This document shows, piece after piece, positions 1-64,000 of a stretch of 64,000 nt of DNA (positions are counted from its first letter, which is position 1; every line of letters begins with the position of its first letter). The translations under genes were made by a program, and so were the position numbers. The stretch is from Octopus sinensis (taxonomy: Eukaryota): NCBI RefSeq assembly GCF_006345805.1, contig NC_043013.1, forward strand, positions 14,880,001 through 14,944,000, written 5' to 3'. The notes under the pieces are model-generated. The model saw nothing but the letters and a program-made list of their open reading frames with translations, did no database searches and was not told the DNA's origin.

Positions 1-124
1 ATTATACCATTTTGAAAAAAATTACATCTTATAGAAAAAAAAATTAAATATAGGATAAAAACATACACCAATTATTAAGTAATGTACAAAATAATAAATA
101 AAACGTATATAATGGATAAAATGA

Positions 125-204
125 CAACACATGTTTCGTGGCTATATTTAAGAACTGATAACAGTAAAATCAATTCAATTTAAATATAGCCACTCTTCAG
201 GTTA
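125..204 (-). ncRNA. Hammerhead-like motif with a 14-bp stem II
   Basis: AAC-CUGAAGA-GUGGCUAUAUUUAA...UUAAAUAUAGCCAC-GAAA-CAUGU. The cleavage site looks degenerate; a related copy lies at 25048-25146 (+). Confidence 0.5.
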
Positions 205-442
205 GAGATAAAAGCAATAAAATAATTAAATAAATAAATATATGTATATAATCTTGTAAAATACAAAATATCTTAACAAATATATTCTGGTGTAAATAAA
301 AATAAAATAAATAGGTATAAATATTTATTATATCTATAAAAATAAAATTTTAACTTATATAAGAAAAGAATAACAAACTATAATATATCATTACTAGGAA
401 ATTAAAATACAATCAATTAAATTATTTAAAACAAATATACAT

Positions 443-478
<36 letters not shown>

Positions 479-668
479 AGGCATGTATATATGTATGTAT
501 GTGTCCTGTTTTCCATTTGCTTCTCTCGTTGTTTTGCATATTGTATTCATTTGCTTCCGTATTTCATGTTGTTTACTGTTGGTGACGTCCTGTACTCATA
601 TATGCATGTGTATACATACATACATACATACATACATGCATGCATACATACATACATACATACATACA

Positions 669-704
<36 letters not shown>

Positions 705-1172
705 TATATATTATTTACATTATTATTTGATTGAATGCCGTGCATCCATTTCCAAGTAAGTTTATCTTCATCTTTTTGATGTGACCCTACTTTATACTGT
801 TTTCTCTCTCATCCTTTCTCTGATTCCCTTTTTTCCTCCCCTTCACAGTTTTCTATCTGTCTCTCTCTCCCTCTCCCTTTTTCTCCATTTCTCTCTCTCG
901 TTGCTCACACATGACCATCATCCATCTTTCTTTTCCTCATGTGATCGTCTTTCTTTTCTTTCAGGACTGTCTTCAGGACACCACATATCCTATCTTTTCT
1001 CTTGTCAATAAAAATATTTCTCCAGCATTCATTATTTTACCCTTGTTCTGGTCTAACAACCCTCCATGTTTGTTTTCATTCAGTTTCCTTGTATGTCTCC
1101 ACTGTCCTGCTTCTGTTCCCAACTTTGACCCCTCATAAATCCCAAATCTTATTTTGATACTTATGGGAGCAA

Positions 1173-1245
1173 CTGTCTTCAAAGACTCATTGTCATTCAA
1201 TGCTTGAAATGAGGAGTAGATAGACAGCCGACAACTGATGAAGGG
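1173..1245 (+). ncRNA. Degenerate permuted hammerhead
   Basis: CUGUCU..CUCA-UUGUC..GAAA-UGAG..AGACAG-CCGACAA-CUGAUGA-A-GGG. Same helix order as above; about 2 nt appear to be missing at the cleavage site. Confidence 0.5.
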
Positions 1246-1396
1246 TCATTCTTTATGTTACTTGCCCTGTTTTCCATTTTTTTGTCGTGTTGTTTGCATA
1301 TCAAACTCTTTTGCCTTTGTATTTCATGTTGTTTACTAATGGTGACGTCCTGTGCCCATATATGCATGTGTATGTATATATATATATATGTGTGTG

Positions 1397-1452
<56 letters not shown>

Positions 1453-1719
1453 AGTCACTTTGGGTGGGTGTCTTCCGCTATAGCCCCGAGCCGACCGGAG
1501 CTTTGTGATTGAATTCGGTAGGTGGAAGTCATTGCCGTGTGTGTATGTGTGCGTATAGCTGCTCAGTGCCTCTCCGAAAGAGAGAGAGAGAGGGATATGT
1601 GAGTGTGTATGTATATATGTATATATGTATATATATGTATGTATATATATATATGCATATATGTATGTGTATGTATATATATATGTATATATATATATGT
1701 ATGTATATATATATGTATG

Positions 1720-1755
<36 letters not shown>

Positions 1756-2518
1756 TATATATATATTCTTGTGGCTGACTAGATGGATGGATATATTGAT
1801 AGATGGACCAAGAGACAACAAGCAGACTGTAAAAGATCAGATCATAAAACCAGCAGTTTTATCTATAGAGATAGTTAAGCATGATGTGATGAGAAAATTG
1901 GCTGTGAAAAAAGAATTTGTGTCTTATTGATAAAGTAATTGATCAGCTTGTTGAGAAATATCTATTGAAACCAATTTACGCAGTAACAACAGGTGTTTGT
2001 TGGTGAATGATTCCACTACATTTTATTGCTGTTTATTTCTCAGCTCAGCGTTGATTAAAAGTGTTCCAGTCATGCCCACCGCATTTTATTGCTGTTTATT
2101 TCTCAAGTCGAATTTGATCAGTAGAAACCAAACATAAACAAAACAAACGAAGAAGGTATGATCCTCCGACCTGTCTTGAAGGACAGTAATTCTGAACAAA
2201 ACAGTCTCAGGCTATTGCTAACTCATCTAACTCATGCCAGCATGGAAAGAAACTGTAGAATGATCTTCCCTTCTATCTTTTATTTGTTTCAGTTATAGTA
2301 CAGTAACTGTAACAAGTCATGGTTCCTAATGAACCTATATCATAGCAAGAAACTCAAAATAGGGCAGCTGTGTTGTACTCTCTCCCTCACCAAAAGCCAG
2401 TTGCATAAAAATGGCCACTGAAAAGGTGACTACACTGGCAGTGATCCAGAATGGCTAAAGCCTTAGGGCTGAAACATACATTAATGAAGTAAAAGAAAAG
2501 AACACACATACATGCATA

Positions 2519-2569
<51 letters not shown>

Positions 2570-2977
2570 GTACATGCATACATATATATACATACATGGT
2601 GGCTGCCCCCTCGTTATCGATTATGGCCATTGCACGAATCATAATCAATGTTGTTATCATGCAATGCCTGTGCAAGAAGATTTTTTTTTAAGTGAGGAAA
2701 GGCTGTGCACTGAGTCAATCCCACTCACTAAGCAACAGCAGCCATAATCCGAAAAGAAGAACAAGTCAACATCATCGGTAACCACTGAGCCGCAGGTTTT
2801 ATGTCGGAGTTATCCCAGTTACCTGAGTTGCCTTCTCCTAGAAGGATGCCCTGACAAAGGCTAGGAGTCCTTCACTCCCAATGGTTTAACCGCGCGATCG
2901 GGTATTCAGTCTGATTATTTCTATGTCCCCACACATGATACAGCCTTAAGACATACATACATACGTGTGTGTATATA

Positions 2978-3048
<71 letters not shown>

Positions 3049-3127
3049 ACACATATATATATATGCACATACACACATATATATACTTATATAGATACAT
3101 ATATACACACACATATACATACATATG

Positions 3128-3195
<68 letters not shown>

Positions 3196-3197
3196 CA

Positions 3198-3647
3198 TAA
3201 GGGTGTAGTCAAAATAAGATGTGGGGACAAAGTGTTGAGAAAGGATCTACAGATATTGGGACTCACAGAGGGGATGACAGGAAACTGAGATTCCTGGCAG
3301 TTGGCGCTACTTGAGAAAACATGCCACACTAAGTAAAAGCATAGTTTTCCTTCCTTATAGGCTTGCTCCCTACATCCCTTTCTAGCTGAGCATTCCTAAT
3401 CTTGAGGGCTTGTGGCTACTGGTTCCATGTAAAAAGTACCTGTACCAGTATCTCATAAACACACCAGTGTCAGTGCTGCGTAAAAGCACCCAGCACACTT
3501 TGTGAAGTGGTTAGCGTTAGGAAGAGCATTCAGCCATAGAAACCATGCCAAAACAAATTATGGAGCCTGGGCAGCTCTTCAGCCGGCTAGGTTTGGTCAA
3601 ACCGGACACCTCATGTCAGCATGGAAAACGGACATTAAATGATGATA
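3198..3647 (+). mobile_element. Old RTE 3' fragment
   Basis: [16 protein letters not shown] resembles VVKHDLRTLGLTEEMT, followed by diverged UTR and a GAT tail. Confidence 0.7.
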
Positions 3648-4456
3648 ATATATATGTATTATCTTTTATTAAACTTTTAATACTTTTGATATATATTTAA
3701 AATAATATAAATTAATTAATTTTATGTATTGGTTTATGTTTTTCATTGTTTGATTTGCCTAATAGTGGTTTTATCTCTAATTTAATATAATATAATATAA
3801 TATATTTATGCTATAAAATTGGATTTAATCCTAAATCTGATTTTTCCCTGTAAGTTTGGATTTATTCCCGAATATTTTATTATATATATATATATATATA
3901 TATTCACACACACACACACACATGAGAGACAGCTACACAGTTTCTGTCCAACAAATTCTCTTTGAAGGCACTGGTTGGCTAAGGGTTATATTTGGAGATA
4001 CTTGTCCAAGACGCAAAAAAAGGGGGGATTGAACCACGTGACTGCAAAAAGCTAGCTTCTTAACCACACAGCTGTATCTGTAAACCGTGTAACTATTGAA
4101 GAAAGGTGTACCAGGGGTGGGGCGGGGGACTCCTGTTGTATATTGTTAAATTCTTTCTGTATGTCACTTGTCACAGAAATAATCATTTACACACACACAC
4201 ACATACACACATACACACAGGCATGCACAGATGCACACATTTTCACACACACATGCCCTCCCCCCACACATACACACACACTGTCATACAAATATCAACA
4301 ATAAAATTTTAATTACTATTACTAGAATGTTACCTGCTACTTTTATCTTTTTATGTTTGGACTGTTATAATTCCCCATTTCACACTCAACTACTGACACA
4401 TCTTTCACTCTCTCTCTCTCTCCCTTTCATTATACCCATAAGGCTCTAGTCCTTAA

Positions 4457-4675
4457 CCCTTTCATTGCTAACCCGGCCAAAACCGGCTCTGGTTCTGTAG
4501 TACAAATGTCTTGTTTTCATAAGATTTGCATCAAAATATACCACCAAACATTAGTTGCAATTTATATTCCTAACACTAGCTTAATGATAACTAAGTTATT
4601 TTACTAAATTCTTTGTTATATTTAAAGTAATTGAAAGAAACACAAAGCATCTCAAAATAAATAGTAACGAAAGGG
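4457..4675. mobile_element. piggyBac-like MITE
   Basis: TTAA|CCCTTTC...GAAAGGG|TTAA; second copy at 53990-54630. Confidence 0.8.
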
Positions 4676-5590
4676 TTAATGCCCCTACAAGCATTTTTGT
4701 AACAAATGACTTTTTTGTGGGTTTTTTTAAACTCTTCTTTGTTCTAGAAATTAATCAATTCTGTTTGAATCGAAATTTTCCACCTATTCATTGATGCTTG
4801 TAAATTCATCTGTATCCTGTGGGAGTGTCTTATTGGTTGGAGTAATGATTTCTCAGAGAGATATTCGCAACCTGTGACATTGTTACTCAGAGCAAAGTCA
4901 TATGTTACAGTCACATATTTAATAAGAAAAGACATTTTTAACTATCTCCATGAAAATCTACCCTGTATTTAAATCATTAGGCTTAACGACTAGAGGAAGA
5001 AAGAGTAAAGGTTGAGTTGGACTTTCGTTAAAACCAGCATCAAAAAAGCACCCACTACACTCACGGAGTGGTTGGCGTTAGGAAGGGCATCCAGCCGTAG
5101 AAACACTGCCAGATCAGACTGGGCCTGATGCAGCCTTCTGGCTTCACAGACCCCAGCTGAACCGTCCAACCCATGCTAGCATGGAAAGTGGACGCTAAAT
5201 GATGATGATGATGATGAAGATGATGTTCTTTTCACTGTGAGATCTGTATATATATCCCATCCCACCTCATCCCATTCCTTACACCCTCTCCCACATACAA
5301 CACCTCTACCCCCACCCTCTGCCTACCCACAAACCCCACCTCTACCCCCACCCTCTGCCTACCCACATACCCCAACCCTCAGCCTAACCCACACCCCACC
5401 CATGCTTTCCCCACTCTCGCCTCCCCCACATTTTCACACCTACACATACACACATGCACACGTCAAACCCACCAGCCCTCTTTCACATGCACACACGTAT
5501 TCTCTTATACACACACGCACCTTCGTTGTGGGGGGTCATCTTTACTTTGTAATCTCCCCTACTGTGTAACGCTTCTGTCCGGCAGTCGCC

Positions 5591-5775
5591 ATGATAGATC
5601 GGTAGCCACTACACACATTTTTTTTCTCTCCTTGTTTTTTTCTGTGTCCCTTTCCGTAGAAGAGCATAGCCTCGAAACATAAAAGACTTTTTCAATTCCT
5701 GAGCATTATACTAATACCTCTGTTTATTTTGCACACCACCTGTCTTCGTCTTTTGTTTTTTCGTGAACTCTCCCT
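5591..5775 (+). mobile_element. Short Penelope-like element with variant hammerhead core; partner at 42292-42477 (-)
   Basis: Reverse-complement similarity to 42292-42477; core C(C/U)GUAGA-A-GAG..CUC-GAAA. Confidence 0.55.
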
Positions 5776-6129
5776 ATATATATATATATATACACATACA
5801 TATATATAAAATGAATAGTTATAGTCTTATTTACATTGGAATAATTATTATATCTTTTATCTTTTACTTGTTTCCATCATCAGACTGCAACAATTGCTGG
5901 GGCATCACCTTTTTGTTTTAAACCTTGGTACTATTATCCCCTTTTGCTGAGCCACTAAGTTATGGGAGTCATGAACAAACCAACACTGGTTGTCAGGTGT
6001 TGGTGAGGGACACACATAGACACACATGCATACACACACACACATGCCTATGCAACACGTGCACACACATACACACACATGTACATAGATGCACACACAT
6101 ATGTTTACATTAAAATCCGTCCATCTATT

Positions 6130-6400
6130 TCTCATCCGTTGTCTCTACCCATTATTCCTGGAAGGGTCATGGAAGTAGAGTCTTCAGGTACCTCCTCTAA
6201 TCAGAAGCAACAGTCATTAAACTTTCCAGCTGGATTCCCTAGTATAACCAACAGACTATGGATATTATCCACCCATTTTGTTCTTGGTTTACCCCTGGGT
6301 CTTCTGCCTATTGGCTTGGTTTGAAGAATTTGTCTTGCACTCCTTCCCTGCAACATTCTAATCACATGTCTGTAGTACTGGTACTGTATCCTCCCAATGT
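6130..6400 (-). mobile_element. Decayed RTE-type LINE C-terminal fragment (different family)
   Basis: YYRHVIRM...GRRPRGKPRTKWVDNI motif. Confidence 0.6.
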
Positions 6401-7047
6401 GGAGAAATAGAAGTTCTACCTGGAGAAACACCCCAATCTCATGGCAATGCTTCCAATCAGTTAAGATCAGAAGCGATGAGAGTACTGCTTGGTTGAGTGA
6501 GAGAGCAGCACATGCCATCAGAATGACATTGGGGTACAAATATATGAAGCCCAGTATACCCATCATGACTACCCATCTGATAAGGGTACACCAGGCATAT
6601 GCATCATAACCATATGAGCACAGCATAGTGATCTGATATCAAGATAAACAGTGCATGATCTTGCAGGTGAGGCCCAGTTAGAATTTTCTTCAGTCAAGTA
6701 GCCAATCTCACTCAAAAGGTCCCTGAATAAGGGTTATTTAAGGATGATGAATTAAACACACATGTTTTTGGAAGTGAATTTTTCAAACTCTAAAGAATTC
6801 CTCTCAACACATGATTATGATGCTCCCCCACTACTCTAGCTTGTGATCAGAGTTACATGTATTATCGAGCACTAAGGGATATGCTCAACAAGTTCAGGTC
6901 AAGCAACTGACAAGTAAATCTGCGGAATTTAGCAGAACATTTGCAGTTGCCTGTCTTTTACACTAAGACAAAACATGTACATGGTAATGTTTCCAATCAG
7001 TTTATATCAGAGGACATGAGAGCCACTACATGGTATTGCATCAGCAC

Positions 7048-7610
7048 ATCATCATCATCATCATCATCATCATCGTTTAACGTCCACTTTCCATGCTAGC
7101 ATGAGTTGGACGATTTTGACTGAGGGCTGGTGAACCAGATGGCTGCACCAGGCTCCAATCTTGATTTGGCTGAGTTTCTACAGCTGGATGCCCTTCCTAA
7201 CGCCAACCCTTCTGAGAGTGTAGTGGGTGCTTTTACATACCATGGCATGGGCGCCAGTCAGGCGGTACTGGCAATGACCTCGCTCGAATCTTTTTTACAA
7301 ATGCCACCAGCACAGGTGCCAATAAGGCGACGTTGGTAACGATCATGCTCAAATGGTGCCCTTTTATGTGCCACCGGCATGGAAGCCAGTTGGCTGCTCT
7401 GGCACCCTACTAGCACGGGCACAAATGCCAGTAAGGCGATGCTGGTAACAATCACACTCGAATGGTGCCTTTTATGTGCCACTGGCACAGAAGCTGGTTA
7501 GCCGCTCTGTCAATGATCATGCTCGTATGGTGCTCTTTGCACCCCGCTAGCATGGATGCCAGTCATCGAATGTGATTTTGATTTCACTTGCCTCAACAGG
7601 TCTTCGCAAG
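7048..7610 (-). mobile_element. RTE 3' UTR-only insertion, representative of many copies (about 5035-5225, 10070-10308, 24544-24787, 26440-26743, 29150-29640, 39060-39365, 39610-40030, 40745-40990, 42945-43368, 44300-44897, 56032-56159, 61761-61940)
   Basis: Shared GGTTGGCGTTAGGAAGGGCATCCAGC...CCATGCTAGCATGGAAAG(C/T)GGACGTTAAAC(GAT)n 3' end, matching the LINE at 29981. Confidence 0.85.
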
Positions 7611-7611
7611 C

Positions 7612-8215
7612 AGGTGCAATGAAACTGCTCTACATGCCCTCATCGAGTGCTCATGTATTTCTGACTTGTGGGCTTATGTCAAACACCTATTGTTGCGGGT
7701 AGGATGGATCCAGCTATCGGCCGAGTCCATTGTGTAGATAGTCCTGGCTACCTTCTTTGGACTGGGAAGGGAAGGCTATCTTTCTTTGTATGATAACTTT
7801 AGCAAAAATGTGTTGAACCAGATTGAAAATGGCTGAAAACAAATACTTTCTTTTTTGACCAAGCCCTCATTAAGGAAAGTGAGGGTCAAGAGAGAAGTGC
7901 TGTCTCCTAGCAATTTTAAAAGGTGGGCGAATGTTGCAAGAATGGTCTGAGTGAAAGAGCCTACGCTAAGCATGTACCTGTAAGATGAAGAGGGACAATA
8001 TGAAGAGAACACTTGCCCTAGTAGTCGGGGTGACTGTGGTTTTTGTGGGGTCTCCATGAGCAGCTCTAGGAAGTATCCCTCTTGTTATAATTTTATATTG
8101 CTAGTGTTTTATTTTTTATACACCTTTTATGTAACCCCATACTGTCCCCAATGTTTTTGTGAACCTTTAGTGGTTAATAAAGAAAAAATTATTGTTATTA
8201 TTATTATTATTATTA
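7612..8215 (+). mobile_element. L1/Tx1-like LINE 3' remnant
   Basis: RCNETALHALIEC zinc-knuckle-like motif, decayed C-terminus, AATAAA and an (ATT)n tail. Confidence 0.55.
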
Positions 8216-9864
8216 TGGTGAGCTGGTAGAGTTGTTAGCACACCAGGCAAAAGGCTTAGTGGCATTTCATCCATCTCTACATTCTGAGTTCAAATTCTAC
8301 CAAGCTCGATTTTGCCTTTTATCCCTTCAGAGTCATTAAAATATGTACCAGTTGAGTTGCTGACCTGGAGCTGAAATTTGTAATTATTATTATTATCATT
8401 ATCATTATTATTAAGGCAGCAAGCTGGCAGAATCGTTAGCACACTGGACGAAATGTCACTCATCACTACATTCTGAGTTCAAATTCTGTTGACTTTGCCT
8501 TTCATCCTTTTGAGGTTGATAAAATAAGTACCAGTTGAACAATGGAGTCGATGTCATCAACTCATCCCCCCACCTCACCCAAGCTGCCCTTGTGGAAAAA
8601 ATTTGAAACTATTATTACTATTATCACTATTATTATTACTATTGCTATACTAAGCTGATACTACATTGTTCATGATGTCCATCCTTAAAGTAACCTTCCT
8701 AAACAAAAGTGACACCTCAGCAAAGAAGGTTTTTTTCCAAGTAGCTTGGTCTCTTTGAACTCAGCTATGTCTACACTTCAACATCGTCAATGGCTATGAA
8801 AACTGATCTACATTGGGGTGGGTCTGTTCTGTTACGAACATCAAGAAGTGTCTTTATATTTCATATAAATAGGCTGACACATATTTTATTTGAGTTTCTT
8901 TTCTTTTCTGTTTTTAATGTTTCAGTTGCTAAGTTGAATGTCATTCTTGGTGACCAATAACGGTTTCCTGTCCAGGAGCTTTTGCTGTGTGAAAAATATT
9001 TGGGTCATGTTTTCTCGTTTTTTCATAATTGGAGTGAACAGCATAGTTCTTAAATAAAGATGTTAAAGTGCACAAAGGCCTGGCAAGAGTAACTCAGTCC
9101 CAATTATCAAAACCTGGTGCCCCAAAACTGCAGAAAAAATAGATTTCACTAAGAAGTTACTGTATATTTAGGGTTGCTTCCATTCTACCTGACTCCCCTC
9201 CATCACCAAAGTTTAGTTCCAGTCATAGGTAATACCTGTGCACTGAAGCTCTAGAATGGTATTAAAGGTGAGCACTATTCTCAGTATCTTTTATCTTTTA
9301 CTTGTTTTCATCATGACTGTGGCCATGTTGGGGCATCACCTAGAAGAATATTTTAGTTGAATGAATTGACTCCAGTAATTATTTTTTGGGCTAAACCTGG
9401 TACTTATTCTATGAGTCCCTCTTGCCAAACTGTTAAGTTAAGGGGACATAAACACACCAACATTGGTTGCTAAGGGTAGTGGGAGACAAACACAGACACA
9501 ATGACACACAGACATTAATTCTTCTGTCCCTCTGCTTCTACTTCTCTCTCTTCTCTTCCCAGAGAAGCCTGCTCTCTCTTCTTGGTCTGACCGTGGTCCG
9601 TGCAACATCGATATTCTTCCCTGTGTTTGTGAAACCTTTGTATCTTTGCTGTAAGGCTTCATTTCCACACACACCAGCTTAATTCAATTAGTCCTTAGTC
9701 GAAAGACAGCTGTTGTTGTGTCCTGTTATTATTTTTATTTTATTTTTTTATTGTATTTATATTTGTTTAACATTATCCGTTTTTTCCATCCTTGTTTTTG
9801 TATACATTTGCTGCTTTCTTCCAAGGAATCTAATGCTCTTAGCTTAGTTTTTCCTTGGGGCTGG

Positions 9865-9934
9865 CCAGATTGGAGCAATCTCAAGAATAATCAACTGAAA
9901 TTGCAAGGATAATCTGGTTCTTGACTGAAGATAG
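9865..9934 (+). ncRNA. Candidate non-circularly permuted hammerhead ribozyme
   Basis: CCAGATT..GCAA-UC-UCAAGAA..CU-GAAA-UUGC..AAUCUGG-UUCUUGA-CUGAAGA-U-AG. All core nucleotides are present; stems I and III and an extra helix are perfectly complementary. Confidence 0.7.
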
Positions 9935-10595
9935 AAAACTTTAAATGACCCATCTTTGTTTTCTTTGTATCGTCTATCTGGATGTTTTGTTGTCCCTTTT
10001 TGTATCACCTAGTTGTACGGATGTTTTGCGTTCTTGTCTCATTTTGTATTTTATATATATATATATATATAAAGCACCATCCGACCGTGGCCGTTGCCAG
10101 CTTTGTCTGGTCTCTGTGCCGGTGGCACGTAAAAAGCACCCACTACACTCACAGAGTGGTTGGCGTTAGGAAGGGCATCCAGCTGTAGAAACACTGCCAG
10201 ATCAGACTGGGCCTGGTGCAGCCTTCTGGCTTCCCAGACCCCAGTTGAACCGTCCAACCCATGCTAGCATGGAAAGCGGACGTTAAACGATGATGAAGAT
10301 GATGATGATATACAATGGATTGCACCAGTCTCCAATCTTGATTTGAGAGTGTAGTGGGTGCTTTTTACGTGCCACCGGCACGGGGGCCAGGCAGGCGGTA
10401 CTGGCAACGACCTCGCTCAAATCCTTTTACACATGCCCCCAGCACAGGTGCCAGTAAGGCAACTTTGGTAATGATCACGCTCGAATGGTGCCCTTTTATG
10501 AGCCACTGGCACGGAAGCCACTTGGCTGCTCTGGCAATGATCACACTGGGATGGTGCTCTTGGCACCCTACTAGCATGCATACAAGTGCCAGTAA

Positions 10596-10627
<32 letters not shown>

Positions 10628-10863
10628 AAATATGTATATATAAATATATACACACATACAGATATATATATACACACAGAAATAGATACATATATGTGTG
10701 TGTGTGTGTAGTAAGTAGCTTGCTTACCAACTACATAGTTCTGGGTTCAGTCCCACAGTGTAGCACCTTGGGTAAGTGTCTGCTACCATAGCCTCAGGCT
10801 GACCAAAGCCTTGTGAGTGGATTTGGTAGACGGAAACTGAAAGAAGCCCTTCGTATATATGTA

Positions 10864-11430
10864 TTGGGTTGTCCGGAAAGTTCGTGCCAATTTTTAAAGG
10901 AAAGAAAAAGGTCAATAGATATTTGCCATTACATTTTTAATCAACCAAATATGAACCATTTTGTTGTACAATGCATCTCCATCTTTCCTTTAACTTGAAA
11001 ATACCCTCTTCTCAGAATTGAGGTGGTTTCATAGCAAAAAATTCATCAAGGTATCTTTTTACGTCATCCAAGGAATTGAAATTTTTTCCATTAAGACTAT
11101 TCTGCAGAGACCTGAATAAGTAGAAATCCAAAGGAGCAATATCTGGTGAATATGGAGGGTGGGGTAGCACATCCCAGCCTGAGCTGCAGCAATTTTTGTC
11201 TGGTTCCCAAAGCATCAAGTGCCAAAAATGAACTTTCTTATCTTCCATTTTAAATGGTTACAGAATTAACACAGGTTATAGGAACATAAACCTTCTTCCA
11301 CGAAAAGATAGCTTAAACTGTGCTCTAAATGGAGTTGTAGTCAAATACTATTTCATGGACTCAACCATGTTCTAAAATAAGTCAAAAGTTAAGCTACTAT
11401 AAATTGGCACGAACTTTCTGGACAACCCAA
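10864..11430 (-). mobile_element. Mariner deletion derivative inserted in a SINE
   Basis: About 30-bp TIRs TTGGGTTGTCC(G/A)GAAAGTTCGTGCCAATTT, TA flanks, internal WDVLPHPPYSPDIAPLDFYLF. Confidence 0.92.
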
Positions 11431-12647
11431 TATATATATGTGTGTGTGTGTGTATATGTTTGTGTGTCTGTGTTTGTCCCCACAACATCGCTTGACAACC
11501 GATGCTGGTGTATTTACGTCCTTGTAACTTAGCAGTTCAGCCAAAGGGATGTTGGAATAAGTACTAGGCTTACAAAGAATAAGTCCTGGGGTCGATTTGC
11601 TTGACTAAAGGCAGTGCTTCAGCATGGCCACAGTCAAATGACTGAAACAAGTAAAAGTATAAAAGAATATATACATACATACATCTGACTGGCCTGGTGC
11701 AGCCTTCGGGCTCCCCAGACCCCAGTTGAACCGTCCAACCCATGCTAGCATGGAAAGCGGACGTTAAATGATGATGATGATGATGATGATACATACATAC
11801 ATATAAATATGTATATTTGTATACACTCATGCACATCCTCATGGATGCAAAGATACATTTACCACACATACACACACACACACACTCGTACATACACGTA
11901 CACACAACTACGAATCATTAAGGAGTGGCGATGACTACATAGCAATAAGTACACTTCCCTTTCATACCAATACTCCTCTCCCCACCATTACCAGTACCAC
12001 CACCACCGCCACCACCACCACCATCACCACCATCACTTTCATGAGCATTCGTTTTTTGCACTATCATTAACACTACCATTCTCATCATCATTATATCACC
12101 ACCACCACAATTACTATAACCATAACCATGACCACCATCACCACCACCACAACCACTACTGTTTCGGCAACCCATACCATTATCACTATCACTACCACTT
12201 CCATCACCATGTTACCACCATCAACATCACGTAACCACCACCACCACCACCACCACCATCATATCAAAATTGCCATCACTACAACCAGCAGCAGTAGCAG
12301 TAGCAGCAGCAGTAGCAGTAGTAGTAGTAGTAGCAGTTGTAGCCAGGTTGCTAAGAATATAAAACCACCCTGCACTTCCACTGTGCAGTCAGTCTGATGC
12401 GACATCAAAGGAATAAAGTTGTTGAAACAACACTGCTGCCATGGCAACGTGTACAGGACGTACAAAAGGAGAGTAAGTAGGAAGCATTGTTTTCTACTAC
12501 TACTACTACTACTACTTCTGCTGCTGTGTTGTTGTTGTTGTTGTTGTTGTTTTTGTACTGTTTCACATTAACCTATGCAATGTTGTATCTCATGTTCTCT
12601 TCTAATGTCCCCAATCACCTTTGGGTCCTACTGGTCAATAAAGAAAC

Positions 12648-12676
12648 TATTATTATTATTATCATCATCATCATCA

Positions 12677-12720
<44 letters not shown>

Positions 12721-12748
12721 ATTATTATTATTATTATTATTATTATTA
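12648..12748 (+). repeat. (ATT)n/(ATC)n trinucleotide microsatellite, probably a LINE tail
   Basis: Follows AATAAAGAAA, as at 8176-8215. Confidence 0.85.
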
Positions 12749-13398
12749 TGTTCCGATTTCAAATTCTACCGAGGTCAGCTTTGCCTTTCATCCTTTCGGG
12801 GTTTGATAAGATAAGTACCAGTTGAGCACAGGAGTTGATGTCATCAACTTAACCCAGCCCTCAAAAATACTGGTTTTGTGCCAAAATTTGAAACCCTTAT
12901 TATTGTTGTTTTTACTGTTTGTTGATGTTATTGCTATTATTTTTATTATCATCATCATCGTCGTCGTCGTCGTCGTCGTCGTCGTCATCGTCATCATCAT
13001 CATCATCACCATCAGTACTATCATTTTGTGCATGTTTGTGCGTCTTTTTATAAATGTGAGCTTTTATTGCACAACTGGGACATGGTATGAAATATATACA
13101 TATATATGTATGCTGCTTAGTAACTCAATGCTGTTTCCTGTATACTCCATCTCTGTGTGTATGTGTGTGAGTGTGAGTGTGCTTGTATATGTTAGTATTT
13201 CAGCCATGGGGCACTTAATGTTGCTATTTTCTGTATAATGTGTATATATATACACATTATGTGTATATGAGTAAGTCCTTCGGGTACCCTCCACACATTT
13301 CAATGTCTATATATGGTGCGTATATATGTGTGTATATGTGTATGTGTGTCTGTCTGTGTGTCTGTTTGCGTTAGTCTGTGTGTACATAAATAAATATA

Positions 13399-13560
13399 GG
13401 CGCAGGTGTGGCTGTGTGATAAAAAGCTTGCTTCCCAACCACATGGTTCCAGGTTCCGTCCCACTGCATGACACCTTGGATAAGTACCTTCTACTATAGC
13501 CTTGGGCTAACCAAAGTCTTATGAGTGGATTTGGTAGACAGAAAGCTGAAAGAAGACCTT

Positions 13561-13619
<59 letters not shown>

Positions 13620-13734
13620 ATGTGTGTGTATATATATATATATATATGTGTATGTATATATATGTATATGTATGTATGTATATATATATATGTATATGTA
13701 TATATGTATATATATATGTATATGTATGTATATA

Positions 13735-13770
<36 letters not shown>

Positions 13771-14060
13771 TGTATGTATGTATATATATATATATACATA
13801 CACATGTGTGTGTGTATATGCATATGCGTTTGTCTGAGGGTTCGTGTTTGTCCCCCCACCACCACTTGACAACCGCTGTTGGTTTGTTTATGTGCCCATA
13901 ACTAAGCGGTTCAGCAAAAGAGACTAATAGAACAAGTGCCAGACTTAACAAAAGATAAGTAATGTAGTTGGTTTTTTTGGGACTAAAATATTTTTCAATT
14001 TTTCAGGTTGGTGTCCCAAAATGACTGCAGTCTAATGATTGAAACAAGTCAAAGATAAAA
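13399..14060 (+). mobile_element. tRNA-derived SINE family 1 (CORE-like), full length with expanded internal microsatellite
   Basis: A box TGGCTGTGTG, B box GGTTCCGTCC, CCTTGG(G/A)(C/T)AAGT segment, tail GAAACAAGT-AAA. Confidence 0.85.
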
Positions 14061-14118
14061 TGTGTGTGTGTGTGTGTGCGTGTGTAAATGTTAGTCGATA
14101 AGTCCTTATATGTGTGTA

Positions 14119-16285
14119 CAGGGTGTCCCAGAAAGATTTGCCCATGTTTAAAACCCTCCTAAATAATATCAGTTCGGGTAATATTTTTAAAAAAATTTCT
14201 TTATTGACCACAAGGAGCTAAACATAGAGGGGACAAACAAGGAAAGACAAAGGAATTAAGTGGATTACATCGACCCCAGTGCGTAACTGGTGCTTAATTT
14301 ATCAACCCCGAAAGGATGAAAGGCAAAGTCAACCATGGCGAACTCAGAACGTAACAGCAGATGAAATACCTATTTCTTTACTAGGCACAAGGGGCTAAAC
14401 ACAGAGAGGACAAACAAGGACAGACAAACGGATTAAGTCGATTACATCGACCCCAGTGCATAAATGGTACTTAATTTATTGACCACGAAAGGATGAAAGG
14501 CAAAGTCAACTTCGGCGGAATTTGAATTCAGAACATAACGGCAGACGAAATACCGCAAAGCTTTTCGCCCGGCATGCTAACGGTTCTGCCAGCTCATTAT
14601 CTACATTTGACAAATATTTGCATGTCTTTTGTTCATGTGTCTATTGTTTCAAAAGTAAAGTATGATCAGATAGTTGCTTTGAAAACAGCTGGGGGGAGCA
14701 TCAAGGACATAATAAAACAGTTGAGTGTGTTCCATAATACAGTGTTCAATACCTGGAAACAATATATGGAGTCTGCTACTTCCTCTAGCAAGCCACTTCC
14801 TGGTAGGAAATGGTCAATTCATACCAAACAAACTGTTGAAGCTGTGAAGAAGCAAATGAACTGAAATTCCTGCAAGAGTGCAAGAAAAACTGCAAAAGGT
14901 CTTGATATTTTGAAATTGTCAATGCACAAGATTTTTAAAGAGGATTTAGGAAGGAATTTCAACCATGTTTCATGGTCTGCTACCACAACAGCTCCTTTAT
15001 AGGATCCAATTAGCTCAAGTCATCATCAGGAGGAACCAGGTCTGGTTTCGGCCCCTATTCCTCTACCGTTTTGACATGGCAGGGCCTCCCCTTTTGGAGG
15101 TATCTTCAGCTCTCTAGTGTTGGGTGCATGTCTTCTTTCTCCTTCTTTCTTCTGTTCCCTGGCCTCTTCAATGTAGCTTCAACGAGTGTCAGCGGGTGAC
15201 ACGGGTGGTACAGAACTCATGTGATTCTGTGACTACTCATTTGCAGGCTATGGTCAAGGCGAAAGGTGGTCATTTTGAAATGTAATTACTGCAATGGAGT
15301 GACAATTTACATTAAAATGTCTTTGCCAAATTTAGTCTCAAAAAACAATCCCAGTACTTATCTTTGTTAAGTCTGGTACTTGTTCTATTAGTCTCTTTTG
15401 CTGAACCGCTTAGTTATGGGCATGGAAACACACCAATACTGGTTGTCAAGTGGTGGGGGGGGGGTGCAAACACAAACACTCAGACAATGATATTTTGAAA
15501 TCGTCAATGCACAAGATTTTTAAAGAGGATTTAAAGCTAACTGCATACAAGAAACAACCCTAGCAGTAAATTTCAGCAGTATCCAAGAAGAAACAGCTCG
15601 ACAGGGGTAAAACCATATTAGCTATGACTAAGCGTGCTGCTAACAAAATGTTAACCTGGTCCAATGAGAAGCTCTTCACCATGAAAGCAGTTACCAACAG
15701 GCAGAATGACAGGCTTTATGTACGTAATGCAGGAGACTTGCTCAAAGGTAGCAGGAGTCATTTACATCATCAGAAGCCAGCTTCTCTCATGGTGTGAGCT
15801 GCAGTTGCATCTGATGGGTCCAAGTCTCCCTTGATCTTCCTTGATGTTGCTGTCAAGGTCAGCAGTGACATTTATGTGGAAATATTGGATAAGAAAGTGT
15901 TATCTTGGGTCATGAAACCTTTGGTAACCATTACATCTTCTCTCAAGACAGCACTCTGGCCCACACTTCCAATTCAACACAAAGATGGTACAAAGAGCAT
16001 TTTAGTAGTTTTTGGGACAAGATGATATGGCCTCCCTCAAGTCCAGACATCAATCCCATGGGCTCTGCTATCTGCTCCATCTTAGAGAGTAATGTTTCTG
16101 CTCACTCCTATTCAAATATGCGAGATCTGAAGAAAGCCCTTCTGTTTTCATGGTTCCAGTTGGATGATGAGGTGGTACAGAGCTCATGAAATTCAGTGAC
16201 TACTCATTTGCAGGCTATGATCAAGGCGAAAGGCGGCAATTTTGAAATGTAATTACTGCAATGCAGTGACAATTTACATTAAAAC
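14119..16285 (+). mobile_element. Fragmented maT (DD37D) Tc1/mariner transposon
   Basis: TA|CAGGGTG left end, HTH region at about 14650-14945, catalytic region WSNEKLF..FSQD-x37-(G for D) with WPPSSPDINPM, C-terminal KAKGGNFE. Interrupted by SINEs and stops. Confidence 0.8.
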
Positions 16286-16291
16286 TTTATC

Positions 16292-17001
16292 TAGTGGTCA
16301 ATGAGGAAACTAGGGATAGATGAATGGTTAGTGCGAGCCATGTACAGGGACGCTGCTAGTAAGGTGAAGGTTGGCAACGAGTACAGTGAAGAATTCCGGG
16401 TAGAGGTAGGGGTCCACCAAGGCTCAGTCCTCAGCCCCCTCCTATTTATCATAGTCCTCCAGGCAATAACAGAGGAATTCAAGACAGGATGCCCTTGGGA
16501 GCTCCTCTATGCTGATGACCTTGCTCTAATTGCTGAGTCACTATCAGAACTGGAGGAGAAGTTTTAGGTGTGGAAGCAAGGATTAGAATCGAAGGGCCTT
16601 AGAGTCAATCTAGCTAAAACCAAAGTCCTAATAAGTAGGAAGGTAGACAAATCACAAACGCCTTCAGGTAGATGGCTCTGCTTGATCTGTAGAAAAGGTG
16701 TAGGTAGAAACTCTATAAGATGCACCAAGTGTAAGCTATGGACACATAAGAGGTGCAGCAATGTCAAAGGAAGGCTAACTAGGAAGATAGTTTTTGTATG
16801 TGGCAGATGCTCAGGAGCAATAAACACTGAAAATGCTCTGAGACCAACTTCTGCCACATTCCAGGGAGAAAAACTAGAAATAGTTGATAGCTTCCGTTAC
16901 CTAGGTGACCAAGTCAGTAGCGGGGGCGGGTGTGCTGAAAGTGTAACTGCTAGAGTAAGAATAGCTTGGGCAAAGTTCAGAGAGCTCTTACCTCTGCTGG
17001 T
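16292..17001 (+). mobile_element. RTE-clade LINE internal fragment (RT core)
   Basis: GVHQGSVLSPLLF and LLYADDL motifs, one in-frame stop; same family as 29981. Confidence 0.93.
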
Positions 17002-17290
17002 GGAAAAAGGATATAAATATTTGCATTGGGACCCTTCCATCAAAAACCGGTGATTGTCGTTGCTGATGACGGGTCAATAATTAGAAACTGCAGTCCATGT
17101 GTATCACTTAGGTTGACGAGGGAAGAATGACCTACCTTTGCAAATACCGATAGGGCACAGAAAGTGTGTCAATAGCCAGCTGGAGAAGATGTTCTCCTGG
17201 GGCTACAAGCTACAGTAACATCCATCCTTAGTGGTTAGCCATATTGAGATGGCAAATATACTTCACATATATATATATATACATATATAT

Positions 17291-17502
17291 AAAATGTGAC
17301 CTCGTGTGTACCGTTGGCGATTTTTTTTCCTCTGTCTTCCCTTCTCTGGATCTTTCCTTCTCCTATGTTTCCGACGAAGAGCTCTGCTCAAAACGTTAAA
17401 CCCTCCTTCTTTCCTTCTTTCCTGAGCGTCCAATAATACTATATTTGTTCCACGTCCTCGCGTTGTTGTGTTTTTATGTGCTTTCTTGTTTGGATTAACT
17501 TT
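17291..17502 (+). mobile_element. Short (TA)n-flanked Penelope-like element with degenerate hammerhead; same family as 63687-63898
   Basis: High similarity to 63687-63898 over about 210 bp. Confidence 0.65.
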
Positions 17503-17593
17503 ATATATATATATATATATATATATACTGGAGTAAACACATAAATATGAAACAAGTTGGAAAAAAGAGTACTCAAATACCAGAGGTAGAGTA

Positions 17594-17765
17594 ATATGCT
17601 TTATTTAAAAGCAGCAGAAATATAACAAAAGCTATTACTCAGAGTTTCACGTTCCTGTTCGTCGGGCAGTTTTGTTAAAAAAAAACAAAAAAAAACTCTC
17701 CGACGAACGGGAGTGTGAAACTCTGAGTAACAGCTTTTGTTATATTTCTGCTGCTTTTAAATAAA

Positions 17766-17771
<6 letters not shown>
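17594..17771. repeat. Inverted repeat (~80-bp arms), each arm carrying a hammerhead-like motif
   Basis: Arms 17594-17673 and 17692-17771 are near reverse complements; motif CCGACGA-AC..GU-GAAA-CUCUGAG-UA. Confidence 0.8.
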
Positions 17772-17826
<55 letters not shown>

Positions 17827-17898
17827 CATACATATATATATATATATATATACATATACATACATATATATATATATATATACATATACATACATATA

Positions 17899-17941
<43 letters not shown>

Positions 17942-18982
17942 TGTACATATATGTGAATAAACTTAGATCTATTTATAAACATAAAATTTTATCAATTTAT
18001 TTTGGAGAAACAATTTTCCCATTTATTTGGCAAAGATCACTGTAAATTTAATCCCCAAACATTTCTGTTAAGATCCATCACAGAACTATGGATATAGCAA
18101 ACAACCAATTCCAACAAATCCTGTTACTCAAATAATCTACAAAAACAGTGCTTGATAAATAAATAAATATATATCATAGCATTTTACATTAACGATATTC
18201 TGTCCTTTGGCATACACCACTCATTAGCCAATCAGAAGCTATGTAATATTAATCTATGCATACAGCTAAATTCTTCACTTTCTCTTGGCTTGACATCGCA
18301 TCAATGTCAGCATCTTTTAATAGGAATTTTTGCATTGTCTTCCACTGGTATTGATCATGGAATATTTGTTTTTGGAAACATATTTTTTTAATTTCTTTAT
18401 TTTCTGTTTTTTTTGGGGGTTTTTTTTAACCAGGTGGGAAGTGTAACACTCCTGAAATTTTACAGGGATTCTTAGAGTAGTAGAAAGGCAGGTGGGAGGA
18501 TGTTATAATCAAACTGGAGATCTGACTGGGCCTGAATGCTTCCAGCAGTGTACATCCTGGTAAAGGCATCTATGGTACCAGCTGGGGGATGGATTAAAAT
18601 CTATCAACTAGGTAGGGCATGGTGAGATTTGTACTCAGAATGCAAAGAACCAGAAAAACTACAGCAAGATGCTCTAACATTTTCATTAGTCTGCCTCCTT
18701 AACTAAAATGAATACAGCCAATCATCACTCACAAGTGACTGATGCCTGGCTCTATTATGTACCATGCTTTCACCAATTGTTTTAGGTGCCTACAAGATCA
18801 AGAGCAGATATAGACACTTCCTATAGGTCCCCTCACTCTTGATCCAGTAAGATATCCAGGATGTGAAAGAAAAGGAACCTAGGTATGGCTCGGGATTTTC
18901 ATACAGTTGCCTTTTCATTCGATTTCAATACACTCACTGACTACGCATGACTACATTCATGAAAATATATTTAAAGGGATAA

Positions 18983-19018
<36 letters not shown>

Positions 19019-19819
19019 TTTCATTTGTATGGTAAGAGTAAAGATGAGAGAAGGGATCATGGAAGTTGCTATCAAGACTGAACTGTGCTACAAACTTTCT
19101 CAAAACCTATCCTTATTTATGATAGTGTCTTGAGCCTTCATATATTGTTCCACAAAAGGAAATTTCTCGCTCTGAAAAGTGCCTGTAATGATAAAAAATT
19201 TTTGTTATAATTGTATTCAGTAGGATATGAAAGATAAACAATGCATGAAGTTTTAAGGAAATGTTTATTTACCGTTACGTTACAATACCTTGCCTCAACG
19301 GGCAGGTTATGATAAATCCAAAAGCATGGGAAGTAAAGTTTGTGTTTGTGTCCTCTTCATTGTTTAGTAGTAAATACAGAGAGAGATAAAATGATGTTGT
19401 AAGAGAACAGAATTAGAGCTAGTGAGAGTTGTAGGGTGTGGGATGTTGTCTCACAGTTGCTGACAGTAAACTTCATTTCTCCATCTGACCAGTTGTAGCT
19501 GGTCAGCCAGACTTCATTGTCACCGACTCATTGAGTCATCATCAACTGTGTCTAACTAATTTTTGCTTTGGGTGTGCTCGCTTTTATAACTATCCAGAAG
19601 GATAGACATATCATTGAGAACAATAGATTTAGTTGGTGATCTTGTTATTTCTATTCTAGCTTTTGGTGAAGTAGAAGAGGTTAGAAAGGGTCAAGTGGTG
19701 AAGACATTATTGAGGCCTAGCTAAAGGCATCTGGGAAAGGAAAACCATTGTTCCACCGTGGGAAAAGTTCTGTTGCAGTGTTAATTTAAATTTGGCAATG
19801 GTGGATCGAATCCACTTCA

Positions 19820-20745
19820 TACATGCAAGATCCACTACATGCCCATGCATCAAAAACGACCTGTTCAGAGGTGGACAAACACCACTTTTGCACCAGACTG
19901 AATGCGGCTCTCACTGCAGATAAAACAAGCAAATTAATTTTGTTGGGGCACTTCAACACTAGAGTAGCAGTGGACTGTAATACTTGGCAAAACATTGTCA
20001 GCCCACATAGTGTCAGAAAAGTTAACTCAAACGGTGAAAGACGGCTTTCTTTTTTTTGCCCAGCATGCACTTAGCATCACAAATACCATATTCAAATAAC
20101 TTTTGAGGTACAAAACAATCTGGATGCATCCAAGAGCCAAGCATTTGCACCAGATTGTTTTTGCTTCAGTTAAACAAAAGAACATGAGTTCCTTGTGTAA
20201 CTTTGGCCTACAAATCAATTTGAAAAATACTGAGGTACTTTTTTCAGTCATGGCTACAATCAAATATGGAACTTACACTATCATGACAGATGGAAACATA
20301 CTAAACAGCATCATTCATTTTACTTATCTAGGCAGCATTGATTCAAGTGATAACGAACTAGACACTGAGCCCCAAAATTGTGTAGCTAAAGCTTCCTCTG
20401 CATTTGGATATTTTACTGAGTGACCCTGGAAAAACCATACCATCTCAATGAAAGGAAAATGTAAAGTATACACAGCCAGTGTCATCTAAATTTTACTGTA
20501 TGGTGCAGAAGCAGGAATGCTTTACAAAACAGAACTTAAAAGAACTAGTGCCTTTATCATGTGACATCTGAAAGCTGTCATGAACATCAAATGATGGCAA
20601 CATATCTCAAACTCCAAACTCTTCAGAAGAGATTGCTTTCAATCCGTATACTGTCTGTTTGATGCAGAGAAATCTTCACTGGACAAGCCACATTGCCAGA
20701 CTAGGGAGTGATAGGCTTCCAAAGAAAGCCCTGCTCTCACAGTTA
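19820..20745 (+). mobile_element. Decayed BovB-like RTE LINE with internal deletion
   Basis: APE-endonuclease-like LILLGHFNTRV, NSNG and TIWMHPRAKH segments, then GLQINLKNTEVL, FTYLGS and AKASSAFG; many stops and frameshifts. Confidence 0.75.
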
Positions 20746-21144
20746 CTCTTTTACTCTTTTACTTGTTTCAGTCATTTGACTGCGGCCATGCTGGAGCACC
20801 GCCTTTAATCGAGCAACTCGACCCCGGGACTTATTCTTTTGTAAGCCCAGTACTTATTCTATCGGTCTCTTTTGCTGAACCGCTAAGTAACGGGGACATA
20901 AACACACGAGCATCGGTTGTCAAGCAATGCTAGGGGGACACACACAAATACACACACGCACACATATATATACATATACATATATACGACGGGCTTCTTT
21001 CAGTTTCCGTCTACCAAATCCACTCACAAGGCTTTGGTCAGCCCAAGGCTATAGTAGAAGACACTTGCTCAAGGTGCCACGCAGTGGGACTGAACCCGGA
21101 ACCATGTGGTTGGTAAACAAGCTACTTACCACACAGCCACTCCT
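20745..21144 (-). mobile_element. SINE family 1 copy (others at about 10707-11665, 22155-22540, 23645-23925, 33905-34030, 41270-41660, 53165-53545)
   Basis: Reverse complement of the family consensus. Confidence 0.88.
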
Positions 21145-22612
21145 TAATAGATATCATTCAAAACATTGGCAGACCCAGAGTGAGATTAAAGGACACCATC
21201 CAGCAGAAGCTAAAAGATCTAGCCTCACTGACAAGTAGTACCAGCTAGACAGTAATTGCTCTGGTGGAATTTGGTTTATGATGGACTAGATGTAGAAAGA
21301 TATATGTCTCCTTATAAATTAATTTATTGCATGTATCCACATTTACGCACACTCACACACACACACACAATTAGATTGTTAATTATGTTATTTAGTGAAG
21401 TGTTTGACTTGATATTAATTAACAAATTAATCTTTCCAGATAATTTACTCTGTATGTATGTATGTATCTATGTATCACTGGTGGGGAGATGACTCACTGC
21501 TATCTCTAGCAAACAAGCATCATCATTGATGTAATCAAGGAAGGTCAAACTCATGTGATCTGGGGGTTTTGGTGTTGGAGTTGGTGGGAATTTATCTCCC
21601 CACTAATGATATAAACAAGCATGCATTTTGTGCCTATATGAGAATTTCTAAGGCGGTGAGCTGGCAGAGATGATAGCACGCTGGGCGAAGTGCTTCACAG
21701 TATTTCGCCCATCACTACGTTCTGAGTTCAAATTCTGCCGAGGTCGACTTTGCCTTTCATCCTTTCAGGGTCGATAAATTAAGTACCAGTTACGCACTAG
21801 GGTTGATGTAATCAACTTAATCCATTTGTCTGTCCTTGTTTGTCCCCTCTATGTTTAGCCCCTTGTGGATAATAACGAAACATATATATGTGAATTTCTC
21901 TCATGGTATTCACTACAGTAGAGTTTGTTCTGACAGAAGATCCATGTTTAAGGAGTTAAATATTAACTCTTACTATTAATACTGCCTCTTATTCTGCCAA
22001 GGTTGACTTTGCCTTTTAACCCTCCTGGGTTGATAAAATAAGTACCAGTTGAGTACTGGGGTCAATGAAATTGACTTACCCCTTCCCCGAAGTTGCTGGC
22101 CTTGGGACAAAATTTGAAATTGGTATTAATGCTGTCTCTGTCACTAATACATAGACCGAGGCCATGCTGGGGCACCACCTTGAAAAATTTTTAGCTGAAT
22201 GAATCAGTCCCAGTACTTATTATTTTTTAAGCCTGGTACTTATTCTATCAGTCTCTTTTTGCTGAACCACTAAGTTATGGGGACATAAATACACCAGCAC
22301 CAGCTGTCAAGTAGTGATAGGGAGACAAACACAGACACAAAGACACCCACACATAGATATATACATAGATGTGTATACGATGGGCTTATTACAATTTTTG
22401 CCTACCAAATCCACTCACAAGGCTTCGGTCAGCCCAGGGCTATAACAGAAGACACTTGCCCATAGTGTCATGCAGTGGGACTGAACCCAGAACCATGTGG
22501 TTGGAAAGCAAGTTTCTAATCACACAACCACATCTGTGCCTATATAGAGGATAGATTTTTTTTTAAAAAGGGACTAAAAGGTATTCTACTACTATAAAAG
22601 GTATTCTACTAC

Positions 22613-22817
22613 GAAGGCGGCGAGCTGGCAGAAACGTTAGCACGCCGGGCGAAATGCGTGGCCGTAATTCGTCTGTTGTTACGTTGTGAGTTCAAATTCC
22701 GCCGAGGTCGACTTTGCCTTTCATCCTTTCGGGGTCGATAAATTAAGTACCAGTTACGCACTGGTATGTCTGTCTTTGTCCCTTCTATGTTTAGCCCCTT
22801 GTGGGTAGTAAAGAAAT
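22613..22817 (+). mobile_element. tRNA-derived SINE family 2 (MetaSINE-like central domain) with 14-bp TSD
   Basis: TGGCAGAAACG A box, GAGTTCAAATT B box, GCCTTTCATCCTTTCGGGGTCGATAAATTAAGTACC; AGGTATTCTACTAC on both flanks. Confidence 0.88.
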
Positions 22818-24483
22818 AGGTATTCTACTACTGTATAGAATTATTCATGAGCTAAGCTGCTAAGTTACATTGGTTTTATAACAAACTCACTGCAAGAAGA
22901 CTCCTGGGTGTGATTTTGGCTGAGCTTTCAATCATTTCACTCAGATTAGAACCACAATCCATCTATACTGACACAAAAGACAAACACTAGCTACACAAAA
23001 AATTTAACTGTGTCACAAAGACATTAACACCTACAGGAATAGTTCATCATGTTTTTACAGCCTTGCAAGTTTTCCACGAAGTATTGTTCACTGTTTCCTA
23101 TATTCCAACTTAGCAAGTGACAAGTAAGTACATGTCTTTGACAAATATGAAGTAGGACAAAATGCATCTTCTGTTTTCATGGGTCACTGCTGCAATAATA
23201 TTTACCTTGCTTTAATATTTATTGTGTTTTTAACACAACATGTTATGAAGAGATTTCCTCTCAGACAAAACCACAGCATCATGCCTTTCAATGTTGTATA
23301 TACATTTAGTATGATATACAGATGGCAATTGTGATTTATAATTTGATGCCTACTTCAATTGCCTTCACTAAAATTTTTTACAGCCTAGAAAGTTTTCCAT
23401 AATACCAATGAATGTATTTATCCATTGTTTCCCCATTTAGCACAAACGTCCTCTACACAAGTGACAATGAGGTACATGGCACTGAAAAGCCCCAAGTGGC
23501 TGGGAAAACATCTGTCATTTTCATGAGACACTGCTGAAATGGTGTTCACCTCTCTCTGATATAAATTATTTTTAATACAGCATGGCTATGAAGAGATTTA
23601 CGTTCAGACCTAAACTGCAACAATGTGTGTGTGTGTGTAACAGTCGCTTTTGCCGAACTGCTAAGTTACAGGGACGTTAACACACCAGCATCGGTTGTCA
23701 AGTGATGTTGGGGACACACACACAAACACACACACACACACACACATATATATACATATATACAACAGGCTTCTTTCAGTTTCCGTCTACCAAATCCACT
23801 CACAAGGCTTTGGTCGACCCGAGGCTATAGTAAAATACACTTGCCCAAGGTGCCATGCAGTGGGACTGAACCCGGAACCATGTGGTTGGCAAGCAAGCTA
23901 CTTACCACTCAGCCACTCCTGCGCCTGAATATACAGAACCCATCACTTAGATAAACTTACTATATATATAGCTTTTAACTTCTTAAACTTACTAATACTC
24001 TGCATGCATCCTTCAAAAGAAAAATGATAACCTAACTTCCATCAGCTCATAATTAACCATGCAGAAGTCCTACCCCATATAGTTAGAATATGATACCTTT
24101 CTTAGCATTTAACCAAATCCTTAAAGCTTCTGATCAACAAGCTGATAGGACTGAAACATATATGTAGGTTCCTTTATTTTATTTTTTCAAGCTTTACAAC
24201 TTGTAACTAATTCATTTGTACTGTTATGTTTCTTAAAAGAAATTTTCATAATTTTATAACATACAAATAATTATTTGCGCATCCATACAAATAATTATTT
24301 GTGCATCCATTTTTTTCTCCATTTTCTTTTTCCTTCAATTCTGATAATATATAATTTCAGTAATCCCTAACATACACCTTTTGCATTATATGATATGGAT
24401 TAACCACTGAAATATCTTGGATTACATAATCCCTAATGAGGATTGTACTATACATATATACATACATACATACATACATACAT

Positions 24484-24547
<64 letters not shown>

Positions 24548-24785
24548 TCATCATCATCATCATCGTTTAGCGTCCGCTTTCCATGCTAGCATGGGTTGGA
24601 TGGTTCAACTGGGGTCTGAGAAGCCAGAAGGCTGCCCCAGGCCCAGTCTGATCTAGCAATGTTTCTACGGCTGGATGCCCTTCCTAACGCCAACCACCCC
24701 ATGAGTGTAGTGGGTGCTTTTTATGTGCCAGACAAGGCTGGCAAATGGCCACGATCGGATGGTGCTTTTTACGTTCCACCGGCAC

Positions 24786-24829
<44 letters not shown>

Positions 24830-25317
24830 TATATATATACATATATAAAATATATATGATAGACATAAACCAATACAAAAATAACAAATAATATAAATAT
24901 AAGTAATATAATATATAATCTATATGTATATATATAAAGTTTCCAATTTAGATAATGGAGTTTTTTTATAAGAAAAATTATTATTTTATTTATTTCTTAA
25001 AAAATATTGTTTAACTCTATTTGCCTATTTATTTAACTATTATCATTAACCTGAAGATTGACTATAATTTTAGTTTGAATTTATTTCAATTGAATTTAAA
25101 CTTAATTGTAATTCGAATTTAATTATAGCCATGAAACGTACATAGTGTTTTTATTTATTATATTATATTTATCATTCTTTTTATAATTTTGGGAAAAAAA
25201 AAACAATTACATACTCTTTTTTTTTCTTTTACTTGTTTCAGTCATTTGACTGTGGCCATGCTGGAGCACCGCCTTTAGTCGAGCAAATCGACCCCGGGAC
25301 TTATTCTTTGTAAGCCC

Positions 25318-26061
<744 letters not shown>

Positions 26062-26115
26062 ATATATATAAGTACTATATAAGTACTATATAAGTACTAT
26101 ATATATATATATGTA

Positions 26116-26161
<46 letters not shown>

Positions 26162-27537
26162 TACATATATATATATATGTATATATATATTACCACTCCA
26201 TTGATATTGTAGGTAATTTGCATGTGTATTTTTTTGTCCAAAGCACAAAGAAGATAGTTGATAAAATTATGTACTTTCATCAAATGATTGCGTAGTCCTG
26301 TCTGCTGTTTTATTGAAACACGGGTAGGTTTTTATAAAGCTTGAAATACCAAATATACTTTCTGTTTATTATATATATATATTCTCACACACACACACAC
26401 ACACACATATGTATGTATGTAAGTATATGTATAAGTGTGTGCACGTAAAAGCACCATCCTTTCGTGTCCGTTGCCAGCCTTGCCTGGCCCCCATGCCGAT
26501 GGCAAGTAAAAAGCACCATCCGTTCGTGGCCGTTTGCCAGCTCCGTCTGGCACCTGTGCGGGTGGCACGTAAAAAGCACCCACTACACTCACGGAGTGGT
26601 TGGCGTTAGGAAGGGCATCCAGCCGTAGAAACACTACCAGATCTGACTGGGCTTGATGCGGCCTTCCGGCTTCACAGACCCCGGTTGAACCGTCCAACCC
26701 ATGCTAGCATGGAAAACGGATGCTAAATGAAGATGATGATGATGTGTATGTACATATACTTATTAAAATGCTACAGGAATGTATCGCTAGAAGAATGCTT
26801 TAAAGTATCATTATGACCACCACTAGTCTTCCTACCATCATCTTCATTATCATTATCTCTATCAGTTCAGGATAATCATTGTAATTATCAGTTTTGATAT
26901 TCCACTTTTCCATGCTTGCATGGTTCAAATGTACTTCAGCATGATACGTTTTCTACATCATGGTAATCTTCCTGTTTCCAACTTTCATCTGTTTCAGAGC
27001 AAAGTGATATTTCCCCTTGTCCCTTGATCATAAACAACATAATAGTTGAAAGAGAGAGAGAGAGAGAGAAAGAATGCAATGAAAGATATAAAAGAATTTA
27101 AAAAAACAATGAACGACATCCTAAGTTCATAATTAAAATTATTAGCTTAGTAATCAGAGAAGTGGAAAAATAGAAGAGATGCAGAGGAAATGTACAAAAT
27201 AAATATTAAAATAATTATCCCCAAAAAGAATTCAAGGCAAAAATGTCCATATGTAGCATCTATCTATCTATCTATCTATCTATCTGACATGATCCCTATT
27301 GATCGTTTTTTTCCCTCTTCCCCTTTTTTCCTCTTTTTCTTCTTTTTTCATTTTTCTTTTCTTTTGTTCCTTTTCCCTTTTTTCTTTTTTTTGCTTTTCC
27401 TTTTTTTTTCTTTTTTCCCTTTTACGATGCCTTTTGATTGAAAACCTACGCCACCTTTTTTTTTTTTCTCCCCCAAAAGAAAAGCTCTACCTTGTAACTT
27501 GTCCCATCTGTGTGCAGCCCTGTGTGGCCAATAAACT

Positions 27538-27584
27538 TATCTATCTGTCTATCTGTCTATCTATCTATCTATCTATCTATCTGC

Positions 27585-27657
<73 letters not shown>

Positions 27658-27658
27658 C

Positions 27659-27696
<38 letters not shown>

Positions 27697-27781
27697 TAAT
27701 CTGTCTATCTATCTATCTATCTATCTATCCATCTATCCATCCATCTATCTATCTATCTATCTGTGTGGCCAATAAAGAAAC

Positions 27782-27817
<36 letters not shown>

Positions 27818-27866
27818 TAATCTATCTATCTATTTATCTGTCTGTTTATCTATCTACCTACCTACC
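27538..27866 (+). repeat. (CTAT)n/(CTGT)n tetranucleotide microsatellite
   Basis: Direct inspection. Confidence 0.95.
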
Positions 27867-28150
27867 TTATTTCTTTATTGTCCACAAGGGGCTAAACGTA
27901 GAGGGGACAAACGAGGACAGACAACTGGATTAAATCAATTACATCGACCCCAGTGCGTAACTGGTACTTATTTAATCGACCCCGAAAGGATGAAAGGCAA
28001 AGTCGACCTCGGCAGAATTTGAACTCAGAACATAACGGCAGATGAAATATCGCTAAGCATTTCGCCCGCCGTGCTAACGTTTCTGCCAGCACGCCACCTT
28101 CCTACCTACCTACCTACCTATCTATCTATCTATTTATCTATGTGTGTCTA

Positions 28151-28187
<37 letters not shown>

Positions 28188-29840
28188 GGTGAGATTGAGT
28201 TTGTGATGGGTATGGAATGAAAGAGTTTAATGAATTGGTAATTAATGTTCCACATTCTTTATATTTATCTACTTTGTTATTCTTGTTATTGAAACTACTG
28301 CGTGGATCTCCTGGTAATTGCCCAAAGTCACTTAGGATGGTCATAAAAACAAGTAAATAGCCCAGAACTATAAGATTTCAGTTTTATTATGATTAACTGA
28401 CTCAAATTTTATGTGACATATAATATACTTGTTGACGATGAACTATGATATATACGTTTGGTCTGTTTGTAATCCTGTTGACATGCCCATGAAGTGATTT
28501 AAATTCATTCTATATCACAGAATTTTTTCATAAGTTGATTGTGTTTCTAATCAGGATATCTGAGGAAGGGAATGAACAATAATGTTGCATACATCACATG
28601 CATTGCATAACTTTATATGTGGTATTGAATAAATGATGTTCGTTTTTCTCTTTCTCTCGTTTGACTGTGGCCATGCTGGAGCATCACCTTTAGTCGAGCA
28701 AATCGACCCCAGGACTTATTCTTTGTAAACCTAGTACTTATTCTATCGGTCTCTTTTGCCGAACCGCTAAGTTACAGAAATGATTTTAATATCTATTTGA
28801 CTTAGCTTTTCTTTAATTAAATTAATTAAATTATTTAATTGTGGAAATGATTTTAATATCTATTTGACTTAGCTTTTCCTCAATTAAATTAATTAATATT
28901 CACTCTGTAAAGCTTATAACATGCCTACTGGATTATAAGTTGGATTCACAAAGTGCCCCTTTTTATCATATATACTTCTTTTTTTCTTTACTAGTTTCAG
29001 TTCAAGAGCTGCAGCCATGCTGGAGCACTGCTGTTAGCTTTGCTACATTTTCTCAGCTTTTTTTATTTTTTAAATTCTATTTGTTTTTAATATTCCTTTT
29101 AGTATGTATGGCTGTGTGGTAAGAATTTTGCTTTTCAACCACACAGTTCTTATGTGTACCTTTCTTTCATTGGAGACTAAACTCTGCTTGCGAAGGCCTG
29201 TTGAGACAAGTGAAATCGAAATCAAAATCAAATTCGATGACTGGCATCCATGCTAGTGGAGCATTAAGAGTACCATCTGAGCATGATCGTTGCCAGAGCA
29301 ACAAACTGACTTCCATGCCAGTGACACATGAAAGCACCATTCAAGCGTGATCACCTTATTTGCACTTGTGCTGGTGGCACATGAAAAGCATTCAAGCGAG
29401 GTTGTTGCCAGTGCCACTGGACTGGCTCCTGAGCAAATGGCACATAAAAAGCACCATTTGAGCATGGCCGTTGCCATTACTGCCTGACTGGCCCTCATGC
29501 CAGTGGCACATAAAGGCACCAACTACACTCTCTGAGTGGTTGGCGTTAGGAACGACATCCAGCTATCTGGTTCGCCAGCCCTCAGTCAAATCGTCCAACC
29601 CATGCTAGCATGGAAATCGGACGTTAAGCGATGATGATGATATATATATACATATATATATTCTTTTATTTGTTTCAGTCATTTGACTGTGGCCATGCTG
29701 GAGCACTGCCTTTAGTCGAGCAAATTGAGCCTAGGACTTATTCTATCGGTCTCTTTTGTCAAACCGCCAAGTGACAGGGATGCAAACACACCAGCATCGG
29801 TTGTCAAGCGATGTTGGGGTGGACAAACACAGACACACAA

Positions 29841-29897
<57 letters not shown>

Positions 29898-29980
29898 AAG
29901 AACAATCTTACTTAGAAATGGATGCGGGCGTTCAGTCATATAATAAATTAATAAATAAAACATATGCATATATACATACA

Positions 29981-31406
29981 TCAGAACTGGAGGAGAAGTT
30001 CCAGGTGTGGAAGGAGGGTTTAGAATCGAGGGGCCTTAGAGTCAACCTAGCTAAAACCAAAGTACTAATAAGTAGGAAGGTACACAATCCACAAATGTCT
30101 TCAGGAAGATGGCCCTGCTCGATCTGTAGAAAAGGTGTAGGTAGAAACTCTATAAGATGCACCAAGTGTAAGCTATGGACACATAAGAGGTGCAGCAATG
30201 TCAAAGGTAGGCTAACTGGGAAGATAGTTTTTGTATGTGGCAGATGCTCGGGAGCATTAACCTCCGAAAATCTGCAGAAAACAACTTCCGTCACTTTCCA
30301 GGGGGAAAAACTAGAAGTAGTTGATAGCTTCCGTTATCTAGGTGACCAAGTCAGTAGTGGGGGTGGGTGCGCTGAAAGTGTAACTGCTAGAATAAGAATA
30401 GCCTGGGCAAAGTTTAGGGAGCTCTTACCTCTGCTGGTGACTAAAGGCCTCTCGCTCAGAGTAAAAGGCAGACTGTATGATGCGTGTGTACGAACAGCCA
30501 TGCTACATGGCAGTGAAACATGGGCCGTGACTGCTGAGGACATGCGTAAGCTCGTGAGGAATGAAGCCAGTATGCTCCGATGGATGTGTAATGTCAGTGT
30601 ACATACTCGACAGAGCGTTAGCACCTTGAGAGAAATGTTGTACCTAAGAAGCATCAGTTGTGGTGTGCAAGAGAGACGATTGCGCTGGTATGGTCATGTG
30701 GCGAGAATGGATGAAGATAGGTGTGTGAGAAAGTGCCAATCCCTAGCAGTTGAGGGAACCCGTGGAAGAGGTAGACCCAGGAAAACCTGGGACGAGGTGG
30801 TGAAGCACGACCTTCGAACTTTAGGCCTCACTGAGGAAATGACCAGCGACCGAGACCTTTGGAAATATTCTGTACGTGAGAAGACCAGGCAGGACAAGTG
30901 AGCCCAGCCCACTTATGAATGCCTTTTCTCCCTTGGACACAAAGACCTGTTGAGGCAAGCGAAGTCAATATAGAACCTCATCTGACGACAGGCACCCATG
31001 CCAACCCCCTTTGCTTGCGAAGACATGTTGGGGCAAGCGAAATCGAAATTGAAACCGAATTGAACCAGCCAGGATCCCTGGTCTGGTGGTACGTAAAAAG
31101 CACTATCCGACTCGTGGCCGATGCCAGCACCGCCTCGACTGGCTTCCGTGCCGGTGGCACATAAAATACACCAATCCGACCGTGGCCGTTGCCAGCCTCG
31201 CCTGGCACCTGTGCAGGTGGCACGTAAAAAGCACCCACTACACTCACGGAGTGGTTGGCGTTAGGAAGGGCATCCAGCTGTAGAAGCATTGCCAGATAAG
31301 ACTGGAGCCTGGTGCGGCCTTCTGGCTTCCCAGATCCCCGGTCGAACCGTCCAACCCATGCTAGCATGGAGAACAGACGTTAAACGATGATGATGATGAT
31401 GATGAT
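29981..31406 (+). mobile_element. 5'-truncated RTE-clade LINE (RT C-terminal half, 3' UTR, (GAT)n tail)
   Basis: Open frame SELEEKF...GLRVNLAKTK...FRYLG...LHGSETW...RLRWYGHVARM...GRGRPRKTW...RQDK* to 30901, about 485-nt 3' UTR and a GAT repeat tail. Confidence 0.95.
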
Positions 31407-31576
31407 ATGTACGTACCTACCTCTACATGTATATATACATGCATATATGGGTACAGGACACCAAAAAAACGTCGAACACAATGAGAAACGAAAACATAAA
31501 CACAAAACCAAGGAAATGGACATTTTTCTTAAACAATGAAAAAATAGAGTACAGGACATACAAAACAAGGAAAATT

Positions 31577-31651
31577 CCCCTTCTTCAGTCACCTTAGTTT
31601 CATCTACTCCACATTTCAAAGGTCAAGGCGATACATGACTTCAATGAAAAT
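31577..31651 (-). ncRNA. Inverted second copy of the permuted hammerhead at 33010
   Basis: Reverse complement nearly identical to 33010-33084, with a few substitutions. Confidence 0.6.
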
Positions 31652-31739
31652 TTCCTTCCCACGAAAATCAAATTAAATAAAATTTGAGATCTTTTTGCGG
31701 AGGGTACCAAAAACAGGACAGTAACAACAGTACAAAATA

Positions 31740-32445
31740 ATCATCATCATCATCATCATTTAGCGTCCGCTTTCCATGCTAGCATGGGTTGGACGGTTCA
31801 ACTGGGGTCTGTGAAGCCAGAAGGCTGCATCAGACCCAGTCTGATCTGGCAGTGTTTCTACAGTTGGATGCCCTTCCTAATGCCAACCACTCCGTGAGTG
31901 TAGTGGGTGCTTTTTACATGCCACCCGCACAGGTGCAAGACGGAGCTGGCAAACGGCCATGGACGGATGGTGCTTTTTACGTGCCAGGCGAGGCTGGCAA
32001 CGGCCATGAATGGATGGTGCTTTTTACGTGCCTCCGGCACGAGGCCAGTCAGTGCGGCGCTGGCAATGGCCACGAACGGATGGTGGTGCCAGACGAGTCT
32101 GGCAAACGGCCACGAACGGATGGTGCTTCTTTACGTGCCACCGGCACGGGGGCGAGGCGAGGCTGGCAACGGCCACGAACGGATGGTGCACGAGGCCAGT
32201 CTGGGCGGCACTGGCAACACCCACATTCGGAAGGTTCTCTTATGTGCCACCGGCACTGGTAACTCAGCTGCAATTTCCATTGATCGATTTCGATTCTGAT
32301 CCTCATTTGCCTCAACAGGTCTTCACAAGTAGAGTTTTGTGTCTCAAGAAGGGAAGGTATGCATAAGTGGGCTGGCTACATCCCATGTAGAAGGCCACGG
32401 GTTATGGTCTCACTTGTCCTGCCGGGTCTTCTCGCGCACAGCATA
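31740..32445 (-). mobile_element. RTE 3' fragment (last codons, 3' UTR, tail)
   Basis: Reverse strand YAVREKTRQDK*, UTR repeats and (ATC)n; short AAAATA-like duplication at both ends. Confidence 0.88.
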
Positions 32446-32826
32446 AAATATAAACAGTAAAAGAAAGGACATGGAGAATAACAGTAACACAAACAAGAAG
32501 GGCTGTTAAGCCAAACGAGATAAAACTTTTTTTTTACGAACGCTATTTTTTGAGAACGGCAGAGAGCAACAGATTTTACAGCCCTTCTTGTTTGTGTTAC
32601 TGTTATTCTCCGTGTCCTGTCTTTTACTGTTTTTGAAGGAAGCCAGGAGAAGAAAGACAATGGGACCCATCTCATCACGTGACCACGACGGGAGGGAGGA
32701 GGAGGAGGAGTAAGAGAAAGGGAGAGAAAAAAAGGGAAATGGTTGTAGAGAAAAGAATGAAGAATGAGAGAGAGTGGGAGAGACAGTAAGGTAGATGAAA
32801 AGGAAAGCCAAAAGAATGAAGGCTGA

Positions 32827-33300
32827 GAAAAAAAACTTTTATCTCGTTTGGCCTAACAGCCCTTCTTGTTTGTGTTACTGTTATTCTCCGTGTCCTGTCT
32901 TTTACTGTTTATATTTTGTAGTGTCGTTACTGTCCTGTTTTTGTTACTATTTTTACCCCTCTGCAAAAAAATCTCAAATTTTATTTAATTTGATTTTTGT
33001 GGGAAGGAAAGTTTTATAGAAGTCATGTATCGCCTTGACCTTCGAAATGTGGAGTAGATGAAACTAAGGCGACTGAAGAAGGGGAATTTTCCTTGTTTTG
33101 TATGTCCTGTACTCTATTTTTTCGTTGTTTAAAAGGAATGTCCATTTCCTTGGTTTTGTGTTTATGTTTTCGTTTCTCATTGTGTTCGACGTTTTTTTTG
33201 GTGTCCTGTACCCATATATGCATGTATATATACATGTAGAGGTAGGTACGTACATATATGTATGTATATATGCATATGTTTTATTAATTTATTTTATATA
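32827..33300 (+). mobile_element. Penelope-like terminal-repeat element carrying the permuted hammerhead
   Basis: An inverted copy spans about 29945-32535, interrupted by two RTE insertions. It ends in GTCCTGTACCCATATATGCATG plus TA-rich sequence, as do related copies near 500-610 and 1250-1375. No Penelope ORF is seen, so the class is inferred. Confidence 0.6.
33010..33084 (+). ncRNA. Candidate non-circularly permuted hammerhead ribozyme
   Basis: AGUUUUAU..CAUG-UA-UCGCCUU-GA-CCUUC-GAAA-UGUG..AUGAAACU-AAGGCGA-CUGAAGA-A-GGGG. Confidence 0.7.
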
Positions 33301-34457
33301 TATATACTCATATAAATGATAACGATAGTCACTGTGGTTTGAACAATTAGCTTAACGTGCACTCCACTTCAATAGCGAAATTCTTTCCTAAGCCTTCAAA
33401 CATTCTTTCAATCAACGTACCCTTCCCTCTCCACTTGTTCCCTACCTATTATTCCTTTAACCCTTCTCTTCCTACTATCTATCTTTGACGTCAATTCTCC
33501 TAACTGTTTTTTTAAAACACTCATTATCGTTTTGTTTACCATGTAGGCAGTCATCGAAATTTTTGTTTGTCTTGTTGTCGAGAGAGGCTCCCTTTCTTTC
33601 CTGATGAGAAGATTGCATAATGCACCCTTTATTCCTTTGGAATGAAACCATGTTGTCTTCGAGACATATGTCGAGAGTAAAGGAATTTTGTTAACATCTC
33701 CGTTCGACTCCATTCTTTCATTTATTCATATACAACACACAAATTTCTGCACTTGAACCCGGAGTTTCTACCCTTGGACAGGTCGCTTCAACCGTGTTTC
33801 TGACGTGAATTTGCTACCTTGGTTTCGATTCAACGAATTTTCCATGCTGACGATAAACATAGGATAATTCATTCACCTATTTATATATATATATATATAT
33901 ATATGACGGGCTTCTTTCAGTTTCCGTCTACCAAATCCACTCACAAGGCTTTGGTGGGCCTGCAATGGGACAGAACCCGGAACCATGTGGTTGGTAAGCT
34001 AGCTACTTACCATACAGCCACTCCTACGCCTATATAGATTGTTGTTGTTGTGACCCCCTTCGGTCATGGGATTGCACCTAGAAAGTTATCCTCCGAGGCA
34101 AGGTTGTTTATGGAAGACCAGTAGTCATCCATGCATACCAGCCTCCCTTCTCCACGCCACTTATGTTTTCCAGAGGAAAGGCAAAGGCCGATACCGCTTG
34201 GCACCAGTGACGTCGCAGCTCATTCTTTAGCACTCCACAGACACGTATTCCCTTAACGTAGTTCTCGGGGAGATTCAGCGTGACACAGAGTGTGACAAGG
34301 CTGGCTGTTTGAAATACAGGTACAAAGAAACAGGAAGAAAGAGTGAGAGAAAGTTGTGGTGAAAGAGTACAGCCGGAGCCTCATGGAGCTTTAGGTGATC
34401 GAACACGTGATCCTACGACCGCGAGTCCGCTGCCCTAACCACTGCGCCTCCACACAC

Positions 34458-34489
<32 letters not shown>

Positions 34490-34646
34490 CATACACACAC
34501 ACACACACACACATATATGTATATTATATATCAATAAGGACTGAACACGAAAAGTGGACAGTCAACATGCTAGATATAGACGTCAAATCGCCATTCTCCA
34601 CAAAAGATTATGTTCTCAAATCAAACTCAGCACAATAAAATAAAAC

Positions 34647-34681
<35 letters not shown>

Positions 34682-34696
34682 TATATATATACACAT

Positions 34697-34734
<38 letters not shown>

Positions 34735-35265
34735 CACATATCCTGAGAAAGAAGAGAGAGAGAGAGAGAGAGAGACAACCTGCAGAAAGTTCAGGAATTT
34801 ACGATGGCTATTTCCTTAACTGTCTTTTATAACTAAATAATATTTAACAGCATTTATATAGGGAAACGGCAGCAGAAGAAAATGCGGTTAATGTATATCG
34901 ATATACTAATCATTATCAATAAACTCATAAATAATTAATTAGTATTCAGCTAAATGAGTAAAAAAAAAACCCCAAAAATATGCTCAAAAAAAAAATTTAT
35001 AATTTAAGCCTCAAGAGAAACCCAGGTTGGCGGTGCTGAATGAATAATGCAGGCTAGAGTTATGTCCCTTGCCTTCTAATCGCACCGTTTTTTTGCTGCG
35101 TATGTGAATGTATACAGCTGTGTGTAAGTGCGTGTATGCGTCAGTGTAGTGCTACTGTGTATGCGTAACTGTGTGTGTGTCGTCGTCGTGTTGGCCACGA
35201 AGATTTGCCAATGACAACTTGTTTTAACTGAGCTTCACTATGTCACCTTATTATTGTATAGGCCT

Positions 35266-35346
35266 ATGGAGCAGATAAACACCTCAACACAGCAACAATG
35301 CCAGCAGATGACAGATAATGACGAGAAGACACTGAGGAAAGTCACT
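35266..35346 (+). CDS. ATP2C1: Probable first coding exon of ATP2C1/SPCA1 (MEQINTSTQQQCQQMTDNDEKTLRKVT)
   Basis: ATG at 35266, 27 open codons, then a phase-0 GTAAGT donor at 35347. It joins in frame to the phase-0 acceptor at 52483 and lies in a SINE-poor, CpG-richer stretch. There is no recognisable homology, so the link is inferred. Confidence 0.5.
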
Positions 35347-35457
35347 GTAAGTGATAAGAATGGTTTTATGTTGGTCTTTCTATATTTTCGCCCCCCGCCT
35401 CTCTTCATTACTTGTGGTGCTTGTTGCTTAAACCGATCTCACACACACTCCTCTTAG

Positions 35458-35509
<52 letters not shown>

Positions 35510-36728
35510 CTCACACATCATGTGTTATATTTCTGTAAGATATGTACATTTCATAAATATATTCATTTGTATATATATATATATATAATATATATATGTG
35601 TGTATATGTATAAAGATAGATGTATTTAAATGCATTTATATAGTGTATGGCTATGTGTATATATATGATATATGTGTATCATACACGTGTATATGTGATT
35701 ATATATACACGCATGTGAGTATATATGCTGAATATAGTTGTTCTACTCAGATGCATTCATATATCTAATATATACGCGTGCGTATGCATATATTACACAC
35801 CTATATCATACACACATGTATATTATGTAATATGAGTTATTTATTTATATATATAAACATTTATTATTTATTTATATATACACAGTTTTAAACCTCTATA
35901 TGTACGACTGCTGCTTTCTATTTAGGCTCGACGTGTCTTTATTTTGTAGATTATAATCTAACCCCCTACGCACAAATTTTCTGCTTGGTACTTTCATTAC
36001 CTGTTATTTAACTATTTATATATATATTCTGATATCATTTTCATTATGAAACAAATAGTGAAAACAATCCACGCAGAAAATTTTTGAAATAAGTACAAAA
36101 TTCGTAAGTAAATTTCATACATATTTTAAAAACAAAAAACAAACAAAAAGAAAAATAACAACGGTAATAACCGGAACTGCTTTCTTCTAGATCATTAATT
36201 AAATCCCTAGTCTCTAGCTGCAATCAGTCAAAATTAGTTAATGTTTGTTTTTACTATTATTATTAATGATATAATTTGAAAGGCGGCCAGCTCATCAGGT
36301 CCGGTGTATATTCCTGTTAGTTGGTTGGTGCTCGGCTCTCAGCTGGAACAACTTGTCATCACTTAATTTCTGTTTAATTAGTCAGAGCAAGCACTACTAG
36401 TCATCTGAGGACACACGTACACACACAAAAGACATCTGGTCAAGCCAAGCTATATATATATATATATAGTATTGAAGCTGAGTGTTATTAAGGTAAGCCT
36501 AAGCCTTATGTGGCTTAGGCTAAGTCAAAGCGCCCTCAACGTTCGTTGAATATTTTCCCTTAACTAAACCGGTTAAGCTTTACTTCAATGTGCTTTTATT
36601 AGATACCAACACTACAGAATTTCTTAACTCGTTGACCTTCGCCCTTTATATTTAGTAAAGAAGACCGTACGTCACACACAAACATTCTGACCAAGTTATA
36701 TACTATAACCAGGAATATACTGTTCAAC

Positions 36729-36781
<53 letters not shown>

Positions 36782-38676
36782 TCATTTATGCAAAATGTGG
36801 TTGTTGTAAAGCCTTATTCAGCTCTAGTTTCCGCTCCCGGCTGTTGCCACCTCGCACGTATTCCGTGTTTGAAACCTTTAAAAATTAATCTGTCTTCCTT
36901 GGGGCAACACTTAAAATAACTCGTTCTTCTTCTTATTATTATTATTAATAATAATATACAATATCATTATCTACTCCCGATTTATTACTCATGGTGTATG
37001 TATGTATGTGTGTGTATATATCTATCTATCTTTATATATACATAATTGCCTAAAGTATAGCTTCCAGTACATTCACATCGCACCGAACTTGCAGTTGGTT
37101 CCGTTTCCGACAACCACTATATATTACAATACTCGTAAGATATTTGTTTACACATGCATTCACATTCTCTTTTTCTCTCTCTCACACACACGAAGATATA
37201 TATATATACACACACACACTTATACTCTCGTACACCTCATCAAATTCATTCCACATATCGACTATTTCCTGAATAGTTGGAAATTTGGTTAATGTTCTCT
37301 CCTCGAAGAACTGCATGGAACTTTCTTTGTGTCTGTCGTACTACTGTTAAAACATTGTGTGTGTAACACACGCACACAAAAGTGTTATGGTCATGCTAGT
37401 GTGTGTCTAATTAATTATACAAAAATCGGGGTATAATCATAAACGAACCATTATGACACCTATTAAAAAATACATATGAATTTTTATTTATATATTCGTA
37501 ATTCTTTGATCGCTTTGTTTTCGGTAACAGAATATGGTAAGAAATATGTCGGAGTAAATGATAATTGTTAGTAAATTTATTGCGTGTATTAATTTTTAAC
37601 CCAGTATCCGGTTTAATGCTACCACCTGGCACCCGTTAGCGGAGTGTTCTTTATTATAAACATTTGGGGGACCAGGCCTCGGATTTGAGGATAACTCCAT
37701 CCCTTTTTGCTACCAGTGTCAGAGACCATAAAAGGGGTCATGGCAATGCCGACTAAGAAAAAAAATTTTTAAATAAAAGGTGGGGAGAGAAAGTTTCGCA
37801 TGAGAGATCTATCACAATCAGATGATATAGTAGTAATATATGTGTGTGTGAGTGTGAGAGAGACACAGGTACACACGCTCGTTCACCTGTGTGGTTTATG
37901 TGTATATAATTAACGTACGATATAATTACGTACAAGTTACCCTATCTTTCAGATATATATACGTTTATCTATTTGTTTTGCAAGATTCTTGATGTGAAGT
38001 CGGGTGCTGAAACACTTATATTTGGGGATGACCATACCCAAATATTACAGCATACGCATACACATAAATAGATAGATAGATATGAGAATGGCAGAGCGGT
38101 ATATCAATTATGAATAACTTAGATTAAACTACGATTTCTCATTCTTTCTTGAGTATAGAGCGTGCCTTTCATCGTGAGTGAATTCGAAAACCGCACAACT
38201 TGGTTTCGATTCGCGTTTGGCACTGCTTCGTTTATGAATATTACCGGGTTACGTCCAGGTATGTGCGACACACACACACACACACACACACATTAACGAG
38301 AAGAGGATTTTAGTATGAATTACTGAAATTGAATGGTTTGTGTTCGAATCCTCCACCCCTCGATTATCGTCTCAGTTTGTCAAGTTTCGATTGAATGAAT
38401 AAATAAAGCAACAAGACTAGGTTGAAGTATTTTCCTGTATTTTTCCCACACCCATTTTAATAAACGATTATAATCCTTCGATGACAAAACACACGGTGTA
38501 CATGAATGGGCGTGTACACACACCACACACACTACCGGCTACATACAAACCGTTTAAATTTCTCAAGTTTTTTGTTCTGAATAAAATATTAATGCTGACA
38601 ATTCTGTTAACGTATTCCTCCACTGCTCACGTCCTCTTTTTTTGCTTTTTGTTGCTCTCTTTACTCTCACACCACA

Positions 38677-38719
<43 letters not shown>

Positions 38720-40030
38720 TGTAAGTTTTATATGTGTATGTGTGGCCAAGAAACTTGCTTTGCAACCACATGGTTTTGGGTTCAGTCCTACTGCACGGCA
38801 GCTTGAGTATTTTCTATTATAGTTTTGGGCTGTGTTTTTGTCTAAGTATATACATGTATGTGTTTATTTGTAGATATCACCGATACAATTCCACCGTATA
38901 TAAAACAGGCTTCCCGTAGTTTCCATCTACCAAATTCACTCACATTCCACTGAGTAGCCCAAGTCTATAAAAGAAGGCTCTTACCCAAGGTGCTGCATAG
39001 TGGTTGTGCACTATACTCCTTAACCATATAACCATGAATGCTTGCTTAAGTAAAAAAAACACCATCCGAATGTAGTCGATGCCCCCCCCCCACCCTGATA
39101 GGCTCCTGTGCCAATAGCACGTAAAAAAGCACCATCTGAACATGGCCAATGCCAGTGCCACCTGAATGGCTCCTGTGCCAGTAGCATGTGAAAAGCATCC
39201 ACTACACACTTGGAGTGGTTGGCTTTAGGAAGGGCATCCAACTATAGAAACCTTGCTAGATCAGATTGGAGCCTGGTGCAGCCTCCTGGCTTGCCGGTCC
39301 CAAGTCAAACCGTCCAACCAATGCCAGCATGGAAAACAGGCGTTAAGCGATGATGATGATGATGATATGTGAAGGCAGCGAGCTGGCAAAAACGTTAGCA
39401 TGCCGGACGAAATGCTTAGCGGTATTCCATCTGGCGTTACGTCCTGAGTTCAAATTCCACCAAGGTCGACTTTGCCTTTCATCCTTTCGGGGTCAATAAG
39501 TTAAGTACCAGTTACGCTCTGGGGTCGATGTAATTGACTTAATCCTTTTGTCTGTCCTTGTTTGTCCCCTCTATGTTTAGCCCCTTGTGGGTAGTAAAGA
39601 AATATATATAATCGAAATCGTTCAACATCAATGGAAATTGTAGCTGAGATACCAGTGCTGGTGGCACATAAGAGAATCATCCGAATGTGGCCATTGCCAG
39701 CGCCGCTCTGACTGACCTCGTGCCGGCGGCACGTAAAAAGCACCATCCGATTGTGTCCGTTGCCAGCCTCGCCTGGCCCCCGTGCCGGTGGCACATAAAA
39801 AGCACCATCCGATCGTGGCTGTTTGCCAGCCTCATCTGGCACCTGTGCCGGTGGAACGTAAAAAGCACCCACTACACTCACGGAGTGGTTGGCGTTCGGA
39901 AGGGCATCCAGCCGTAGAAACATTGCCAGATCAGACTGGACCTGGTGCAGCCTTCTGGCTTCCCAGACCCCAGTTGAACCGTCCAACCCATGCTAGCATG
40001 GAAAACGGATGTTAAACGATGATGATGATG

Positions 40031-40061
<31 letters not shown>

Positions 40062-43000
40062 AGATTTCACCATTGGAATTACCACTTTGTTGTCTGTTTC
40101 ACCTCAGAATTTGCCTCTGGATTTTTAGACTCATCTCTACATTGCTCAGCTGCTTTTTTCATCCCTGGATTTCACTACTGGAGTTACACTTTGCTGCGTT
40201 TTTCATCTCTGGAACCTACCACTGGACTTCTGAACTATCTGCATTTGTGTAACATGTTTTCAAAAATCCTTTTCAGAAACTTACCTTCACTTGTGCTTTT
40301 CCATTTTTTCTTTCCTTTATATATATATATGGGAATTGGGAGTTTTTTTTCAGTGTTTAACCGCAAATTCTTTCCCCTGCTGTTTCCCACTTTTGTTTTT
40401 ATTCGGAAATTGTACCTCTTACATAACCTCCTGACTTTTTGCCAATGTTATTACTAACCATTCTTTTATATAATTTTGTATATTTTTTTCAATGTTTTAC
40501 ATATTTACTTATTTTTTTACTATTTATGTTGTTTTCCTTCGTGCATTTCCTTACCTTCCATTTTACCTCCTCTCACATCTTACTTCACCTACAATGTGAT
40601 CACTTGATCACTCTGGGTACCATCTTCCCACACCACTACACTCCCACACTTGCAAATATCAACACACCTATACACCCCCCCCAAGAAACCAGATGCACCC
40701 CACACCACCACCATAAACACACCCTTCCATCTGTGCCCATCTCTCATCATCATCGTTTAGTGTCTGCTTTCCATGCTGGCCTGGGTTGGACGGTGCAACT
40801 GGGGTCTGGGAAGCCAGAAGGCTGCACTAGGCCCAGTCTGATCTAGCAATGTTTCTATGGCTGGATGCCCTTCCTAACGCCAACCACTCCATGAGTGTAG
40901 TGGGTGCTTTTTACATGCCACCGGCACAGGTGCCAGACGAGGCTGGCAAACGGCCACGATCAGATGGTACTTTTTACGTGCCACCACACAAATATTCTCT
41001 TGTACATGCTCTTTCCACCCTACTTTCTCTACCTTTCCTCTAACTTCTCCCATAGAACTCCATTCTCACCTGGCCCTTTTTTCTTCTTTCCCATCACCTC
41101 TATATTTTTTCCCCATTTTTTTTTTTTCTGATGGAAGACTAGCATCTGAAACATGATTCATTTTTTTTCGTTTAAGTATTAAACTAATACAACTTTTGAA
41201 ACTGTCCCTTTCATAATGTCTCCCTTTTCTGCTCATTGCCTATATATATATATGTATATATATATATATTCTTCTTTTAGTCATTTTGACTGTGGCCATG
41301 CTGGAGTACCACTTTTAAAGGGTTTTTTAGTTGTAGAAATCAACCCTAGGACTTAGTCTTTGTAAGCTTAGTACTTATTCTATTGGTCTCTTTTGCTGAA
41401 CCACTAAGTTACTGGGACATAAATACACTAATATCAGTTGTCAAGCGATGGTGGTGGGGGAAAAACATAGACACACACATAAATATATACACACGCATAT
41501 ATATATATGACTGGCTTTTTTGAGTTTCTGCCTACCAACCCACTCACAAGTTTTTCGTCGGCCTGAGGTTATAGTAGAAGACACTTGCGTAAGGTGCCAT
41601 GCAGTGTGACTGAACCCAGAACCATATGTTTGGGAAGCAAGCTTCTTATCACACAGCCATGTATGTTTATAGACATGTACATGCTCTTTGTTATAGACAG
41701 AAGACAAGGCATGTATTCAAACCATGATATTTCTTCCAATTTTTTTTTGTTTTGTGGAATCGGGGGTGGGGTCATTAAGTTATCAACTATAATCTATGTG
41801 CCTGGAGTGGGTGGCTCCCCTCTCTCTAGGTGTGGTCCTAAAAGATGTGAGAAAGACTGTTGTGGTGGTTCAACATGGATTTTATTGGATACCTAACTTA
41901 GGTTTCAGGTTGAGTAAAATGTTTAAGAGATGAAGATTTACAAGTGATGATGCTGTTGCAATTTAGCCACTGGTCACCTCACATATTTATGATCAAGTGT
42001 TAGGGATTAAAGATCTTAAATAAGAGACCATCTTTATGTAAACAGAGAGAGAGAGAGAGCAAATAAAGTGTAAAGACTATACTGTTGCTGTTTGGTAGTT
42101 CTGGTCAGCTCTGCTGGAGAAAGCATTTAGAGATCAATAAAATAAGTACTAAAATCTGACCTGAGGTTGATATGGTCAACTAAAAACCTTTGAAGAATGT
42201 ATTCCATCATGGTCATATGCTATAGTCTTATAACTTAAACAAGCAAAAGAACAGAAAAATATATGCATATGTGAGTGTATATATATATATTATAGGGAGA
42301 GTTTATGAAAAAAACAAAAGACGAACACAGGTGGTGTACAAGACAAACAGATGTATTAGTATAACGCTCAGGAATAGAAAAAGTCTTTTACGTTTCGAGC
42401 CTTCGCTCTTCTACAGAATGGGACACAGAAAAAAACAAGAGAGAAAAAAATGTGTGTAGTGGCTAACGATCTATCATATATAGATAGATAGATAGTGTGT
42501 GTGTGTAAAATCTCTTGCGAGTTAACAAGAGATCCCTTGACGGCCATGTAACCTTTATTTGATAAAGGTATCTTTGGCCTGATGAGTAAATAGTGGAGTA
42601 TCCCTCATAGAGTAATCATTATTTCCATGGTTCTGCTAGCTAGGAAACCTAGGTAGCTTGGATTTTACCTACTCCATTCCCTAAATTTGGATTCTTATTT
42701 GCACACACAGCAACCCTAGCTGCTAACCGGGAATTCTAAAATAACCTTTTTCAGGTTATTGTACTTCGATGAGAAAATATTTACAACTTTCTATGTCAGT
42801 AAACCACTATTGTTCCTGAAAGTTGTTTTTTTATACGTTCTTTGAACTACTTGAAACTTACCAACTTCCTATATGTTGATCCTTGGATCTTAACTTTATA
42901 TATACATATATATCTACACATATATATATATATATATATATATATCATCATCAACATCATTTAGCGTCCGCTTTCCATGCTAGCATGGGTTGGACGGTTC

Positions 43001-43719
43001 AACTGGGGTCTGGGAAGCCCAAAGGCTGCACCAGGCCCAGTCTGATCTGGCAGTGTTTCTACGTCTGGATGCCCTTCCTAATGCTAACCACTCCGTGAGT
43101 GTAGTGGGTACTTTTTACGTGCCACCTACACAGTGCCAGACGGGGCTGGCAAACAGCCACGGATAGATGGTGCTTTTTACGTGCCACCGGCACGGGGATC
43201 AGGCAAGGCTGGCGCAACGGCCACGATCGGATGGTGCTTTTTACGTGCCACCGGCACGGAGGCCAGTCGGGGCGGCGCTGGCAACGGACACGGTCGGGTG
43301 GTTCTTTTTACGTGCCACCGGCACGGGGGCCAGGTGAGGCTGGCAACGTCCATGATCGGATGGTGCTATATATATATATATATATATATATATGAGCAAA
43401 GCACCTCCACCCCTCATCCAATGGACGGTGCTGAATCATATCTGCTGAATAAAAAGCAATCAGTGTTTCTCTTTTCATTAAAAAATAATTAAGCATGCCT
43501 TTATTTCAATAAAATTTTTGGTTTTGTTAAACAAAGTTAAGGCAAAAAAAAAACTTCTTGAGAAACCAAATAGTCTTTCCTTCCTTCATGCCAAGTTTAA
43601 AGAAAATATCTCTTTTGCATCTTACTTTTTTGGTCTCTTAAATATACTGCATTTTGTGGCATTATTTCAAGCCAGCTGGCTTTTTTTGCACAAACTGCAT
43701 GTGCATTTTTTTGTGTACG

Positions 43720-43944
43720 CGTAGTATCGATCGCAACAGCTGATGTACTTGTGTGTACAAATGCACGTTCCCGCAGCTTTATCGATTGCATTCTCACCTG
43801 GAATCGATTTTTGTAATTTTTTCAAGACTTATACATGCCCTGATACTGTCGGTATCTACATATCAAATTTGAGCGCAATCGGATGGAGGATGCCCGAGAT
43901 CCTAGAAGACACACAGACAGACAGAACGGATTTTATATAATAGA
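43720..43944 (-). mobile_element. Helitron-like 5' fragment (second family)
   Basis: TCTATTATATAAAA start, (TCTG)n and CCGATT..AAATTTG segments typical of short invertebrate Helitrons; the 3' end is unclear. Confidence 0.45.
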
Positions 43945-45039
43945 CATGCATGCACACATTCACTCATATAAACTCTCACAAATATTTCTATCAATCAATC
44001 AGTCTGCAGTTAGGTAGATAGATACATAAATAGATCATCATCATCGTTTAACGTCCAAAAACAGACAGACAAATAGATAAAGTTAAATAGTTGCATATAT
44101 ATTTATACATATACATATATATATACAACTATTTACTCAGCTATATTACCCACAACATCCATTATGTTGAATTTCTTCCCAAAATTTCTTGCTGTAGGTT
44201 TACCTTCCCTGTTTGTTGCTTATGTCTTGAAATTGGCTATCACACCTGGAGCAAAGAAGTTCTATCTTGGGGATATATTCTACTCTCACATTATCAGAAA
44301 GTCATCTTTCTGAAAATATGCTGTGCTTGAGAAGACTCGGCAAGACAAGTGAGGCCATAACCTCGTGGCCTATGCCAGGGGTGTAACCAGCCCACTTATG
44401 TGTACCTTTCCATCATTGGACACTAAACTCTACTTGCGAAGACCTGTTGAGGCAAGTGAAACCGAAATCAAATTCGATGACTGGCATCCATACTTAGTGG
44501 AGTGCTAAGAGTACCACCCGAGCAACAAACTGGCTTCTGTGCTGGTGGCACGTAAAAAGCATCATTCGAGCCTGATCGTTACCTGTGTCACCTTACTGGC
44601 ACTTGTGCTGGTGGCATAGGAAAAAACATTCGAGCGAGATCGTTGCCAGTGCTGCTGGACTGGCTCCTGTGCAGGTGGCACATAAAAAGCATCATTTGAA
44701 CATGGCCATTGCCAGTACTGCCTGTCTAACACCCACTACACACTCGGAGTGGTTGGCATTAGGAAGGGCATCCAGCTGTAGAAATTCTGCCACATCAGAT
44801 TGGAGCCTGATACAGCCATCTGGTTCACCAGACCCCAGTCAAATCATCCAACCCATGCTAGCATGGAAAGTGGATGTTAAACGATGATGATGATGATTTA
44901 AGTTCACTGGGTGACTCAGTGCTTTGCCTGAAAGCAATGCTTTGTTGGAAATATTGTGACACTGTACTTTTCTATGGCAGGACAAAAGATGCTTTGTTTC
45001 CTGAATATCAAATCAAATTTAGATTAAGCTTTGTGTAAC

Positions 45040-45780
45040 CCTTGAAAGCTCCTGAATTTTTACTGTGTGATACACATGTAAGCACTTAATTTCATATCAC
45101 TAACAACACTTCCCCACAGATTACTTTTGGAAGCTTGAGATCAAGGTATTGGATTTTTTCCTGCAGAAATAACTGTTCTAGCAAACATGAGCTTCCAGAG
45201 AAGTATGGTTTCACCAACATCATACACTTGTTCTGGTGTGTAACCCACTTCAGAAATTATTTTCTTCAACTGCTCAGGATAATTTGTAGCATCCTCTGTA
45301 TCATTGCTCGCAGCTTCCCCAGTCATTTTTATGTTGTGCAAATTTATGCACTTACGAAACCTTTCAAACTGGCTTTTACTAGCCAAAAAGGGCTTTTTGT
45401 TAGAGATTTCACCTTCCTTTTTCTGCAACTTTTTGAAATACCATCTTGTTTATCAGCACATTATGCCAGTTCTGATGTTCAATCCATACACTCAAGTCAT
45501 TTCATTATAAGCATTACATTAGATCCATAGGAAAATAAGGTCTGGACAATTAATGGAGTAGCTTTTTAAGCACTTGATATAATTTTCTCTCTGTTGTCAT
45601 GTATTGTTCTTTCTGTAGATGTTGCAAGATTTAATGTCTTTGCAATATAACTTAGTTTTATTTCTGCATCAAGTCTTTTAAACACATCAAGCTTAATATC
45701 CAGTGTAATCCCTTTTCGGTTCCGTTTTGCACTACTTCCTTCAGGTGTACTTGATAGCTCCTTGCCAGATATCTTAAGGT
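45040..45780 (-). mobile_element. Tigger/pogo transposase remnant
   Basis: [19 protein letters not shown] (CENP-B N-terminal HTH) and FLASKSQFERFRK..GEAAS..GYTPEQVYDVGETILLWK. Confidence 0.85.
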
Positions 45781-45948
45781 GAAGGCCAGGCCAACAGTTG
45801 CAGCAATTAATTATCCACAACAAATATATCATTTTAAAAATCAGCTCAAGAAAGATCTCTGATTTGCGAGAGTGGAAAATTGTTTTCTTCATGTTGACAT
45901 AATAATGAAAATGAAATGAAAAGGTAGAGAACCAAAGAGGAGAAACTA

Positions 45949-46821
45949 CCGTAAATCCTCGAGTATAGTCAGCCCTTGTGCATAATACGCAGGGGATTTT
46001 TTAGGAGGCTATACCTCTGTAAAACCTAAACCTTGTGTATAATACACACCCCTTTTCTAACTTGAGTCAAGGAGGTCTATATAACGTCCTTGGTTTGTAA
46101 AAATATATAAGGTAACGTCCTTTATTATTATTGTATATATAATACTAGCACTATGACCTGGCAACACCGGATCATAGAGCTCTTGCATGCATATACAGCT
46201 GCGTGTGTGTGTACATACATGTGAGTACTGTCCAAATCTCCAACCAATCACATACAGCTAGCTGGCATTCAATTGGCGTATCAAGTTTCAGGCATTTTGA
46301 TTAGGTTTTGGATTCAAAATTCACAAAAATGTAACTTCTATTGATTTTTAATGGCTTTGTGGGGTGACTGGGGAAATGTAAAGATGTGCACAACCACCCT
46401 TGGACGGTTTTGAATGACCATAGAAAGTGCGAGCCCTCTAACTGAAAAATTGTGGATTTGTATAAAGGACACACACACAGACATTTTGCCGTTTATATAT
46501 ATAAAGATAATGCAAACGTGTAGCTTTTTTGTGCATTTTGTTTGCAGAAAATAAAGAAATAACAGTAATAACGTTTAATAAATGTTGCTTACTGCAAGTT
46601 ATGGATGATTCTTTTATGACTTCATTGCTTTCAGGCTTAGCGTAAGGTATTTTCATGCCCGACATCACAAAATGCGTCTGAATAAACATTGCCAGACAGC
46701 AAATAGACTTGAACATTGCTTAGAAAATATTTTTCATTTTTAACCTCATATATAGTACGCACTAGGGATTTTGACCTTTAAATTTTGGGGAAAAATGCGG
46801 ATTTTACTCGAGAATTTACGG
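45949..46821. mobile_element. Tc2/pogo-like MITE containing a Helitron
   Basis: TIRs CCGTAAAT(C/T)CTCGAGTA, TA flanks. Confidence 0.75.
46145..46507 (-). mobile_element. Non-autonomous Helitron
   Basis: A|TC 5' end, subterminal hairpin, CTAG|T 3' end; homologous to 54919-55284. Confidence 0.82.
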
Positions 46822-48502
46822 TACTATATGATTACAGTTAGCTGAAGTTTCATCAGATTTTGTAGCCTAATTGCCTCTTGCACTTCAAACACATAGACAT
46901 GTTAGTGTACATGTTGATATCTGCTGTAGCCAGATGGATTCAAAAGTAGGTGAGTTGGTAGTGGGGGTGATTGGTTTAGATATTAGTGATGGGTGGGTGG
47001 GTATTGTTGGAGTAGTGGTTGTATTGTTCTGTTTAACTGCATGGTTGGTGGCTGTATAGTCACAAGTCAGTCCTCATAGACCTAAGTTCAGAGTCACTTT
47101 GTTCAACTTTTTCAATTGCATTAAGATACCACATTGTTTTTATTTGAAATGGATTTGCTTATCTACTTCCTTATTGTTGCTGTTGGTGGTTGTGTTCGAA
47201 TTGATAACAGAAAACACACATACATATATTATATATATGTGTGTGTGTGTGTGTATTATATGCAGTTGTGGCCAAAAGATTAGAGCATTTTTTTTTAAAT
47301 GAAAATTGTTATGCCCAAGTATAATTTGATTTAAATATACACAATGTATATACTAGGGCATTTAATATAAAAATTCTAATTTTCAGACATATGTTCTAAA
47401 CTTTTGACCATGATTATATCATATATATATATTTTTTCACATTATACATTTTATTTCAAATGGTTAACTATGCACTTTGATTTCAAGTAAAACACAAGTA
47501 GCCATAGAACTAAGAAAAGTAGTTTTAAATTAACAATTTAAAACTATGCAGTACGAGCCTTTGTAAGAGTGAAAATGAAATTTGAGACCATCCTGTTCAT
47601 TTGTCTATTGCCTTCAATTTGATGCCCCAGCATGGTCACTGTCAGCCGGCTGAAACAAAGGAATGAAAGAGTATATTTATATACTAAGTGTAGCATATCT
47701 AATTACCCACCATTCATTTAGGTTTTGGTTAATGATTGTTATATTTGTTGGCAATATATTACATACATTTACTATTCAAAATCACTACCCTTCACCTTCA
47801 GCTGAGAAAAGATAGGCCTTCATTTTTTTTCTCAGCTGAAGAGCATGACTTAGTGTTTAAATAATGGGTAAATGTATGTATGTATGTATGTATGCCTATA
47901 TCTCATGTACATGTGTGCATGTATGTTCTCTTCCGTTTTCCATCATCATCATCATTTAATGTCTGTTCTCTGTTTTGGCACGGTTTCTACAGCTGCGTGC
48001 CCTTCCTAATGCCATTATTTAAATTTTTCCTCTGAAGAAGGAGCTGGTATTAACAACAATGCAAATCTCCATCATGGAATGGAGATAGCAAAAACAATGT
48101 CGCATGTTAAACTTGAGGAAAGTCTTGCATATTTTTACTGTTCCAATTACAGATTGTATGTGTAATGTGCGAGTTAATTGGTTGATTTGCCTCTTGTGAA
48201 ATCCCTGCATGGTATGTATGTATATATTGTCAGCGTTTAACATGCTGGCATGGGTTGGACTGCTTGACAGGAACTGGTGTGGCCAGGGGTCACACCAGGT
48301 TCCATATTCTGTTTTGGCTTGGTTTCTATAGCTGGATGCCCTTCCTAATGCTAACCACTTTACAGAGTTTACTGGGTATTTTTTATGTGAAAGCAGCACC
48401 CACACTAATTCTTTTTACATGGCACCTTGGTATTAAGATTTCAGTTGTGTTGTGGTGAGTAGGTTATATATGTATACATACATATATATATATATGTATA
48501 TA

Positions 48503-48880
48503 CACTTGCGTCAGAAATTAATTAGCACTTCTCAAATTTCTACATTAAATAGGTTAAATCAATTAACCTTATGAGCTGTTCAAAACGTCTTACGCGATGA
48601 GAAAACTTAGTATGGTGTGATTTCGGTCCTTGCAAGGCGCTACCTATATCTATTAAACAAAGGAAGATTTGTCTGCATCCGCACTCCAAGTTGTTGCACT
48701 GCTATGTCAACATCATAAGGCTGTAGGCTCTCAAACTGCTCTGCAAACAAAGTTACGTCATCGTTCTGCGCAACAGTGAACTCGCAACAAAGCAATAGTT
48801 CGAGATATGGCCACTAGGTGACAGCACATACCTTGAGTGAAGAGCAAATCAAGGGTGCTAATTAATTTCTGACGGTAGTG
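48503..48880. mobile_element. Tc1/mariner-like MITE
   Basis: TIRs CACT(TG/AC)CGTCAGAAATTAATTAGCAC, inserted in (TA)n. Confidence 0.85.
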
Positions 48881-48968
48881 TATATATATATACACACGTA
48901 TATAAGAATTTTTTCCATAATGAGATAAAAAACCAAGGCTGTGTAGATATTAGAGCATTTATAGATAG

Positions 48969-49021
48969 GTCTTACAGCTGTTTCAAGGATATTAATTAAT
49001 AATATTCCCTTCATCAGAGAC
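48969..49021 (-). ncRNA. Minimal type I hammerhead ribozyme motif (Penelope-type)
   Basis: GUCU-CUGAUGA-AGGGAAUAUUA..UAAUAUCCUU-GAAA-CAGCUG-UA-AGAC, with palindromic stem III and a GUA site. Confidence 0.75.
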
Positions 49022-49211
49022 GGTGTGAGAGGATGGTTAAGTTATAGTTAGTTTAGATGTGATACAAAATAGAGAGTGAGGTGGAGGAAAGAAAATAGAT
49101 GCAAGATATGTATGGATATTAAAGTTGTAAATTCATTTTTTAGGCATAATGGTATATATGCAATATTCCAATATCCTATGAGTAAAGTCCAACATATATA
49201 TGTATGTATGT

Positions 49212-49258
<47 letters not shown>

Positions 49259-51186
49259 ACCACTGGTATTTGAGTACTCTTTTTTCCACCTTGTTTCACA
49301 TTTATGTGTTTACTCCGGTATATATATATATATATATATATAATAAAATATCCCGGAAGCAGCCATAAAACCTATTTATAAATTTTCTGAAAACTTTCAC
49401 AGCCTTGGATTTTTATCTCATTCTGTTAATTTTTTTATATATACACATGCTGATATATGACCTACATTGGACTCCTCATTCACAAAATCACCGAACCTGG
49501 AGCTTAACTATAGTCTGTCCATAGCACTTACTCAGCATTACCTAACACCTTTGGTCTTCTTGACACCGTTACCTCTCTCATAACCTCAATATATATATCA
49601 TCATTGTTTAATGTCTGCCTTATGTGCTGGCATTAAATGAGGATCATTGATGTAAATACACATCAAAATTCTTTCGGCTTGTCTACCTAACCCTCTCAAA
49701 CGCACACAAACTCACTCACTCTCATCATGCACATTCACTCATGCGTATGCACACATTCTTACACATGCACACACACACCCGCTTGCACTCTCTCACTTGT
49801 AATTTATTAGCAACTTTGAACTAATCTTAAACAGTTCTTGATATTTAAATTCTCCTGTTAATGAATAAGGACATTTGTTGTTGTGTCAGGTCAGCCCTAG
49901 TATTCTAGCCATGGCCATTCCATCGTCTTCTTTTTTTAATTTCAGGCATAGTATAACTTGGATTACTTTATCCTCTGTGTTTCTTGGGTTTGTTTTTCAG
50001 CTGCCAGATTGTGTGATTTCCTAATTCTATGTAGATTTGGTTATTACTTCTAGCAGCCTGAGCAACCAAATAGAACCAACATGGGCATCCTACAGTCCAC
50101 AGGATTTTTGGCATGGCACACCTTATAAAAAAGCAAAATAAAAAATAACTTGAATTTTCTTATTAATGCAACCTACCTGGTGACGAGCCATGTCTTTTGT
50201 GGCCCGTTTTTTCAAAAAAGGTTGCACATGCCTGATGTAGAGGCTTCACTTGATGGAGGTATAGGTCTAAGAATTAAATGAATAATTTTTAACAGACATG
50301 AACCCATATACAGTGCGGGGAGGGTTCAGTCAATTGCCTTTCATCCTTTCGGGGTCAATAAATTAAGTACCAGTTGTGTACTGGGATCGATCTAATCAAC
50401 TGGCCCTTTCCCCCAAAATTTCAGGCCTTGTGCCTAGAGTAGAAAAGGAATTGGTTCATGAAACGATAAAAACCACTAGGTATTATGCAACTGTCATCAA
50501 TGTTTTAACATCCACATTTCCATGCTCACATGGGTCAGGTGAAATTCATTCTGATTTTCTATAGTTGGATGCCTTTCCTGTCCCCAACTCTCACTTGTTT
50601 TCTAAGCAAGCTAACCCTCGAGCATTTAAACTGGCCATATCCAATCTAAAATATTCTACTTGTTTTACATTCAAAATGACTAGATCCAGCCTCTCACACC
50701 CATCCCACAATGTCGTTCTAAAAGTAAACAATCATATCATTGAAATCTCAAAGCTATGATTCAATGCATGATTGATTCAAAACAATGTGAATAAATATGT
50801 GTTACGTCTGGCAGTTAATATTTCCCCATGCCCAGACATGTTTCCATAGAAACTTGTATGATGGTGACACTCATTTACAACAGTCATACAATGTCAAGAC
50901 AAGGAGGCACAAATACATACCCCCTCCATGTATATTGGTATGTATGTGTGTGTATATGTGAATGTGTGTATGCATATGTGATGACATGCACAAGATTTAT
51001 CAATATATATTTATTTATCAACAGGCCTTTGACCTGTGACTAGTTTGATAAGTGCAAATGCATGAAACTCTCAGACCTTGAATCTGCTAAATATTAATAA
51101 AAATTATACATGTACTCATATTTTGGGCTCTATTTTTCTTGTTTGCACCAGCATACCTCTTTTTCTCTTTCTCTTTTTTTCTCTTT

Positions 51187-51393
51187 TCTCTTTTACTTGT
51201 TTCAGTCATTTGACTGCGGCCATGCTGGAGCACCGCCTTTTTTTTAGTCGAGCAAATCGACCCCGGGACTTATTCTTTGTAAGCCCAGTACTTATTCTAT
51301 CGGTCTCTATTGCCGAACCGCTAAGTGACGGGGACGTAAACACACCAGCATCGGTTGTCAAGCAATGCTAGGGGGACAAACACAGACACACAA

Positions 51394-51424
<31 letters not shown>

Positions 51425-51595
51425 CATATATACGACGGGCTTCTTTCAGTTTCCGTCTACCAAATCCACTCACAAGGCATTGGTCAGCCCGGGGCTATAG
51501 CAGAAGACACTTGCCCAAGATGCCACGCAGTAGGACTGAACCCGGAACCATGTGGTTGGTTAGCAAGCTACTTACCACACGGCTACTCCTGCGCC
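51187..51595 (-). mobile_element. SINE family 1 copy in the ATP2C1 intron upstream of 52483
   Basis: Near-identical to 25214-25623. Confidence 0.9.
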
Positions 51596-52482
51596 TATAT
51601 ATATATATATATAACATATATAATATTTGTAAACAAACACAGAACGTTTTGTAAGTTATGGAGAGAAAGCTACTATGGAAAACTCATAGTATAATAATAT
51701 ATCAATATTTTATGCTGTGATTCGAAGCGACAATTTATAAATGCAAACAAATGACTGCAAAAATGATGAGCTAACCCCAGCCAGAATCAAACCCACAAAT
51801 CAATGCTAACACGGCTCTTTGCATATCTGATTGGGCCAAACACTCACCCATCAATTTCAGCCATTCATTTTTCAGTCATTAGTTTGTATTTAAAAATTGT
51901 CACTTCAAATTGGAGAATAAAATATTATTATAATATATAATAAAATATTACAATATGTTATTATACAGTTATATATATATATATATATATATTCACATAC
52001 ATACATATATACATAAATGATGGGCATCTTTTACCCTTTGTTCGCTAAATCACTCACAAGGCTTTGGTCAGCATGTGGCTATAGTAGAAGATACTTGCCT
52101 AAGGTGCTGGATGGTGGGATTGAATCCAAAGCCATTGTGTTATCCTTTAGCCAAGGGTTGACCAAAGCTTTGTGAGTGGATTTGGTAGGCAGAAACTCTG
52201 AAAGAACCACATCATTGTTTGTGTGAGTGGGGTGGGGTGTATATATATATATATATTTGGATGGGATGTATCTGAATTTAAATTATTTTATTAAAGACAG
52301 AAACAGATTAATAACTATGAGACTCACACTCACCTATCCACTCCCACATGGTTGATTAGTTAAAACATTTGCTTTGTAAATTTGTGGCTCCAGGTGACAG
52401 ATTTCTTAGAATCCCTTATTTATATTTTTTGTGCTAAAAAACTTAAAGGGTAAAAGAAAACCTGTTCTTTCTTTCTTTGTAG

Positions 52483-52683
52483 AATGGAGATTCAGAGATG
52501 ATGTCAGTTTTATCGGCAGAGAAAGCATCTCAGATGCTTTACCAAGATCTCTGCAACTTTCTCGACACAGACCTTAAGGTGGGTTTATCACACGAAGAAG
52601 CAGCCAGTCGCAGGAAGGTTCACGGCTTTAATGAATTTGAAATCAGCAAAGAAGAGCCATTATGGCGGAAGTACCTTGGACAG
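52483..52683 (+). CDS. ATP2C1: ATP2C1 (secretory pathway Ca2+/Mn2+-ATPase) coding exon
   Basis: Polypyrimidine-TAG acceptor and CAG/GTGAGT donor. Encodes NGDSEMMSVLSAEKAS...GLSHEEAASRRKVHGFNEFEISKEEPLWRKYLGQ, matching the SPCA1 N-terminal region ([21 protein letters not shown]). Confidence 0.93.
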
Positions 52684-53989
52684 GTGAGTAGAGTTATTGC
52701 TTGACCTTAGGTCATATTAACACCAGTCGGTCAGTGATGATGACCATCTTTGATCAGGCCCCTTTTTACACTAGTTTGATTGACCTTCAGTTATACCATT
52801 GTTACTACAACACCACCACCACCATTCAATATATTTTAGATTCTCATAGGCACAGGTGTGGCTGTGTGGTAAGAAGCTTCCTTCCCAACCACATGGTTTT
52901 GGGTTCAATCCAGTGTGCAAGTGTTTTCTACTATAGTCTTGGGCTGACCAAAGCCTCATGAGTGGATTTGGTAGACAAACTGAAAAAAGCTCATTTAATG
53001 CTGGCATGGGTTGGATGGCTTGAGAGGAAATGGCAAGGCCAGGGTCCACACCAGGTTCTATAGTATGTTTTGGCTTGGTTTCTACAGCTGAATATCCTTC
53101 TTAACGCCAGCCAATCCACAGAGTGTACTGAGTGCTTTTTACATGGTACCAGCACCTACACCCTACTCTCTTTTTCTCTTTTACTTGTTTCAGTCAAGTG
53201 ACTGCAGCCATGCTGGAGCACCGCCTTTAGTCGAGCAAATTGACCTCAGGACTTATTCTTTGTAAGCCTAGTACTTATTCTATCAATCTCTTTTGCCGAA
53301 TTACTAAGTTACGAAGGCGTAAACACACCAGCAACGGTTGTCAAGCGATGTTGGGGGGACACAGATACACAAACACACATACACACACACACATATACAT
53401 ACATATATATGATGGGCTTCTTTCAGTTTCTATCTACCAAATCCATTCGCAAGGCTTTGGTCAGCCCAAGGTGCCACGCAGTGGGACTGAACCTGGAACC
53501 ATGTGGTTCGTAAGCAAGCTACTTACCACACAGCTACTCCTACACCAATGCTTTTTATGTGGCACCTTAGTTTTAGGATCTCAATTCTGTTATGGTAACT
53601 TTGTAGTTTGACAAAAGAGACGAGTAGAATTAGTACCAGTCTAAGAAAACAAAAGTATTGGGGTTGATTCATCTGACTAAAAATTCTTCAAGGCAGTGCC
53701 CCAGCATGGCCACAGTCTAATGATTGAAACAAGTAAAAAAATAAAAGCTAAAGATCATTATCATCATCAACACCACCGTAAACAAACATCATTCCCACCA
53801 TTGTCACTACCATCAACCTCAAACGCCATGTGTTACCAACATCATCACTGCTGCCATTACCATTGTCTCATGAATACCATAAACAAATGTTATCACTATC
53901 ATTAACACTATCAATCAATCTTAAACTCTGCACAGCTACTCATCATCCCCACCACCACCACTACAATTGTCTTATTGTCAATACTTTAA

Positions 53990-54630
53990 CCCTTTTGTTA
54001 CCATATTTCTGTTGAGATACTCTGTTTATTTCAGTCAATTATAAATATATTGAAGAATTTCGTAGAATAGCTTTGTTATTATTAAGCTAATGGAATCTTT
54101 TCAGTTTGAACGGCAGTTTTTAACATAATTTCTAGTTAACTAAAAAATTTTAAACTTCGTATACTGGTAGAATGTGTTTATAAAACATCTTTTTCTCTTG
54201 GCTTTATTGAGAAAATTCTATAGGTTGTAAGATATTTGTTGTTTTTTTTCTTCAATTTCTGTAATTTCAACCAATCACTGACATCCATTGAGGTAAAAAA
54301 AAATATTCTGTGCCATATGAATATGTCCCTCGTTTAAGAAACAGATTGGGTTTATTTACATTTTCGAAGCAAAAAAAGATGCCCTTCCCCCCACCCCTAA
54401 CCTTAAAACAGATTGAAATGCAATAGATTGATACTAGGGTCATAATTATGGGTGACAATTTCATGACACCACTAGAAAAAACTGCCGTTCAAACCGAAAA
54501 GATCCAGCTAATGTTAGAAACATAAATTAAGACTAAGTTCTGGTGGAAGATTTTAATTCAGAACTTTTGAAAACAAGACATTTGTACTACTGTGCTGGGG
54601 CCAGTTTCAGCCGGGCTGGTATCAAAACTA
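53990..54630. mobile_element. piggyBac-like MITE interrupted by a Merlin-like MITE
   Basis: TTAA|CCC left end; reverse-complement similarity to 4457-4675 on both sides of the insert. Confidence 0.7.
54093..54505. mobile_element. MITE with 8-bp TSD (Merlin-like)
   Basis: About 30-bp TIRs G(G/A)ATCTTTTC(A/G)GTTTGAACGGCAGTTTTT; AGCTAATG duplicated at 54085-54092 and 54506-54513. Confidence 0.85.
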
Positions 54631-54809
54631 TTAAACAAATATCATCATTATCACCACCCTCATTCATTTTTTTCCACCCACCCTTTAACCTACTCATACG
54701 TGTACATATATTCCTCAACCGCCAGTACCATATCTACCCATCACCACCACCACCACCGCTAATGATGTGACAATTACAGGAATCCTATCCATCTATTTTT
54801 GTTTTACAG

Positions 54810-54899
54810 TTCAACAATCCTTTAATATTGCTGCTTCTTGCATCTGCAGTGGTAAGTGCAGTGATGCGACAGTTTGATGATGCTGTTAGCATCACAATA
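54810..54899 (+). CDS. ATP2C1: ATP2C1 coding exon (TM1-TM2 region)
   Basis: ttttacag/ ... /gtaagt, 90 nt, [30 protein letters not shown]. Confidence 0.95.
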
Positions 54900-54918
54900 G
54901 TAAGTATTTCAACATTTA

Positions 54919-55284
54919 TCTCTATATATATAAACAGCAAAATGTCTGTGTGTGTGTGTCCTTTATACAAGTCCACAATTTTTCAGTTAGAGGGCTCGCA
55001 CTTTCTATGGTCATTCAAAGCCATCCAAGGGTGGTTGTGCACATCTTTACATTTCCCCAATCACTCCGCAAAGCCATTAAAAAATCAATAGAAGTGACAT
55101 TTTTGTGAATTTTCAATCCAAAACCCAATCAATATGCCCGAAACTTGATACGCCAATTGAATGCCAGCTAGCTGTATGTGATTGGTTGGAGATTTGGACA
55201 GTACTCGCGTGTATGTGCGCACATACACAGCTGTATACACACTCACTAGCACTATGACCTGGCATTGCCATGTCATAGTGCTAG
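54919..55284 (+). mobile_element. Non-autonomous Helitron about 19 nt downstream of an ATP2C1 donor site
   Basis: A|TC...GCACTATGAC-CTGGCATTGCCAT-GTCATAGTGC hairpin...CTAG|T, no TSD. Confidence 0.85.
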
Positions 55285-55625
55285 TCTATTATATACATAT
55301 ATTTATTTTATATTGTTGATACACATGAGTGTATCAATAGTAAGTACTACATCATCATCATCATCACCACCATTTAGCATCTGTTTTACATGCTGGCATG
55401 GGTTGGATGGTTTGACACAAGCTGGCAAGACAGAGAGCTGCATCAGGCTCCAATCGTCTATTTTGGCATGTTTTCTAGGGCTGGATGCCTTTCCTGATGC
55501 TAACTACTTTACAGAGTACTGTTCTAATTCCAGGCAGTGCCTTGAATAGATAATAATAAAAATAACATCAGCAAAAATTACGTTAGGAATGAGAACCCAG
55601 GGTTGGGTTCAAAATTCCACCAGGG

Positions 55626-55667
55626 CACCTGATGAAGGCTGGAGAGTAAATCGACCGAAACATTGTG
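55626..55667 (+). ncRNA. Degenerate minimal type I hammerhead motif in an ATP2C1 intron
   Basis: CAC-CUGAUGA-A-GGCUGG..UCGACC-GAAA-CAUU-GUG. Confidence 0.5.
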
Positions 55668-55845
55668 GTAACAACAAACAAGATGAGGACACATCTCCAT
55701 CTAATGTAAATACTTTACAGAGTGTACTGAGTGCTTTTTATGAGGCACAAGCACAGATATTTATATATGCATATGTTTTACTGGTGATATGTGTATGTTG
55801 TATCTTTGTATATAACATTGTTAGTATCACAATTGCCAAGTGTGT

Positions 55846-55876
<31 letters not shown>

Positions 55877-56174
55877 AAATACAAAATAGACAATTATATC
55901 TTGAGATCGCTAGTAATGACATTACTCAAAATATAATACAGACTGGAGTTGTGGTGCTCCAAATGAGCTATATTCCACTTCTTAATCTGAGCAGAGGCAA
56001 TGCGAGCAGTAACTAAAGGAACATTACTAAAACCAGCTGTAGAAACTCTGCCAGATCAAGATTGGAGCCTGGTGCAGCCATCTGGTTTGCCAGCCCTCAG
56101 TCAAATCGTCCAACCCATGCTAGCATGGAAGGCGGACGTTAAACGATGATGATGATGATTTTTCTTATAAAGCG

Positions 56175-56212
<38 letters not shown>

Positions 56213-56464
56213 CATATTCAGGCATTGTTTTACAGCCAGATGCCCTTCCTGTCACTAATGCCTGTTTTTCAAGGAATATATCTCTTTAGATGTCTTCAAA
56301 AGTGCAAAGCAAGCAGACCAAATTAATGTGTTTATTCTTTCTCTCAACATAACTACAATATCTTATGGTTATATTTATTATTTTTATTTCTTTTCATAAA
56401 TGTTAAATTTATTACTTATATCATCTTGACTGCATTACTGACGTATTATGTTTATTATTTCTAG

Positions 56465-56500
56465 GCCATTATTATAGTTGTGACTGTTGGGTTTGTGCAG
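56465..56500 (+). CDS. ATP2C1: ATP2C1 36-nt coding exon
   Basis: ttttctag/ ... /gtaagc, AIIIVVTVGFVQ, in frame with both neighbours. Confidence 0.93.
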
Positions 56501-58020
56501 GTAAGCTCCAGATTTTTACCATGTTTTTCCCCACTTTGCTTCCAGTTTCCATGTTTCACATCTTGCAGTGCCTTCCATGACACCCAGTCTTAGTATAAAG
56601 GTTATAAGATTAAGGTGGTGGTGGGGGGGGGGGGAACTACTGACCTATTGACCTTCATGCCATGGGTTCAAACCATATTTGCTATGACCTTTCTGTTGTG
56701 TTCCATGCTCCAGTGTCATATCTGTGTAGTCTGTAGTACCAGTACAAGCACTACTACCACTACCTCTACCACCACCACCATTACCACCACCACCACCACC
56801 ACCACCACCACTACTACTACTACAACAACAACATCTGCAGAACACTTTTCAGTCATTTGATTCTATTGACATTTAGTCTGAAGTATTTGGGAATTAAGTA
56901 TGGTTGGGCCATTGAACAGTACAATGGCAGCGAGACAATGTTTGAACTGCAGACCTCTCTACTGTGTTTTGCTACTCTCATCACTCGACCACTTGTAACC
57001 TGGAATGAATTTCTGTCATTTTGGGATATCTTGGGAAGATGTTGGGACTCATCATTACGTAATGCTTTCTCATCTGTAGAGACCTGTGAGTCGTGACTTT
57101 CTTGCAGTGCTTATTTACAGCTGCAAGAGCTGTTCTGCTAATGAAAGCTAAGTACCTTTGCCCAGAGACCACAGCTGTACAACTAAGAAACTGGTACTCC
57201 GTTGATTATGATGACGAGAGTTGCAATTGTTCCAATCAACCAAACAACCTACTTGTGAAATTAACGTGCATGTGGCTGAGCACTCCACGAACACATGTGC
57301 CCTTAATGTAGTTATCAGGGAGATTCAGTGTGTCACAGAGTTGACAAAGCTGGCCCTTTGAAATACAAATGAGCAACGTGAAAATAAAGTGTCTTGCTCA
57401 AGGAGATTATGCGTCGGCAAGAATTGAACTCACAATCTTGCAATTGAGAACCGAATACTCTAACCACTCAGCCATGTGCCTTCACACAGCATAACTATTA
57501 TATTGACTAAAGAAATAACTGACCATTGACCCTTTAGTATTTAAATGGGCCATAGTATTCAACTGGTTTTACATTCAAACTTCATGGTCCCTTGGGCAAG
57601 TGTCTTCTACTACAGCCCTGGGCTGACCAATATCTTGTGAATGAATTTTTAGATGTAAACTGTGTAGTCTATGTGTGTGTTATCCCTGTTGCTGCTTAAT
57701 GACTGGTGCTGGTTGGTTTATGTTCCCCTAACTAAGCAGGTCAGCAAAAGAGACTGCTAGAGAAAATAAGTACTGGTGTTGATTTATTCAATTAAACCCT
57801 TCAACATGTTGCTCCAGCATGGCCAAAGTCCAATGATTGAAACAAAGTAAAAAATAAAAGACTTAGCTAGATGTTCTGGTATTGATTTTCTCCATTCCTG
57901 CTATAATGTAGAATAAAGTGAGCTGTTCAAAAAAGCAACCACATACCCCACAACGTATCCCAGATAATCTGCTAAACTTTCTCTTTTTTTCTTTCTTTCA
58001 TTCCCTATCCTGATTCCCAG

Positions 58021-58082
58021 GAGTATCGATCTGAAAAATCTCTGGAAGCTCTTACCAAACTTGTTCCACCAAATTGTCATTG
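58021..58082 (+). CDS. ATP2C1: ATP2C1 coding exon
   Basis: cccag/ ... /gtaagt, 62 nt, EYRSEKSLEALTKLVPPNCH plus a split Cys codon. Confidence 0.95.
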
Positions 58083-59242
58083 GTAAGTTTCTCTGTATCT
58101 TGACTAAGCATTGTCTTTTAGGAGATCGTGGAAAGATTTTAGTCAGCATAACGTAATGCTTTCTCATCTGTTCTGCTAATGAAAGCTAAATATCTTTGTC
58201 CAAGGACCACTGTTGTATAACTACTGTATTGACTATAGAAGTAACTTTTCTAATAAATCTAATATAAAAGTGTGTCTGTTGTGGTGTTTAATGTGTGTTT
58301 TTGTAAGGAAATTTGCAGCATACATCAGAGATGTGAGTGTATGTCTGAGATAATCCACTTTAGTGGTGATTAATATCATCACATGATACTTATATACAGC
58401 TGGGTACATGTGTATACTGAACTAACTAGGTAATTTATACACAACTATTTCAACTGGCTGCATCTATACCATTGCATAATACATCATCATTATCGTTCAA
58501 TGTCTACCTTCCATGCTGGCATGATTTGGACGGTTTGACAGTAGCTGGTCAGGTAGAAGACTACACCAAGCTACTATGTCTGTTCTGGCTTAATATTTTA
58601 CAGCTACCATATTTTCTGGCGGTGGTCAATCAGACACGGACCCACATTTATCAGTAGTGGAACAGCCCATTTCTCACTTGGAGGTGTCCGCCACAAGAGA
58701 ACATAAATTACAACTAAGGTTTCGTGGAAGATTTTAATTCAGAACTTTTAATGTCATCATTTAATGCCTGTTTTCCATGCTGACAAGAGTTAAACAGTTT
58801 GACCAAAGCTGGTAAGCCAGAGAGCTGCACCAGGTTCCAGTTATCTGTTTCGGCTTGGTTTCCATAGCTGGAAACACCAACCACTTTACAGAATGTTTCG
58901 AGTGCTTTTTACATGTTACCAGCATGGGCGATTTCCATGTCACTGGCACAGGTACCTTTTACATGTCACTTAGCACTTCCTTTAGTTTCAATGGTTTTTC
59001 TACAAAAGCTTTCCTCAGTTTTAATGTTTAACCCTACACCTAAGCATTGTCTTGTTCAACTACAAACCCCTTCCTTGGTTTCAGTGTTTAACTCCACTCC
59101 TTCATTATCTTCCTGTCCAACTACAAACTCGCCCCCTATTACTGTTCTTGGTTAACTACAACCTTCTCCCCTTCCGCCTCAGTCTCATCCTACAACATGT
59201 GTCCTATGACTTATCTAACTCTCTTATGTCTAATCATTTCAG

Positions 59243-59351
59243 TCTTCGCAATGGTAACGTAGAGACTTTTTATGCCCGAGATCTTGTGCCTGGCGATGTT
59301 GTCTACCTCAGCATTGGAGACAGGGTACCAGCAGACATCCGTCTTTGTGAG
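59243..59351 (+). CDS. ATP2C1: ATP2C1 coding exon (actuator domain)
   Basis: tttcag/ ... /gtaaaa, 109 nt, (C)LRNGNVETFYARDLVPGDVVYLSIGDRVPADIRLCE with the P-type LVPGD and GDRVPAD motifs. Confidence 0.95.
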
Positions 59352-60658
59352 GTAAAATTACAATTTTTGCTGTTTGTTGAGTTTGCATATGTGTAGAGGA
59401 CAGTCCTCTTGTGGTTGGTTTTATCAAGGTCTTTTAGTTGGAGATTCAGGGGTACACTGTCGGGGGTACCTATTGTACCATTTGGCTATATTTATTTTCC
59501 ATGTCACCACTCATGACAAGTGAACAGGTAAGATGTAGTTTTAGTGAGGTGTGCTAATATCTGTCTGTGGTTGTTTTTGAGGGTGGTAGATGTAGTTGTT
59601 GTAGTATTGTGGTTGTGTGTGTGTGTATATATATGTATGTATGAAAATATATATATGTTTACATATGATTATGCGTGTTTGTGTATGCTTATGCAAGCAT
59701 GTCCAAATGTTCAATCCTTCAGCTTTTAAACCGGCCAAAATATTCTACCTGTTTTGTGTTCAAACCAGCCAGAATTGGGTCTTTCACACCTACCTTATAA
59801 TGTCATTTTAAAAACATGCAATTACACCAAAATCTTGAAGGTACAAGATAATGCCTGATTAATTCAAAGCAATGTCAATAATTAAGAATTATAGGACAAT
59901 TTAATCTAACTGCTAAAGGGTTAAAAAGTTCATTTAGAATCCTGAAGTTTTGAATTCTCTCCAATTGCTTTGCATCTTGGGAGAGCATCTTACACCATAG
60001 ATTTGAGCCAACCAAAGATCTGCGAGTGATTAGACTGATTAAACAAAGACTTTGGTTACCCATTCGTTGGTCATTACCTTCGTTTCAAAGAATCAGCTGA
60101 TACTTCATAAAATTCCATTAAAGATATATGTCTCTGGAATACTCAGCCATGTACACTATATTTCAATGAGTTTGGTTGATTGAACACCTGGATTAGTTAC
60201 CAAAGAAACCAATAGAGATCTATCTTTGTTTTATTTGAACAGCCTCATATTTATCTCTTTTTAGTTTCCACTCCAGTCTCTTCCATCCACTAATATAAAA
60301 TGTAGGGTAGCCATGAATCTCCTCCGCAACAGTGAACCTTTTTCTGTACTTTAACTACTCAACACCTTGCATAAAATGACCATTCAATCTCTTCTAACCT
60401 CCTATTCAGTTGAAAGGGTCTCTTTAGTCTTGCAGCTTACAAGGCAACCTCATTTATGCTGGTGCTACAAAAGAGTACCCAATACACTCTGTAAAGTGGT
60501 TGGTATTAGAAAGGACATCCAACTATAGAACCCATGCCAAAGCTGAGATACTGGAACAAGATATGGTTTTCCAGCCCATTGTATCTTGTCAGAGCATCTA
60601 ACCTAAGCCAGCATGGAAAACAGATATGAAATGATAATGACATATACATGTGTGTGTG

Positions 60659-60887
60659 AAGGCGGCGATCTGGCAGAACTGTTAGCGCGCCGGGCGAAAT
60701 GCGTAGCCGTATTTCGTCTGCCGTTATGTTCTGAGTTCAAATTCTGCCGAGGTCAACTTTGCCTTTCATCCTTTCGGGGTCGATAAATTAAGTACCAGTT
60801 ATGCACTGTGGTCAATGTAATCGACTTAATTCCTTTGTCTGTCCTTGTTTGTCCCCTCTGTTTAGCCCCTTGTGGTTAATAAAGAAA
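60659..60887 (+). mobile_element. SINE family 2 copy (others at about 8216-8610, 14196-14597 (-), 21650-21880, 27868-28100 (-), 39372-39603)
   Basis: Same consensus as 22613. Confidence 0.88.
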
Positions 60888-61545
60888 CATACACGTGTGT
60901 GTGTGTGTGTGTGTGTGTGTGCACCTGCACCCGTGTGTGTGTGTGTGTGTTTAGGTCATACACTGTGGTTCCAATTTAATAATATTTTCAATTAAGTGTT
61001 GAGAAAATTATTTAATTATTGTTCCATGAAAAAATATTCCAACAATAAGTATTTTGTGGAGTACATTTTTTCCGTCAAGCCTGTGGGAAGATCCTGTTTT
61101 CTGGAGTTTGATTTCACCACCTCACACAATTAGAAGTCAAAGAGCCAATGAACTGGCTGCTCAGATTGCTAGAAATGGTAGCAAATATTGATTGAATCAC
61201 ACCATATTGACTTCAGAAAATAAAAAGAGGATATGCTGAATAATGTAGTCATACATATACAAAAGAGATGTCAGGGTCACACCTAGAATAGCTTTGATCA
61301 TAGGTCTGTTTGGTCAGTAACTTGACTAATGTACTAGTGTGTTTAGCTGGCCTTATTCAAGGATTGAAACCTGACCTGATGCACGACAAGAATATGGATC
61401 TTTTTTTTTTTTATTTGAATCTGTGTCCCTGGGGAAAATGTGAAGTCCACAACCTCTCATCTTTCCTAACCTTTGAAATATAAGCTGTTGAGTAATTTCT
61501 CAGATATCTTTTTATCTTTTTTTTCTTTTCTTTTTTTTTTTGCAG

Positions 61546-61701
61546 GCTGTTGACCTTGCAATTGATGAATCTAGCTTTACTGGCGAGACCCAACCCATAG
61601 CCAAAATAACAGCAGCTCAACACAATGAAGGATCAAATGGAGTTTCAAAATTGAAATGTGTAGCTTTCATGGGGACTCTGGTGCGCTGTGGCAATGGCAA
61701 G
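61546..61701 (+). CDS. ATP2C1: ATP2C1 coding exon (actuator domain TGE loop)
   Basis: Long polypyrimidine-TGCAG acceptor and AAG/GTATGT donor, 156 nt, AVDLAIDESSFTGETQPIAK...AFMGTLVRCGNGK. Confidence 0.95.
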
Positions 61702-63126
61702 GTATGTTACTAACTGCATGCATGCATGTGTGTGCATGTGCAAGTATGTGTGTATGCATATCATCATCATCATCATCATTTAACGTCCGCTTTCCATGCT
61801 AGCATGGGTTGGACGATTTGACTGAGGGCTGGTGAACCAGATGGCTGCACCAGGCTCTAGTCTTGATCTGGCAGAGTTTCTACAGCTGGATGCCCTTCCT
61901 AACGCCAACCACTCCGAGGGTGTAGTGGATGCTCTTACGTGCCGTGTGTGTATATATATATATATATATGAGTGTGTGTGTGCATGTATGTGCATGCAAG
62001 TATTTATGTATACATCATCATCATCGTTTAACATTTGCTCTCCATACTCGCATGAGTTGGATGGTTTGATATGGAGCTGGCTAACAGGGAACTGTTCAAA
62101 CTCCAACTGTCTCATCACGCGTAGTTTCTACAGCTGGATGCTCTTCCTAATGCCAACGACTTAATAATATGCTAGGTGTTTTTTACGTGGCACTGGCACA
62201 GGTGTATTTACCCCTCCACCCCGCACAGGTGCTTTTTAAGAGGCACTGGTACTTGAAAGAACAAGCTTCTGTGTATGTGTGTGTGGAAGACAGCGATTTT
62301 ACTTAGCTTGACTTGTTTTATCAAGTACAGAAAATCACCACATCTCCCAGTCTCTTGTCATTTACTCAGTGAGGCCCCAGCATCCGAAGATCCTTTCTCA
62401 CCACTTCGTTCCATGTCTTCCCAGGTGGATGTCTATCTGCACACACACATCAGTTGTTTTATGTTTACTTTCCCATGCTAGCATAGGGTCAGATGAAGTC
62501 TTATTGAGGCAATACTGTACGACCAGATGCTTTTCCCGTCACCAACCCTTACCTGTCTTTCCAAGTAAGGGATTTTTTTTTTATTTTCATTGCACTGGTT
62601 ATCACAAATCAAAAGAGCAAAGACACAGGAAATATTGTTTACAGATGTAAACATGACATCACCATTTTTTACAAATGATGTCCTGTGAAGTCACATGGTA
62701 TATACACATTCATACAGAAATTGCACACACACACGCACACAACCTATTGTTCTCTAGTCTCTTATTGTCCATCTCCTCTCTGAACCTTTCCTCTGGATCC
62801 CTTCCTTTCAAGCCCCTTCTAGTCTAGCCTCTCCTTTCTCTAACCACTTCTAGTCTAGCTCCTTATATAGTCCATTTTTGTCTACTTCCTTTCTAGTCCC
62901 TTCTTTCGACCCTTCTAATTTAGCTCCTTGTGTAGTCCCTTCTATTCTGGTCTTCCCTTCCCACCCATTCTCTAGTTCCTTGCCTAGTCCCTTCTTGTCA
63001 CCTTCCTCTCCGTCTCCCTCCCTATCTAACCCTTTCTTTCATGTTTTTTGTTTCTTTTTTACTTTAACTACTTTACTTCTCAGACATAATTTACTGAACA
63101 AAAGATGTTTTTTTTCACTGTTTTAG

Positions 63127-63195
63127 GGTGTAGTTTTTGGTACTGGAGAGAATTCTGAATTTGGAGAGATTTTTAAAATGATGCAAGAGGAGGAG
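63127..63195 (+). CDS. ATP2C1: ATP2C1 coding exon; gene continues beyond the window
   Basis: ttttag/ ... /gtaagg, 69 nt, [23 protein letters not shown]. Confidence 0.95.
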
Positions 63196-63686
63196 GTAAG
63201 GAAATACAAGTCATTTTTCTTTATTTACCTTAACAAACCCACCCGAGTTACCTGTATTACTGGTGGCCTTTCGTGACTGCTTGTCTTAACGTATCTGTCA
63301 AAGTCACTGGTACTATAAATGGTCTTTTTATGACTGTCTTAGCATACTTGTAAAAGTCACCTGTACTATTACTGTTTTTCTTTTTTTTTTCATGCCTGTT
63401 TGTCTTAGCATACCTGTAAAAGTCACCTGTTGAATCATTATGTCAAGTTAGTGATCTTGTGTATTTGTCTGTCTGTTTATCAATGTGGAATCTGTGGTCT
63501 TTCAAGTTTCTGTGTGTAGCATGACGAGTGAAGCTCCAGTCCATAAACCAGGTTTGGACTTTTGGCAGAGTATAGCAGTTCTCATAAACACATTTTATAT
63601 AACATTAGAATATTTGATATTGTAATACGAACACGCAAGGGGCAGACGGACACAGACAGACAGATATAGGCATATATAAAGTATAT

Positions 63687-63898
63687 AAAAATGTGACCAC
63701 GTGTGTACCGTTGGGGATTTTTTTTTTTTTTTCCTCCGTCTTCCCTTCTCTGGATCTTTCCTTTTCCTATGTTTCTGATGAAGAGCTCCGCTCGAAACGT
63801 TAAGCCCTCCTCCTTCCCTTCCTTCCTGAGCGTCCAATACTACTGTATTTGTTCCACGTCCTCACGTTGTTGTGTTTTCATGTTTGGATTAACTTTAT
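63687..63898 (+). mobile_element. Short (TA)n-flanked Penelope-like element with hammerhead
   Basis: Family partner of 17291-17502; contains the motif at 63771. Confidence 0.65.
63771..63805 (+). ncRNA. Minimal type I hammerhead motif in an ATP2C1 intron
   Basis: GUUU-CUGAUGA-A-GAGC-UCC-GCUC-GAAA-CGUU-AAGC. Confidence 0.65.
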
Positions 63899-64000
63899 AA
63901 CTATATATATATATATATATATTAACTATTTCCTTGCTACGCATATACAAATTAATTCATCTTCACCTGGTCTCCCACGTATCTTATTAATGCTTATCTC

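What the first reader, a model, noticed from the sequence alone, without database searches (positions are those of the whole stretch)
33010..33084. Second, sequence-divergent version of the permuted hammerhead with compensated helices
Seen: AGUUUUAU(33010-17)/AUGAAACU(33058-65) extra helix, CAUG-UA(33024-29) with GAAA-UGUG(33044-51) as stem III, UCGCCUU(33030-36)/AAGGCGA(33066-72) as 7-bp stem I, then CUGAAGA-A-GGGG pairing with CUUC. Helix sequences are largely different from the 9865 copy, yet order, lengths and core are kept, which argues against chance. The stem III G-U pairs fit CpG decay of CACG/CGUG. The 2-nt linker joins the distal ends of stems I and II, which lie side by side in active hammerheads, so it could replace the usual loop-loop contact (inference). 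An inverted copy lies at 31577-31651.
Basis: partly seen in the sequence, partly recalled or inferred. Interest (0 to 1): 0.85.

Follow-up and report, generated by a model that had tools for sequence, protein, structure and literature searches.

The report
Knotted hammerhead ribozyme in animal retrotransposon
A repeat present in thousands of copies in this animal genome carries the parts of a hammerhead ribozyme in a knotted order so far described only from environmental sequence data; it is predicted to cut its own RNA, likely with the help of a second copy, and would explain why one large group of jumping genes seemed to lack this ribozyme.

Summary
Window 33010-33084 has the hammerhead blocks in the order cleavage site, GAAA, CUGAnGA: type SGC of Eckert et al. 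2023, who reported none in genomes of known organisms. Here a spaced pattern for the family has 4,096 matches (control 0). Four subfamilies keep the core while stems I and III and an extra brace helix covary (11 of 29 pairs change on both sides); stem II support is thinner. The motif sits in a ~795-bp non-coding repeat with Penelope-type insertions; no coding parent was found. Unlike published SGC, a 5' strand pairs beside both stems I and II, and a conserved internal loop makes a one-molecule fold strained, so a two-copy ribozyme is my preferred reading. Cleavage is untested, this copy is weakened by CpG decay, and 25 of 30 insertions run through the site uncut. The 9865 copy is poor support (stem II fails in 16 of 30 relatives). 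Read by eye, published Naiad retroelement consensuses said to lack canonical hammerheads also carry permuted ones (SGC in octopus, CSG in nematodes). Verdict: new variant of a known kind, interest 0.8.

The parts
33004..33009 (+). 5' strand of closing helix P0 (pairs 33089-33094)
   Evidence: 95% of cells paired, weak covariation
33010..33017 (+). 5' strand of brace helix (pairs 33058-33065)
   Evidence: (3 of 8 pairs change on both sides)
33018..33023 (+). internal loop, GAA side
   Evidence: GAA in 59 of 81 copies
33024..33036 (+). block S: stem III strand, UA site (predicted cut after 33029), stem I strand
33037..33039 (+). 3-nt linker between stems I and II
   Evidence: sequence; 5-6 nt in subfamily A3
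33040..33051 (+). block G: stem II strand, GAAA, stem III strand (one CpG-decayed base in this copy)
33052..33057 (+). internal loop, AGUA side
   Evidence: 78 of 81 copies, partly by the anchoring used
33058..33065 (+). 3' strand of brace helix, directly followed by stem I
33066..33084 (+). block C: stem I strand, CUGAAGA, one inserted A, stem II strand
33089..33094 (+). 3' strand of closing helix P0
31577..31651 (-). inverted copy of the motif; C11.1 and one stem I C changed to U
32837..33294 (+). right arm of the insertion: 5'-truncated copy of the ~795-bp unit (unit 340-795), ends in (TA)n
32438..32830 (-). left arm, 5' part (unit 88-427, internally rearranged)
31405..31739 (-). left arm, middle part (unit 415-758) with the inverted motif
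29893..29981 (-). left arm end (unit 759-795) plus one-sided 47-bp extension (unit 1-47), the Penelope-type tail
   Evidence: also in L244, L245, L246, L256
9865..9935 (+). separate repeat family B with the same block order but a failing stem II

Best explanation
This is a hammerhead ribozyme motif in the non-circularly permuted S-G-C order, carried near the 3' end of a ~795-bp non-coding repeat that is likely a non-autonomous Penelope-like retroelement; it is predicted to cut after A33029, likely slowly and when the loop of one copy pairs with the CUGAAGA strand of a second copy. Shown: block order, core letters, covarying helices across subfamilies, copy number, insertion anatomy. Inferred: each RNA first folds into a long arm (closing helix, brace, internal loop, stem III) that displays the stem I/II strands in its tip loop and the CUGAAGA strand as a bulge at its base; tip and base of one arm are about 80 A apart if the conserved internal loop stacks, so the core would form between two copies (two repeats of a tandem transcript or two RNAs), possibly aided by the element's protein. 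The likely role is to process tandem read-through transcripts into unit-length RNA, while uncut or re-joined RNA is what gets integrated. The window copy itself is probably weaker than the family norm.
For: Descriptor 2 hits vs 0 in 150 shuffles. 4,096 pattern matches vs 0 control. The 3' half of a divergent copy predicted the 5' half later found. 33 natural copies: 92.5% of cells paired, 11 of 29 pairs changed on both sides, slid controls 46-56%. 81 copies in 4 subfamilies: changes on both sides at I.2, I.4, I.6, III.2, III.4, III.5 and II.4; N7 varies, H17 is never G. The rival register that buries G8-A9 breaks in A3 (third and fourth pairs 1 of 12 and 0 of 12) while the hammerhead register holds (12, 11, 7, 12 of 12). 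One inserted base after A9 is common in published SGC alignments and in Penelope hammerheads (PMC4209133). Partial tandems, inverted truncated copies, (TA)n targets and a 47-bp tail match Penelope-type insertions (PMC8557442). Rough geometry: 83 A to span with a zero-length link if the loop stacks (assumed constants). Penelope hammerheads are reported as weak, dimer-like or protein-assisted, with unprocessed RNA the main insertion substrate.
Against: No cleavage data. Stem II has two G-U pairs and no double change among A1, A2 and A4; its support rests on A3 and one odd copy, and A3 rows were placed by block anchoring. A4 has a U-U mismatch at I.6 in 5 of 5. The copies fall into about four related subfamilies, so independent compensatory events are few, and the CUGAnGA and GAAA letters were used as anchors. 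Nested folding of the window copy gives stem III probability 0.00 and an alternative long helix between the flanks. 0 of 30 insertions start at the site; 25 run upstream through it. A one-molecule fold is geometrically possible if the internal loop is open, and published SGC RNAs cleave during transcription. No coding parent found.
Confidence: 0.55

Rival explanations
1. Monomeric type-SGC ribozyme: one RNA folds the whole knot; the short linker and the helices capping stems I and II replace the usual loop-loop contact, and the brace folds back as a strut with an open internal loop.
For: Published SGC RNAs cleave co-transcriptionally at 0.007-0.19 per min and share the ~3-nt linker. About 15 A must be spanned by 6-nt strands that can reach ~46 A (rough). 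Most insertions carry a single copy.
Against: The GAA/AGUA loop is conserved across subfamilies, as expected of a stacked motif (loop E / sarcin-ricin label recalled); the closing helix adds a further constraint; nested ensembles show stems I and III competing.
Confidence: 0.3
2. A hammerhead-derived structure that no longer cuts in this family and is kept as a binding or priming signal for the retroelement protein.
For: Weak stem II in A, failing stem II in family B and 2-3 bp in the octopus Naiad motif; insertions do not start at the site; hammerhead mutants of one Penelope element still insert in vitro (PMC11167929).
Against: Catalytic letters, U16.1 and non-G H17 are kept across subfamilies while helices diverge; A3 keeps the catalytic register of stem II.
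Confidence: 0.13
3. Chance arrangement in a repeat, amplified passively.
For: A high copy number alone says nothing about function; nested fold z-score is unremarkable.
Against: 0 hits in 150 shuffles; compensatory changes in three helices; the same order in unrelated families.
Confidence: 0.02

Closest known systems
Type-SGC hammerhead ribozymes (HRIMA-1 and SGC variant; Eckert et al. 2023, PMC10085705)
   Same: Block order S-G-C, full core, ~3-nt linker between stems I and II, usually one inserted base after CUGAnGA.
   Different: Those were found in metatranscriptomes and none in genomes of known organisms; their extra 'I' helix pairs the two flanks of block C with each other. Here the 5' flank pairs with both flanks (brace and closing helix), stem III is extended through a conserved internal loop, stem II is weaker, and the host is a high-copy animal repeat.
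Hammerheads of Penelope-like elements (Cervera and de la Pena 2014, PMC4209133; PAc, PMC11167929)
   Same: Location in the repeated end of a Penelope-type element, unpaired base before stem II, proposed weak or two-copy activity, uncut RNA inserted.
   Different: Those are type I (circular-class order) with a tiny helix III; here the order is pseudoknotted and helix III is long.
Naiad Penelope-like elements (Craig et al. 2021, PMC8557442)
   Same: (TA)n targets, tandem and inverted insertions, one-sided tail; the octopus Naiad 3' end has the same S-G-C order with a brace helix.
   Different: Naiads are 3.4-4.4 kb and coding; this family is ~795 bp, non-coding, and was not linked to a Naiad ORF. 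The authors report no canonical hammerheads, only 'half cores'.
Non-LTR retrozymes (PMC7229834; bioRxiv 10.64898/2026.07.22.740005)
   Same: Non-autonomous, hammerhead-bearing, Penelope-related repeats of animals.
   Different: Retrozymes are 150-450-bp tandem repeats with type I hammerheads and shown circular RNAs; this unit is longer, mostly dispersed and truncated, permuted, and has no RNA data.

Membership tests
type-SGC hammerhead | 5'-to-3' block order S, G, C | tested here: met
type-SGC hammerhead | core CUGAnGA, GAAA, UH | tested here: met
   CUGAnGA and GAAA partly by anchoring, U16.1 76 of 81 and H17 non-G 81 of 81 not anchored
type-SGC hammerhead | stems I and III with covariation | tested here: met
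   5 of 7 and 2 of 5 pairs change on both sides; more with A3
type-SGC hammerhead | stem II with covariation | tested here: inconclusive
   95.5% paired but no double change in 33 rows; one double change and loss of the rival register in A3
type-SGC hammerhead | short linker between stems I and II | tested here: met
   3 nt in A1, A2, A4; 5-6 nt in A3
type-SGC hammerhead | 'I' helix pairing the two flanks of block C (HRIMA-1 and SGC-variant motifs) | tested here: not met
   the flanks pair with the 5' strand instead; so not a member of the published motif alignments, though of the same permutation type
type-SGC hammerhead | site-specific self-cleavage | not testable with these tools
   no assay; no raw RNA reads examined
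canonical hammerheads, types I-III | pseudoknot-free three-way junction order (CGS, GSC, SCG) | tested here: not met
   order is SGC; no Rfam hammerhead match
Penelope-like elements (non-autonomous) | 5' truncation, partial tandems, inverted copies, one-sided tail, microsatellite targets | tested here: met
   against the description
Penelope-like elements (non-autonomous) | 3' end shared with an RT/GIY-YIG-coding parent | tested here: inconclusive
   1 of 40 regions of a C-terminal-endonuclease family (separate insertion) and 0 of 30 Naiad RT regions carry the family A motif; the searches were small samples
Naiad clade | N-terminal GIY-YIG, CxC linker, C-terminal RT | tested here: inconclusive
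   family A has no ORF; the link is by shared motif order, brace helix and target only
non-LTR retrozymes | type I hammerhead in every unit of short tandem arrays | tested here: not met
   permuted motif, ~795-bp unit, mostly single truncated copies
non-LTR retrozymes | expressed as linear and circular unit-length RNA | not testable with these tools
   no run on record as RNA and no raw reads offered

The most novel reading that the evidence does not exclude
Non-circularly permuted hammerheads are not an oddity of environmental RNA circles but the missing ribozymes of Naiad retroelements and their non-coding parasites across animal phyla (SGC in cephalopods, CSG in nematodes), and the knotted order makes them two-copy sensors: the core assembles only between two repeats or two RNAs, coupling cleavage to the tandem and inverted insertions typical of these elements.
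Probability: 0.35. Interest if true: 0.93.

Novelty: new variant of a known kind. Interest (0 to 1): 0.8.

Why it matters
Type SGC was the first natural non-circular permutation of an RNA and had no example in a known organism's genome (PMC10085705); eight literature searches returned no report of SGC or CSG hammerheads in animals or retroelements, within a library that lacks most subscription journals. Thousands of copies in several diverged subfamilies give a ready mutational series and a biological setting. The same reading resolves a stated puzzle, that Naiad elements lack canonical hammerheads yet carry 'half cores', and makes it testable with ~100-nt RNAs. It implies that descriptor-based ribozyme counts in animal genomes miss a whole class, and it bears on how Penelope-like elements process their RNA.

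Tried and rejected
Rfam scans found no hammerhead; uninformative for this order. Nested folding cannot model the knot. Slipped stem II register (G8-A9 paired, 5 bp in A1): rejected as the conserved fold because A3 breaks it; it remains a possible off-state in A1, A2, A4. A kink-turn reading of the internal loop was tried by eye against a recalled consensus and did not fit. Coding parent: the endonuclease ORF upstream of an A4 copy in L145 is a separate element ending in its own (TA)n; a young 782-aa Penelope-type ORF family and 20 divergent Naiad RT regions do not carry the motif; the L026 endonuclease lies tail-to-tail. 5' ends at the cleavage site: none of 30. MAFFT put the 12 A3 rows two columns off in block S, so they were left out of the pair count. 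Of 111 anchored copies 30 were dropped for a truncated, unalignable or unrelated 5' half. Expression: no RNA holder listed; no reads were laid, so expression and RNA ends are open. Earlier notes of this scan: none. Lunse et al. 2017 on dimeric Penelope hammerheads was not held; only its title was seen. bioRxiv supplements were not visible and may bear on the claim of no earlier report.

Full report
Observation. From 5' to 3' the motif reads: brace strand 33010-17, a 6-nt loop strand, block S (stem III strand, UA, stem I strand; 33024-36), a 3-nt linker, block G (stem II strand, GAAA, stem III strand; 33040-51), a 6-nt loop strand, brace strand 33058-65, and block C (stem I strand, CUGAAGA, one extra A, stem II strand; 33066-84). 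A descriptor for this order hits this copy and the inverted one at 31577-31651 and nothing in 150 shuffled windows. Rfam gives no hammerhead match and the nested fold is no better than shuffles (z +0.99); neither method models this knot.

What it is. The order S-G-C is type SGC, a non-circular permutation described and shown to self-cleave by Eckert et al. (PMC10085705; I read parts 2-5 of 8 of the text, passages, a supplement search and two supplement parts). They note a linker of about three bases between stems I and II and an extra helix pairing the flanks of block C, and state that none of these RNAs was found in genomes of known organisms. Most rows of their alignments that I saw have one base inserted after CUGAnGA, as here.

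Family and covariation. The window lies in G000 (2.7 Gb). A DNA search gave 1,785 candidates; a spaced pattern covering GAAA, the loop and CUGAWG has 4,096 exact matches against 0 for the reversed control; one 35-mer of the window's subfamily has 162. The 3' half of a divergent copy predicted a changed stem I, and the 5' halves found afterwards had it. Of 111 distinct copies anchored on the 3' half without use of pairing, 81 had an alignable 5' half; 30 were dropped. They form four subfamilies: A1 (51, the window's), A2 (13), A3 (12), A4 (5). On a MAFFT alignment of 33 copies (14 of 51 A1, all A4, all A2 and one odd copy; the A3 rows were misregistered and left out) 92.5% of cells pair, 11 of 29 pairs change on both sides (3 of 500 shuffles reach this), and slid controls give 46-56%. 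These cells stand for few events, since the copies are related. With block anchoring A3 adds changes at III.2, III.4, I.6 and II.4; N7 varies, and H17 is A, C or U but never G. A rival 5-bp register that would bury G8-A9 is open to A1, A2 and A4 but breaks in A3 (1 and 0 of 12 at its third and fourth pairs), whereas the catalytic register pairs in 12, 11, 7 and 12 of 12. Against: A4 has U-U at I.6 in 5 of 5, and the CUGAnGA and GAAA letters served as anchors.

TGTG after GAAA is a copy-level CpG change (CGTG 46, TGTG 4 of 51), but CATG is the norm in A1 (45 of 51; CACG 2), so one G-U pair belongs to the subfamily. The window copy thus has two adjacent wobble pairs next to the core, and in a nested ensemble stem III has probability 0.00 against 0.94 for stem I. 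The 9865 copy belongs to another repeat (1,853 candidates). It has the same order, and a divergent relative covaries in stems I and III, but the first stem II pair can form in only 14 of 30 copies, so it is weak support.

Host element. The unit is about 795 bp and non-coding. Copies are 5'-truncated, end in (TA)n, and occur as partial head-to-tail tandems, inverted pairs and with a one-sided 45-47-bp extension. In the window the insertion spans 29893-33294: a minus-strand arm split by two later insertions (29982-31404 and 31740-32437) and a plus-strand arm. These are the features listed for Penelope-like elements (PMC8557442, passages). Among 30 copies chosen only by their 3' part, 25 begin upstream of the predicted site, 5 downstream and none at it: the integrated template is uncut or re-joined. 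A Penelope element tested in vitro also inserts unprocessed RNA, and its hammerhead cuts only with protein (PMC11167929, passages). No coding parent was found: 1 of 40 regions of a C-terminal-endonuclease family carries the motif, as a separate insertion, and 0 of 30 Naiad RT regions carry the family A form.

Link to Naiads. Craig et al. say that Naiads lack canonical hammerheads and mark eight families as 'half core', with the second half 35-50 nt away on either side. A motif from their octopus consensus has 119 exact matches in G000, from which I infer that G000 is an octopus. In 52 such loci the order is S-G-C with a brace helix and a weak 2-3-bp stem II. In L208 it lies about 1.1 kb behind RT remnants (weak RVT_1 match, E 0.00085, below cut-off), and 3 of the 10 best RT loci, L208 among them, have it 1.05-1.31 kb downstream. 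I read further consensus ends by eye only, in supplement parts and passages. Of the eight marked families I saw six: Nbra-3, Hpol and the record placed as Parc by file order end in clean C-S-G motifs (stems I, II and III plus a helix closing block C); Ovul is S-G-C with a weak stem II; Esco is S-G-C with stem II unpaired; Dst-3 showed only block C with its closing helix in the 600 bases seen. Smim and Dst-4 were not seen. Nbra-1, Nbra-2, Hcon and the record before Lpol are also clean C-S-G, and Obim is S-G-C; I saw no such motif at the ends of Omin, Adux, Skow-1 or Sdum. None of this was computed. That a Naiad mobilises family A is inference.

Mechanism. Without crossing helices one RNA can form a long arm: closing helix, brace, internal loop, stem III. 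Its tip loop holds the strands for stems I and II and GAA; block C is a bulge at its base, joined to the brace with no spacer. The loop keeps GAA in 59 and AGUA in 78 of 81 copies (the latter partly by anchoring), which resembles a stacked loop E or sarcin-ricin motif (recalled label). With assumed constants, a stacked loop leaves about 83 A to span with a zero-length link, while an open loop leaves about 15 A for strands that can reach 46 A. So a monomer needs the loop open; a fold between two copies does not. Eckert et al. flag a similar distance problem in some SGC RNAs, and Penelope and amphibian hammerheads are reported to work poorly alone and better as dimers (PMC4209133 and PMC7229834, passages). 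I put the identity as an SGC-type hammerhead fold at about 0.9, cleavage by the family at about 0.85, and split it 0.55 two-copy or assisted, 0.3 monomer; non-cutting structure 0.13, chance 0.02. The nematode motifs have 0-19 bases between the closing helix and stem III (by eye), so the two-copy step need not be general.

Novelty. Searches for type-SGC and type-CSG returned only the 2023 paper; six further searches and passages of a 2026 preprint on animal retrozymes (supplements not visible) and a 2026 paper on viral ribozymes showed no report in animals or retroelements. The library lacks most subscription journals. It is the same permutation type as published SGC but fails their flank-to-flank helix, having a bridging 5' strand and a braced stem III instead: a new variant of a known kind in a new setting. 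Cleavage, expression and the driver element are open (no RNA holder listed). Interest 0.8.

Noticed in passing
L086:1130-1157 (and an inverted copy near L086:935-965): A hammerhead-like motif in the ordinary C-then-G order, with the same extra A after CUGAAGA, in another repeat of this genome.
   Followed up: no
L193:1211-3556 (also L194-L196): A young Penelope-type family with a 782-aa open frame (RVT_1 match, GIY-YIG-like end) and many near-identical copies; no SGC motif seen behind it.
   Followed up: partly
L041:157-272, L012:2537-2655, L013:2906-3025: Older relatives of family B (9865) covary in stems I and III, but their possible stem II would need a 5-base insertion after CUGAnGA, and the linker can pair with G8-A9 instead. 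Unexplained.
   Followed up: partly
window 29982-31404: 3' fragment of a LINE-like element with RT-tail reading frame followed by a SINE-like repeat, inserted into the left arm of the element.
   Followed up: no
window 31740-32437: SINE-like repeat with internal tandem units, inserted into the left arm; family recurs in the window.
   Followed up: no
window 25402-25975: Two 287-nt arms in perfect inverted arrangement (96%) around a (TA)n run.
   Followed up: no
G000:C1:30658779-30658859 and L154:1443-1635: Local duplications of the motif's 3' half, 46 and 77 bases apart.
   Followed up: no
L012:3-634 and L012:683-1006: Fragments resembling a mariner transposase and a Helitron-type helicase (labels recalled).
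   Followed up: no
supplement of PMC8557442: Naiad consensus 3' ends read by eye as C-S-G hammerheads in seven records (six nematode, one placed only by file order) and S-G-C in three cephalopod records.
   Followed up: partly
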